Below, in pieces: positions 1 to 53,138 of a stretch of DNA of 53,138 bases (within the stretch, counting starts at the first letter, position 1; each line of letters begins with the position of its first letter). The DNA is from a virus (Duplodnaviria > Caudoviricetes). Position numbers and translations under genes: made by a program. The notes under the pieces were generated by a model. It was not told the DNA's origin. It saw only the letters and a program-made list of their open reading frames with translations, and did no database searches. The stretch covers positions 1 to 53,138 of IMG/VR virus record IMGVR_UViG_3300032753_000038. One strand, 5' to 3'.

Positions 1-109
1 TCATGTAGAAACCAAGTATTTTACCAGGTACTTCTAGAACAGCATTACCTAACCATTTGACAGCATCCCATATACCTTTACCTATAGTCATGTAGAAACC
101 AAGTATTTT
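1..109. repeat. 22-nt direct repeat with an 87-nt period inside the tape-measure gene
   Basis: TCATGTAGAAACCAAGTATTTT at 1-22 and 88-109, encoding KILGFYM twice. Confidence 0.9.
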
Positions 110-2461
110 CTTTGGTACAAAAAGAACTATATTTGTTAATTTAGATACACCATCCCAAATAGAACTAGCAATATCACCAAGACCTCCAACCATATCAGAC
201 CCTATGTCGGCTATCTCTGTCCAATTTTCAAAAATTCCATATGCTGCACCTAGTGCTCCTCCAACGCCTGCACCAACTGGTCCTAAGATAGCGCCCGTCA
301 TTGCACCTTGCAATGCGCTAGATCCTATACCAGTAACCGCTGCTAATTTTTCATGACCTGATTCTTTTAAACTGTCAGTCACATGGTCTAGTATCAAACC
401 TCCAACTAACCCGCCAATGCCTTTTGAGAGCCCTTTACCAACAGTAGCTATATTCTTTAGAGAAAATATGTTCTTCAGCATACCTTCTCCAAATTTTGGC
501 ATCTGTAAAGAGCTAGGCATCTTAGGCATGCTGAGACTTTTCATAGTGAGCGGGGATTTTAAGAATGATGTTGATCCCGTAATACCTGTTTTTAATAAAG
601 GCAATGTGTTAGCCAATAGCCCAAAGATAGATGTTACATTTTTTATGCCTTTTGCTAGTAAATAAAAACCCCCTACTACCATTGCATTGGCAGCTACAAA
701 CTTTATTATTGATCCTGTGCCGCCAATAATAGATTTACTAAAATCTGGTAAAGCATTGTATAACGAAGTAAACCAACCTGATATTGTTTTCACTATTGAA
801 AGTTCAGAGAACCATTCAAATACATCTTTTATTCCAGTTCCTAAACTAGAGAATATATTTTCAACTATTTCAATACCGCTACCTAATAACTCAAAATCCC
901 AAGCTAAAGTATTAATTACTGGTATCACAATAGGATCTATTACGTCTACAACTAAATTCATAAATGTTTCTTCAAGCCGTGTCATAGATGTGTTGAGTCT
1001 ATCGCTTACAGCTTTTGCATTTTTTACTCTAGATTTGGCATCATTCTCTTCTTTCTTTCTAAGAATTCTAGCAGCTAGACTAGCATCGGTAATATCCAAA
1101 TGGCTTTTCATATATGCATCAACAGCAGCTTTGTTGGCAGTCAAGTATTCTTTATCTGATTCTTCGTCCTTTTGTCGTCTTTCTTCTATACTTGCTTGAG
1201 TTTTATCGAATTCGGTCTCAAATTCTCTAACTACATTTGCAGTATCTTTATATGAACTCACTTGACTACTTCCAAGCATATTCATCAATGCTCTACTATT
1301 ATCTAATGATTTTCCAAATGCTGTAACGCTTTTAGTAACACCTACACCAGTTTTCATAGACTGGAATAACTGCATCATAGCTGAATTTATTTCAGGTGAC
1401 ATTGCAGCCATGTTCTTAAAGTTTTCATCTAATCCTGCAACTCCAAGATTTAAATATCCAGCAAAATTTTTAGCTATTCTAGTAGATAATTCAGGTCCAA
1501 ACATTCCTGCTATTTGAGGTTGCACATTTTTAAAAATATCAGATAGCCCAAATTGCTTCATTGTTTGATTAATATCTGGCATTTGCATCACATCTTTAGT
1601 AGACTTAACTATCTCTTCTCTAGATCTACCAGTTAATTCTACAATAGAGTTGACATTTTTATAAAATTCAGTTGCTGATCTTGATACATCATTGGCGCTC
1701 ATCCTTTGTAGGGCCCCTGATTGACGTTGAATATCAATATATTCCATTAATGCATCAGCTGCTTCAGCTTGTGTCATCATTAGATCTGCACCACTGCGTG
1801 TCATGTTATTGAAACTTTTTTGTACCTTAGCAAGACCTGTACTTCCAAAAGCTGCGAAACTCTGACTGTGCTTGTTCATAATTGCAGTGAAATCGTTGAT
1901 GCTCAGCCCACTTTCGCCAACCATAGCATTCATTTGCTTGAGGCCGCCTGAATAAACAACACCACTCTTATAGCTTTCAATATAAGTGTCTGTGAGCGTC
2001 ATAGCTTCTTTATAAAGACCACCAAATGCCCCAATAACTAATCCTATCTCAGGTAACAATGTAGTAAATGAAAGTTCTAAACCTTTAGTAGCATAATGAA
2101 ATAGATTAACGCCGCTGACTATTCCTCCTATTATAGAATGAGGATCACCAGCAGAAAATGACGACCTCAAAGTAGAACCAAAAGAACCTACACCTTTTAT
2201 TATATCTAAGCTATTCTTATTGAGGGTACCTAATAATTTACTTAGAAGAGCCCTAGTTTCACTATTTTCAGAACTTGTATCTGATACTACCGTTCGTATG
2301 CCATCATTAAGTTCTCTAAGTTCGTCCTGCGTTAATTTAGTTTCAGTAGCAATAGATTTTAATGCTATTGCGGATTTGGTAGCTTCGCTAGTTAATCTAT
2401 TCAGGGTAACTTCTTGTGCCCACGTCTTAGACTGATCAAAATCTATCTTAGTTTCTGCCAT
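1..2461 (-). CDS. Tail tape-measure protein, partial (runs off the left edge)
   Basis: ATG at 2461 reads MAETKIDFDQSKTWAQEVTLNRL. The same frame is open at the left edge (KWLGNAVLEVPGKILGFYM); I spot-checked it rather than translating every codon. Helical Ala/Gly/Leu-rich sequence with an 87-nt (29-aa) repeat. It sits divergent from baseplate hub genes. It is missing from the ORF track because it is incomplete. Confidence 0.75.
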   Translation of the reverse strand, partial: MAETKIDFDQSKTWAQEVTLNRLTSEATKSAIALKSIATETKLTQDELRELNDGIRTVVSDTSSENSETRALLSKLLGTLNKNSLDIIKGVGSFGSTLRSSFSAGDPHSIIGGIVSGVNLFHYATKGLELSFTTLLPEIGLVIGAFGGLYKEAMTLTDTYIESYKSGVVYSGGLKQMNAMVGESGLSINDFTAIMNKHSQSFAAFGSTGLAKVQKSFNNMTRSGADLMMTQAEAADALMEYIDIQRQSGALQRMSANDVSRSATEFYKNVNSIVELTGRSREEIVKSTKDVMQMPDINQTMKQFGLSDIFKNVQPQIAGMFGPELSTRIAKNFAGYLNLGVAGLDENFKNMAAMSPEINSAMMQLFQSMKTGVGVTKSVTAFGKSLDNSRALMNMLGSSQVSSYKDTANVVREFETEFDKTQASIEERRQKDEESDKEYLTANKAAVDAYMKSHLDITDASLAARILRKKEENDAKSRVKNAKAVSDRLNTSMTRLEETFMNLVVDVIDPIVIPVINTLAWDFELLGSGIEIVENIFSSLGTGIKDVFEWFSELSIVKTISGWFTSLYNALPDFSKSIIGGTGSIIKFVAANAMVVGGFYLLAKGIKNVTSIFGLLANTLPLLKTGITGSTSFLKSPLTMKSLSMPKMPSSLQMPKFGEGMLKNIFSLKNIATVGKGLSKGIGGLVGGLILDHVTDSLKESGHEKLAAVTGIGSSALQGAMTGAILGPVGAGVGGALGAAYGIFENWTEIADIGSDMVGGLGDIASSIWDGVSKLTNIVLFVPKKILGFYMTIGKGIWDAVKWLGNAVLEVPGKILGFYM

Positions 2462-2502
2462 CTATTTCCACCAATGCTTATCAAACCAGTAATTTTTGAG
2501 GT

Positions 2503-2508
2503 TAAATA
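2503..2508 (+). promoter_or_regulatory. Putative late promoter core (TAAATA) for the gp26-like gene
   Basis: Matches the core of the T4 late promoter TATAAATA, about 50 nt upstream of the ATG at 2557. Confidence 0.5.
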
Positions 2509-2536
2509 CATTTAGAACCGCAATCACTGTTCAGAT

Positions 2537-2544
2537 TATTTATA
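2537..2544 (-). promoter_or_regulatory. T4-type late promoter TATAAATA for the tape-measure gene
   Basis: Plus-strand TATTTATA is an exact TATAAATA on the minus strand, upstream of the ATG at 2461. Confidence 0.65.
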
Positions 2545-2556
2545 GGAGCTATAAAC

Positions 2557-3408
2557 ATGAGTGATAATCCTCTCAAGAGGTACTTCAGACAGCCAAGTAC
2601 GTATCTAAGGTTACCTACCTTAGGTCGTTGGTATAACAAAAATGATGTACAAACTAACGAAGAAGGTGAGTTACCTGTCTATGGGCTGAGTGCGATAGAT
2701 GATATTATGCTTAATACTCCGGATGCTATGCTAAATGGTAAAGCATTAGAAAACGTTATTAAAAACTGTGTACCCGACGTAAAAGATGTTAAGAAACTGC
2801 TAACACCAGATATGGAAGCTATATTTGTTGGCATAAAGATGGGTACTACAGGTGGCAAGTTTGATATCGATCGCAAATGTCCTCATTGCGGCCATGAGAA
2901 TACTTTTGAAATCATTTGTTCACACGTACTAGATACAATGTCATACGTTGAAGATTCGGATACTGTAGTGGCATTTGATGCAGATTTAGAAGTACATATA
3001 AAGCCATACAGTTTTGAAATGCGTCACATGTTTATTCAGCGTCAGTTTGAAGAAGAACGTGCATTAAAGCTTATAGATGAACAGAATAAGAATATGGACG
3101 AGTTAACCAAAGCTAAGATCATAGCTGAAAGCATAGAAAAGATGACTCGCATAACATTTGAGCTAGTCAGTCGAAGTATAGAAAATATTAGATTGATAAA
3201 ACAAAACATAACTGTAACAGATCCCGCACAGTTAAATGAATGGTTAGTAAATATCACAAAGAATCAAGCAGACAAAGTAATAGAAGCTGTTAATAAGCTT
3301 AATGAAGTAGGAGTTAACAAGAAAACTCAAGCTGTCTGTCAAAAATGTGGTAAAGATTGGGAAGAAACTATGAGTTTTGATCCAATAAGTTTTTTCGGCA
3401 AACGTTGA
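2557..3408 (+). CDS. Baseplate hub assembly protein, T4 gp26-like
   Basis: NPLKRYFRQPSTYLRLPT N-terminus, D..MLNTPDAMLNG motif, two CxxC pairs (CPHC, CQKC), C-terminal SFFG. AGGAG Shine-Dalgarno. Next to the tape-measure gene. Confidence 0.75.
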   Translation: MSDNPLKRYFRQPSTYLRLPTLGRWYNKNDVQTNEEGELPVYGLSAIDDIMLNTPDAMLNGKALENVIKNCVPDVKDVKKLLTPDMEAIFVGIKMGTTGGKFDIDRKCPHCGHENTFEIICSHVLDTMSYVEDSDTVVAFDADLEVHIKPYSFEMRHMFIQRQFEEERALKLIDEQNKNMDELTKAKIIAESIEKMTRITFELVSRSIENIRLIKQNITVTDPAQLNEWLVNITKNQADKVIEAVNKLNEVGVNKKTQAVCQKCGKDWEETMSFDPISFFGKR

Positions 3409-3629
3409 TGACCTTAGATCCTGTTTTGATACAAAATATGCTTGATGTGATGGATCGAAACAGGAAGATCATCAACGAGGACATAGCTACATTGGTATAT
3501 TACATGAACGGTGGTCTCGATTATAATGATGCTTGGCTTCTAACTGTTGATCAACGCAAACAAATGGCTAACATCATAGAGAAACATTTTGAAAATATGA
3601 ACGGTAGTAAGAATACTAGACTGATTTAA
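3405..3629 (+). CDS. Baseplate hub assembly chaperone, T4 gp51-like
   Basis: 74 aa overlapping the gp26-like stop. LVYYMNGGLDYNDAWLLTVDQR resembles the gp51-type motif, and the gene order matches gp26-gp51. Confidence 0.6.
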   Translation: MMTLDPVLIQNMLDVMDRNRKIINEDIATLVYYMNGGLDYNDAWLLTVDQRKQMANIIEKHFENMNGSKNTRLI

Positions 3630-3686
3630 TTTTTAGTCAGAACTATAAGATTTAAAAGTTTTTCAATATTTTTATTTTGATTTGTG

Positions 3687-3770
3687 TGATGAGTGCTTTT
3701 AGCACTCATCAGTTAATTGATTCATTTTCAACTCGTTATCACTCGTTTCAATTCATCAATTAACTTTTTT
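3687..3770. terminator. Two adjacent hairpins followed by a T-run: terminator and/or 3' end of the minus-strand RNA
   Basis: 11-bp stems at 3687-3697/3701-3711 and 3711-3721/3755-3765, then TTTTTT. Confidence 0.5.
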
Positions 3771-4260
3771 CTTACAACTTGTTTTATTGATTATTCTGAA
3801 AGATCTGCGGTCATACGACTCCCCTTGCGGGGAGTATGAACTAAAGATCATTCTGATGAGTCTTTGGGTCATGCCGCGACACCTCAGCATTTGCATGCAA
3901 GCTGGCGGAACGCCTATTTCCAGCTGATCAAGTGTTACACTCAGGGGATCTAACCCCTACGTTCGGTCACGGATTGATTACCGCACTGCACAATCGTCGC
4001 ACGGCATTACACGGCAATTGTGTATTGTAGACGTCAAGAAATGACTATCTACAATCCTTTCTTCTGTTTTTCTGGACTAGGGCGGTACAGATTATTATCC
4101 CTAGCGTGAGTGTGATAACCTGTTCGTTATCCTTTCACGGGTAGTAACTTACTACCATATTTGAGCCAGTATGAAGTAGTCTTTGATTCTATAATAAAGG
4201 GGAAATTTAAAAGCCTCGTATGGTGCCTAATACTGTGTGTTTAGCCTAAGTGTATTATAG
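3690..4260 (-). ncRNA. Candidate large, multi-helix non-coding RNA
   Basis: No ORF in the track. More GC-rich than its flanks, with about ten consecutive stems. The stem at 3818-3835 closes a GCAA (GNRA) tetraloop on the minus strand. Boundaries are approximate. Confidence 0.65.
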
Positions 4261-4265
4261 ATCCC

Positions 4266-4562
4266 TCAAATTGAGAGATAACTGTTTATGATGTCTTCTA
4301 GTCTTTCACTGGGTTCGCTCAGCATGCGCAGGCTTACATCTTGCCATAGCTTCTGCCTCTGCTCATCAGTAATATTACTATATGTTTCTGAGACATAATT
4401 GTCAAATAATTCTCTCATACTTACGCAAGAACTTGCAGGAGTACCTATATGAAAATCAGGTATCTTCCTTGCTGCTTGAAAACTAGATCGACCTTTTGTT
4501 GCTGCCTTTGGCACACTTGGCTTAGCCTCTTGCGGGAAGAATTTCTTAACTTTTTGTTCCAT
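4266..4562 (-). CDS. Hypothetical protein (98 aa; basic N-half, helical acidic C-half)
   Basis: ATG start with a purine-rich upstream sequence (AGAGAGAAG). Co-oriented with its neighbours. No recognised motif. Confidence 0.55.
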   Translation of the reverse strand: MEQKVKKFFPQEAKPSVPKAATKGRSSFQAARKIPDFHIGTPASSCVSMRELFDNYVSETYSNITDEQRQKLWQDVSLRMLSEPSERLEDIINSYLSI

Positions 4563-4640
4563 GATGTTTGACTTCTCTCTGCGTTTACTATAAAATAATG
4601 ATGTTGATGCTTTGAGCCGGCATTAACGTTGTAGCCTTGG

Positions 4641-4667
4641 ACCGGAACTGCGCCTAACAGTTCCGGT
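4641..4667. repeat. Perfect 10-bp inverted repeat just after the TnpB-like stop codon
   Basis: ACCGGAACTG-7 nt-CAGTTCCGGT. The T-run lies on the plus-strand 3' side. Confidence 0.85.
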
Positions 4668-4673
4668 TTTTTC

Positions 4674-5489
4674 TTATGCTGCACGTCGCTTGATTCTTTT
4701 AGTTGAAGTGTTTGTCATTTCAACTAGATCCAAAAGATAACGACCTGATCCTTCCTTTACAGTTACTAACCACGGTGTATTTTCGTCGGGTATCATACCT
4801 GGCTTCTGCCTAATAATGATATGATCGTGAGGTTGCTTGGTTAGATCGTGTCCTTCTACTGTTATGGATATAGAAGAATACGGTATCTTGATCACAGTAG
4901 ACCTATTCTGTTGATCATATGATATATCCGTTAGATCCTTAGATAATTGCAAATGTCTCTTATGCAGATTATCAAACGGTTGTAACATCTGCAACGGAGA
5001 TCTCATTTGTCCAGTAGAACTTTCGTCAGCATCTGCTATCTGTTTAGCTTGGGGCTGTACCCAACGCAAAACTTCAGCGGCTATTGATCTGCGAACAAGC
5101 AGATGCAAAATAGCTTTGGATGCAGCAATATCAATCAACATCATGGTTCTATCATTGATTAACAGCTTCTTACCGTCAGTAATCGTGTCTCTATACAGTC
5201 TCAATGGTTCTGGCCACTCAGATGCATCTTTTACAATTAATGTACGTAGATCGCAGCTAGTTTGTGCTACAGCTAGCCAAATTCTCTCCATCTGATCTTT
5301 GATTCCATCAATCTCCTTGCAGAGTACTCGAATCTTACTGTTGAATCCGGTTACCAAACTGTTATAATATTTCAATTCCTGCTGCATGTATCCATGTAGA
5401 TACCTTTTGGTATTATTGTCTAGATTGATACGATATGAACGCTCCCAATTCTTATGAGAGTTTAAATGACCTTGATCATTTTTGAACAT
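4674..5489 (-). CDS. Hypothetical protein resembling the TnpB/Cas12 N-terminal WED+REC region, with no RuvC or zinc finger
   Basis: N-terminal RSYRINLDNNTKRYLHGYMQQELKYYNSLV parallels the TnpB strand-helix ending in ..RFVYN. C-terminal VIKIPYSSISITVEG...HIIIRQ...WLVTV parallels the TnpB WED strands. The ORF ends before any RuvC-I GxDxG motif. The ORF is solid; the family call is by eye. Confidence 0.5.
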   Translation of the reverse strand: MFKNDQGHLNSHKNWERSYRINLDNNTKRYLHGYMQQELKYYNSLVTGFNSKIRVLCKEIDGIKDQMERIWLAVAQTSCDLRTLIVKDASEWPEPLRLYRDTITDGKKLLINDRTMMLIDIAASKAILHLLVRRSIAAEVLRWVQPQAKQIADADESSTGQMRSPLQMLQPFDNLHKRHLQLSKDLTDISYDQQNRSTVIKIPYSSISITVEGHDLTKQPHDHIIIRQKPGMIPDENTPWLVTVKEGSGRYLLDLVEMTNTSTKRIKRRAA

Positions 5490-5519
5490 CTAGCTTAACT
5501 CCTATCGAACATAGTCTTA

Positions 5520-5549
5520 TGTATAGCGCATTTATATAATATGTGTCAA
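5520..5549 (-). promoter_or_regulatory. Possible sigma70-type promoter for the TnpB-like gene
   Basis: TTGACA (5549-5544), 18 nt, TATACA (5525-5520). Confidence 0.4.
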
Positions 5550-6064
5550 GGTATCGATTTACCAAAGAAATGATCTTCCGGTAATCCTAACCAATCCTTT
5601 AGTTGATATATGTAATAATTTTTGTAACGAGCACAGTTAACACCGTCTATAGGTTCTGATAAGAACACTATCTCATCTACATTATTGTATTTCACTATCA
5701 ACACCATCTTTTTCTTGCTGGAATCTGCATCCTGTGCAGCTTGTTTCAACCAACTGTCCCATTGCGCAACAGAATGCGTTATAACTGATTTAAAGCTTGG
5801 TGGTGCTTTATAATGTTTACACTCTACGCTATAGGTAAAATTTCGAGGACAAATTAGATCTCCAAATACAGCATAATCCATGCTATATGATTCTGTTCGA
5901 ATTTGGTTGGTTCCGCCAAAGAAGGAACCACTATCTGGGTTCCTTCTAAATGAATTCTTGATACCTAATTTGTCTTGGAATCTATCACTCAATAGATTGG
6001 CTATCTTTCTTTCAAAAGTAGAACCTTTGTTTTTTCCATTCACACCCATGATAGTAGTTATCAC
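5546..6064 (-). CDS. Holliday junction resolvase, Hjc-like PD-(D/E)xK nuclease
   Basis: KNKGSTFERKIA, RNPDSG, GDL and VECK motifs. Directly downstream of gp46. Confidence 0.75.
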   Translation of the reverse strand: MITTIMGVNGKNKGSTFERKIANLLSDRFQDKLGIKNSFRRNPDSGSFFGGTNQIRTESYSMDYAVFGDLICPRNFTYSVECKHYKAPPSFKSVITHSVAQWDSWLKQAAQDADSSKKKMVLIVKYNNVDEIVFLSEPIDGVNCARYKNYYIYQLKDWLGLPEDHFFGKSIP

Positions 6065-7839
6065 TATAATGATTCATATGAATCACTAAACGTAGTGAAT
6101 CCACTTTCTTTTATAACCATAAGTACGTTGGAAACTCTATTCACTAGCTCCTCTCGATGTGATATCACAAACACGTTCTTGTTGCGTTCTCGTTCCATCT
6201 TCTTGAGCAACCCTATAGCTCCTTCTAACCCTGCTGGATCCATACCATTATCCAATAGCTCGTCTACAAATATTAGATCTATAGCAGTGTTGGTAGTTTC
6301 AAATATATCTCTGAAACTGAGACTCAATCCAAGTATCAATCTAGTACGCTCGCCTCTTGACAAGTTGTTGAAATCTAGATCTTGTCCCATAAAGGTAATT
6401 TCTGTAGTTAAATCATTTAGGAATTTGACTACGTGAGGCAGTCCAAGTTTGTCTAGATATTCTGCCAATCTCTTGTTGAGATAAGCTAGATTTTGATCAA
6501 CAATGCGTTTGCGGATGAAACTATCTTTGCTGGTCAACAACTTCAACAAGAATTCCTGATTTTCACGATCCTTAACCAATTGGTTTAGAACATCATAACT
6601 GACTTCCTGTAAAGTATCAGATAGTGTGTTAGCTTGCTCAACATATGGATTTGTAGATGATAATTCTTTATCAAGATCCTTGCGCAGTTGATCCAAAGTG
6701 TTTTTATGCTCTAGTGCTTCTTTGAGAGTTGGATAAAACACATTTGGTTTGCTCATGCTGTTGAATACAGGAAGCATATCATTAAGTTGTGCAGTTAGCT
6801 CTTCAAGTTCTGCCTTTTCAGCATTTACTTGAGAATCTAAATTGGCTATACGACTTTCTAAATCCTGCATGATATTCACATGCTTGTGATCTTTGATGCC
6901 TTGCCCACACATTGGACACGACTTGTCGCCTGCAGTCTTGTACTGCTTTAATAGGCTATCTAGTTGTGTATCTAACTGAGATACATGTCTAGTTTTGGTC
7001 TGTATTTCTCTATTGAACTGTGCGATGCCTGTGCTGAGTTCCTTGTATGTTTCAGCATTGCTGTGCGCAGCTAACTCTGTATCAATGTCAAGCTTTTCTA
7101 ACTGCTCAATTGCAGCTTCAATTGTAGCTATCTCTCGTACTCGATTATTATCCCAGTTCTCAACCTTGCGTTGAAACTCTTGTATAGTGTTTTGTATCTT
7201 CTCGTTAGAAGTCTTAACAGTTCGTATGCGGAATTCTTCACGCTCAATTTCAATTTTAGTAGTTTTGATCAATTCTTTTAGATTGTCAGCTTTCTTACTG
7301 AGATGAGTGATACCCAGCAACTCTTCTATGAGTTCTCGTTGTTTAGAAGCGCCTAGATCTAAAAATGGTTCTGTATAGGTATTCAGTGCTACTATATGTT
7401 TGAACAGGCTGTGGCTGAGACCAAATAGTCTTTCAATCTCAGCTTGTGTGTCTTTGTTTTCGCCTTGGGCTTCGTCAGTGTCTTGGCTTTTGACATGTTC
7501 GTCGTCTACTATATAACGAAAGAAGTTAGGCTTGCGACCACGTTCAATTCGATAGTTATGTCCGTTAACTTCAAACTCAATACTCACACTCATATTCTTC
7601 TGGTTTATCTTGTTAACTAGATTGTCCTTCTTGATGTTGGTAAGAGGGACACCATATAGTCCATAGCTTATGGCATTCAATATGGTTGACTTACCGACGC
7701 CATTGCGAGATCCATTTCCTCCCATATCTAGGTTATCGCCTAGTACTAGAGTCAATCCAGTTTTTTCTAAGTTGATGCTTTGTGTTACTGCACCAACACT
7801 CATAAAGTTCTTACAGGTTAAAGTTTTGATTTTTAACAT
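6064..7839 (-). CDS. Recombination exonuclease ATPase subunit (T4 gp46 / SbcC / Rad50-like)
   Basis: Walker A NGVGKS, coiled coil with a CPMC zinc hook, signature LSRGE, Walker B LIFVDE, ISH switch. Confidence 0.95.
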   Translation of the reverse strand: MLKIKTLTCKNFMSVGAVTQSINLEKTGLTLVLGDNLDMGGNGSRNGVGKSTILNAISYGLYGVPLTNIKKDNLVNKINQKNMSVSIEFEVNGHNYRIERGRKPNFFRYIVDDEHVKSQDTDEAQGENKDTQAEIERLFGLSHSLFKHIVALNTYTEPFLDLGASKQRELIEELLGITHLSKKADNLKELIKTTKIEIEREEFRIRTVKTSNEKIQNTIQEFQRKVENWDNNRVREIATIEAAIEQLEKLDIDTELAAHSNAETYKELSTGIAQFNREIQTKTRHVSQLDTQLDSLLKQYKTAGDKSCPMCGQGIKDHKHVNIMQDLESRIANLDSQVNAEKAELEELTAQLNDMLPVFNSMSKPNVFYPTLKEALEHKNTLDQLRKDLDKELSSTNPYVEQANTLSDTLQEVSYDVLNQLVKDRENQEFLLKLLTSKDSFIRKRIVDQNLAYLNKRLAEYLDKLGLPHVVKFLNDLTTEITFMGQDLDFNNLSRGERTRLILGLSLSFRDIFETTNTAIDLIFVDELLDNGMDPAGLEGAIGLLKKMERERNKNVFVISHREELVNRVSNVLMVIKESGFTTFSDSYESL

Positions 7840-7841
7840 TA

Positions 7842-8864
7842 TTACACGCTCTGATAAATTTTGATCAACTGCTGACGATCTATAGTATTTGATTCAATAC
7901 TTTTTAAGTGACTGATCACAATAGTATCGATACTTTCAAAATTTATATCTGCTGTTTCATCAACATCTAGATCGTTCAAATTTTTAGTGATCAGATGCAC
8001 ATCCTTACCTTTAAGCTCAGTCTCGAACATCTCCTTCATGAAGTTTGCTTCTTCATAATTGATGTCAACGTCTATTGTTATGCGTGCATATGTATGCTCA
8101 TCAATATACTTGCTTGGATCTGTTAGAACTTGACTCAATGTTAGTGTGCGGTATTTGGGTGCACCTGGATACGATTTAAAAGTTGGATCTATCCCAGGCT
8201 CCCACATCATAATGCCGCGATCGTCATCCCAAGCGTCTGAATAATCGTGTGGGAAACAATTACCTATGTACCATATAGTACCTTTGTTCTGCCGCTTGTG
8301 GAAATGCCCGCTGAACACTTGCTTTTGATTGGCAAAATGATCCTTGTTTAGCATACCATGATCTGGCATCTCTACCATAGCATTCATCTTGAAGCTTGGT
8401 AGTTCAAAATGCCCAAACATATATGGAGCTTTGATCTTCTGGATCTTCTTCCAATCATCTCCTACTAACCATGGAACAAATGCAACATCTCCTACTTCAG
8501 TTATTGAGTCTATTAGATGTATGTTTGAGAATTGATCAATGTAAGGGATACTGTGAATTTCGTACTTGTCTCGATAGAATAAATCGTGGTTACCCAACAA
8601 GAATACTACATTGTCAAAATAGTCGTTGAGCAGTTTTAAACCGCTGACTGAATAATTGAGAGTAGAAATGTTGATAGCGCTGCGAACATGATGCCAATCG
8701 CCACCAAATATACAGGTTTTGGTCCCCCAATCTTCTGCCTGCTCTATCATCCATTTGACAAAACCTTCGCAGGCAGAATTGTGATCTCGGCTGTTATTAC
8801 ACAGACCATAGTGAATGTCGGTAAACACCATAGTCTTTGAAAAATCTATATTTTTGAGCCCCAT
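7842..8864 (-). CDS. Recombination nuclease subunit (T4 gp47 / SbcD / Mre11-like)
   Basis: Metallophosphoesterase motifs DIH, GDWHH, GNHD, GHFE, SGHFH. Adjacent to gp46. Confidence 0.95.
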   Translation of the reverse strand: MGLKNIDFSKTMVFTDIHYGLCNNSRDHNSACEGFVKWMIEQAEDWGTKTCIFGGDWHHVRSAINISTLNYSVSGLKLLNDYFDNVVFLLGNHDLFYRDKYEIHSIPYIDQFSNIHLIDSITEVGDVAFVPWLVGDDWKKIQKIKAPYMFGHFELPSFKMNAMVEMPDHGMLNKDHFANQKQVFSGHFHKRQNKGTIWYIGNCFPHDYSDAWDDDRGIMMWEPGIDPTFKSYPGAPKYRTLTLSQVLTDPSKYIDEHTYARITIDVDINYEEANFMKEMFETELKGKDVHLITKNLNDLDVDETADINFESIDTIVISHLKSIESNTIDRQQLIKIYQSV

Positions 8865-8889
8865 GATATATCCTAATTGCTTGATTTAT

Positions 8890-8919
8890 ATTATGCCTTT
8901 TTATGGAGGTACAAGTCAA
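8890..8919 (-). promoter_or_regulatory. Sigma70-type promoter upstream of gp47
   Basis: TTGACT-18-CATAAT on the minus strand. Confidence 0.55.
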
Positions 8920-8930
8920 TGAATCGTTAA

Positions 8931-10520
8931 TTACAGATTTTTTACCCATACAGCGTTTCCTGCATCATAAAATCTGTTGTAACCCATGTTTGTTGCAATT
9001 TCTATTTCTGTAGAACCAGGTGCTTTACCAATAATTTTGTGTTTCTGAAAAGACATTCTGCTTTTTATATCGTCTATATTTTTAAAATACCAATAGTTTG
9101 GTTTACTGAATCCTTTAAATTCAAATCCAGCTTGCTTGTATACATTACCCTGCCCCCAGCAGAGATCAGCGTATGTTATTAAGGTTGTTGGACCCAAAAT
9201 CAATTTTGCTGCATTGAGTAATTTAGACAAGTTACCTGCTATAGAAATGTCAGATTTATTAGCAAATCTTGTTAATTCGTATTCTGCTTTTTTACTGAAG
9301 CGATTTTTAGATATGGATATAACAGATACAAGGTCGTTGTTATAGAAAGCACCCCAGTGGTATTTAGACCTATGATAACCCTGTAAGTGGTATCGATTAA
9401 GAAAAGCTTTGGCTATTTCTGAGTCTATGACTTTTATATCACATTCTCTAGCACCAATTCTATTTTTAATTAAACCAAATGCATTTGTTAACCTATTTAA
9501 AATTATATTATGTTTATTGTTAAGATCGTGTTCCCATACTTGTATTAAGTTTAACCCTGCATCTTTAGCCATTTTGAATTTTTTAAAATGATAACTTCTA
9601 TCATTTAAAATTTTTTCAGAATGCCACCATATACCATTAAATTCTATAGCAATATGTTTAGAAGGTATTACAAAATCTAATTCAAATGGTTTAATAGTTT
9701 GGCGATCATTTTGAATAAACGGTATTTTGTGCTCTTCTAACCATTGCCTTATGATTCTCTCACCTGACGATTCTGACAATGGCGAACAATTAGGACATCT
9801 CACTCCGTCGTTGCGCAACTTTTGATTGAATTTTAGTTTACAAATATTACATTCCCACGGCCATTCTGTATCACTATCATTCTCTATATAATCAGTTAAT
9901 GTGAATAAATTTGTTGCAGTTGATCTAGCTGCGATAACAGCATCAAATTGCCTAATTCTAGTATTGATTCTAGCTTGTATTACATTTTCTTTTATATGCA
10001 TGCTATTTTCAACACCATAACGAGATAACATAGTTTCCTTCATTTTGGTTTGTATAACATCGCTCTGTGCAGGATGTTCTACTCCAAATTTTTTAAGATT
10101 GGTTTGTTTAACACTATTTTTAAACTCTTTTGTTTTGCTGTAATGTTCTTCTCCAAATTTTTCTATGGATGTTTGTTTAATTTTTTTTGCAAAATCAGTT
10201 GATTTACTATAATAATCAACTCCATATTTTTGTATATTGGTAGCTTTTATTTTGTCTTGACTATATAGAGCGGTGCATTTTCTGCTACAAAATTGTCTAT
10301 ATTCATTTTTATCTGGATGCCAAGAAAGAGTTTTACCACATTTGCATAGAGGTATAGGTAAATTATTGATTGCGTGCCATAATATTTGTCTGCAATTACT
10401 TATACCTAGAGACGATTTGATTTCAAGATAAACATCTTTGAAATCACTTTTCAATAAGTGATCAAATTTTAACTTTTTCCTTGCTAACAATTGCTCAGAT
10501 TCAAATATTAATAAATTCAT
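8931..10520 (-). CDS. Free-standing homing-endonuclease-like protein (Hef/Vsr-like PD-(D/E)xK nuclease) with N-terminal repeats and a C-terminal GNAT-like domain
   Basis: Four K.T..(Q/E/K/S)(K/R)(Y/F)G(V/E)(D/E) repeats, CxxC pairs and ELDFVIPSKHIAIEFNGIWWH. The C-terminus has FLNRYHLQG, ELTRFA and TYAD...GNVYKQAGF. Very AT-rich, inserted between conserved core genes. Confidence 0.7.
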   Translation of the reverse strand: MNLLIFESEQLLARKKLKFDHLLKSDFKDVYLEIKSSLGISNCRQILWHAINNLPIPLCKCGKTLSWHPDKNEYRQFCSRKCTALYSQDKIKATNIQKYGVDYYSKSTDFAKKIKQTSIEKFGEEHYSKTKEFKNSVKQTNLKKFGVEHPAQSDVIQTKMKETMLSRYGVENSMHIKENVIQARINTRIRQFDAVIAARSTATNLFTLTDYIENDSDTEWPWECNICKLKFNQKLRNDGVRCPNCSPLSESSGERIIRQWLEEHKIPFIQNDRQTIKPFELDFVIPSKHIAIEFNGIWWHSEKILNDRSYHFKKFKMAKDAGLNLIQVWEHDLNNKHNIILNRLTNAFGLIKNRIGARECDIKVIDSEIAKAFLNRYHLQGYHRSKYHWGAFYNNDLVSVISISKNRFSKKAEYELTRFANKSDISIAGNLSKLLNAAKLILGPTTLITYADLCWGQGNVYKQAGFEFKGFSKPNYWYFKNIDDIKSRMSFQKHKIIGKAPGSTEIEIATNMGYNRFYDAGNAVWVKNL

Positions 10521-10570
10521 GGTATAATATCCTTTTGCATATTATACCTTATGAATTAATTCGTAGTCAA
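10514..10570 (-). promoter_or_regulatory. Sigma70-type promoter overlapping a hairpin that covers the endonuclease start codon
   Basis: TTGACT (10570-10565)-18-TATAAT (10546-10541). Inverted repeats at 10521-10530/10539-10548 and 10514-10520/10551-10557. Confidence 0.65.
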
Positions 10571-10580
10571 CTAGACTATG

Positions 10581-12431
10581 TTAATCTGTCTTTTTTTGTG
10601 CAACTGATTCTGCTGCTAGTTTTTTTGATGCGATTTCGTTTTCTGATTGTCTTGTGTAGCTTGGAGTAGCACCGTGCATTGTTAATAAGTCGTCTCTAAT
10701 ATTTTGGTTCTTTTTTTCTATGTTGAGAACGCGGGTGAAGCTATTGGTCAATGCTGCGGTATAATAGGCGAATGGGTTCGGTGTTTCTGACCTGCTTTCA
10801 TCAAACTGTAAACCAATTTGACTTAATTGTAATAATGCTTGACTCTTCATTTCATCCAGATAGGTATTACCGGTTATGTATGCCTTGCCGTTACGACGTG
10901 CTACAAAACATCCGTATTCTGTTTCTGGGCACCAAACCATACCGTTATAATACGTTGTTGGTTCGTTTGGATGATACTCTTTGCCCCGACCCGAACCGAG
11001 ACCTCGACCTGTCCTGCCGTTGCGCTTACCACCGTGGAAATCGATACACTCCGCTCGTGTAGTGTTGCCTCGAGATGAAAACAAATTCATTTGATAAAAG
11101 TTTGAAGTCTTGCCATATGACGGATGATCTTCAATAAGATAATAATTGGTCTTAATACCTGCTAATGTACACAAAGCCTGTAGGATATCTATACCGTCTT
11201 TGTTTTTTTGTACGTATCTTCTATGTCCATTTGTACGCCATCCGTCGACGTCTATCATAGTGTTAATCAATAGTTCGCGTTGTATATTAGTCAATGACAA
11301 AATAAAGTCCATGCTGAGATTTTTGTTTGGTAATAGACTTGCTATTTTTCTTGAATCTTCTCTTGATATAGCAAATGTGATGTTCTTTTTTCCTGGAGGT
11401 GATTCGCTGAATTTATATCCTAGTTTGATTAAACAATTTCTTATACGATCAGCTTTTGGACCAACGTTTTGATAGATAGTAATACGTTTAATCCCCTTTT
11501 CGTTAGATTCATAGCATCCTTCTGTTACTATCCAACCGGCTAGCTCTACAAAACTATCCTCATATATACCGCAGCCATCTTCAACTGCGCTGCCCATAAG
11601 TATTACTTTGTCTGATTCTATAAGATGTTCGGCCTTAATTAATCCTCTTTCGGTTACAAGCTTGTGATTGGGTGTTATAAGTGCATCCATGCCTCTTACT
11701 GTCAATCGATGCATTAATCCGTCATAATGACCCCTGTATATGCTCTTGATGCGGCTCCATACCAAAGATCCGTTTGAGTATGATAGGATAGTGTCATCCT
11801 CACTGATGTCATTTATTCCCAACCATCCTCTCTTAGTTAGTGCTTGAGTATCTGTATCGATGCAGTAACCCCTCCAGTTACCTCTATGACTGTATCTCTC
11901 TACTAGTTTCATAAACATCATAGCCAATCTATTAGTCATCTTGCCATGAGAGGTATTGAACTGCCCGTTTTCTAATCCTCCTTGCCAATGACTTTTACCT
12001 ACGCATCTAAACTCTCCCTCAACTATTATGAAGTGTTGGAACGGGGGAAAGTTGCATCTCATGTGTCGATTAGCTTCAGTTTTGGCTTTGCCTACCTTCT
12101 CTTCGTTTATGGGTATATGGTCAAAAGTCATAAGTCTTATAACTATACTTTCTTGTGGTACATCGTCTAAGCTAACGTTTATGATTGGATTTTTAATACC
12201 CTTTGCAACCATTTCTTTCTTACGTTTTAGAGTTTCTTGAGTTACTTTACGCTTTCTTGCTTCATCTATAGATGCCTGCGTAACTTTGTCTAAATCATTA
12301 ACTATGATGTCGTAGTTGCTGTAAACAGGATCAATGAACTCGCAGTAACTTTTTTTGCTGGTGTGTATTTCTTCTAATAAATCTTTATTTGTTAGGTACT
12401 TTATCTTTGTTGGGGAGCTGTTTTTCATCAT
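10581..12431 (-). CDS. Late-transcription sigma factor (T4 gp55-like), intein-containing
   Basis: KYLTNKDLLEEI N-terminus. After intein removal it reads RYSHRGNWRGY|TYLDEMKSQALLQL...FDESRSETPNPFAYYT...F.RVLNIEKKNQ, typical of gp55. Upstream of gp47/gp46 as in T4. Confidence 0.85.
   Translation of the reverse strand: MMKNSSPTKIKYLTNKDLLEEIHTSKKSYCEFIDPVYSNYDIIVNDLDKVTQASIDEARKRKVTQETLKRKKEMVAKGIKNPIINVSLDDVPQESIVIRLMTFDHIPINEEKVGKAKTEANRHMRCNFPPFQHFIIVEGEFRCVGKSHWQGGLENGQFNTSHGKMTNRLAMMFMKLVERYSHRGNWRGYCIDTDTQALTKRGWLGINDISEDDTILSYSNGSLVWSRIKSIYRGHYDGLMHRLTVRGMDALITPNHKLVTERGLIKAEHLIESDKVILMGSAVEDGCGIYEDSFVELAGWIVTEGCYESNEKGIKRITIYQNVGPKADRIRNCLIKLGYKFSESPPGKKNITFAISREDSRKIASLLPNKNLSMDFILSLTNIQRELLINTMIDVDGWRTNGHRRYVQKNKDGIDILQALCTLAGIKTNYYLIEDHPSYGKTSNFYQMNLFSSRGNTTRAECIDFHGGKRNGRTGRGLGSGRGKEYHPNEPTTYYNGMVWCPETEYGCFVARRNGKAYITGNTYLDEMKSQALLQLSQIGLQFDESRSETPNPFAYYTAALTNSFTRVLNIEKKNQNIRDDLLTMHGATPSYTRQSENEIASKKLAAESVAQKKTD
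10866..11864 (-). mobile_element. 333-aa intein with a LAGLIDADG homing endonuclease
   Basis: Begins CIDTDTQALTKRGW (block A), has TPNH (block B), LAGWIVTEG and INTMIDVDG (endonuclease blocks C and E), VWCPET (block F), and ends YITGN followed by +1 Thr. Confidence 0.9.
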
Positions 12432-12463
12432 ATTCCTTTTAACAAATTGATCTAAATCATTAT

Positions 12464-12492
12464 AATTTATAAGATGTTACCTAAGTAGTCAA
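12464..12492 (-). promoter_or_regulatory. Possible sigma70-type promoter for the sigma factor gene
   Basis: TTGACT-17-TAAATT on the minus strand. Confidence 0.45.
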
Positions 12493-12522
12493 TTTATCAT
12501 TATATATATGGTTTATAGAGAC

Positions 12523-12530
12523 CATAAATA
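12523..12530 (+). promoter_or_regulatory. Late promoter (CATAAATA) for the baseplate operon
   Basis: One mismatch from TATAAATA, 28 nt upstream of the ATG at 12559. Confidence 0.6.
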
Positions 12531-12558
12531 CTGTTGTTATTAACTTAGGTGTATATTT

Positions 12559-13347
12559 ATGGCTGATCCCGGCACTTCTACATTCATAAGCAACGATTCA
12601 GATGCTAGCTCTCGTCGAGTTAGATTGCGGCCAAAGCCTGCTGCAGTAGGCACTATATATGGAAGTGGTTTGATAAATCCGTTGCGAAACACAAACGGTA
12701 TGGTATGGATGTACCAACCAACTATAACTTACCAACAGGGAACTACCTATACTAACATAGATTTAGTACATGCTAACACAGAACTATATGCATATACAAG
12801 GACCAATGCTCTTAAACTAACTGTAGATGGTAAGTTTTCTGTTCAAAACCAAACTGAAGGTGTTTATGCGTTAGCCTGCATACATTTCTTGAGAACAGTA
12901 ACCAAAATGTGGTTTGGTCAAAATGATCCAAATGCTGGCACACCACCGCCTGTATTATTGTTTGATGCATATGGTGATTATATGTTTAATCAACTTCCAG
13001 TTATTGTAAATGACTTTACAATTGGATTACCAGACGATGTTGATTATGTTCCAATTAGCCAGTCTTATATTTCTACACAGATGCCGTCAACAACAAGCGG
13101 TGGGTATAATGGAATACCAGCTACAACAATTTCGTCGGGTACTTCAGCACAATCTATACCTACTACTGCTAACACCAGCGCATTACAATCTGGTTCTAAT
13201 CTTTCAGGAAATTATGTTTGGTTACCGGCCGTGTTTAACATAACCGTGAGCATGACAGTGCAACAAACACCTGCTAATTTACGTACAGTCTTTAATTTAG
13301 ATTCATTTAGATCAGGACAGCTTATGCAACAAGGTGGATGGATATGA
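12559..13347 (+). CDS. Baseplate/tail-tube initiator-like structural protein
   Basis: YQPTITY, HFLRTVTKM and GTPPPVLLFDAYG..MF..LPV motifs of tube-fold proteins. Precedes a gp53-like gene. Confidence 0.6.
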   Translation: MADPGTSTFISNDSDASSRRVRLRPKPAAVGTIYGSGLINPLRNTNGMVWMYQPTITYQQGTTYTNIDLVHANTELYAYTRTNALKLTVDGKFSVQNQTEGVYALACIHFLRTVTKMWFGQNDPNAGTPPPVLLFDAYGDYMFNQLPVIVNDFTIGLPDDVDYVPISQSYISTQMPSTTSGGYNGIPATTISSGTSAQSIPTTANTSALQSGSNLSGNYVWLPAVFNITVSMTVQQTPANLRTVFNLDSFRSGQLMQQGGWI

Positions 13348-13652
13348 CAACAGTTGCATATCCATCTACTAGTATATATTCTAGTACCCCTCAGGTATTT
13401 GATTATGTATCATATTTAGATTTTTGGAACGGTGTTACTATTACCCCAACTGGATCTGATACTCTTATAAGTTTAGATCAAAAATACAATTATAGACCTG
13501 ATTTGTTGAGTTACGATCAATACGGTACTCCGCAGCTCTGGTGGGTTTTCATGTTGCGCAACCCAGATATAATAAAAGATCCTGTTTGGGACTTTGTAAC
13601 AGGCATAAACATATATGTTCCAGTTAAAAATGTTCTCACAGGATATATCTAA
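13338..13652 (+). CDS. Baseplate wedge protein, gp53/LysM-like
   Basis: YNYRPDLLSYDQYGTPQLWWVF..RN motif. Confidence 0.8.
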   Translation: MDMTTVAYPSTSIYSSTPQVFDYVSYLDFWNGVTITPTGSDTLISLDQKYNYRPDLLSYDQYGTPQLWWVFMLRNPDIIKDPVWDFVTGINIYVPVKNVLTGYI

Positions 13653-16081
13653 TGCCAGCAGCACAAAATCCAGATTCTCCAAATGCAATACCGGCTACGC
13701 CCGCCCAATTAGATCAAAATACAACTGCATCTGCTACTACACAGACTACCAATCAGTCAAATTCTCCGGGACAAAATGCAGTAGCAGCCGCAACAACAAC
13801 AGCTACTACTACACAGCAGAATCAACAAACCATTGCTAACCAATTGAGTTCAGTTGGAATTAATTTTAACCCTGTACAAAACCCTCTTAATGTATATGCA
13901 AATTACACTTATCATATTAGGTGGTTTCAAACTAATGAACTTGTAGCATATTCAGTTGGAATAACCTCAGCTGGTAGTAATGTACCAAACTCAACTATAG
14001 GTCTACCTACCCCAAGCCTATATCCAACTAAGGCTGTAGCAGACGGTTTTCCTAAGATGGTTATAGCTGAAAGTGGTGTAACGGCCGGTTTTAACATAAA
14101 AAGTTTTGAATTTGTAAATTTATGCAGTCCGGGCCCAAAAAATCTTAACAGTCATATGATGAATTGGACTATGGTTGTAACTGAACCGTTTGGATTTAGT
14201 TTGATCGACAAGATACGTTCTGGTTCATTAGCTATGAATTATCTTAGATGTCCTTATTTTGTAGATATTTGGTTTGACGGATACGATGATAATGGTAATG
14301 TACAGACTAATCTTTTTTATAAATTATACAGGATAACAATAGCTGACGTTGATATAAAATATACAGAAGCAGGTGCTATGTATACATTAACCGGTTTTTG
14401 TGATGGGGATATAGGAATGAGCAATGAAATTGCTATACCCCCTGGACAATTAAGCATACAAGCAAAAACCGTTGGTGATTTTTTCAGTCAGCTTCAAACA
14501 AAATTAAATGTTCAGACTAAAGCTGTAAATGAACAACCCACTGTTAATCCAAACATAACTTATTCGTTTGTAATCCCTTCTGACATCAAAAGTTGGCAAT
14601 TGAAGCAAGGGGATCCTCAATCCCAACCTCAGCAAAACTCTGATATGACTGTACCATATGATGGTATTACTATGAATATCAAAACTGGTCACGGTACTAG
14701 TATGGAAGCTATCATCAACCAAGTTATGAGCTTGTCACCGGAAGCATTACAATGGGTGAAAGCTACAGGATTTGGATCTAAATCTGGGTCTGATTATAAC
14801 ACAACTGGAAATATGACATGGCCAATGTTACATCCTGTAGTTACTATTACAGGATTTGATTTATTAACTCAAGATTATGTTAGAAACGTACAATACAACC
14901 TAGTCCCATTCTTGTCGCCAAATATAGCAGGTGATCTCGATTCGGTTAATAATCAAACACAACAATCTGTGCAACAGGCTGGATTTGCATTTTTAGCCGG
15001 TAACAATTCATTAGTGAAAGAATATGATTATTACTACACAGGATTGAACACAGAGATAATTAAATGGGACATAGCGTTTAAGTGGACTTGGAGCACTGAC
15101 TTGGCTCAATTCCAGGCTAATAATAACTATGGCGATTTTGCATCAAAACCTAAATATGATCCTAATCAAGTAGGCAATGAACGCAACGAGGGTAGATACA
15201 ATCCTACACCTAAAGGTCAACAAGGTATACAAGCAAATACACCTACTGCAACCGCGCAGAATGATATTAACACTGCTATACAAAATTTAGGTGCAGCAGA
15301 ACGTATAGTACAATTAAAATCAAACGGGCAATTATCAGTAAGCGAAGCTCTTGGAAAAATTAATCCAGCGCTAGCGCAACAACTACCAAATATCAATGCA
15401 CAGCTAGCTAAAGCTGCAAACGGTGCAATATATGCTGAAGATGTACAAAATAGTCCAGCGCAACAAGAGTTGATACCCATAGTTATAAGACAATCAAACG
15501 ATCCTAGTGCACCTAATACCAACCAAGGTAGTGATACTAATGCACCTCAGGCTGAGTCAAGTGTAACTACGATGCCCGGAAGTAGAAGTTTTATAGGTTC
15601 AGTTTTAGGGAATCTATTTTCTGATTATCCTTCTGCTCTTGATATAGAGATAGAAATAAGAGGCGACCCATACTGGATGGGTCAAGGTAATATAGCAGAT
15701 GATATAATAACTACTAACTGGGCTAAAATAGCATCAACAAATATAGCAACTCCCAATGCTAGACCTACTGCAGACAATACTTGTGCCGATTTTAACGGAT
15801 GCAGTCCCGCATTTATACTGACATTTAGAACTGGAGAAACTTATAATGTTGATACTGGTTTGATGCAATTTGATACCAACAGTTCTTTCTGGAACGGTGC
15901 ATATCAAGTTATTGAAGTGCATAATCATTTTGTTGATGGCAAGTTTACTCAAACATTGAAAGCGCGCAGATATGTTTTTCAGAAATTGTTGTCGAATGCA
16001 CTAGCTAACACACAAGCACAGGCACGAACATCAAACGGTACTGCAATAGGATCAAATGGACGTATAACAGGTTCTGTTTAA
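13652..16081 (+). CDS. Baseplate hub protein (gp27/GpD-like)
   Basis: C-terminal IEIRGDPYW and GAYQVIEVHNHFVDGKFTQTL. Lies between gp53 and gp5. Confidence 0.65.
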   Translation: MPAAQNPDSPNAIPATPAQLDQNTTASATTQTTNQSNSPGQNAVAAATTTATTTQQNQQTIANQLSSVGINFNPVQNPLNVYANYTYHIRWFQTNELVAYSVGITSAGSNVPNSTIGLPTPSLYPTKAVADGFPKMVIAESGVTAGFNIKSFEFVNLCSPGPKNLNSHMMNWTMVVTEPFGFSLIDKIRSGSLAMNYLRCPYFVDIWFDGYDDNGNVQTNLFYKLYRITIADVDIKYTEAGAMYTLTGFCDGDIGMSNEIAIPPGQLSIQAKTVGDFFSQLQTKLNVQTKAVNEQPTVNPNITYSFVIPSDIKSWQLKQGDPQSQPQQNSDMTVPYDGITMNIKTGHGTSMEAIINQVMSLSPEALQWVKATGFGSKSGSDYNTTGNMTWPMLHPVVTITGFDLLTQDYVRNVQYNLVPFLSPNIAGDLDSVNNQTQQSVQQAGFAFLAGNNSLVKEYDYYYTGLNTEIIKWDIAFKWTWSTDLAQFQANNNYGDFASKPKYDPNQVGNERNEGRYNPTPKGQQGIQANTPTATAQNDINTAIQNLGAAERIVQLKSNGQLSVSEALGKINPALAQQLPNINAQLAKAANGAIYAEDVQNSPAQQELIPIVIRQSNDPSAPNTNQGSDTNAPQAESSVTTMPGSRSFIGSVLGNLFSDYPSALDIEIEIRGDPYWMGQGNIADDIITTNWAKIASTNIATPNARPTADNTCADFNGCSPAFILTFRTGETYNVDTGLMQFDTNSSFWNGAYQVIEVHNHFVDGKFTQTLKARRYVFQKLLSNALANTQAQARTSNGTAIGSNGRITGSV

Positions 16082-16098
16082 ATTAGATGAGGTAAAAT

Positions 16099-18228
16099 AT
16101 GGCAAGAGGATTTCATAGATCAACCTCTACTCCTAGAAGTTTTGAACAGATAGGTATGGGTAGAACAAGTCCTATACATGGTATATTTGTTGGATTTGTT
16201 AAAGATACTGATGACAAAGCTAGAATGGGAAGAATTAGAGTATGGATACCTGAATTAGGCGGAGAACCTACTGATCAAGATTCGTGGTATCAATGCAATT
16301 ATGCTAGTCCGTTTGCAGGAGCTAGTAGCTTAAAGAACAGTACACCAGGTGGTGATTGGACACAATCGCAGACTAGTTATGGATTTTGGTTCGTACCGCC
16401 AGACATAGATAATGAAGTTTTAGTTTGTTTTGCAAATGGCGATCCTGGTAGAGGCTACTGGTTTGCTTGCTTATATCAGTGGGGTATGAATCACATGGTG
16501 CCTGGTATACCAGGTAACAATACTACAGCAGCTACTCCGCCTGTTGTAGAATACAACAAGAAAAACAGTAATATAAATGTACAGAGTCCGGATAGACCTA
16601 TATTCACTCCTTTATATCAAGGATTGCAGAATCACGGAGTTGATAAAGACCCAATTAGGGGAACGTCTGATTCTGGAGCACGCCGAGATAATCCTATTAA
16701 CATGGTATATGGTATATTAACTCCCGGTCAAAATCAATTTGTAATGGAAGATAACCCTGCTAATCCATTTATAAGATTGAGAACTCGTACAGGTGCTCAG
16801 ATATTGATCAATGACGGCGATGGCAGCGTATACATGAACGGCGGCGGAGGTAAGAACTGGGTCAATATGAACAGTGGCGGTACAATGGAAATATTTGGTT
16901 ATCAAAATCTAAACATTAGAAGTGCTGGTACTATTAACATGCGAGCAGATTCTGATCTAAATCTTGAAGCAGGTAGGAATATCAACATGAAAGCTAGGAA
17001 TGATTCTAATACGATCATTCCTACAGGTAACAGTGTAAGCATGGGTAACGGAATACCTGTTACTGGATCAACTACCGGCGGCCTCATATTGATGTACGGA
17101 CAAGGCGACGTTAATATTTCTAGCGGCGCTGATATGTTTGTTAGAGCTGATAGAGATTTCCATAGGACTGCAAAGAGAGATTTATATGATCTATCTTATG
17201 GAAATGTTAATACTATCGGGCACGTTAATGTGTTTACTACATCTGGCGGTAACATATATGTTACGGCACCAAATAATGTATTGATAGCTGGCAGTGTAAT
17301 ACATCTTAACGGCCCACCGGTGCCTCCCGCAATACCAGCCGGTGATGCTACTGCTCCAACTGATAATATCATGAGAGATAATAATGTTGTTGCCGATGCC
17401 AATTTTAAATTTATAAACAGAAATACTATATTAAGTGTAATGCCATTCCATGAACCTTATGAATATCATTCATCGGCGCTTTTAGGGTTAACAGGACACG
17501 TTACTAGTAATTCTGACCCGGGTACAAATCCTTCGGCAGTAGATCCTAGTACAGGATTACCTCTACCTCTTGGCGCGTCAGCACCTAATCAAACATCGCC
17601 AACTAATTTAGTAGGAACCCCGTCTGCAGGAATGCAACCCGGAAATTATACAGGTCAAGGATATTCTGCAAATGGTACACCTCAATATCAATTTACAGGA
17701 TCTAACAGCAGCCTAGCATCGGCATCGTCGTTTACTATTAGTGGTAGTGCAATACAATGGTTGAAAAATTTTAGTGAAGGATTTGAAACTACACCGTATC
17801 CTGATGCAATTGAATTAAAGACTATAGGTGTTGGTCACCAGTTAAATAAAAATGAGTTGGCAGCAAATGCAGTTTTTATTGGAGGACAAAGCATACCATT
17901 GCCTGGCCCATTAACAAATGCACAAGTTGATCAGTTATTGCGTCAAGATTTAACTGTATTTGAAAAAACAGTGCAGCAAGCGGTTAAAGTACAAATAACT
18001 CAATCACAATATGATGCATTGGTTACTTTTGCATTTAGTTTAGGCCCGGCTGGATTTAGAAAAAGTTCGGTTTTAACAAATCTAAACGCCGGTAATTTTG
18101 ATGCGGCTGCTAATAGCCTTTTGCTGTATGTATATGCAGGTAATAAAAAACTTGACCACTTGGTTCACATACGCCATTCTCAATATAATGCGTTTAGAGG
18201 AACTACTTCTGGCTTGCAACCAGCGTAA
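16099..18228 (+). CDS. Baseplate central spike (gp5/VgrG-like) with a C-terminal GH24 lysozyme
   Basis: OB-fold motifs D...MGRIRVWIP and VPPDIDNEVLVCFANGD, followed by beta-helix-like repeats. Lysozyme triad E-x8-D-x5-T (EGFETTPYPDAIELKTIGVGH) and QYDALVTFAF. Confidence 0.9.
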   Translation: MARGFHRSTSTPRSFEQIGMGRTSPIHGIFVGFVKDTDDKARMGRIRVWIPELGGEPTDQDSWYQCNYASPFAGASSLKNSTPGGDWTQSQTSYGFWFVPPDIDNEVLVCFANGDPGRGYWFACLYQWGMNHMVPGIPGNNTTAATPPVVEYNKKNSNINVQSPDRPIFTPLYQGLQNHGVDKDPIRGTSDSGARRDNPINMVYGILTPGQNQFVMEDNPANPFIRLRTRTGAQILINDGDGSVYMNGGGGKNWVNMNSGGTMEIFGYQNLNIRSAGTINMRADSDLNLEAGRNINMKARNDSNTIIPTGNSVSMGNGIPVTGSTTGGLILMYGQGDVNISSGADMFVRADRDFHRTAKRDLYDLSYGNVNTIGHVNVFTTSGGNIYVTAPNNVLIAGSVIHLNGPPVPPAIPAGDATAPTDNIMRDNNVVADANFKFINRNTILSVMPFHEPYEYHSSALLGLTGHVTSNSDPGTNPSAVDPSTGLPLPLGASAPNQTSPTNLVGTPSAGMQPGNYTGQGYSANGTPQYQFTGSNSSLASASSFTISGSAIQWLKNFSEGFETTPYPDAIELKTIGVGHQLNKNELAANAVFIGGQSIPLPGPLTNAQVDQLLRQDLTVFEKTVQQAVKVQITQSQYDALVTFAFSLGPAGFRKSSVLTNLNAGNFDAAANSLLLYVYAGNKKLDHLVHIRHSQYNAFRGTTSGLQPA

Positions 18229-18237
18229 TTTATATTA

Positions 18238-18295
18238 TCTATGATAATATGCTGTGTTTATTAAACCATAAATAACACACGCATATTATCATAGA
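18238..18295 (+). promoter_or_regulatory. Long inverted repeat enclosing a late promoter (CATAAATA at 18267-18274)
   Basis: Perfect 15-bp arms at 18238-18252/18281-18295 plus an imperfect inner stem. Confidence 0.7.
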
Positions 18296-18304
18296 GCATA
18301 TAAC

Positions 18305-18694
18305 ATGGCATTTTTAAAGCAGAGTCGTTTATTTGTTGGGTACAGTACACTTGATACAACCAGTAAGAAACAGCAATTTGCTGATATTGCATTAATACAA
18401 AGAGATCTCATCAACAATTTTTATACTCGACCGGGCGAGAGGCTTATGATGCCTACTTATGGGTGTGGCATTTGGAATCTGTTGTTTGAACCATTTGATC
18501 CTGTTACTATTGATGCAATAGTGTATCAGGCACAACAAGTAATAAACAATGATAGCAGAGTACAGATGCAAAATATCAATGTACAACAGTTTGAGCAAGG
18601 ACTTTTGATACAGATGGAACTATTATATATACCATATAACGTGATAGATACTTTCTCATTGTCATTTGACAACAGATCTGCGCAGATGGTTTGA
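18305..18694 (+). CDS. Baseplate wedge subunit, gp25-like
   Basis: TRPGERLMMPTYGCGIWNLLFEP and DSRV motifs. Confidence 0.9.
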   Translation: MAFLKQSRLFVGYSTLDTTSKKQQFADIALIQRDLINNFYTRPGERLMMPTYGCGIWNLLFEPFDPVTIDAIVYQAQQVINNDSRVQMQNINVQQFEQGLLIQMELLYIPYNVIDTFSLSFDNRSAQMV

Positions 18695-18704
18695 AGGATT
18701 AAAA

Positions 18705-21700
18705 ATGGCTATTACACAACAACAGAGACAGAAACAAATCTTCGCAGCAGAAGATTGGCAGGTATTATATACTGCCTTCACTCAAGTGAACTTCAATGCG
18801 TATGACTTTAACAGTATACGACAAGCAATGGTCACTTATATCAGGTTAAATTATCCAGAAGACTTTAATGATTGGATAGAAAGCAGTGAATTTGTAGCTA
18901 TTATAGATTTAATTAGCTATCTTGGTACTAGCATAGCATTTAGAATGGATCTCAATACTCGTGAGAATTTTCTAGATACAGCTCAGCGCAGAGAAAGCAT
19001 CTTTAGATTAGCACAGATGTTAAACTATCAACCTCAACGATGCTTAACATCTTTGGGATTACTCAAGATAACTCAGATAGTAACTACTCAATCTGTATAC
19101 GACAGTAGCGGCAATAACCTAGCAAATGTGCCAATCAACTGGTATGATCAAAACAATCCAGACTGGTATGAACAATTCATAGTAGTTTTGAACGCTACTC
19201 TTTATGGCGGCAGTCAGTTTGGCAATCCAAGCGAAAGCGGAACAGTTGGAGGTATACAAACAGATTTGTATGCTATGAACAATACTGTAATACCTACTAG
19301 TGTGATACCATTTGGCGCTTCGGTTGGCGGTAATAGCATGCGATTTGAATTAATAAATCCAGATTTAATACCAGATGGAACAGTTGCATCTCAATTGGGA
19401 CAGACTGGCTACTTTATCGAAAGGCCGCCAAATCCTTTAAATAATTGGTATATCATATATAAGTCAGACGGCAATGGATATAGAAGTGCTAATACAGGAT
19501 TCTTTTTGACCTTTAAAGAAGGTAATATGAACAAAAGTGACTTCCAGCTTGATCTACCAATAGCAAACAGGGTAATTGATATAAATGCTAACAGCATAAA
19601 TCAAACTGACGTTTGGGTAGAATCTATAGATTCTACTGGGGCTGTACAAAACGTATGGACACAGGTTCCTAGTGTAAACGGATTTAATGTCATCTATAAC
19701 AGTGTAGATAACAACGTAAGAAATATTTTCAGCGTCATAACTAGAGATAATAATGGCCAAGACGCTGTATCTATTCGATTTGCTGACGGAAATTTTGGTA
19801 ACGTACCAGTTGGTTTGTTAAGAGTTTGGTATAGGACAAGCAACGGTTTACAGTATCAAATAAGACCTACTGACATAACAAATCGGTCGTTTACATTTTC
19901 TTATAATGATAGTCTTAATAATACCTATTCTGTAGCATTCAATACCTCACTACAATATACAGTAGCTAATAGTCAGGGACCTGAGACTAATGCACAAATA
20001 GCATTGAATGCTCCTGCTGTTTACTATACTCAAGATCGTATGGTAAATGGTGAAGACTATAATCTGTATCCATTACAAAGTAGTCAAGCTCTAAAAGTAA
20101 AGGCAGTTAACAGGACATATAGCGGACAAAGTAGATATTTAGATATCAACGACCCAACTGGAGCTTATCAAAATACAAATATTTTAGCAGATGATGGAAT
20201 GATCTATTCAGAACAGTTGCAGAATAGGCAAGTAGTTACGATAACAAATAGTCTTACATCTAACATGCTGGTTGCTAATTACATACAGCCAATGGTTAAT
20301 GGCACCGGCGGATTAACTAACACTGCAACAGAACTGAGAGATTTCTTTTATGCGTCTTATCCAAGACAAGCCTCTAACAACATTACATGGAATGCATATG
20401 GGTCTTCTGTTGCTAGTGCTACTGGTACTTTATATAGAGAGATTAATCCTGTTAGTTTGGGATCTTATGCACCATATGGGGATCCGTCTGCTTACATTAC
20501 ATCTGGTGCATTACTAAATTTTGCTAGTTCTGGATGGGTATCTGTTTCAAGTATAATTGGCGAAGGAGATAACCTTAGTGTATCTGGGTTGACATCTTTA
20601 GGTGCACCTTTAGTTTCCTTATCTGGTCCTGTGACTAATAATGATGTAATAATATCGATATTTCCAGCATTTAGAACTACTTTTACTACTTCTGAATTAG
20701 CTCTTATCGCTGGTGCAGCTAGTACAAACCAAACTTTTGGTATTAGGTACGATCCTTTAGCACAAGCTTGGTACATTATTACCAATGATAATCTTGATAG
20801 ATCAGGTGCGTTTAGTTTAAATTTTGCTGGAAATACTAGCAGCACTGGAATAGATGCAAGTTGGTTAGTTCAATGCATATATAATGGATCTAACTGGTTG
20901 ATATTAACTAGAGCTCAAAGGTATGTAGTTGAAAGCATACAAGAAGCTAGGTTCTTTTTTGCTAACACAACTAAGATAATCGACCCTACTACAAACAATG
21001 CTGTTTATGACAGCATAAACATATTGGGAATTAATTCTGTTCCTGGGGGTGCATCTGCTTTAGGTAAAAATTATCTATGGAAGATAAAGAATCAATACAT
21101 CTATCCAGACGGATATGCTGAACCAAACAGTGTGCAAGTAACGTTTTGGGATTCTATGCAACCAGGATTGCCAGACAATCCTGACCAATTTACAACTATA
21201 GTGAATCCACCCGGTACATCTGGTAGAATGATTTTTTGGCAAGTTGGATTAACAACAGATGGTTATAATTATTACTATCCTATAAATTTAGCATCGGCAC
21301 AGATATTTGTTAATACCAGTAATTTGCCTGCCGCAAGTTCTAGCTTCTGGCAGTCATATGGATTAGCATTTGTTCAAAGCAATAATAAATTTTACCAGTT
21401 AAGTGGTACTACTATTACAGATGTATCCTCTAATTACAAAGCTAGAATAGGCAGAAACAATTTAACATTTATGTGGAAACATTATGCACCATATGATCAA
21501 AGGATAGATCCTTCTATTACTAATATAATAGACATGTATATATTAACTTCAAATTATGATACAGCATTAAGAAATTGGATAATGATTGGCGGCAATTCAA
21601 GTACTGAACCAACTCCGCCTAATACAAATGAACTGAGCGCAACATTTAGTTATTTTGAACAGTTTAAAATGATGACTGATCAAATCATATGGCATCCAGT

Positions 21701-22085
21701 TAGTTATAAATTGCTTTTTGGTTCACAAGCAGATCCAAGTCTACAAGTAGTCTTTAAGGTAGTCAAAACCTACGGTAGCACTTATAGTGATAACGAAGTT
21801 AAAAGTTTGGTTAAGTCTCAGATAGATGCATATTTTGCATTATCTAATTGGGATTTTGGTCAAAGCTTTTACTTTACTGAATTAGCAACTTATATACATC
21901 TTAACCTAGCAACTATAGTAGCTAGCGTAGTAATAGTACCAAAAAATGCTCAAGCGGTTTTTGGAGATTTATTTGAAATAGATTGCGATCCTGATGAGAT
22001 ATTCATTAGTTGCGCAACTGTATCTGATATACAACTGGTTACTAGCTTGTCTGAAACACAATTGGGAATATCTTCAAATGGCTGA
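18705..22085 (+). CDS. Baseplate wedge subunit, gp6-like
   Basis: YDFNSIRQAM, ENFLDTAQRRESIFRLAQMLNY, IRFADGNFGNVP and QDRMVNGEDY motifs. ATG at 18705 follows an AAGGA SD. Confidence 0.85.
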   Translation: MAITQQQRQKQIFAAEDWQVLYTAFTQVNFNAYDFNSIRQAMVTYIRLNYPEDFNDWIESSEFVAIIDLISYLGTSIAFRMDLNTRENFLDTAQRRESIFRLAQMLNYQPQRCLTSLGLLKITQIVTTQSVYDSSGNNLANVPINWYDQNNPDWYEQFIVVLNATLYGGSQFGNPSESGTVGGIQTDLYAMNNTVIPTSVIPFGASVGGNSMRFELINPDLIPDGTVASQLGQTGYFIERPPNPLNNWYIIYKSDGNGYRSANTGFFLTFKEGNMNKSDFQLDLPIANRVIDINANSINQTDVWVESIDSTGAVQNVWTQVPSVNGFNVIYNSVDNNVRNIFSVITRDNNGQDAVSIRFADGNFGNVPVGLLRVWYRTSNGLQYQIRPTDITNRSFTFSYNDSLNNTYSVAFNTSLQYTVANSQGPETNAQIALNAPAVYYTQDRMVNGEDYNLYPLQSSQALKVKAVNRTYSGQSRYLDINDPTGAYQNTNILADDGMIYSEQLQNRQVVTITNSLTSNMLVANYIQPMVNGTGGLTNTATELRDFFYASYPRQASNNITWNAYGSSVASATGTLYREINPVSLGSYAPYGDPSAYITSGALLNFASSGWVSVSSIIGEGDNLSVSGLTSLGAPLVSLSGPVTNNDVIISIFPAFRTTFTTSELALIAGAASTNQTFGIRYDPLAQAWYIITNDNLDRSGAFSLNFAGNTSSTGIDASWLVQCIYNGSNWLILTRAQRYVVESIQEARFFFANTTKIIDPTTNNAVYDSINILGINSVPGGASALGKNYLWKIKNQYIYPDGYAEPNSVQVTFWDSMQPGLPDNPDQFTTIVNPPGTSGRMIFWQVGLTTDGYNYYYPINLASAQIFVNTSNLPAASSSFWQSYGLAFVQSNNKFYQLSGTTITDVSSNYKARIGRNNLTFMWKHYAPYDQRIDPSITNIIDMYILTSNYDTALRNWIMIGGNSSTEPTPPNTNELSATFSYFEQFKMMTDQIIWHPVSYKLLFGSQADPSLQVVFKVVKTYGSTYSDNEVKSLVKSQIDAYFALSNWDFGQSFYFTELATYIHLNLATIVASVVIVPKNAQAVFGDLFEIDCDPDEIFISCATVSDIQLVTSLSETQLGISSNG

Positions 22086-25000
22086 TACAAAAAGACGCGT
22101 CATAGACCTATTACCGGTCGTTAACCAAACTGAAACTCTAACCAAATTCTTTGCTGCTACTTTAGATAATTTAATGCAGCCAGAAAGTGTTGAGTTTATT
22201 ACAGCATATATCGGTAATAAACCAAGTTGGTATAATCCTTCTACTGATTTTTATGTTAACGAGCCTACAACAGATCGAGCAACATATCAATTGCCAGTCT
22301 CAGCAGTTAGCGTTAATACCTTAAGTGGTATGGTCAATAACATAATGTTCTATGACGACATATTGAACCAATTGTCATTCCAAGGAGCAAATACAAACAA
22401 CCATAGCAGGTTATTTGACCAAGAATACTACAGTTGGGCTCCCCCAATAGATATAGACAAATTAATAAACTATACCAAATATATCTGGTTGCCTGATGGA
22501 CCAGATACAATAACCTTGTTGAATCCAACTGATTATTCCAATGAAATATATAACAACACTCAATATACATATACAGGTGCATTTAGATATGATAGTACTG
22601 GATTAATAGTTAATGGAAGTTTGACATTTACAAACGGTTTAGCAATTATATTATCTGATGATGCAATCTCTTCAAACAATAATACTAAATGGTACATAGA
22701 AGGGGTAGGAACAGGTATATCATTTGTTTTAGATAGAACACTATCTAATCCGGGTTGGGATGTATATACATGGAATACTGCCAATTGGGACGGCGACGAC
22801 ACTGCAAATGATAAGATTTATTGTACAATAGCTAGGAATTCTATTGACAAGAATCAATGGAGTTTAGCTAATAGATGGTTTCATCAAGATATACTTTCTA
22901 TATCAAATACAGTCATAACTGATCAAAGCACATTAAGGGCAAATAGGCCAATAATAGAGTTTTCTAAAGATATCATGCTTTATGACTACGGGTGGTATGG
23001 CCGTTCATCAGTTTATATGGTAATTGATAATATTTCTGATGTATTTGGCACTATAGTTGGTCAATCTAGTTTCACTTATGATGGTATCAAATTAGTTGAT
23101 GGTATGAGGATATTGGTCCTCAATGATACTACCAACACTCCTGTTAACAACAGAGTTTATACAGTTGATGGTTTAACACAATATGGTAGTATACAACTTG
23201 TATTAGCCAAAGACGGTCAAAATGCAGACGGAAGTCCTGCAGTTGGCGATAGGTTAACTGTACAATATGGAAAATATGAAGGTAAAAACCTGTGGTTTAA
23301 TAATTTGAAAGTATGGAGATCTACTGGCCAACAATATCAATCACCTTTCGTACCTTTATTTGATGCATATGATGTTAACGGAAATAGTTTTAGCAATCCT
23401 GTTGTTTACCCAAATAGTAATTTTTCAGGTAATGCTGTATTTGGATATACAAACGATGTTAATAATAGTCCATATGATTCTGTATTGGATCTAAACCCTC
23501 AAAGAGATTCGTTTGGTTCTTTTGTTTTTACTAACTATCTTGCTACGGCTTCTATAACCTATATAGTCAATAACAAAACTATTGATTATAATGGTTATGT
23601 ATTTTACAACATAAAAAATAGTTTTGATAGCAGTAATTGGATATATGGTAATTCGTGGCACAAAGCTAAAGCTCCTAGTAGACAATATATAATTAATGAT
23701 TTTCTAAATATTGTTGTACCTAGCTCTACTACACCAATGGTTTTTAATATCGACCAATTGCCTGCAGAGTATGAAACAGGAACCCTACCTACAATACATG
23801 TATACCTAACACGGAATCAAACTGAGTCAGAGTTAATTAATAGTGTTGACTATTTTACAAGTGTAAACCAACTTACAGGACAGCCACAGGTTACAATAGC
23901 TGCGGGAACCTTAATTACAGGAGACAGAATAACCATAAGAACTTGGAATTCTACAACCCCATCTAATATTACAGGTTATTACGAACTACCTTTAAATTTA
24001 ACAGCAAATCCAAATAACAAAGAGATTGAAACTATTAGCCAGAGCCAACTGTTGCCTCATTTTCTTCAACTAATGAGCAACCAATACGGGTTCGCTGGTA
24101 ATACTATAAGCACAAACAATTATAGAGATACTGCTCAAGATTTAAGTCTAGGTGAGACTATATTGCAACATAGAGCTCCCTTGTTAAAGACTATGCTATT
24201 AAACAGCGGTAATGTTGCTACAGGGCCATTGTCAACAGTTAGCAACACTGATCCTATGATGGCTATGCAATATGCACAAAGAGAATATACGAGATTTTAC
24301 AGCAAATTTATAAGAGCGTTGCTGAATTTGAACAAGAACGGTTATACATTAGGTAATTCTACAAGCGATTGGATCAATAAAGTATTGTCCCAGATAAATG
24401 TAGGAAAGACACAATCTAATCCGTGGGCCAATAGCGGTTATGATACTGTGCAAGCAAGTTATACCTTCCAACAGGCTATAAATCCAACTTATATACCGCC
24501 AACTGCTACTAGGTTGGGTATGGCTCCAGCTTTTCAGCCAGGTGTTTATCTATCTGGAGAAAACATTGTTATTGAAACACATGACGGTAGCAGAATAATA
24601 ATGGAAGATGATCAAGGAAATCCTTTGGGAACTATATCTTCTGGTTACTCTTATACCGATGAGCCAAATTTACTTACTAACCCCGTAGCTAGAGTTTGGT
24701 TGCAATTTGAACTAAACTTGTTTAATGATATGCCAGATAGATATCAAAATGCAGAAGCAACATTGGCATTTGATGTTAGGACCATAACACCTGGTAAATG
24801 GAGAACTGGTGATTATACTCAATCAGAATACATCTCTATATTACAGCCGATGTTTGATAAATGGGTTATAAACAATCAAGTTGACTTTACTGCAAACACA
24901 ACTTTTGATTTAAATGATCAATTCTCATGGAATTATAGCAAACAATATGACAAGCAAGGGTTGCCTGTACCAGGCAATTGGCGAGGTATATACAATTGGT

Positions 25001-28000
25001 TTTATGATACCGATAGACCTCACACGCATCCTTGGGAGATGTTGGGATTTAGTCAGAAACCGTCTTGGTGGGATACCCAGTACGGATTAGCACCATATAC
25101 AAGTGGTAATACGGCTATGTGGAGCGATCTTAGAGATGGTATCATAAGGCAAGGCCCGAGAGCCGGAACGTATTCTGAATGGGCTAGGCCCGGATTATTA
25201 TCTTGTATACCAGTAGATAGTCAGGGTAACTTATTAGCTCCTCTATACTCGGGAACTGTGTCTTCTTTACCAAGTGTTATACAAGCTAGAGCAGAATGGG
25301 TGTTTGGCGACGGCAGTCCTATAGAATCAGTATGGAGGCATAGTCAAGATTTTAATTTTGTAATAGCTGAAATGTCGTACTTGATGAAACCGGCTAGATT
25401 TATAGAATATAATTGGGACACTTTAAGGACTCAGGAGATATTTACTGGTACTGCTGAAACTCAATGGATATACTTAGACACAAACAGCAGAAGATCTAGC
25501 AATCAATTTTATGTACAACGAGAGAACCCATCTACTATAGGACAGGGTATCAACATACCAAATGAAACTACTTTAACATATTACCAGAGTGGAGGGCTGC
25601 AACATTGGATAAGCGAATTCCTCATTAGTAATAGTGTTAATGTTACATCATATTTTGGTAACATAATTCGTGGCGGACAACCTAGGCTATCTCATAAGGT
25701 TGGGGCATTTATTAATAGCAATACCGATCTTCGTGTTACAAGTGACAGTTTTGGAACTATAGGATATAAATCTTCCTTAATTCCAAGTGAAAATATTAAT
25801 GTTTATTTGTATAGAAGTGCAAGCATTGGTTCAAATTTCTACGGCGGTGTGATAGTCAAACAGGTTAGCGGGGGTTGGCAGGTATTTGGATACGACGGTA
25901 TTTCTCAGAAGTTTACGGTAATACCAAGTAACTTAACCGGAGCTAAATCTACACTAACATTAGGAAATGTTGTTGTTACTCAATATAAGATTGGACAGAT
26001 ACAAAATGGTGTACCTGTTATCAATACAATACCGTATGGCACTACATTTACATCCCTACAACAAGTTTATGATTTCTTGATAAGTTACGGTCGATATCAA
26101 ACTAGCCAGGGATGGATATTTGATAATTTCAACAATGCAAACAATACTATGACTGATTGGACACAGTCGGCTAGCGACTTTGTGTATTGGAGTCAAACTA
26201 ACTGGGCAGATGGCAATTTTATAGCCCTAAGTCCTCTAGCAGACCAGGCAGAGTTTACTCAGGAATTTGGCAATATTGAATTTATAAATGGTATAGTGGG
26301 AGGTACTTATCCTGTAGTAGACAGAGCCGGCAATCCAATAGATTCTAATAATTTAGAAATACTTCGTTATGATAGCGACATTGTAGTTAGATCTTTAAAT
26401 GAACAGAGCATATATGGTTTAAGATTGTTTAGTACTACACTAGAACATGTAATGATATTTGACAATCAGACAAGCTTTGGTGATACGATATACGACGACT
26501 TGTACAACATAGCTCAGCAAAGATTAAAATTATATGCATACAAGACTAACGATTGGACCGGTAGATTAGATGCACCAGGTTATTTCCTATATCAAAATCC
26601 AGTTGACAATACATGGAGCATGATATCAAATTTTGAAAAAACAGCAAACGACTTCCGTAAATATTTTAATATCGATCAGCCTAAGAATGCAGATTCCATA
26701 GACGTCATATCAGGTAATGTGACTACTGTAACATCTCAGAACAGTGTGATTGATCGAAGCGATATTGCTGACCTAGCCAAACACATGTTTGGTTATCAGC
26801 AGAGGACATATTTAGAAGATCTCATATTTGAAGATAGCACAGAGTTTCAGTTTTATCAAGGATTTATAAAGCAGAAAGGTACAACTTCTGCATTGACTGC
26901 TATAACAAGAAATATAAACATAATACCAATTGAAGAAAGTTTTGAATATTATGAAGAATTTGCACTGAGGTTGGGAAGGTATGGATCATTCGCGCTTAAC
27001 ACCAATATAGATTTTGAACTTCCGCAACAGGAGTTTGAGACTGACCCTCAGCAGATAACAGTATTTGGCAGCTTGCATTCTAACAGAGAAGAAAATGGTG
27101 TTATAACTTTTATCCAAGGAGATGACAGATTTGTTGTACCGCCAGTTAGTTGGAATATGAACAGGTTCGCTCTTAGAAACTACTTAGGACCAAATTATGT
27201 TACAGATTTACCAAATTCTGGTTATATTGAATTAGGAGAATTAACTTGGACAGTAGGTAATATATCTGCATTAACAACGTTGTATTACAATAATGCCCTT
27301 GATATTACACAGCATGTAGGTAACTCTCAAGTAGCTGACGGAGATACAATATGGCAAACAACAGATCCTAACATAGGATGGACAGCTTGGGAATTTAATA
27401 AATCTCCTGCTAATATCCTATATACTTTACCTAGCGACGGCGCACCAACAACTACTATACAATGCGACAGCCCGCATGGGTTGTATGATGGCGATCTAGT
27501 GACGTTGGATAACATAGGTAATGTAGGTTTATTGAATACCGTCACTTATACAATAGGAAATGTTGATTCAACTGGAACAATGTTCACAGTTCCAGATGTT
27601 ACATATACACCAGGAACCGGCGGTGTAGTATATGCATATAGACCAATAAGATTTGCTACACCGGAATTAAGAGATTCTAATCCTCCGCTTGGTGGATGGA
27701 AACCTGGAGATTTAGCCTTCGTTGATCAAGGAGATGTTGGTGTAAACGGATGGACTGTTTACAGACGAAATTCTACCGGATGGAATGCTATTAGAACTGA
27801 AAATTATAAAGTTGATTCTAGTTTAATTTTGAGTGCTAAGTTATATAGCCAATCTAATTTTAATATATTAGCTACATTGAGTTACTATGATCCTGCTAAA
27901 GGTGTTATACCTGGATTAGCTGATGTAGGTTTAACTTATAAAGGTTCAGTAGATCCTGCCAAATATAACCAAGGTGATACTAGTGTCTATTCATTAAATC

Positions 28001-31000
28001 CATCTAGCGCATGGGGTGCAGAGCACTTAGGCGAAACTTGGTGGGATTTCAGTTCAGTGAGGTATGTAAATTATGAAATTGGCGATGATAGCTACAGACG
28101 GCAAAATTGGGGCAAGATCGCTCCTGGTACCTCCATTAATGTTTACGAATGGGTACGAAGTCCTATATCGCCTTCAAATTGGGTTAATTATGTTGAAACA
28201 GGTCAAAGCTTCGCGCAATTTGGCATCAGTTATACCCCTTCCGGAACGTTAAGGAATTCATCAGATCCATCATGGTGTCAGATAAACGAATATGACTCAA
28301 ATGGAAATCTAAGTATTTGGTATTATTTCTGGGTAATGAATGCATATACATTACCTCTACCTACAGGTAGGAGTTTAACTACTCTTCAGATATCAAACAT
28401 ATTGTCTAATCCTTCTTCTGCAGGAATACCTTGGTTTGCGGCTATAGATGCTAACAACATTATTGTTTCTGGAGTATCATCTTACTTAAACGATAATGAT
28501 ACAGTAATGCAAATATTATACACCCAGAAACAAAATGATTCTAACGATCATAAACAGTGGCAATTGGTTAGGAGTGGGGATGCGAGCTGTGTTATAGACA
28601 ACTTCTTCTGGGGTAAGTTAAGGGACAGCTTAGTAGGTTTTGACGGATTTAACAATTCAGTGCCCGACATGAATTTGAGTACGTCTCAGCGCTATGGTAC
28701 TTTGATAAGACCAAGACAAAGTTGGTTTAAAAACAGGATACAAGCATTAGAGATATATGTAACTCAAGTAAACACCTTACTTAGCCAAGTTGTTATAAGA
28801 GATAATATTAACGTGTCTAGTTGGTCAACATATTTTAATGCTGCGGATCCAATACCAGCTCAGAGTGGAAATTATGATTATGTAGTATCTAGTGTTTCCA
28901 GTCTAAATGCATTAACACCTCAAAATGGTCAGAAGGCATTGGTTCTTCCAAACATATCAACTAATAATCTATGGATGATTTATCAGTTTGAATTTGCTTC
29001 TAATGTTTGGTATCCAATTTTAGTTCAAAAGTACAATACAACTAATTATTGGGATTATGTTGATTGGTATGATGCATCTAGTGGAGTTAGCAGTTCTACA
29101 ATACCAAACTACATTGTATCACAAGAACGCGATCTTAGTACCTTAACTCCGTCTACTGGAGATATAGCAAAAGTATTGAATAATGGTAACAATCTTTGGG
29201 AACTATGGCAATACAGCGGGTCAACTTGGACAAGAGTTGGTTTTCAGTCTGGAACTATACAACTATCAACTAGCTTATATGACGGATCTGCACCTACTAT
29301 AACTGAGTTTGACGAAGGTGGATTTGATTCTGCTGGATTTGATCTAACACCTACAATTGAACTTGCTAACATATTCAATGGTATACTGTATGCTATATTT
29401 GGCACTCCGATAGCCAGCAACACGGCAGAACTGAATACTATATTCTTTTCTATGATCAATTATGTCTTAGCTGAACAAGGATTTGTAGATTGGATATTTA
29501 AGACATCTCACATAGTATTGAATGGATTTAACAACCCTCTATATACAGGAGATCTATATCAGAGCGATAATATTGAAGATCTGTTAAGTTATATTGATGA
29601 AATTAGACCATATAGGAGTAAAATAAGACAGTTTATCAGTGGCAGGACTTCAAATGACAATGTTAACGTTACATCTACTGACTTTGACTTACCACCATAT
29701 AACGGCGAGATACTAGATGTTAAGGTTGCATCTGATGCTAATATCATAGCAAATACAACAAGTTTACAAGCTTGGTATAATAATTATCAGAGCAATCCAC
29801 AACTTATCAGAACACTTAAAACTACACTTGTTTTTGATAGAATAGCAAGCTATCCGCAAGGTTGGGATACCAATACGTGGGACTCTGTATCTTGGCAATA
29901 CGAAGGCGGATCATCTCCTGGCTACGGTGCTTGGGACAGAATTGCCGCATACTATCAGCCAACAGAAGGAATGATACCACTTGGAAGTGACGAACTCATA
30001 AGTGGAACTGCATTTAAAGGTGTGCTGTTAAGCGGTATTGGATTTAATATTGATATAGGATGGATGAACAGTGTATGGGATAGTGAACTTGGCTGGGACG
30101 CCGGCACTAATAACTTCCAATCTTACTTGGATCTCATAATACAAGGTGGTGTAAGCCCACTATATTCGAGCTATTATGGTGACGGTATCACAAAATCTTT
30201 TGATCTCAAACGAGTTCCTATAGATGTACCAAAAACAGTAGTTTGGAGTGATAATATTCTCAGAACTTATGGAGTCGATTGGATCATTCCAAATTGGGTA
30301 GTTGCAATTAACATAATGTCTAGAGGTGCGGGATATCAAGTAGGAGATATTTTATTCCTTGATATTCAACCTTCTGTAGAAGCTGCGCAACTAGCTGTAA
30401 CAGAAGTTGATTCAAACGGCGGGCTTGTATCTGTTGCTATAGTAAGCGGCGGTAATTATGATATAGTACCAAGTGGCACAGTTAGTGTTATATATAGTAG
30501 CAACTATCAGGGATCAGGATCATCTGCTGTGGTACAACCAGTATGGGGAGGTTCTACATTAGTATTCAAGACGCCTCCTAGTAGTTCTAGCACGTTGTCT
30601 ATATTTGTTCTGTTCAGTGGAGAGACTTTTGAACCTGCACCGGCTGGTTACGGAGATATGATTACTGACGGATATTCGTTTGTACAACCAACTGTAGCTG
30701 ATGATCATGCAGAAGAATTATTCAATGCCAAATTGATTAATTCATTGAGATTGGATGTCTATACAGCAGCAGTTGGTGGAAGACCTTCGATATATATTAG
30801 ATCGTATATAACTGATGGAATAACTGATCAATTTGATCTAGGTTTGAAACCGCAAGATGTTAATAGCGTTATTGCAACTCTAAACGGCAATTTACTAACC
30901 TATGGTATAAACAATGACTATGTTATAAATTTCTATACGAATAAATTGGTATTCATTATACCTCCGCCTGCGTCTGGAAAATTACAAATATTCACTATAG

Positions 31001-33171
31001 GTACCGGTGGCACAGGATTTGGAATATCAGTTCCATTTGTAGTTGACCCTGGTTCTAATTATAATATTGGCGATACTATTACAATGGCGGGAAATTTTAT
31101 TTATCCTCCTGTAATAACTGTAACAGGTGTTAAGGCTTCAAGTATAACAATATCATCGCCTGGTACAAAATATACAGTTGGTGATCAATTGATACTGATT
31201 GATGACTATCAAACAATAGAAACATCACAAATTGCACTTCAAGTAACAAAAATAGACGGATTTACTGGTGCTATAATTTCTGCAGAAATACTAAATTCTG
31301 GAAATTATACTGTAAAACCATTAGTTACAACCTGGAGCACGTCAAGCAATGGCAATGGTGCAATAATATTAATTAATTGGGGTGTATCAACACTATCCGT
31401 AAATGATCCTGGTTTATGTGCAATAAAACAGTTTGGATATATAACTCAATCAAGTACAACAGGGTCTGGAACAGGATTAGTAATTGGTGCTAACTACAGC
31501 GATACACTTGGTACAGCAGTGTTCAAAGGTGACGGATCAAATCAAATATTTCCGGTTACATTCCCTCTTACAACCACTGATAAACTTTTGGTAACAGTAG
31601 ATGGTATTATACAAGGGTTTAACAATGTTTCTATTGATCAATTAAATGTTGTAATATATCCGCCGCCTGCACTTAATTCAACTGTTGTTATAACAAGTTT
31701 TAACACAAATAATTTTAGCACAGTTTATGAACAGGAATTTTTAGTAGAAAGCGGCGTTAACCATTTTGAATTACAATATACTCCGGGTAGTAGTTTACCA
31801 CAATATAATAGTATGCTGGTTATCAAAAATGGGTTAGTGTTGAATCCTCCTCCTATGAATAATTTTGTAGCAAATGGCGAAGAGACTATATTCTCTCTAA
31901 ACTTTACACCACCGCCCGACTATCCTAGAGATTTTTATGTTTATGTAGATGACCTAGAGTTAACTAGAGATGTTGATTATACGGTTACAAATGATACGTT
32001 TGTTTTACAAACAACACCGCCAGCTGGATCTAAAATAACTGCTGTATTGACTAATTTAAACCATGGATTTGATTACGATATAGAGCAAGGTAATTTATTA
32101 TTTGTACCAAATGCAGTTGCGGGAGATGACATCAAAGTGTTCACTTTTTATCAGGATGTCAGCTATGGATGGACGACAGACACTTTTGTAGGAAACTCAA
32201 CCGGTGTTTACATATTGTCAGATCTTGCAAGTGATTCAAATAGTGTTATGGTCTTTGTTAACGGAAAAATGAATAATTTGATGTGGGATTATTTAATTAA
32301 TAGAGAAATAATGTATTTTTCTTGGGATTATAATGGTTGGGATACAGTTGGATGGCAAGGATCAGAATTAGTCTCCTCTGTAAACTTCAATGATGCTTCA
32401 ATTCCTCCAATTGGTAGTAATGTAGTTGTAACTTATGCAACAGGTCTACAAAATCAACCAGCTATTGCATGGAGAACATTAATAGATGCAAGTGGTACAT
32501 CTAGCACAACAGCTATAGATGATGCAAGAAAAACTGTATTGTTGAGCAATGTTTATGTGTATAGCAATGAGATAGAAATAGCCGATATGACACTGATCAG
32601 TCCTGCACCTGGATCAATTTGGATTGATAATGAGTTGATTGCATACTTTTCATTAATGCCTGCGGGAACTGATCAATATCCAAATAGAGGTATCATTAGT
32701 ATGCTTAGAAGAGGTGAAAGAGGTACTAGTGATCTACCATCTGCAGCATACAATACTCTGTACTATAATGGAGACGGATCAAACGTATATTTTCCAGCAC
32801 AATCTGGTACACAGCCATTGGCTGAAACTGTATTTGTAGACGGTATGATACAGATTAACACCTCTATAAATCTTGATATTGGAACATATACTTCGGTAAT
32901 AGATCCAAATGGGTTGCCTGCTGGTGGATATATAGTATTTGAACAAGATAGTATACCCCCAATTGGATATAAAAACGTTAGGATAACAAGTTTGAACACC
33001 GAAGCAGAAAACACAACTCCTGTACATCTAAACGGTGTCGAAGTTATCGATGCAGGAACTTTTGTTAATTTGCCTGGTGGTTATCAATGGGAATCTGCAT
33101 CACAAGGTCTACAATATAGTACAAGTGATCAAGCTAAATTTCTCTTAAATCACAGCGGTACAAGGAGCTAA
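22078..33171 (+). CDS. Giant (~3697 aa) baseplate wedge/structural protein (gp7-like position)
   Basis: One uninterrupted ORF overlapping the gp6 stop. Beta-rich, with repeated GDG....F and G.(G/N/K)Y..GD modules and W/F-D pentapeptide repeats. Confidence 0.7.
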   Translation: MADTKRRVIDLLPVVNQTETLTKFFAATLDNLMQPESVEFITAYIGNKPSWYNPSTDFYVNEPTTDRATYQLPVSAVSVNTLSGMVNNIMFYDDILNQLSFQGANTNNHSRLFDQEYYSWAPPIDIDKLINYTKYIWLPDGPDTITLLNPTDYSNEIYNNTQYTYTGAFRYDSTGLIVNGSLTFTNGLAIILSDDAISSNNNTKWYIEGVGTGISFVLDRTLSNPGWDVYTWNTANWDGDDTANDKIYCTIARNSIDKNQWSLANRWFHQDILSISNTVITDQSTLRANRPIIEFSKDIMLYDYGWYGRSSVYMVIDNISDVFGTIVGQSSFTYDGIKLVDGMRILVLNDTTNTPVNNRVYTVDGLTQYGSIQLVLAKDGQNADGSPAVGDRLTVQYGKYEGKNLWFNNLKVWRSTGQQYQSPFVPLFDAYDVNGNSFSNPVVYPNSNFSGNAVFGYTNDVNNSPYDSVLDLNPQRDSFGSFVFTNYLATASITYIVNNKTIDYNGYVFYNIKNSFDSSNWIYGNSWHKAKAPSRQYIINDFLNIVVPSSTTPMVFNIDQLPAEYETGTLPTIHVYLTRNQTESELINSVDYFTSVNQLTGQPQVTIAAGTLITGDRITIRTWNSTTPSNITGYYELPLNLTANPNNKEIETISQSQLLPHFLQLMSNQYGFAGNTISTNNYRDTAQDLSLGETILQHRAPLLKTMLLNSGNVATGPLSTVSNTDPMMAMQYAQREYTRFYSKFIRALLNLNKNGYTLGNSTSDWINKVLSQINVGKTQSNPWANSGYDTVQASYTFQQAINPTYIPPTATRLGMAPAFQPGVYLSGENIVIETHDGSRIIMEDDQGNPLGTISSGYSYTDEPNLLTNPVARVWLQFELNLFNDMPDRYQNAEATLAFDVRTITPGKWRTGDYTQSEYISILQPMFDKWVINNQVDFTANTTFDLNDQFSWNYSKQYDKQGLPVPGNWRGIYNWFYDTDRPHTHPWEMLGFSQKPSWWDTQYGLAPYTSGNTAMWSDLRDGIIRQGPRAGTYSEWARPGLLSCIPVDSQGNLLAPLYSGTVSSLPSVIQARAEWVFGDGSPIESVWRHSQDFNFVIAEMSYLMKPARFIEYNWDTLRTQEIFTGTAETQWIYLDTNSRRSSNQFYVQRENPSTIGQGINIPNETTLTYYQSGGLQHWISEFLISNSVNVTSYFGNIIRGGQPRLSHKVGAFINSNTDLRVTSDSFGTIGYKSSLIPSENINVYLYRSASIGSNFYGGVIVKQVSGGWQVFGYDGISQKFTVIPSNLTGAKSTLTLGNVVVTQYKIGQIQNGVPVINTIPYGTTFTSLQQVYDFLISYGRYQTSQGWIFDNFNNANNTMTDWTQSASDFVYWSQTNWADGNFIALSPLADQAEFTQEFGNIEFINGIVGGTYPVVDRAGNPIDSNNLEILRYDSDIVVRSLNEQSIYGLRLFSTTLEHVMIFDNQTSFGDTIYDDLYNIAQQRLKLYAYKTNDWTGRLDAPGYFLYQNPVDNTWSMISNFEKTANDFRKYFNIDQPKNADSIDVISGNVTTVTSQNSVIDRSDIADLAKHMFGYQQRTYLEDLIFEDSTEFQFYQGFIKQKGTTSALTAITRNINIIPIEESFEYYEEFALRLGRYGSFALNTNIDFELPQQEFETDPQQITVFGSLHSNREENGVITFIQGDDRFVVPPVSWNMNRFALRNYLGPNYVTDLPNSGYIELGELTWTVGNISALTTLYYNNALDITQHVGNSQVADGDTIWQTTDPNIGWTAWEFNKSPANILYTLPSDGAPTTTIQCDSPHGLYDGDLVTLDNIGNVGLLNTVTYTIGNVDSTGTMFTVPDVTYTPGTGGVVYAYRPIRFATPELRDSNPPLGGWKPGDLAFVDQGDVGVNGWTVYRRNSTGWNAIRTENYKVDSSLILSAKLYSQSNFNILATLSYYDPAKGVIPGLADVGLTYKGSVDPAKYNQGDTSVYSLNPSSAWGAEHLGETWWDFSSVRYVNYEIGDDSYRRQNWGKIAPGTSINVYEWVRSPISPSNWVNYVETGQSFAQFGISYTPSGTLRNSSDPSWCQINEYDSNGNLSIWYYFWVMNAYTLPLPTGRSLTTLQISNILSNPSSAGIPWFAAIDANNIIVSGVSSYLNDNDTVMQILYTQKQNDSNDHKQWQLVRSGDASCVIDNFFWGKLRDSLVGFDGFNNSVPDMNLSTSQRYGTLIRPRQSWFKNRIQALEIYVTQVNTLLSQVVIRDNINVSSWSTYFNAADPIPAQSGNYDYVVSSVSSLNALTPQNGQKALVLPNISTNNLWMIYQFEFASNVWYPILVQKYNTTNYWDYVDWYDASSGVSSSTIPNYIVSQERDLSTLTPSTGDIAKVLNNGNNLWELWQYSGSTWTRVGFQSGTIQLSTSLYDGSAPTITEFDEGGFDSAGFDLTPTIELANIFNGILYAIFGTPIASNTAELNTIFFSMINYVLAEQGFVDWIFKTSHIVLNGFNNPLYTGDLYQSDNIEDLLSYIDEIRPYRSKIRQFISGRTSNDNVNVTSTDFDLPPYNGEILDVKVASDANIIANTTSLQAWYNNYQSNPQLIRTLKTTLVFDRIASYPQGWDTNTWDSVSWQYEGGSSPGYGAWDRIAAYYQPTEGMIPLGSDELISGTAFKGVLLSGIGFNIDIGWMNSVWDSELGWDAGTNNFQSYLDLIIQGGVSPLYSSYYGDGITKSFDLKRVPIDVPKTVVWSDNILRTYGVDWIIPNWVVAINIMSRGAGYQVGDILFLDIQPSVEAAQLAVTEVDSNGGLVSVAIVSGGNYDIVPSGTVSVIYSSNYQGSGSSAVVQPVWGGSTLVFKTPPSSSSTLSIFVLFSGETFEPAPAGYGDMITDGYSFVQPTVADDHAEELFNAKLINSLRLDVYTAAVGGRPSIYIRSYITDGITDQFDLGLKPQDVNSVIATLNGNLLTYGINNDYVINFYTNKLVFIIPPPASGKLQIFTIGTGGTGFGISVPFVVDPGSNYNIGDTITMAGNFIYPPVITVTGVKASSITISSPGTKYTVGDQLILIDDYQTIETSQIALQVTKIDGFTGAIISAEILNSGNYTVKPLVTTWSTSSNGNGAIILINWGVSTLSVNDPGLCAIKQFGYITQSSTTGSGTGLVIGANYSDTLGTAVFKGDGSNQIFPVTFPLTTTDKLLVTVDGIIQGFNNVSIDQLNVVIYPPPALNSTVVITSFNTNNFSTVYEQEFLVESGVNHFELQYTPGSSLPQYNSMLVIKNGLVLNPPPMNNFVANGEETIFSLNFTPPPDYPRDFYVYVDDLELTRDVDYTVTNDTFVLQTTPPAGSKITAVLTNLNHGFDYDIEQGNLLFVPNAVAGDDIKVFTFYQDVSYGWTTDTFVGNSTGVYILSDLASDSNSVMVFVNGKMNNLMWDYLINREIMYFSWDYNGWDTVGWQGSELVSSVNFNDASIPPIGSNVVVTYATGLQNQPAIAWRTLIDASGTSSTTAIDDARKTVLLSNVYVYSNEIEIADMTLISPAPGSIWIDNELIAYFSLMPAGTDQYPNRGIISMLRRGERGTSDLPSAAYNTLYYNGDGSNVYFPAQSGTQPLAETVFVDGMIQINTSINLDIGTYTSVIDPNGLPAGGYIVFEQDSIPPIGYKNVRITSLNTEAENTTPVHLNGVEVIDAGTFVNLPGGYQWESASQGLQYSTSDQAKFLLNHSGTRS

Positions 33172-33178
33172 ATAACTC

Positions 33179-33322
33179 ATGACTGAATCATCAACCAACG
33201 AAACTGAAAAGAAGGTAGAGGACACAACTCTACCAGATGAAAACATGCACCTGTTTGTATATGGTAGCATTGTGATTAAAGATGTAGAAACTGGTTCTGT
33301 ATTAGTCAAGAAGAGTTTTTGA
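33179..33322 (+). CDS. Small 47-aa protein similar to the N-terminus of the next gene
   Basis: MTESSTNETEKKVEDTTLPDENMHLFVYGSIVIKDVETGSVLVKKSF. Preceded by TAAATA at 33169-33174. TGATG coupling to the next ORF. Confidence 0.7.
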   Translation: MTESSTNETEKKVEDTTLPDENMHLFVYGSIVIKDVETGSVLVKKSF

Positions 33323-33927
33323 TGGACGCGAGTGCAATGGAATCTGATCACAGACAACATATAACAGGGCATGTTTTGATAAAGGACGTTGAGACTGGTA
33401 AGATACTTGTTGACAAGTTTAATGCTATTAATTATGAGAACTTTTCAATCAGCCTTGCTAGAACACTTGCCAATCGTCCAGATAGTTGGATACAAGAAAT
33501 GGTATTTGGCAACGGAGGTGCCAGTGTCAGTGAGATAGGTACAATAACGTATCTTCCACCTAATACTGTTGGTATGTCAGCAGAATTATATAATGAAACA
33601 TATGTTAAAGTTGTTAATGATCAAAGTCCATTAAATGTTAATCCATCTGAGAATTATATACAATTTGCGCATAGTGCTGGTAGCACATTCAGCGATGTTA
33701 TAGTTACATGTACATTAGATCTAGGTGAACCTTCTGGGCAAGATGCATTTGATACCGCTACTAGCATAACTGGTACTTATGTATTCAATGAACTTGGATT
33801 AAAAGCATATAGCAGCACTGGACCAGATACTGGCAGTTTGATATCTCATGTCATCTTTAGTCCTGTACAGAAAAGCCTTAATAGGCAGATTCAAATAGTT
33901 TACACGATTAGGATACAGACGGTGTGA
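33322..33927 (+). CDS. Virion structural protein (baseplate/fibre attachment; gp8-like position)
   Basis: GHVLIKD..TG, FGNGG, YVFNELGL and SHVIFSPVQKSLNRQIQIVYTIRI. Located in the tail operon. Confidence 0.6.
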   Translation: MDASAMESDHRQHITGHVLIKDVETGKILVDKFNAINYENFSISLARTLANRPDSWIQEMVFGNGGASVSEIGTITYLPPNTVGMSAELYNETYVKVVNDQSPLNVNPSENYIQFAHSAGSTFSDVIVTCTLDLGEPSGQDAFDTATSITGTYVFNELGLKAYSSTGPDTGSLISHVIFSPVQKSLNRQIQIVYTIRIQTV

Positions 33928-33934
33928 TATTGAA

Positions 33935-33942
33935 TATAAATA
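33935..33942 (+). promoter_or_regulatory. T4-type late promoter TATAAATA
   Basis: Exact consensus 31 nt upstream of the ATG at 33974, with an AGGA SD in between. Confidence 0.7.
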
Positions 33943-33973
33943 ATCTACTTACATTATAGCAGGACAAATCGAT

Positions 33974-35458
33974 ATGGCCACTAACATCTACAATTTCAAT
34001 GGAACGCTGTTAACAACAGTAGCAGATGGTACTATTGATACCACACATAGTACACTGAAGTTCCCAGGTAAAGGTTATCAGAATTATGGCGAGCCGGTTT
34101 TAGAGGACGTCCTTTGGACGATGACAAATTTTGCCGGTGCCAATACACCGGCATTACCTCTTACTGGACAAGCATGGTTCAACACAAATACAAATGTGTT
34201 AAACATATATAATGGTACTACGTGGCAGGCAGCAGGTGGCGTATTGGTATCTGCTACAAAACCTTCATCAGGAAGCAACGTTGGTGCATTTTGGTATGAC
34301 AGTGTAAATCTTCAGCTTTATGTTTGGGATGGAACTACATGGGATTTAGTGGGACCGTTAGGTAGTGCAATTAATGGAGATCCTGTCACAAATGGTACAA
34401 TACCAACATTCTCGCAGATAGACTCTTCTAAAATATCAGACGGTTATGCTACTCATCAAGTGTGGAGATTGACGATAGGCGGAGTGTTGTTTGCTATTAT
34501 TAGCAAAGATCCTGCGTTTACTCCTAATCCAGGTATATCTGGATTTACTCAGATACTTCCCGGAATAAACTTCAATACAAATATACCAGGAGTTGGGTTA
34601 AACGGCGATTCTACTACGTTTAAGAGTACTCAAACCAATTTACCGATATCTGACAACACTTACAACTTAGGAAGTTCTAGCAATAGGTTTTCAAGTATAT
34701 ATGGATTAAACGGTTCATTTGGAACTTCTATGACCGTTGGTAATTTGTTATCTGGTGGATATACATTCCACGTTACAGGTAGTAGTTACTTTAATGGTCC
34801 TGTTTCATTTAGTGGCGGATCACTTAGTTCTGCACCTATAACGTTATCAAAGGGATCATTATTATCTACTCCTGTATTAGGAGCGTTAGAATTTGACGGT
34901 AACTATCTATACATTACGATCAATGAGAACAATGCAGTTACTCGTGCTACTGTATTAGCAGGCACGGCTGCCGGTAACGTACAAGCTATACCAAATACTC
35001 TAGCATTACGCGACCAGTATGCAAGCATATATGGTAATTTGTTTGTAGGAACTGCAACTAGCGCATTATATGCTGACGTTGCTGAAAGATATGCTACTGA
35101 CACAACAGTCTATCCAGGTGATGTAGTTGTGATTGGCGGCGAAAAAGAGATAACAACTACTACACTTAGCTATGATCCAACGGTATTTGGCGTCATATCA
35201 ACTAACCCTGCAGTGAGAATGAACGAGTCTGCTGGTACGGATGAAACCCATCCATTTGTAGCATTGGTAGGTAGAGTACCTTGTAAGGTTATTGGAAAGG
35301 TTATGAAAGGCCAGCGATTGGTAACAAGTAGTCAAGCTGGTGTTGCAATGGCTGCAATGGAAACTGATAAACCATATACAGCGTTTGCTAGATCTCTAGT
35401 CAACAAGGAAACTGAAGGCATTGAATTGATAGAAGTGGTGCTACTAGGAAAGGCCTAA
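33974..35458 (+). CDS. Tail fibre/baseplate protein with a C-terminal intramolecular-chaperone-like domain
   Basis: Two G..W(F/Y)......L.(I/V)(Y/W).GT.W repeats. C-terminal ATSALYADVAERY...PGDVV...GVIST.P...VALVGRVPCKV. Confidence 0.7.
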   Translation: MATNIYNFNGTLLTTVADGTIDTTHSTLKFPGKGYQNYGEPVLEDVLWTMTNFAGANTPALPLTGQAWFNTNTNVLNIYNGTTWQAAGGVLVSATKPSSGSNVGAFWYDSVNLQLYVWDGTTWDLVGPLGSAINGDPVTNGTIPTFSQIDSSKISDGYATHQVWRLTIGGVLFAIISKDPAFTPNPGISGFTQILPGINFNTNIPGVGLNGDSTTFKSTQTNLPISDNTYNLGSSSNRFSSIYGLNGSFGTSMTVGNLLSGGYTFHVTGSSYFNGPVSFSGGSLSSAPITLSKGSLLSTPVLGALEFDGNYLYITINENNAVTRATVLAGTAAGNVQAIPNTLALRDQYASIYGNLFVGTATSALYADVAERYATDTTVYPGDVVVIGGEKEITTTTLSYDPTVFGVISTNPAVRMNESAGTDETHPFVALVGRVPCKVIGKVMKGQRLVTSSQAGVAMAAMETDKPYTAFARSLVNKETEGIELIEVVLLGKA

Positions 35459-35462
35459 ATAA

Positions 35463-36440
35463 ATGACTTATACCGTCGGCCAAAAAGCACTAGCATCAGA
35501 CTACATGTCGTTTAGAGGTTCTAGTAACGTCTCAGTTGCATATAGCAATTCAACAGTTGCTACAAATGCCCTTGCGGCATTAATAGGTGTTGGATATGGA
35601 GATAGGGGATATGGACAAGGAAATGTCATACTTCCTGAAAGAAACACAGGCGATCTAATACAGGCATCAGATTGGGATTATCTGCGTGCAGTTGTAAACA
35701 CTATAAACATACATACAGGCAGTTTGGTTCCAATAGAACCAAACTCTATACCAGGTACACCTATAATTTCATTTGATGGCAGCAATAGTCGTGTCATATT
35801 GAGCGATATAATTGCCAATTTAGACAGCAATAGATTTAATTCAAATGTCACAGAAATGACATTGACTAACGTTCTTAACAGCGTTAGGACTAGCAGTTGG
35901 ACTAATGTTATTGAGCCCATGCATGAGTTTACAGTTGATTTAGGAACTGAAGACGCTGCAAGATTTTTCTTTAATAGCGGCGGACAGATATGGGTTTCTG
36001 GAACTATGGTAAGTAACTTTCCTGGCGAAGTTAATGGTGCTATAAGGAAAATGCTGTCTCAGATGGGTACAGTAATGATGGGTGCTACTGCTACGACTTA
36101 TACAGGAACAGGCGGCACAACATCGGCTATTGGTTACTATGGGCTACCAGTATCAAACACATTTCAGGTTTTATTTACGCATGGTGGATTAAGCACATAT
36201 TATTATCCTAACATCAGCTATACACTACAAGCCAGGGCAGAGAACTATACCGGTCTTAACGGGGCCAACGGTAGCTTATTGAGATTTCAAGCAATATTCA
36301 GTTTAGATGGTTATTCTAGCGGCACATATACCCCAACTGCATCAGGAACCCTAACACATAGTGTTAATTGCTATAGGTCAAATAATCTCGTTACAGTGCC
36401 ATTGCCAATTTTTAATACTACAATTGGTATAGGTCCTTGA
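35463..36440 (+). CDS. Putative virion structural (tail-associated) protein
   Basis: Ser/Thr/Gly-rich, with GYGQ and ARFFFNSGGQI motifs. Follows the fibre gene. Confidence 0.55.
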   Translation: MTYTVGQKALASDYMSFRGSSNVSVAYSNSTVATNALAALIGVGYGDRGYGQGNVILPERNTGDLIQASDWDYLRAVVNTINIHTGSLVPIEPNSIPGTPIISFDGSNSRVILSDIIANLDSNRFNSNVTEMTLTNVLNSVRTSSWTNVIEPMHEFTVDLGTEDAARFFFNSGGQIWVSGTMVSNFPGEVNGAIRKMLSQMGTVMMGATATTYTGTGGTTSAIGYYGLPVSNTFQVLFTHGGLSTYYYPNISYTLQARAENYTGLNGANGSLLRFQAIFSLDGYSSGTYTPTASGTLTHSVNCYRSNNLVTVPLPIFNTTIGIGP

Positions 36441-36514
36441 TACTGCCTACATTTAATTGACTTGGTATCAAATCTAAACAATACTAATCTATATAAATTA
36501 GATTGGGTATTGCT

Positions 36515-36874
36515 ATGGATGAAAGACTTAAGAAAGCTTTAGACTTCTCAAATTATCGTATTAGTTTGTTCAACCGCAAGGAAGAAATAAAGACTAAAGT
36601 CAACACCATGTTGACCTACAGTTTTAACGGTGGTATCTTTAAGATAACTCCCGAACTCGTTAGCTTTACTAAGCTAGTTATAGATAGTGGTAAGACAAAT
36701 GTTGTATTAATTGACTCAAATTCAAATCCCATAATGATCGATAACGTTGAAAAATTCTTCTCTGATATCTTCAGTAGATATTTTGAAACTACAAACTATT
36801 ACAATACAGAATATTCTACCCTCAAAAAAGCTAGGACAGTATCTAGTATATATGATTTTACAGATGAGCAGTAA
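36515..36874 (+). CDS. Hypothetical protein (MDERLKKALDFSNYR)
   Basis: ATG at 36515 within the tracked ORF. Possible upstream promoter TTGACT-17-AATACT at 36457-36485. Confidence 0.65.
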   Translation: MDERLKKALDFSNYRISLFNRKEEIKTKVNTMLTYSFNGGIFKITPELVSFTKLVIDSGKTNVVLIDSNSNPIMIDNVEKFFSDIFSRYFETTNYYNTEYSTLKKARTVSSIYDFTDEQ

Positions 36875-36875
36875 T

Positions 36876-37754
36876 ATGTCTCGAGGATATCTAATTTTCG
36901 CATATAACAATGAGACTATCGATTATGGTACTATGGCACTGTGTAATAGCTTACTAATTAAGAAACATTGCAAGGAACATGCAGTAGCGCTAGTTACGTC
37001 CGATTGGACTTTAGATTTCCTAAAATCTAAATATAACAAAAGTTTGATAAATTATGCATTTGATGAAATCATCATAAGCGGTTTATATGAACATGATGCA
37101 GATGATAGAAAATATTTCGATACTAGGTATAGTAAGTTTAATGCTAAATATTACAATTCAAATCGATATGGTGCATATCAATTCTCTCCGTTTGATGAGA
37201 CTATATTGCTAGATGCAGACTATCTAATCTTAGACAATAGCTTGGATCTAGTATGGGGAAATGAAGAAGATTTTCTCTGTAATAAACGTGTAATAGATTT
37301 AGATCATAAAAATAACAATGGATTTGATTCTCGTTTTAATGACATGAGTATACCTTTATATTGGGCAACCGCAGTGTACTTCCGCAAAACTGAAAAATCT
37401 AAAGCTATATTTGACCATGTTAGGTTTGTTAAAGACAATTACGACTTTTATAGATATCTATATAATTTTAATTCAAGCGGATTCTTTAGAAATGATTATG
37501 CTATGAGTATAAGCATACATTTGGTAAACAGATTTATGGAATATGATAGTGTCAAACCGTTACCAGTTGACTATATTAGGGTATCAACCGAGTTTGATGA
37601 GATGCATGATTTTGATAATGGTAATCCAATAATAACGACGGAAAAAGAACCGGGCCAGTTTATATTACATCGTGTAATGAATAACGTACACATTATGAAC
37701 AAGCTATCAATCTTAAGAAACAGCGAGAAGATCATAACCTATGCAAGAACCTAA
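36876..37754 (+). CDS. GT-A fold glycosyltransferase-like protein (GT8-like)
   Basis: N-terminal strand RGYLIFA, SPFDETILLDADY (DxD) and RNDYA. The start may be 36864. Confidence 0.65.
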   Translation: MSRGYLIFAYNNETIDYGTMALCNSLLIKKHCKEHAVALVTSDWTLDFLKSKYNKSLINYAFDEIIISGLYEHDADDRKYFDTRYSKFNAKYYNSNRYGAYQFSPFDETILLDADYLILDNSLDLVWGNEEDFLCNKRVIDLDHKNNNGFDSRFNDMSIPLYWATAVYFRKTEKSKAIFDHVRFVKDNYDFYRYLYNFNSSGFFRNDYAMSISIHLVNRFMEYDSVKPLPVDYIRVSTEFDEMHDFDNGNPIITTEKEPGQFILHRVMNNVHIMNKLSILRNSEKIITYART

Positions 37755-38646
37755 ATCTATAACTACTCGACCAAAAGGTTTCTTTACATTTGCGCAGAAT
37801 AGCGGCGAAATTGATTATGTAAGAATGGCATATGCTCTAGCATTGAGTTTAAAAGCTAGTCAAACTATTCCCTATTTGTCTATAGGTATAACACCTGGCA
37901 CTACAGTAAAAGAGGAATATGCGTGGGCTTTCGATAACATTATAGAAATACCATGGGGCGACCATGCCGCAGAAAGCACATGGAAGTTAGAGAATGAATG
38001 GAAATCTATCTATATGAGTCCGTATGATGAGACTATAAAGTTAGATTGCGATATGTTATTTTTCAACGACATTGGACCTTGGTGGGAAATGATGTCGTCT
38101 AAAGATTTTTGTATATGTAACCAAGTAGTTAATTATAGAGCAGAAGCTGCTACTAGTGATTATTATAGGAAGGTTTTTACAGATAACAACTTGCCAGATG
38201 TATATACAGGTTTTATGTATTTTAAGAAGTCTCCCGAAGTTTACGAGCTTTTTAAAATGGTAACATATTTGTATTTCAACTGGGAAGCTATGACGGCTGA
38301 TTCGCTTGACTACAAGCATAGACCTAAAACTCCTAATACAGATGTTGCATTTGCCCTAGCATTAAAGATTCTCGACCTCGATCAAACATGGTACAAGAAG
38401 AATCCGTTCCCAACTTTTACTCATATGAAGACTAAATTGTTCAATTGGGATGATCAAGAGTTAGGAGAAGATTGGAGCAAATATGTTAAGACTTGCTTCA
38501 ATCAAAATTTAGAATGCAAGATAGGAAATTACTTACAATATTTTCCATTACACTACCATTTAAAAGATTTTATTACTGACGAAATGATTGGATACTATGA
38601 ACGAAGAATTAGACCCGACAGAGAAAGCTTGGTTGCAATACGATGA
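37741..38646 (+). CDS. GT-A fold glycosyltransferase-like protein, paralog of the previous gene
   Basis: KGFFTFAQN, SPYDETIKLDCDM (DxD), TDVAFALA, FTHMK and PLHYH. Confidence 0.65.
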   Translation: MQEPKSITTRPKGFFTFAQNSGEIDYVRMAYALALSLKASQTIPYLSIGITPGTTVKEEYAWAFDNIIEIPWGDHAAESTWKLENEWKSIYMSPYDETIKLDCDMLFFNDIGPWWEMMSSKDFCICNQVVNYRAEAATSDYYRKVFTDNNLPDVYTGFMYFKKSPEVYELFKMVTYLYFNWEAMTADSLDYKHRPKTPNTDVAFALALKILDLDQTWYKKNPFPTFTHMKTKLFNWDDQELGEDWSKYVKTCFNQNLECKIGNYLQYFPLHYHLKDFITDEMIGYYERRIRPDRESLVAIR

Positions 38647-39097
38647 CAGTAATGGCGAGCTGATAGAAGTATGTCTTTCTAGAAACGGTAAAGACACGTC
38701 CTCTAACTACATTACAATAGACGCTATTGATGCACTTAAATTTATGACCGGGGCATCAAAGATGGCTGACTATAAAGTTGAAGCTGACCAAGATAACAAT
38801 ATGATTCTTGTTATGAAACAACAGAAATTTTATACAAAACTCTTTTGGAATCTATGCGACGCTTTGTCAGAAAATAGTCCATTAGTTATATTATATAAAG
38901 ATAAACATGGTTTTAGATTTACATTAACTCGTGAAGATCCTAACATAATTCTTTATGTGACATTGAAAAATGACCCCAATTACTTACATAATACAATTAG
39001 TCTTTCAAATATCAAGACTAATGAGGCTGGCGAACATGTAGTTTCTTTTGATTTTGATGAGGATTATAGTATATATGTGAGGTACCATGCTGCATGA
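38597..39097 (+). CDS. Hypothetical protein
   Basis: Open frame overlapping both neighbours. No recognised motif. Confidence 0.6.
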   Translation: MNEELDPTEKAWLQYDDSNGELIEVCLSRNGKDTSSNYITIDAIDALKFMTGASKMADYKVEADQDNNMILVMKQQKFYTKLFWNLCDALSENSPLVILYKDKHGFRFTLTREDPNIILYVTLKNDPNYLHNTISLSNIKTNEAGEHVVSFDFDEDYSIYVRYHAA

Positions 39098-40004
39098 AAT
39101 TAACGAGTTTGATTTTATATTTTTAAGCTATGACGAACCAAATGCCGAAGAACTCTACTCAGATCTATCTAATAAAGTACCTTGGGCTAAACGGGTATCG
39201 GGAGTTAAAGGATTTGATTCGGCACATAGAGCATGTGCCAATGCAAGTGAAACTGATTTCTTCATAACAGTTGACGGCGATAATTTAGTCCACGATGACT
39301 TCTTAAACGTAAAGATAGAGATAGGTGATAGACAGAAAGATCATGCATGGAGTTGGGCCGGTCGTAATCATATAAATGGGCTCGTATACGGCAATGGCGG
39401 ATTAAAGTTATGGAGTAAGGCGTTTGTTATGGGAATGAATAGCCATGAGAACAGCGCTGACGACGGTAACGCTGTAGATTTTTGTTGGAATAATAGATAT
39501 CACGAGCAGTTTGGGTGTTATAGTACCAGCTTTGTAAATGGAAGTCCTTATCAAGCATTCCGTAGCGGGTTTAGAGAAGGAGTGAAGATGAGTCTAGATC
39601 AAGGTCACAAAGTTCCTAATAAAGAATTTAGAGATAGAATCTGGATTCACAACTTACATAAACTGATGATATGGTGCAGTGTTGGCGCTGATGTCGAGAA
39701 TGGAATTTGGTCTATATACGGTGCACGGTTAGGTGCATATAAATGCAATTTGACCAATTGGAATTACGTTGAGATACGAGATTATGATTGGTTTAATTCT
39801 CTCTGGGAAACTGTTAGTTCTTGTGATCCTGTCTCTGAATCTAAATCTCTTGGTGCAGAGTTAAGGCAAGGTATAGGATTAAACATATCTGATCTAGATC
39901 CAATACAAAGCAAGTTTTTTAAATCTGTTTATATCAATCCGCCTAGGGTAGCAATGGTTGGGGACAATCTTAGACATTTTACGGCTGTAAATATTAATGT
40001 TTGA
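39087..40004 (+). CDS. Glycosyltransferase-like protein (SYxEP / DGD family, copy 1)
   Basis: FLSYDEPNA, RVSGVKGFDSAHRACA, TVDGDN, NGLVYGNGGLKLW and AFRSGFREGVK. Confidence 0.6.
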   Translation: MLHEINEFDFIFLSYDEPNAEELYSDLSNKVPWAKRVSGVKGFDSAHRACANASETDFFITVDGDNLVHDDFLNVKIEIGDRQKDHAWSWAGRNHINGLVYGNGGLKLWSKAFVMGMNSHENSADDGNAVDFCWNNRYHEQFGCYSTSFVNGSPYQAFRSGFREGVKMSLDQGHKVPNKEFRDRIWIHNLHKLMIWCSVGADVENGIWSIYGARLGAYKCNLTNWNYVEIRDYDWFNSLWETVSSCDPVSESKSLGAELRQGIGLNISDLDPIQSKFFKSVYINPPRVAMVGDNLRHFTAVNINV

Positions 40005-41460
40005 TCTATTTTATGTGAGTACTAGTAGACAATCAGTCTGTCATAACTTTACTAAAGTTAAGACAAGGTTTAATCATGCTCGCCACCTAATAATAGACGG
40101 CGATATATCTGACATAGTTAATGCTGCTAAGTCGCAATCATTCACTAAGATGTTTTGGATATTGATGGACGGATGGACTCTTTCAGATAATTTTGATATG
40201 TCATGGGCGCCAATTGAATGGGATACTAGATATGTACATTTGTGGCCTTGCACCGGTAGTGAGCCGTTAAAAAGCGGTCTAAGTCTTTGGCCTGCAGATA
40301 TAGATTTAAGTAACTATGATGTCAAATATGTTGATCAAGATGCAGTTAAACCTTTGCCGTATGATTTGTTCTTTATAACTAGAAATGAAAATGATAACAA
40401 ATACTTAGATATTCTAAGATCTAGATGTACCAATACTATAACCAGTATTAGATGCACTGATGACATATTTGATTCTATCAAACAAGCTGCTAATTTATCA
40501 ACTTCTGACATGTATTGGATAATGGTAGATTCTTCTATCTTATCAGATGACTTTGATTTATCGTGGATGCCAGACCTATGGGAAAGGAAATATGTACATG
40601 CATGGCAATGCGAAGGTGGAATGCCTATTGTAGATGGAATCAGTTTGTGGCCTAAGAGCTATAATATTGAGAAATTTGGTAATGAGATAAAGTTTATAGA
40701 TGTAATAGCCGCTGATACAGTTGAATATGACATATTTTTTATATCATATAAAGAACCAAATGCAGATGCTAATTATGAAAAGTTGAGATCTAGATATCCA
40801 AATGCCAAAAGAGTCCATGGTATTAAAGGTATACATAACGCACATAAACAATGTGCCAAATTGAGTTCAACAGCAATGTTTTGGACAGTAGACGGCGATA
40901 CTATTATAGATGATGATTTTAAACTAGATTATAGACCATCAATATGGGAATCAAACTATTTACATCTTTGGTATACAAGGAATCCTGTTAATGATTTAGT
41001 TTATGGATATGGTGGTATTAAGTTATGGCCTAAATGGGCCTTACTGAACTTTGATGGCAATTGGTTAGATTTTACTACCAGCGTTGGTAATATCAAAATT
41101 ATAGACAACGTGGTTGCAACTACTGAATTCAATACAAGTGCATATGATGCGTGGCGGAGTGGTTTCAGAGAATCAGTTAAATTGTGTTCAGATATTTCGC
41201 GCACTGGATCGCAAGAAAATTTTGACAGATTGTTAATTTGGGTAAACAAGGCCAATCGTGTTCCGTTTGCTCAAGATACTGTTCAAGGTGCTAGAGACGG
41301 TCTTGCTTATTTTGTAAAATTCTCTCAGAAACCGCAGTTATTGCAGAGGATTAATGATTTTGAATGGATATACGTTATGTATATGACTGGTAAAGTTTCT
41401 CATCCGCTTGAAATTTCTAGAGATTATATGTCTAAGATGCTAAACTATCAATATGTATGA
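39997..41460 (+). CDS. Glycosyltransferase-like protein with three tandem modules (copy 2)
   Basis: Three repeats beginning (F/Y)D(L/I)F(Y/F). Only the last has ISYKEPNA and TVDGD. Confidence 0.6.
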   Translation: MFDLFYVSTSRQSVCHNFTKVKTRFNHARHLIIDGDISDIVNAAKSQSFTKMFWILMDGWTLSDNFDMSWAPIEWDTRYVHLWPCTGSEPLKSGLSLWPADIDLSNYDVKYVDQDAVKPLPYDLFFITRNENDNKYLDILRSRCTNTITSIRCTDDIFDSIKQAANLSTSDMYWIMVDSSILSDDFDLSWMPDLWERKYVHAWQCEGGMPIVDGISLWPKSYNIEKFGNEIKFIDVIAADTVEYDIFFISYKEPNADANYEKLRSRYPNAKRVHGIKGIHNAHKQCAKLSSTAMFWTVDGDTIIDDDFKLDYRPSIWESNYLHLWYTRNPVNDLVYGYGGIKLWPKWALLNFDGNWLDFTTSVGNIKIIDNVVATTEFNTSAYDAWRSGFRESVKLCSDISRTGSQENFDRLLIWVNKANRVPFAQDTVQGARDGLAYFVKFSQKPQLLQRINDFEWIYVMYMTGKVSHPLEISRDYMSKMLNYQYV

Positions 41461-42154
41461 CATCTTATATATCAGCTACCAAGAACCGCACGCGGAAATC
41501 AATTGGAAGTCATTATTCAATCGGTTCCCTAATAGAGCTAAACGACTGCACGGGATTACCGGTATACATAGAGCACATGCAATAGCAGCTAAAATAGTAT
41601 CTACAGATATGTTTTATGTTGTAGACGGCGATGCCGAAATAATGCTAGATTTTCATTTCAATCACAGCGTACCTGATCATCAGAAAGATCATATACATGT
41701 TTTTAGGGCTAAAAATCCCATAAACGATCTAATATATGGATATGGTGCTGTAAAACTATTACCTACTGAATCAGTAAAGCAACTTGAAAATTTTCAACTG
41801 AAACCAGACATGACTAGCAGTTTGCCTAATGCTAGATATCATGTTGTACACGAATTAAGCAACATCACTAGATTTAATACTGATCCATTTAATACATGGA
41901 GAAGTGCATTTAGAGAATGTGCAAAGCTATCTAGCAAAGTTATTGATGGACAAATAGATAGAGAAACTGCTATGAGATTGAACACATGGTGTTCTGAAGG
42001 ATCTGATAGACCGTTCGGCAAATGGTGCATTAGTGGAGCATTAGCGGGCAGAGCTTATGGTGAAAAATTTTCCAATGACCTAGAATCAATCTTTAAGATC
42101 AACGATTGGCAATGGATGCGCAATCAATTTGAAGAAATAAAAGGTCTTATATGA
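41453..42154 (+). CDS. Glycosyltransferase-like protein (copy 3)
   Basis: ISYQEPHA, RLHGITGIHRAH, VVDGDA, NDLIYGYGAVKL and WRSAFRECAKL. Confidence 0.6.
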   Translation: MYDILYISYQEPHAEINWKSLFNRFPNRAKRLHGITGIHRAHAIAAKIVSTDMFYVVDGDAEIMLDFHFNHSVPDHQKDHIHVFRAKNPINDLIYGYGAVKLLPTESVKQLENFQLKPDMTSSLPNARYHVVHELSNITRFNTDPFNTWRSAFRECAKLSSKVIDGQIDRETAMRLNTWCSEGSDRPFGKWCISGALAGRAYGEKFSNDLESIFKINDWQWMRNQFEEIKGLI

Positions 42155-42906
42155 TAGATAGAGAAATTGTTAGATTGGTATTAGAAGATATGCGCAGCGA
42201 TGGCGTAAATCAGCCAATGATAGATTTATTATATGAGAATTTTAATGACTATACTGATCACCTTTCTATATTAAAGCACATGTATGGATTATATGATAGA
42301 GATCGCGAGCAAGTATCTAGAGATGCATGGACCTATGGACAAATACGTAGTAAGCATTGGTTAATAAAAAAATTAGCAGAGTTAAATTTAGATTTAGGTA
42401 ATGTTTGGATTCTGTGCGGATGGATAGGCAGTCTCAGTTTATTACTTAGACATAGCAATGCTGCTCTTAGATTTGATAAGTTGAGATCATTTGATGTTGA
42501 TCCTAGGTGTGCACCGCTAGCAGATGCATTAAACAGACCCTGGGTAAAAGACAACTTGAAGTTTAAAGCATCGACGATAGATGTTAATCAATTGCATTAT
42601 GACGAATATGATATTCATACATTGAGGAATGACGGTACCGTATGTACTATACACAACGAAACTGCTAATACTATTATTAACACAAGTTGTGATCATTTGG
42701 GCAATGATAATACATGGTGGAATAACATTCCGTTGGGTAAACTAGTAATCCTTCAAAATAATGATTTTCTAACCGTTGAAGAACACAATAACAATGTCAC
42801 AAGTCAAACTGAATTTAAATTTAAGTACCCAATGAGCGAGTTATATTTTTCAGGTGTGTTAGATTGTAAATTATATAATAGATATATGCTTATAGGTCGT
42901 AGGTGA
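42151..42906 (+). CDS. Putative class I SAM-dependent methyltransferase
   Basis: Motif I-like VWILCGWIG, acidic strand-2 end RSFDVD, and IINTSCDH. Confidence 0.55.
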   Translation: MIDREIVRLVLEDMRSDGVNQPMIDLLYENFNDYTDHLSILKHMYGLYDRDREQVSRDAWTYGQIRSKHWLIKKLAELNLDLGNVWILCGWIGSLSLLLRHSNAALRFDKLRSFDVDPRCAPLADALNRPWVKDNLKFKASTIDVNQLHYDEYDIHTLRNDGTVCTIHNETANTIINTSCDHLGNDNTWWNNIPLGKLVILQNNDFLTVEEHNNNVTSQTEFKFKYPMSELYFSGVLDCKLYNRYMLIGRR

Positions 42907-42909
42907 CAA

Positions 42910-43776
42910 ATGCCCAAGTATTTTCTAAAAGATTGCGATATATTTTATATCAGCTTTGACGAACCTAATTGTGATGTCAATTGGGAAAGAGTGAAAAGTA
43001 TTGCACCGACTGCTAAGAGGATACACGGTGTAGTTGGATTTGATAAGGCGCATAGAGTATGTGCAGAGGCCAGCACCACAAATCGATTGGTAATAATAGA
43101 TGGTGATAATTGGCTAAACGATGACGGCTTAGATCAAGAAATAGATGACACAGGAGTTGAAGATGCATGCTTCAGTTTCAAGAGCCAAAATATAATCAAC
43201 GGATTAGAATATGGCAACGGGGGCATTAAAGTTTGGAACAAAGAAATATTGCTCAATAGCAAGACACATGAGAGAGCAAATTCTGTTGATTTCTGTTGGG
43301 ATATTAGATACTATCAAGTTGACTTTATTGCAAGCGCTACGGTGCAAAATTGCACACCTTACCAAGCATGGAGGGCAGGGTATAGGGAAGGTATTAAAAT
43401 GTCGTTTGTTGAAGGAAAGCCTTTAGAAGATTTTACAACACAATGGAATTTAATTTGGAAAGGAAACCTCAGCAGACTTTTTGTATGGGCTACTATTGGA
43501 AGAGATTGCGAAAATGGTATTTGGTCAATATTAGGAGCTAGGCAAGCGTTGAATGATATGTTAACTAAATCAATCAAACACACTTGCATTAATGACTATC
43601 ACTGGATGTCAGATAAGTTTAGATCTATATCTGACAACGATCCAGAAGAATTTGCATTATATTTTAATAATGCTATACGACAACAAGGTATCTTTATTCC
43701 AGAATTTGATAAAGATACAAGTATTTGGTTCAAATCAATATATATGAATCCAAAGAGAGAAGGGTTGATGTGGTAA
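42910..43776 (+). CDS. Glycosyltransferase-like protein (copy 4)
   Basis: ISFDEPN, RIHGVVGFDKAHRVCA, IIDGDN, NGLEYGNGGIKVW and AWRAGYREGIK. Closest to 39087-40004. Confidence 0.6.
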   Translation: MPKYFLKDCDIFYISFDEPNCDVNWERVKSIAPTAKRIHGVVGFDKAHRVCAEASTTNRLVIIDGDNWLNDDGLDQEIDDTGVEDACFSFKSQNIINGLEYGNGGIKVWNKEILLNSKTHERANSVDFCWDIRYYQVDFIASATVQNCTPYQAWRAGYREGIKMSFVEGKPLEDFTTQWNLIWKGNLSRLFVWATIGRDCENGIWSILGARQALNDMLTKSIKHTCINDYHWMSDKFRSISDNDPEEFALYFNNAIRQQGIFIPEFDKDTSIWFKSIYMNPKREGLMW

Positions 43777-44003
43777 TTGATCTATCATCCTTAACAGTTA
43801 GACAATTGCAACAAGAAGCTTCTAGAGTTCTTGCGTCTGGAGATGGATATGGAAATCATGACCTTGTGATGTTCAATAAGGCAGCGCATCATGACAGTCA
43901 CGCGTGGTATCGTGCAGTTATCTCGTGGTATGTAGAAAAATACGGCGATATTCCCAGCAAGATTGGACCCGGTGCTGAAATCAAACTTCTGTTACCAGAT
44001 TAA
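43725..44003 (+). CDS. Small hypothetical protein (true start probably the GTG near 43770)
   Basis: The ORF fills the gap between GT copy 4 and the first radical SAM gene. Confidence 0.5.
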   Translation: MVQINIYESKERRVDVVIDLSSLTVRQLQQEASRVLASGDGYGNHDLVMFNKAAHHDSHAWYRAVISWYVEKYGDIPSKIGPGAEIKLLLPD

Positions 44004-44040
44004 TCTTTGCATAATAGCCAAAACATCTTAAAATCATATC

Positions 44041-45126
44041 ATGATATATGATTATGATTCTATAAGATCTGTCCATCTTGAAATAACCAGCAAATGCAAT
44101 GCATCTTGCCCAATGTGCGCTCGTAATAAATTTGGTGGTCCTGATAACGAGTTTTTACCACAGTCAGAACTGACACTAGATGACATAAAACGTATATTTT
44201 CTGAAAAATTTGTCAAACAACTCAAACGTTTATATATGTGTGGTAATTATGGAGATCCAATCGCTGCTAGTGATACTTTAGAAGTGTTTGAATGGCTGCG
44301 ACAAGTAAATCCCAATATTGATCTAGGATTGCATACCAATGCTAGTGCTCGTAATCCTGCATGGTGGGCTACTCTAGCTAAGAGCTTAAACGGCGAAAGA
44401 GATTATGTTAAGTTTGGTATTGATGGTTTAGAAGATACTAATCACATCTATAGACGAGGGACCAGCTGGCAAAAGATAATGGCCAATGCTGCTGCATACA
44501 TAGACGCTGGAGGCAGCAATCCTCAATGGGAATACATAGTTTTCAAACACAATGAACACCAGGTAGAAGAAGCTCGCATGCTGAGTGAGAGGATGAGGTT
44601 CTCACAATTCCGTACTAAGAAAACAGGAAGATTTTTTAGCAATACAAATCTCAAAGGCAAAGATCAGCAAGAAGTATGGAATCGCAATGGTGAGATAGAA
44701 TATTACATAGAAAAACCATCCGATACTCAATATCAGAATGACAGTTTGTCTAAAGAGCAAGAACTTATTACCAAATGGGGAAGCATGCAGACTTATATTG
44801 ATAATGCTAAGATCTCTTGCAAAGTTGCAGCAGAGAAGAGTTTATATATCTCAGCAGAAGGTCTTGCTTTTCCTTGTTGTTGGACTGCAAATCAATTGTA
44901 TGTATGGTATTGGCCTTACAAACAGTCAGAGATATGGACTTTGATAGATCACAACACCGATAACGTTAATGCATTACAAAAAGGATTAAGTTCTGTTGTA
45001 GAAGGTGAATATTTTCGCAGAATTTATGACAGTTGGTACAAGCCAAGTGTATCTGAAGGTAAATTAAGAGTGTGCTCAAGAATATGCGGCACAGACTTTG
45101 ATCAATTTGCGAGCCAATTCAAATGA
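44041..45126 (+). CDS. Radical SAM enzyme with a C-terminal Twitch/SPASM domain
   Basis: CNASCPMC, GNYGDP and TNAS motifs. C-terminal CKV...ISAEGLAFPCC...CSRIC. Confidence 0.9.
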   Translation: MIYDYDSIRSVHLEITSKCNASCPMCARNKFGGPDNEFLPQSELTLDDIKRIFSEKFVKQLKRLYMCGNYGDPIAASDTLEVFEWLRQVNPNIDLGLHTNASARNPAWWATLAKSLNGERDYVKFGIDGLEDTNHIYRRGTSWQKIMANAAAYIDAGGSNPQWEYIVFKHNEHQVEEARMLSERMRFSQFRTKKTGRFFSNTNLKGKDQQEVWNRNGEIEYYIEKPSDTQYQNDSLSKEQELITKWGSMQTYIDNAKISCKVAAEKSLYISAEGLAFPCCWTANQLYVWYWPYKQSEIWTLIDHNTDNVNALQKGLSSVVEGEYFRRIYDSWYKPSVSEGKLRVCSRICGTDFDQFASQFK

Positions 45127-46523
45127 AAGATTTACCAAGTCCTACATTTTGCGCCTTACCGTGGATACATCTCAGCACTAGACCAGACGGATCTATGAGA
45201 GTATGCTGTACAGCTAATGCTAGCAGCGTTCAAGATCCAGACAGCACCAACAAGACATACGGCGGACAAGTTGGAGTGTTACGTACAGACGACGGTATAC
45301 CAGCCAATCTAAACAATAGCACATTACAAGATGCATGGAACAATGATTACATGCGTAATACACGCAAGATGATGTTGCGCGGTGAAAAACCTCCTAGCTG
45401 TATTAAATGCTATAAAGAAGAAGAAGCGGGTGTACAAAGCAAGAGAAGTTGGGAAACTCGCTACTGGGTTAGTGAATTAGGTTTAGAAGATATCATAGGC
45501 GATACACAAGAAGATGGTTCTGTCAGTCCACAAATACGCTATCTAGATCTTAGGATGGGTAGTAAATGCCAACTGGCATGTGTAATGTGTAGTCCACATG
45601 ATAGCAGCGGATGGGTCAAAGAATGGAATCAAATTTATCCTCAGATACAAAATCCCAGATTGAAGCACAGTAGCAGTTGGGACAACAGAGGTAAAGTACA
45701 CGGTGCCAATTACAATTGGCACAAGAATAATCCTCAGTTTTGGGAACAGCTATACGATCAAATTCCCAATATGAAACAGCTTTACTTTGCAGGCGGCGAA
45801 AGCACTATAATTGAAGAGCATTACGATCTATTGGAAGAAGTAGTTCGCCGTGGGTATGCTAGCAAGATAGAACTGCGTTATAACAGTAATGCAGTAGAAC
45901 TTCCTGATAAGTTATTTGAGCTTTGGGATCAATTTAGACAGGTCAAATTTCACTTCAGTATGGATAGTTACGGTGCTAAAAACGATTACATACGTTATCC
46001 TAGCAATTGGGACGACCTAGTTAAGAACATGCATAGGCTAGATGCAACGGGTCCAAATGTAATAGTTACTACTGCAGTGACAGTAATGGCACTGAACATA
46101 TTGTATGTACCAGATCTAATCAAATGGAAGTTGTCTCAAAATTTCAAGAAGTTTAACACTTGGCCAAATGGCGCAGGTATGATCAATTGGCATTTTGCAT
46201 ATTGGCCACCGCAACTAAATGTCAAGGTATTGCCGGTACACGTCAAAGCTGCTGTGAAAGACAAGTTTGAAGAATTTTATTCTTGGTTAGAGTCTAACTG
46301 GCAACTTGCAACAGGTGTAGATGGTATTTCCGTAAGCAAAGATGAATTTATGAGAAATGATTACGGTATCAAAAGATTGAAGAGCATGATCAGCTTTATG
46401 GAAAAGGAAGACTGGAGCGAGAGATTGCCAGAGATGCTAGAATGGGTTAGCTTGCTAGATAAGATTAGAAATCAAAGTTTTAGTAATACTTTCCCAGAAT
46501 TATCAAAATTATTAGGAGTATAA
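45123..46523 (+). CDS. Radical SAM enzyme with an N-terminal Twitch/SPASM-like domain
   Basis: N-terminal CALPW...PDGSMRVCC...CIKC, then CQLACVMC, FAGGES and YNSN. Confidence 0.9.
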   Translation: MKDLPSPTFCALPWIHLSTRPDGSMRVCCTANASSVQDPDSTNKTYGGQVGVLRTDDGIPANLNNSTLQDAWNNDYMRNTRKMMLRGEKPPSCIKCYKEEEAGVQSKRSWETRYWVSELGLEDIIGDTQEDGSVSPQIRYLDLRMGSKCQLACVMCSPHDSSGWVKEWNQIYPQIQNPRLKHSSSWDNRGKVHGANYNWHKNNPQFWEQLYDQIPNMKQLYFAGGESTIIEEHYDLLEEVVRRGYASKIELRYNSNAVELPDKLFELWDQFRQVKFHFSMDSYGAKNDYIRYPSNWDDLVKNMHRLDATGPNVIVTTAVTVMALNILYVPDLIKWKLSQNFKKFNTWPNGAGMINWHFAYWPPQLNVKVLPVHVKAAVKDKFEEFYSWLESNWQLATGVDGISVSKDEFMRNDYGIKRLKSMISFMEKEDWSERLPEMLEWVSLLDKIRNQSFSNTFPELSKLLGV

Positions 46524-46588
46524 ACATAATGGATTGGGGTACATTTGGTGTGATAAATAATCATGTAGAGTCACAGAGGGTTGTTGTC

Positions 46589-46966
46589 ATGGCAACGAAA
46601 AATAACGCAGATAGCGTCTGGGACGAGATATTTGATAGCTTGATTCTCACCGCCGAACCTCCGCAAAAATATATCAAAAAGGTAACAATCACTACCGGAA
46701 GTGGTGATGTAATCAGTATGAGCGCACAGGATTTCTCAGCCTTGCTAGAATACGAACGTCATCTACCTCCAGGTGTTAGCGATATACAGAGCGCACGCAT
46801 GAGCTTGGATTTTAATAAAATCAAGCGAGATGTAGACAAATGGGCAGATGACATTCTTGGCGGATTTGATCTTAATGGCAAACCTGGATTGCCAAAGTTT
46901 CCAAAACCAAAAGCAGCTAATCCAAAACGCAAAGCACCTCCTAAAAAGAATAAGCCAACAACTTGA
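46589..46966 (+). CDS. Hypothetical protein with a Lys/Pro-rich tail
   Basis: ATG at 46589 after AGAGGG. Late-promoter-like GATAAATA at 46552-46559. Confidence 0.6.
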   Translation: MATKNNADSVWDEIFDSLILTAEPPQKYIKKVTITTGSGDVISMSAQDFSALLEYERHLPPGVSDIQSARMSLDFNKIKRDVDKWADDILGGFDLNGKPGLPKFPKPKAANPKRKAPPKKNKPTT

Positions 46967-46997
46967 TGATGTAGGTGTGATGTTGTAAAATGAGTGC

Positions 46998-47492
46998 ATG
47001 ATCAGAGCTATATTTGCAGTTGACCGCAATGGCGGCCTTGGGAAATCAAATGGCTTACCTTGGCCTCATGATAAAGAAGATATGCTGTGGTTTAAGAAAC
47101 ACACAAACCATCAAATTGTAGTTATGGGCAGTGCTACATGGAACAGCAGCATGCCTACACCATTACCAAATCGAGTAAATGTAGTAGTAAGTCGCAATGG
47201 CATTGAAAATTTCAAAGGTGCAACAGCAGTTATCCATCCAGACAATTTAGCAGCTGAACTAAAATATATTGAACATCTTTATACTGATAAGGATATATGG
47301 ATTATTGGTGGTGCAAAACTATTAGAATTGTCAAAACCGGTTATTAGGGAAGCATACGTTACACATTTCCATAATGAATATGATTGCGACACTTTTATAG
47401 ATCTTCCCAATTGGTTACAAGGTACAAATATACAAGAAGAGTCATACGGTAGAAACAAAACATTTAGGGTGTATATATGGAATCATATTTGA
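46998..47492 (+). CDS. frd: Dihydrofolate reductase
   Basis: IFAVDRNGGLG..NGLPW, EDM.WFK, VVMGSATW.S, PLPNRVNVVVSR, IIGGA and CDT. Confidence 0.95.
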   Translation: MIRAIFAVDRNGGLGKSNGLPWPHDKEDMLWFKKHTNHQIVVMGSATWNSSMPTPLPNRVNVVVSRNGIENFKGATAVIHPDNLAAELKYIEHLYTDKDIWIIGGAKLLELSKPVIREAYVTHFHNEYDCDTFIDLPNWLQGTNIQEESYGRNKTFRVYIWNHI

Positions 47493-48340
47493 ATTTATTG
47501 AGAAAAATAATTGCGTATGGAACAAATAGTTCTGATCGAACAGGCGTTGGTACTAGAAGCTTATTTGCAGAACAGTTGAGATTTGATCTTACAGCAGGGT
47601 TCCCTGCTGTAACTACCAAGAGATTAGCATGGAAGCCAGTTGTTGCTGAATTATTATGGTTCATAGAAGGGTCAGGTGACGAGCGACGTTTAGCAGAGAT
47701 ATTGCACGGCACTAGAGACACAAACAAGACCACTATATGGACTGCTAATGCAAATGCAGATTATTGGAAGCCTAATGCTGCATTTGATGGCGATCTAGGA
47801 AGGGTGTATGGTGTTCAATGGCGAAATTGGAGAACACCTACATTTGACGGCACTGCCAGTTACAAATCAACAGATCAGTTGTTATCATTAATAGAAAACA
47901 TCAAGTTGTATCCAAATGGACGCCGACATATTATAACTGCATGGAATCCGGGTGAGCTTGATCAAATGGCGCTTCCGCCCTGCCACATGCTAGCACAATT
48001 TTATGTGCGTAATGGAGAGCTAAGTTGCCAAATGTATCAGCGCAGCGCGGATGCCTTTTTGGGCGTTCCGTTTAATATTGCATCATATGCATTGTTTACT
48101 CACATGATAGCACAAGTATGCAATCTAACAGCTAAGGAATTGATACTAACTATAGGCGATGCTCATATATACACATCTCATATGAATGCAGTTGAAGAAC
48201 AGCTATCACGAGAACCAAAAGCGTTGCCAGTATTATGGTTAAATCCTGATGTGAAAGATATTACTAAATTTTGTATAGATGATTGCAAGTTAATAGATTA
48301 TGACCCGCATCCTACTATCAAAGCTGAGATGGCTGTATAG
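47477..48340 (+). CDS. td: Thymidylate synthase (ThyA type)
   Basis: DRTGVGT, ELLWFI.G, YGVQWR, MALPPCH, YQRSAD, LGVPFNIASY and GDAHIY. Uninterrupted. Confidence 0.97.
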   Translation: MESYLNLLRKIIAYGTNSSDRTGVGTRSLFAEQLRFDLTAGFPAVTTKRLAWKPVVAELLWFIEGSGDERRLAEILHGTRDTNKTTIWTANANADYWKPNAAFDGDLGRVYGVQWRNWRTPTFDGTASYKSTDQLLSLIENIKLYPNGRRHIITAWNPGELDQMALPPCHMLAQFYVRNGELSCQMYQRSADAFLGVPFNIASYALFTHMIAQVCNLTAKELILTIGDAHIYTSHMNAVEEQLSREPKALPVLWLNPDVKDITKFCIDDCKLIDYDPHPTIKAEMAV

Positions 48341-48347
48341 TCAAGAA

Positions 48348-48374
48348 AATAGGTTGGGTTAGACCCAACCTATT
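48348..48374. terminator. Bidirectional intrinsic terminator between convergent genes
   Basis: 12-bp inverted repeat AATAGGTTGGGT/ACCCAACCTATT with an A-rich left flank and a T-rich right flank. Confidence 0.8.
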
Positions 48375-48381
48375 GTTGTTT

Positions 48382-49074
48382 TTATGCCTTAACTTTGGTC
48401 TTTACGGCAGGCTTGCTTGCAGTCTTAGCAGCAGTTTTAGCCTTAGCTTCGGCCTTTGTTACGACCTTGGTCTCTTCAACTACTCGCTTCTTGTTTAAGC
48501 TAGGATCAAGTCGATATGCTTGCTGTCGCTTGGCCATAGCATCAGATTCTAGCATCTCAGCCATGCGCAACAATCCCATAGCTTCTTCTTTCTGCCCAGA
48601 TGCAGTGGTGCCTTCCATGTTGGCTGCATGCATGTTGAACTTGCCCATTTCAGATAGTACCTGAGCGCGAGTCTCGGGATCTAGATCATCGAAGTCGGCA
48701 GGAGTAGTCTTTTCCTCTTCCTTCATAGCTTCTAGAACCTGCTGTAGTGGCCAGTTAAGGCCCTTGCGAGGCGTCATTGTTACTAGACTGACTGGTACTC
48801 TCTGCAAACGGCCACTCTCATGGAACTTCTGCAGTAGCGTTGTATTGCTACCATCTGGGCTCATCCTTCGAGCCAGGACATCTGCTAAATCTTTAGCATT
48901 TTGCCCGTCAACGCTTTCAACAATCTTGCGCAACGACTCGTTGAACTGGTCAGGTAATGCATCGGTATCAATAACCAATGCATGATCCGGGTCCTGAGGC
49001 AAGCTCATAAACGCTACAACCACATTCTTACCGGTATTATTGAGGATACCGGTGTGCCTCATCATCTCTGCCAT
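48382..49074 (-). CDS. Hypothetical phage protein with a Lys/Ala-rich C-terminus
   Basis: Start MAEMMRHTG at 49074 after an AGGAAG SD, avoiding overlap with the upstream gene. Confidence 0.7.
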   Translation of the reverse strand: MAEMMRHTGILNNTGKNVVVAFMSLPQDPDHALVIDTDALPDQFNESLRKIVESVDGQNAKDLADVLARRMSPDGSNTTLLQKFHESGRLQRVPVSLVTMTPRKGLNWPLQQVLEAMKEEEKTTPADFDDLDPETRAQVLSEMGKFNMHAANMEGTTASGQKEEAMGLLRMAEMLESDAMAKRQQAYRLDPSLNKKRVVEETKVVTKAEAKAKTAAKTASKPAVKTKVKA

Positions 49075-49078
49075 AGTA

Positions 49079-49330
49079 TTAGCTTCCTGTTGATGTGTCG
49101 GTTGTAGCTGTTGCATCAGCAGCCGGCTGCGGAGGTAGAGCGGCCTGTACAAACTTTGATATCTTGTTGTATAGAACGCCCACTGGCTCTAGCTCAGGAC
49201 CTCTGAATGCGCCGCGATTGCTCGCAAGGTCAAATACCACAAGAACATTCTGCAGATCAGTTAGGTTGATCACACTGTCTGCTGGATTTGGTACCTGTGG
49301 CTGTGTATTATCTACTGTGACATCACTCAT
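49079..49330 (-). CDS. Small hypothetical protein (ASNRGAF motif)
   Basis: 83 aa with a strong AAGGAG SD and an amphipathic helical core. Confidence 0.75.
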   Translation of the reverse strand: MSDVTVDNTQPQVPNPADSVINLTDLQNVLVVFDLASNRGAFRGPELEPVGVLYNKISKFVQAALPPQPAADATATTDTSTGS

Positions 49331-49334
49331 TAGA

Positions 49335-49390
49335 ATCTCCTTGTGTAGCGATTTATATTACTACATATTAATCGCCAAACACAAGGAGAT
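49335..49390 (-). promoter_or_regulatory. Long inverted repeat covering the SD of the 83-aa gene
   Basis: 12-bp arms at 49335-49346/49379-49390 plus 6-bp inner arms at 49348-49353/49370-49375. Confidence 0.7.
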
Positions 49391-49402
49391 ACAATATTAT
49401 TT

Positions 49403-49984
49403 TTAGTATTCTAGAGAATTTAGATCCGTCGACTTCGTGTTAGGAGGTCTAATCGTAATCAAATGCTCTTCCCAGCCAAGATATGGGATCCAGCTTGCAT
49501 CTGGAATCTCAATAGGCACCTTGCGTGCATTTGATAACAACGTATGATAATCCGGCTTGGCTGGTTTCACAGCGGGCTTCATCGTGGTACGATGTCCCTT
49601 GATGCTGTTGCAACTGTAGCAAGAACTTACCACGTTCTCCCACTTGGTAGTACCACCTCTAACACGAGGTACCACGTGATCAATCGTCATCTGGCTGAGA
49701 CTGAGATGATCATGGCAGTACTGACAAGTGAAATTATCCCTGAGCAACAATGTGCCGCGACTGAATCTCACAGAAGTCTTCTTCTTGAGGAACTTGCGAT
49801 TTACAATCACACTGGGAACCGAGATAGTGATACTTGGACTGTGTACTGCCCAATCGCTATAAGTTTCAAGAATATCAACTGAACCAAGATATGCCATCTT
49901 GATTGCATCCTTCCAGCCAACACTGCTGATTGGTATGCAGCTGAGCGGCGTGTAATCTGCATTTAACACTAAACAATGTCTCAT
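49403..49984 (-). CDS. HNH endonuclease (McrA-like, zinc-binding)
   Basis: CLVLNADY.PL, RDNFTCQYC and TIDHVVPRVRGG...WENVVSSCYSCNSIKG. Confidence 0.9.
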   Translation of the reverse strand: MRHCLVLNADYTPLSCIPISSVGWKDAIKMAYLGSVDILETYSDWAVHSPSITISVPSVIVNRKFLKKKTSVRFSRGTLLLRDNFTCQYCHDHLSLSQMTIDHVVPRVRGGTTKWENVVSSCYSCNSIKGHRTTMKPAVKPAKPDYHTLLSNARKVPIEIPDASWIPYLGWEEHLITIRPPNTKSTDLNSLEY

Positions 49985-50017
49985 AATTTCAACCCATTAT
50001 TACATAATATACTTGCC

Positions 50018-50046
50018 AATATATAGTCAACTACTTTAGAAGTCAA
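50018..50046 (-). promoter_or_regulatory. Sigma70-type promoter for the HNH gene
   Basis: TTGACT-17-TATATT on the minus strand. Confidence 0.5.
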
Positions 50047-50049
50047 TGA

Positions 50050-50110
50050 CATAAATATATTGTAGTCCACCGGACGGCAATCCGCGACTACTCTATGTCT
50101 TCAATGGAGA
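50050..50110 (+). promoter_or_regulatory. Late promoter (CATAAATA) followed by a structured leader
   Basis: GTAGTC/GACTAC and CGGA/TCCG stems at 50062-50091. TCTTC/GGAGA stem at 50098-50110 covers the SD. Confidence 0.6.
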
Positions 50111-50117
50111 TCACAGC

Positions 50118-50741
50118 ATGTGTATTTACTGCAAAACTGCAAATTATCGAAAAATATATGAGTTTCACTATGGACCTATTTCAACTGATGAAATGGGCAG
50201 AACATATGAGATACACCACATAGATGGAAATTGAAATAATAATGCACCTGACAATCTAATGCAGGTTAGTATGCAAGAACATTACAACATTCATTTCTCA
50301 CAAGGAGATTGGGCAGCATGTATACGTATAGCGGCCAAAATGGGGCTATCCCGCGAAATTATATCATCTGCAGCACGAACTCATCAGCTGAAAAGGATAG
50401 CAGAAGGTACTCATCCATTCTTAGACAGGGCACAATCTAAGGTATGGGCAGCGGATCGGGTATCGAGAGGCTTATGTGTTCTATCAGGAGGTGCTATACA
50501 CAGACGTAGGGTAGAAGAAGGTACTCATCCATTTTTAGGCGGAGAGATCCAACGCAAGAGCAATTCTAAACGCATTGCTGACGGATCTCATAATTTTCTT
50601 GGTAGCAAGAGTAACAATGATAGATTAACAAATGGTACTCATCCTAGTCAAAAGATGGACACTTGTGTACATTGCAATAAGACATTTAGCATATCAATGA
50701 TAAAACGTTGGCATAACGATAATTGCAAACGTAAAACATAA
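50118..50741 (+). pseudogene. HNH homing endonuclease with an in-frame TGA at 50232-50234
   Basis: MCIYCKTANYRKIYEFHYG...YEIHHIDGN*NNNAPDNLMQVSMQEHYNIH, in frame with ORF 50259-50741. C-terminal R...G(T/S)H(P/N) repeats and CVHC...WHNDNC. Confidence 0.8.
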
Positions 50742-50771
50742 TATTGCCTTATCGACATTACAAAATAACTT

Positions 50772-51998
50772 TTAAAACTCCTCAATCATTAGGCAGCTGA
50801 GCTTTCCTCCCTTGCTGCTGCCGGTGTCTAGGAAGATCGCTCGACCTCCTACACTATTAGTTACCACAAGTGGCGTTTCCTTGTTGCGCGGATCATGCCC
50901 AACTACCACAGTCTTACCTGATGCAATTTGGTCAATCCATCGATAGGTCCTGTTGGGCATACCGTCGTCTCGAACAGGCTTGTCGAGATCAACTTCGCCA
51001 AAGAACGCCATGTTACCCATCTCACCAGGAAGAGTGTGCTTGCCCCCTTGATTCCACATCTCAGGAGTAGCTGCACCGTGGGTAAAAAGGTAATCGCCCA
51101 GCACATAATGCTGCCGACTGTTGAGCGACAGACAGCGCCACTTGGCAAGGAACCTGTCCTTAAATGCAGAGTTAGCTGCAACGCTACGGTTGATTTCATC
51201 AACCGTAATAGACAGACCGGGACCAATTACACCACGGAATTCCTTGCCAAATCCAGCATCAATCCAGCGATCAAGCTTGCGCTCATGGTTACCCCAAACC
51301 ATATGAGCACGACCAGTGCGAACCCAATCGTACACAGTGTCAACCGTAGCAAGATTGTGCATGCCATAGTCAACGATATCGCCAAGGAACAGAACATGCG
51401 CACCCGTTTTGGTAGCCTCATTGAGCATCTTGTCTAGATCGTTGAGGTTACCATGGACATCGCCAATAACCATAAGAGGCTGGTTATCCTTAACCGTAAG
51501 ATGCTGTTGAGAACCAATAACTCGCAGAACCCTACCCATATCGTAACAGATCACTCTCGCAACACCGTCGCCAGCCTTGATAGCCTTGAGATTGGCGTTG
51601 AACAGATCCTCATGCTTCTCAATGAGACCGCGAACTTCGGCACGCCAACCAGCAGTCTTAAGCTTCTCAGACACAGGGCGGTTGACCACGAGGTACACAA
51701 GCTCAACAGCAAAGTGCTTGGCCATATCAATGAACGCCTTGCGATCTCGATGGCGCAGGTTGGTGGCATCAACTACCACACGCTGCCCAAACGCAAGACG
51801 GTGTCGAACCCGACGATGGACCTCGGCCCAAACGTCTTCCTGATTGGTCTGAATGCGGAAGTCGCCAAGGAGCTCCGCACGGATGTTGTCACTGCTGACG
51901 ATTTCGTGAGCAGGAAAATAACGGGCAGCCAAGGTGCTCTTGCCGCTGCCACTGGGTCCTACCATGAGGACAAGTGAGTGAAGATTGATCGTATCCAT
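50772..51998 (-). CDS. Polynucleotide kinase-phosphatase (Pnkp-type P-loop kinase fused to a metallophosphoesterase)
   Basis: GPSGSGKST, SSD.IR and VVDATNL, then GDVHG, LGDIVDYG, GNHE, THG, VVGH and LDTG. Confidence 0.88.
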   Translation of the reverse strand: MDTINLHSLVLMVGPSGSGKSTLAARYFPAHEIVSSDNIRAELLGDFRIQTNQEDVWAEVHRRVRHRLAFGQRVVVDATNLRHRDRKAFIDMAKHFAVELVYLVVNRPVSEKLKTAGWRAEVRGLIEKHEDLFNANLKAIKAGDGVARVICYDMGRVLRVIGSQQHLTVKDNQPLMVIGDVHGNLNDLDKMLNEATKTGAHVLFLGDIVDYGMHNLATVDTVYDWVRTGRAHMVWGNHERKLDRWIDAGFGKEFRGVIGPGLSITVDEINRSVAANSAFKDRFLAKWRCLSLNSRQHYVLGDYLFTHGAATPEMWNQGGKHTLPGEMGNMAFFGEVDLDKPVRDDGMPNRTYRWIDQIASGKTVVVGHDPRNKETPLVVTNSVGGRAIFLDTGSSKGGKLSCLMIEEF

Positions 51999-52038
51999 AC
52001 TCGTACAATAGCATCTGTACGTGATATGTCAACCAAAA

Positions 52039-52233
52039 TTATCCAAAAAATAGATGATAAATCTTTACAAAAGCCCCGACAATTAAACTAAAAGTTCCTG
52101 TAAATACTGCTGAACTCATAACTAGATCGTAATGATGGGACTCACAGAGCATGCCAGTTAAACCGGCTATGTAAAATGCTACAAACAATAATAGTGGAAT
52201 ACCTACTTGTCTGCAAATGGTCCTAGTCTGCAT
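52039..52233 (-). CDS. Small membrane protein with two hydrophobic segments
   Basis: 64 aa with an AGAGG SD. Minus-strand TATAAATA at 52265-52272. Confidence 0.6.
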   Translation of the reverse strand: MQTRTICRQVGIPLLLFVAFYIAGLTGMLCESHHYDLVMSSAVFTGTFSLIVGAFVKIYHLFFG

Positions 52234-52332
52234 GTTGACCTCTTGTAGCTTACATAACTGTATTTATTTATAGGTGTGGTTAACTGCGATTTAATAGCTA
52301 TATAACAATAAAATTGTATTAATAAAAACTAA

Positions 52333-52821
52333 TTAAAAATCATCCAATCTAGGCATATGTCCGTCAAATCTCAACCTAAATATAGTTTCGTCCATAGCAT
52401 CTGTAAATCTCAGATGTATGCCGTTGACATCTGAAAACAAATAATATCCGCTGTGGCAATTGGTATCACACCAGTGCTCAAGAGGACCAAAATATTCAAA
52501 GAATAGCGTTTCTCGAACTACTCTGGGATGGTTTGCCCATCTCCGCAACTCTGCACTCTTGCTTTGATCAAATAACGCTTGCCAAGATACAAACCTAGTG
52601 CTAAATTCTTGTCCACCTAATCCTGCAAGATTCTTGCATGCTCCCGGAGCATATTTGGGTAGGTCTTTATTGTGACCTAACTTGTAGATATGCTTTGCAT
52701 ATCGGCGTATGAAAAATCGCCCAAACATCAAATCAAATATGCGTAGCAGGGTCTTGGCTATGCCTATTGTAACAAGTATTGTAGCTTTAAATGTGCTAAA
52801 AACAATCGTCTTGAGTCTCAT
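52333..52821 (-). CDS. Hypothetical protein
   Basis: 162-aa ORF coupled (ATGA) to the upstream ORF. Confidence 0.6.
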   Translation of the reverse strand: MRLKTIVFSTFKATILVTIGIAKTLLRIFDLMFGRFFIRRYAKHIYKLGHNKDLPKYAPGACKNLAGLGGQEFSTRFVSWQALFDQSKSAELRRWANHPRVVRETLFFEYFGPLEHWCDTNCHSGYYLFSDVNGIHLRFTDAMDETIFRLRFDGHMPRLDDF

Positions 52822-53066
52822 AAATCACCAGTCAGCCTAATTGTCATACCAGCTTCTCGGTGTATCCATTCAATTTGTTCTATAAAAAAATTTCCATAAT
52901 TGCCAGTATGAATTGTAGTAACTTTGAAATGTTTACTCAACCATAATATCTTTTTGCTGCGCTTACAGTAACGAGGAATCCAACATCGTTCATACGACCA
53001 TGTGGGCGGTGTGTTTTCATGATGTTGTTTAAGCCATTTGAGGGCTTCGGCTTGTTTTGATGTCAT
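52818..53066 (-). CDS. Hypothetical protein
   Basis: 82-aa ORF, co-oriented with and overlapping the next gene. Confidence 0.55.
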   Translation of the reverse strand: MTSKQAEALKWLKQHHENTPPTWSYERCWIPRYCKRSKKILWLSKHFKVTTIHTGNYGNFFIEQIEWIHREAGMTIRLTGDL

Positions 53067-53138
53067 GTATCATTACTCAAGATAAACATGGTACCAACTT
53101 CTTGGTGTAACCATCCAATTTGTACAACTGAACTCACA

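Follow-up and report, generated by a model that had tools for sequence, protein, structure and literature searches.

A question raised by this locus is whether a long stretch lacking open reading frames (ORFs), downstream of a gene for a TnpB-like protein, encodes a structured RNA, and whether such an RNA works with that protein. The window, i.e., the whole 53,138-nt stretch of DNA analysed here, has its longest stretch without an ORF of 50 or 60 amino acids (aa) at positions 3630–4265 (636 nt), as the initial annotation had claimed; the runner-up measures 274 nt. The region had also been called GC-richer than its flanks, and the GC content is indeed 0.52 at 3801–4000 compared with 0.255 at 3601–3800 and 0.365–0.39 beyond 4100, and 0.46 for the 388-nt core described below versus 0.374 for the whole window. 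The minimum free energy of the minus strand of 3690–4260 was −162.2 kcal/mol, while 100 dinucleotide shuffles gave −129.5 ± 6.45 (z −5.07) and none of them folded as well; the plus strand folded worse (z −3.17). The RNA starts directly after the stop codon of a 98-aa ORF (4266–4562, minus strand), as had been noted, and the proposed gene order with a gp46-like gene, a gp47-like gene and a PDDEXK nuclease gene was confirmed.

A profile was built from eight homologous downstream regions (the window's own locus, L001, corresponds to positions 2190–5760), and it matched the window at 3693–4265 (envelope from 3686; E 1.3e-150). With this profile, the RNA was found in 30 of 33 viral loci selected with one 24-nt degenerate pattern, as well as in all eight protein-selected loci having enough downstream DNA. 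Seventeen non-redundant RNA sequences, 49–81% identical, retain the structure. Blastn of the RNA region against 50,697 deposited phage records gave no match, and a literature search returned no description of this RNA. The 24-nt pattern was also located at no fewer than 120 loci in genome contigs, and 0 of 120 hold the RNA, because the profile matched just 30–77 nt (mostly 30–40 nt) around the pattern. Overall, the profile match, the absence of any ORF of at least 50 aa and the folding energy indicate, with a probability of roughly 95%, that the minus strand of positions 3686–4265 carries a real gene for a non-coding RNA, made up of a leader, a core, a linker and two 3′ hairpins, and that this RNA represents a previously uncatalogued ornate family of giant (330–520 kb) T4-like phages from lake metagenomes. 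Its 388-nt core has at least 12 helices and at least one covarying pseudoknot, and 3′ of it come an A-rich linker that is hypervariable and two hairpins that are conserved.

The covariation among homologous regions points the same way. RNAalifold on the core gave 52 pairs, 36 of them with compensatory changes. A hand-set structure of 86 pairs was scored in 11 sequences against shuffled and slid controls; 84.2% of the cells were paired (74.5% shuffled, at most 44.6% slid), and the covariation was 0.366 (0.171 shuffled, at most 0.115 slid). As many as 47 of the 86 pairs change on both sides, compared with 30.1 in the shuffles, and 0 of 500 shuffles reached 47. The signal is strand-specific because many G-U pairs exist on the minus strand only (for example, pair 18–34 is GU in five and pair 253–301 is UG in four), and the plus strand also folds worse. 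The conservation, structure and strand of the RNA were all shown with these sequences, as were its gene neighbourhood and the fold resemblance of the neighbouring protein described below. GC-richer relatives carry opposite-strand ORFs of 77–138 aa, and the peptide VLHSGDLTPTFGHG recurs in two of them, which would suit a decayed or antisense protein-coding gene; a DNA element (origin or packaging site) was considered alongside. However, this frame is interrupted in the window, leaving fragments of 46 and 32 aa, the substitutions track base-pairing rather than codons, and the strand-specific G-U pairs and the poorer plus-strand folding speak against both, making it very improbable that this region is not an RNA gene.

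The RNA is described here 5′ to 3′ on the minus strand. Its 5′ leader (4181–4265), conserved among closer relatives only, contains a GGCTC-type motif and, downstream of it, an A/T-rich box resembling TATAGAAT; judging by these motifs, the two may constitute the RNA's own putative promoter. The 388-nt core (3793–4180) runs from CAUACUGGC to AUCUUUCAGAAU, is common to all 17 non-redundant homologues, and is far better conserved between relatives than the leader and the linker. A closing helix P1 (CAU/AUG) has three base pairs with no double change and is only tentative. P2 (4140–4156; GGUAGU/ACUACC) appears in relatives as GGUGG/CCACC, GGCAG/CUGCC and GAUGG/CCAUC, and it scored just 59% paired because MAFFT misaligns its 3′ arm. 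P3 (4106–4138) is a two-part hairpin (outer GUGA/UCAC, inner GAUAAC/GUUAUC) with conserved internal loops AAAGG and ACAC; it is 100% paired and yields little covariation evidence, because it is nearly invariant (nine of its ten pairs never vary). P4 (4099–4103/4078–4082; the element including PK1 spans 4064–4103) is 85.5% paired, with three of five pairs changing on both sides, and a tentative candidate pseudoknot, PK1, links its loop (4087–4090) to 4064–4067 (68% paired, 4/4 double changes). P5 (4024–4055; AUUGUAGA/UCUACAAU, inner GUCA/UGAC) has six central pairs, each paired in 11/11 sequences and each showing two pair types. P6 (3989–4022; CACAAU/AUUGUG around a variable insert) is 96.9% paired, with 5/6 double changes and up to four pair types, and the short hairpin P7 (3970–3983; CGG/CCG) is 100% paired, with one of its three pairs covarying.

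In the 3′ half of the core, the pseudoknot PK2 (3908–3964) joins GAACG at 3960–3964, within an invariant ACCGA stretch, to CGUUC at 3908–3912 in the loop of P10. It is 100% paired in 11 sequences with 3/5 double changes, and its variants are AACG/CGUU, AGUG/CACU, AGUA/UACU, AAUG/CAUU and AGCG/CGCU. P8 (3943–3958; AGGGG/CCCCU) is also 100% paired, with 4/5 double changes. P9 (3880–3934; CACUU/AGGUG; 98.2% paired, covarying) encloses P10 (3920–3924/3901–3905; 100% paired, covarying), which has a near-invariant GGAAAUAGGCGUUCCGCC in its loop, and the variable hairpin P11 (3895–3898/3887–3890), which scored 34% while misaligned and has complementary arms visible in each sequence. P12 (3844–3864; UCAUCAGAAU loop) is 45.9% paired and tentative, being formed differently among clades, whereas P13 (3818–3835; ACUCCCC-GCAA-GGGGAGU) is 98.7% paired with 3/7 double changes. 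P2, P5i, P11 and P12 are variable hairpins that are misaligned in the scoring alignment and score low in it. Invariant unpaired nucleotides are numerous, among them ACCGA, GAAAGGAU, GGAAAUAGG..CCGCC and two UCAGAAU. All eight stems of the initial annotation turned out to be helices kept in relatives, namely P13 (3818–3824/3829–3835, with its GCAA loop), P10 (3900–3905/3920–3925), P8 (3943–3947/3954–3958), P6 (3988–3994/4017–4023), P5 (4024–4031/4048–4055, inner 4033–4036/4042–4045), P4 (4077–4082/4099–4104), P3 (4105–4110/4134–4139, inner 4114–4119/4126–4131) and P2. For P2, drawn at 4140–4147/4149–4156, the hairpin stands but the arms do not, since a 1-nt loop is impossible and the true arms are 4140–4145/4151–4156.

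Directly 3′ of the scaffold lies an A-rich hypervariable linker (3765–3792), which diverges with insertions and deletions even where the cores of relatives are about 95% alike. It is followed by a long hairpin, H1 (3712–3764), with conserved internal loops GARAYGAG and CGANUYGAAA, and by a terminal hairpin, H2 (3687–3711; UGAUGAGUGC-UAAAA-GCACUCAUCA), in which five of eight pairs show compensatory changes; H1 and H2 together have 23 pairs, 17 of them with compensatory changes in nine sequences. The inner module of H1 is present at loci with both neighbouring proteins, and loci having only a relative of the 98-aa protein keep the outer stem alone. The motif CUGAUGAG in H2 was considered as a possible hammerhead and discarded, being no more than one hairpin arm. 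H2 is probably the 3′ end of the RNA or a terminator used in common with the convergent gp51 operon; neither strand has a U-run after it. With a start at the upstream gene's stop codon and hairpins closing it off where two convergent genes meet, the RNA might be read as a long structured 3′ untranslated, processing or terminator region of the 271-aa/98-aa operon, acting in cis or stabilising the mRNA with no separate RNA function. Such a reading is improbable: a pseudoknot plus 12 or more conserved helices within about 390 nt far exceed any terminator or stabiliser, the RNA is kept whichever gene lies upstream (98-aa, 271-aa or neither) and is better conserved than the flanking leader, and a promoter-like motif precedes it.

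With regard to known RNA families, cmscan with Rfam 15 found none at the gathering score in the whole window or in 11 related loci. A permissive scan of 3400–4700 yielded only eight weak hits with E-values of up to 10. ROOL, GOLLD, introns, RNase P and tmRNA were not among them, and the best was the lactis-plasmid RNA, a weak likeness confined to H1–H2 (29.6 bits versus a gathering score of 70). ARAGORN detected no tRNA or tmRNA anywhere in the window. Since nothing in Rfam 15 matches, ROOL, GOLLD, introns, RNase P and tmRNA do not account for the RNA, and the ROOL/GOLLD-class interpretation offered at the outset lacks support; the alternative offered with it, a new class, is supported by a conserved, strongly covarying family that has no Rfam entry. 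Size class and phage origin are the only features in favour of a diverged member of a known large family (ROOL, GOLLD, a group I/II intron, RNase P, tmRNA, or a catalogued omega RNA or HEARO-type motif), which we consider highly unlikely.

Upstream on the same strand, a gene at 4674–5489 (minus strand) encodes a 271-aa protein whose AlphaFold model (pLDDT 83.9, pTM 0.80) resembles by fold the WED+REC lobe of TnpB/Cas12f, without the RuvC or zinc-finger part. All 46 matches listed in a structure search of the PDB are Cas12f, Cas12k, Cas12n, Cas12p, TnpB, TranC or CasLambda, with best neighbours including 8hr5, 8j3r, 9j09, 8axb and 9n9c, and the match is modest (best E 4e-4, probability 1.00, TM 0.33–0.38). 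In a viral structure library, the best named matches after two family members were 'transposases' of 400–650 aa and a 'Cas12f1-like TNB' protein, while a structure search of the ESM Atlas placed two OrfB_IS605 clusters first, weakly (TM 0.35). A feature search of the ESM Atlas returned unrelated eukaryotic and viral glycoprotein clusters, which were judged to be noise. The model stops with residue 271, past the final WED strands, at the point where RuvC would begin; the RuvC segment with its catalytic D-E-D is absent from it, and of the WED, REC, RuvC and zinc-finger (TNB) parts of such an effector it has WED and REC only. The family includes 199 relatives (clusters at 50% identity), and the 150 of them that were listed all have 345 aa or fewer. 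At the sequence level, the 271-aa protein matched nothing in Pfam or PHROGs, including the OrfB_IS605 and Cas12f1-like_TNB Pfam families, and nothing but noise came from a profile search of PDB sequences or from Pfam when all 23 family members were used. Tblastn of three diverse family members against deposited phages gave no match, nor did a protein-alignment search of genome contigs; locus searches with the single 98-aa and 271-aa proteins found nothing, whereas alignment-based searches did find loci. RuvC-less TnpB-like proteins in T4-like phages were not described in the literature searched.

Between the 271-aa gene and the RNA, 111 nt and the 98-aa gene intervene in the window. The 98-aa protein (4266–4562, minus strand) is predicted to have a basic disordered N-terminus and three C-terminal helices (pLDDT 75.5); it has 16 homologues, no Pfam or PHROG match and no meaningful fold neighbour in the PDB (best E 3.2). 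The conserved spacer upstream of its gene (4563–4673, minus strand) comprises an A-run, a covarying hairpin (4639–4669) and a promoter-like GGCUCA motif, and in nine of the ten loci listed the 98-aa gene is preceded by GGCTCA ... TATTATGTA, like the motif of the leader. Ten of the 17 non-redundant loci have the 98-aa gene in this intermediate position; at loci lacking it (the L017, L036 group), the RNA abuts the stop codon of the 271-aa homologue.

The initial annotation had also proposed that the RNA is the partner of the TnpB-like protein, which is plausible: the protein has the fold just described, and it is encoded on the same strand just upstream of the RNA. The link is, however, not obligatory. 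Among the 17 non-redundant loci, ten have both proteins, four only a 98-aa relative, two only a 271-aa relative, and one neither. A 271-aa homologue was found in none of five RNA-bearing records searched, one of them a complete genome of 518,643 bp that has terminal repeats, while the identical search found the protein in 4/4 control records; likewise, a 98-aa homologue was absent from three RNA-bearing records, one of them 77% complete, and was found in 2/2 controls. In the clade without the 271-aa protein, the RNA core is under strong purifying selection. Conversely, of 33 loci selected by the 271-aa protein alone, 11 have this RNA (nhmmer) and one a divergent copy, eight have a different conserved non-coding region of 0.7–0.9 kb instead, and in ten the 271-aa homologue leads straight to a ~70-aa ORF and gp51, with no room for the RNA; in two of these ten, L073 and L074, a small 98-aa-like ORF comes before the ~70-aa ORF, and a terminator hairpin was seen in L052, L055 and L063. 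RNA and effector thus do not co-occur in the way expected of TnpB omega RNA, the RNA occurring without the protein and the protein without an adjacent RNA, although stand-alone omega RNAs are on record as well; nor was a guide found in the window or in one complete relative. Since the RNA is kept, with its structure intact, in lineages without either protein, at least part of its function is independent of the 271-aa protein.

These distributions bear on the possibility that the RNA is an autonomous new class, acting alone or with host factors as a ribozyme, as a ligand or protein scaffold, or as a decoy for a host defence or RNA-binding protein, with the 271-aa and 98-aa genes being accessory or mere neighbours in a variable gp46–gp51 slot. 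The RNA is the sole constant of this slot, it tolerates the loss of either protein and remains under selection without the 271-aa protein, ten protein-selected loci lack it, and its invariant unpaired nucleotides and pseudoknot are typical of RNAs with tertiary structure. On the other hand, at least 12 of the 30 informative protein-selected loci have a large RNA of this family directly 3′ of the TnpB-like protein and on its strand, which is difficult to put down to chance, and no known ribozyme or riboswitch family matches. Equally hard to explain by chance is a second, different large structured RNA behind eight distant 271-aa homologues. An autonomous RNA thus deserves serious weight, at odds appreciably below even.

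This second RNA, of about 0.9 kb, is located at loci L064, L068–L072, L075 and L076, and its region folds with strong covariation (194 pairs, 61 of them compensatory in five sequences). It shares with the window RNA the position relative to the protein and gp51 and the residence in giant phage contigs (416–465 kb), and a GGAAAnCUAGGC box and a CUCCCnnnnnGGGAG hairpin near its 3′ end resemble P10 and P13 by eye; it differs in being twice as long. The sequence profile of the window RNA did not detect it at E up to 10 with filters off, and the two are at most candidate homologues.

Because the neighbouring protein is shaped like the RNA-binding half of TnpB/Cas12f, this RNA may belong, as the RNA component, to a new machine of RNA and protein that lacks a nuclease. 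The reading that we prefer, with a likelihood somewhat short of an even chance, is that the RNA forms the core of a nuclease-free ribonucleoprotein derived from TnpB and its omega RNA; here, we infer binding, guide use, a target and descent from omega RNA. An ancestral TnpB/omega-RNA (OMEGA-type) module would have been reduced to a small particle with an RNA core. The 271-aa protein would correspond to the WED and REC lobes only, which in TnpB/Cas12f hold the scaffold of the RNA and recognise the TAM as well as the heteroduplex, and it would bind the enlarged scaffold, possibly together with the basic 98-aa protein. According to PMC13622181, REC and WED of TldR/TnpB read the TAM and WED contacts the guide RNA (gRNA). 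The particle would then bind a nucleic-acid target without cutting it, with the variable segment 3′ of the scaffold as a candidate specificity element, and the RNA would be the constant, selected component, retained in lineages without either protein. The linker at 3765–3792 is the only place that could hold a TnpB-type 3′ guide; its first 20 nt have no second match in the window, and an 18-mer matched only itself in a complete 452,799-bp relative.

If the RNA and the protein cooperate as in this preferred reading, the TnpB scaffold would have been domesticated once more in nature, here without a nuclease, in giant phages of lytic type and with an unusually large RNA. Such a pair would be relevant to how RNA-guided systems evolved and as a compact platform for binding DNA or RNA. 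An RNA acting alone would be a new candidate ribozyme or decoy. More speculatively, giant T4-like phages might harbour machines centred on RNA, with a TnpB/Cas12-type protein that retains only the lobes reading RNA and DNA and serves as an optional cofactor. In these, the RNA would have grown to 0.4–0.9 kb and become the indispensable component, which may even be catalytic or select the target. One protein family would then be served by two or more RNA architectures that look unrelated, forming a new branch of RNA-guided or RNA-executed systems, a generalisation that we regard as unlikely at present. Either way, a large, well-supported structured RNA family without an Rfam entry is added to the short list of ornate phage RNAs, and the 271-aa family constitutes a sizeable unannotated TnpB/Cas12f-like group without the nuclease half, a state not found in our literature search.

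Compared with the OMEGA-type, IS200/IS605-derived omega RNA (reRNA) of TnpB and gRNA of TldR, the window RNA is similar in lying on the same strand and 3′ of a protein with a TnpB-like WED+REC fold, and in having a scaffold with a pseudoknot, 3′ of which comes a variable segment. Some copies also lack the protein, recalling the stand-alone omega RNAs acting in trans that are on record in PMC10691335. It differs in size: the 388-nt core is about four times larger than the ~100 nt of those RNAs (PMC13622181), the oppF TldR, for instance, using a 97-nt scaffold with a 9-nt guide and TnpB a guide of about 16 nt (PMC13622181), and set beside a compact scaffold of about 100–250 nt with a pseudoknot, it offers a covarying PK2 in a longer core. 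The partner differs too, as TldRs, according to PMC13622181, retain a degenerate RuvC that binds the gRNA, RuvC forming much of the RNA-binding surface, whereas the 271-aa protein has no RuvC or zinc-finger part. Other differences are the 98-aa gene usually interposed here, the lack of an Rfam match, and the absence of a guide-target pair or TAM from the window and one complete relative. The carriers also differ, being lytic-type giant T4-like phages instead of IS elements. Cas12f, Cas12k and Cas12n, which are among the best of the structural neighbours listed for the 271-aa protein, are effectors whose single-guide RNAs (tracrRNA plus crRNA) have large multi-stem scaffolds containing a pseudoknot. 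Unlike their guide RNAs, the window RNA is larger, has a partner without RuvC and is unrelated in sequence by Rfam, and direct reading of the sequence revealed no CRISPR array or repeat. With ROOL and GOLLD, the RNA shares the size class (0.4–0.8 kb), the phage-borne state and many helices. It is set apart from them by the lack of a match to either Rfam model and by its context, a gp46–gp51 junction beside a TnpB-like protein in a window without tRNA genes; unlike ROOL and GOLLD, it has a concrete, testable candidate protein partner.

The initial annotation had described a long, ORF-free, GC-rich stretch tiled with stems on the minus strand, and these observations held on recomputation. The longest ORF-free stretch of the window is indeed 3630-4265 (636 nt without an ORF of 50-60 aa), which comes next after the 98-aa ORF on the minus strand and reaches a GC content of 0.52 at 3801-4000 versus 0.26-0.39 in the flanks. 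All eight stems that had been listed match helices kept in relatives, the loop of the 4140-4156 hairpin alone having been mis-set. When folding was compared with dinucleotide shuffles (n = 100), the minus strand gave -162.2 kcal/mol (z -5.07) and the plus strand z -3.17. The finding is real: the stretch holds a new family of ornate RNA (~3686-4265), for which a specific protein can be named as candidate partner. The second-longest ORF-free stretch, 49985-50258 (274 nt), had no Rfam match in the whole-window scan.

The contig (53,138 bp, ~12% of a genome by estimate) has T4-like gene content according to Pfam and PHROGs, and the RNA site is the junction of a minus-strand replication/recombination block with a plus-strand baseplate block. 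In minus-strand order, the calcineurin-type gp47 (7842-8864), the Rad50-like gp46 (6064-7839) and a PDDEXK nuclease (5546-6064), all identified by Pfam/PHROG, are followed by the 271-aa ORF (4674-5489), the 98-aa ORF (4266-4562) and then the ORF-free stretch. The gp51-type baseplate hub protein (PF12322, phrog_150) is encoded on the plus strand at 2557-3408. The end of its gene is overlapped by a 74-aa ORF (MMTLDPVLIQNMLDVMDRNRK...; 3405-3629, plus strand) of no Pfam/PHROG family, which is kept beside gp51 in most related loci printed; no ORF of at least 70 aa was seen in L003, L008, L011, L013, L031, L038 and L042. An 820-aa open-ended ORF (2-2461, minus strand) had no Pfam/PHROG match, and a 529-aa homing/HNH-type endonuclease (8931-10520, minus strand; phrog_3339, E 2e-114) adjoins gp47. 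Directly upstream of the 271-aa gene, two relatives carry a 340-359-aa ORF (MDNGHWIYPNDFN...NWFGFVYRI...; L003:3783-4862, and 340 aa in L022) that looks GIY-YIG-like by eye. The slot around the 271-aa gene is a hotspot for mobile genes.

Sixteen relatives of the 271-aa protein (46-59% identity, 262-272 aa), all without Pfam domains, were aligned, and this alignment was used to fetch three viral and six metagenomic loci; in all eight of sufficient length, the 98-aa gene lay downstream together with conserved non-coding sequence. A 24-nt degenerate pattern from the P10 loop, the most conserved box of the RNA, yielded 33 further viral loci, 30 of which contained the whole RNA by sequence profile. 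Removal of duplicates left 21 distinct RNA sequences, 17 of them non-redundant (49-81% identical). The sizes of several RNA-bearing contigs (216-519 kb), among them a 518,643-bp one with terminal repeats, together with a 100% completeness rating for two, identify the carriers as giant T4-like phages. The sequencing runs containing the window DNA are labelled lake water metagenomes.

RNAalifold predicted 52 pairs from the 17 cores, 36 of which stay paired through two-sided changes. In a manually assigned structure for an alignment of 11 sequences and 400 columns, 84.2% of 931 cells were paired, compared with 74.5 +/- 0.7% in shuffles (0/500 as high) and 37.8-44.6% in a slid-partner control; two-sided changes were found in 47 of 86 pairs (shuffles 30.1 +/- 2.8, 0/500), and the covariation score was 0.366 versus 0.171 shuffled and at most 0.115 slid. 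Pairing reached 97-100% in helices P5, P6, P8, P9, P10 and P13, each of which shows two to five pair types; the invariant P3 is uninformative on covariation either way. The variable hairpins P2, P5-inner, P11 and P12 scored low because plain MAFFT misaligned them; their complementary arms are visible in individual sequences. A pseudoknot, PK2, joins GAACG (3960-3964, in an invariant ACCGA stretch) to CGUUC (3908-3912, P10 loop), being 100% paired in 11 sequences with three of five pairs covarying, and a second, PK1, is tentatively present. The minus strand is the RNA strand, because G-U pairs occur at many positions. The core also contains three copies of a CAGAA word on this strand (ACAGAAG 4063-4069, AUCAGAAU 3849-3856 and UUCAGAAU 3793-3800), the last two of which change jointly from AUCAGAA to ACCAGAA in the clade without the 271-aa protein; the only complementary UCUG is within PK1. 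These copies may be a repeated protein-binding site or offer alternative pairings.

The suggestion of a ROOL/GOLLD-class RNA found no backing, as Rfam 15 gave no match at gathering score in the whole window, while that of a new class is borne out by the conserved family and its covarying structure. A permissive Rfam scan of 3400-4700 returned only eight weak matches, led by lactis-plasmid RNA (29.6 bits, gathering score 70, E 0.024), which covers just the two 3' hairpins; snoCD11 (E 1.8) fell on the same hairpins, H1/H2. The window has no tRNA/tmRNA genes, deposited phage genomes contain no similar DNA, and full-text searches of the literature gave no account of the RNA or of TnpB-like proteins lacking RuvC in T4-like phages. 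In GC-richer relatives the opposite strand has ORFs of 77-138 aa across the region; a coding origin was rejected, as the same frame is broken into 46-aa and 32-aa pieces in the window and substitutions track base pairs.

An A-rich linker of 17-37 nt, divergent even among close relatives, separates the core from H1 and H2, in which 17 of 23 pairs are compensated (nine sequences). H1 has conserved internal loops, and its outer stem alone is left in the clade without the 271-aa protein. H1/H2 (3687-3764, minus strand) show UGAUGA and CUGA words with tandem G-A-rich internal loops, which by eye resemble box C/D or kink-turn elements. Furthermore, the spacer between the two protein genes (4563-4673, minus strand) is conserved, with an A-run, a hairpin (4639-4669) and GGCUCA ... 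UAUUAUGUA in order. In 9 of the 10 loci inspected, this hairpin (9-13 bp) shows compensatory changes; on the plus strand, where TTTTTT comes after it, it is scored as an intrinsic terminator that would act on antisense transcription. GGCUCA also occurs ahead of the RNA core and is a possible phage-specific promoter element.

The 271-aa protein had no Pfam, PHROG or PDB-sequence relative. In its AlphaFold model, which is confident (17 sequences; pLDDT 83.9, pTM 0.80), a single strand at the N-terminus precedes a helical domain (residues 25-156), and a beta domain of six strands spans 179-245. All 46 PDB fold matches listed were Cas12f, Cas12k, Cas12n, Cas12p, Cas12o, Cas12g, CasLambda, TranC or TnpB (TM 0.33-0.38), with CnCas12f1 first among them (E 4e-4; ISFba1 TnpB 1.8e-2, 8h1j TnpB 6e-2). 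Among predicted viral structures, the top two matches were family members; next came 'transposases' of 400-650 aa from phages and giant viruses as well as a 'Cas12f1-like TNB' protein, all of which we infer from their names to be TnpB/Fanzor-type. Of the 199 relatives that a profile search of 1.84 billion representatives gave, 181 reached E <= 1e-10; those listed (150) span 97-345 aa, so that none of these includes a RuvC half. Given these fold matches and lengths, the protein looks like the WED+REC lobe of TnpB/Cas12f and nothing beyond. The 98-aa protein is predicted to have a basic disordered N-terminus and three helices, and its fold search gave no neighbour.

Locus counts in both directions showed that the 271-aa family repeatedly, but not always, precedes a very large structured RNA, and that the RNA can be retained where the protein is absent. 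Of the 17 non-redundant RNA loci, ten encode both proteins; four encode just a relative of the 98-aa protein, longer at 115-120 aa; two encode just a relative of the 271-aa protein, 284-308 aa in length, at whose stop codon the RNA begins; and one encodes neither. A profile search detected no 271-aa homologue in five records of the 'missing' classes, including a complete 519-kb genome (control, 4/4 detected), and the 98-aa family was absent from three records, one 77% complete (control, 2/2 present). The RNA core in the clade without the 271-aa protein is ~95% conserved between relatives with diverged flanks. This independence counts against an RNP with that protein and fits the main rival, in which the RNA is autonomous (as a ribozyme, scaffold or decoy) and proteins are optional cofactors, a reading that we regard as possible without favouring it; the recurrent pairing speaks for a partnership.

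Conversely, 33 loci fetched by the 271-aa protein alone were sorted by what comes downstream: 11 had the RNA by profile, one a divergent copy and eight a different conserved non-coding region; in ten the protein ran straight into a ~70-aa ORF and gp51 (with a small 98-aa-like ORF in between in L073 and L074), and three were too short to classify. Among the loci lacking the RNA, L052, L055 and L063 showed a terminator hairpin. The different region (~0.7-0.9 kb) follows distant homologues (26-29% identical) on contigs of up to 465 kb (L064:3802-4775, L068:3796-4700, L069:3844-4760, L071:3757-4670, L072:3757-4660, L075:3817-4790, L076:3763-4680). It falls into two subtypes, has 194 RNAalifold pairs with 61 compensated (five sequences) and no Rfam match, and probably represents a second class of RNA, of larger size, that serves this protein family.

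Overall, the RNA is strand-specific, conserved and pseudoknotted, in a fixed genomic slot beside a TnpB-like RNA/DNA-reading lobe. We consider, at a probability of roughly 0.45, that it serves as an enlarged scaffold in an RNP that has no nuclease and derives from a TnpB/TldR-type module; the one candidate for a guide would then be the hypervariable linker. The earlier proposal of a TnpB-like partner is plausible: a TnpB/Cas12f-like fold is encoded upstream on the same strand, but the RNA persists without it and no linker target was found in the window or in one complete relative genome. Both points weaken the RNP reading, as do two differences from the known modules. In TnpB/TldR, according to PMC13622181, recognition of the TAM falls to REC and WED, a scaffold of ~100 nt is held by WED jointly with RuvC, and a guide of 9-16 nt lies at the scaffold's 3' end; stand-alone omega RNAs acting in trans are on record (PMC10691335). 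Compared with TnpB/TldR, the RNA here is four times the usual scaffold size, and its candidate partner protein lacks the RuvC surface.
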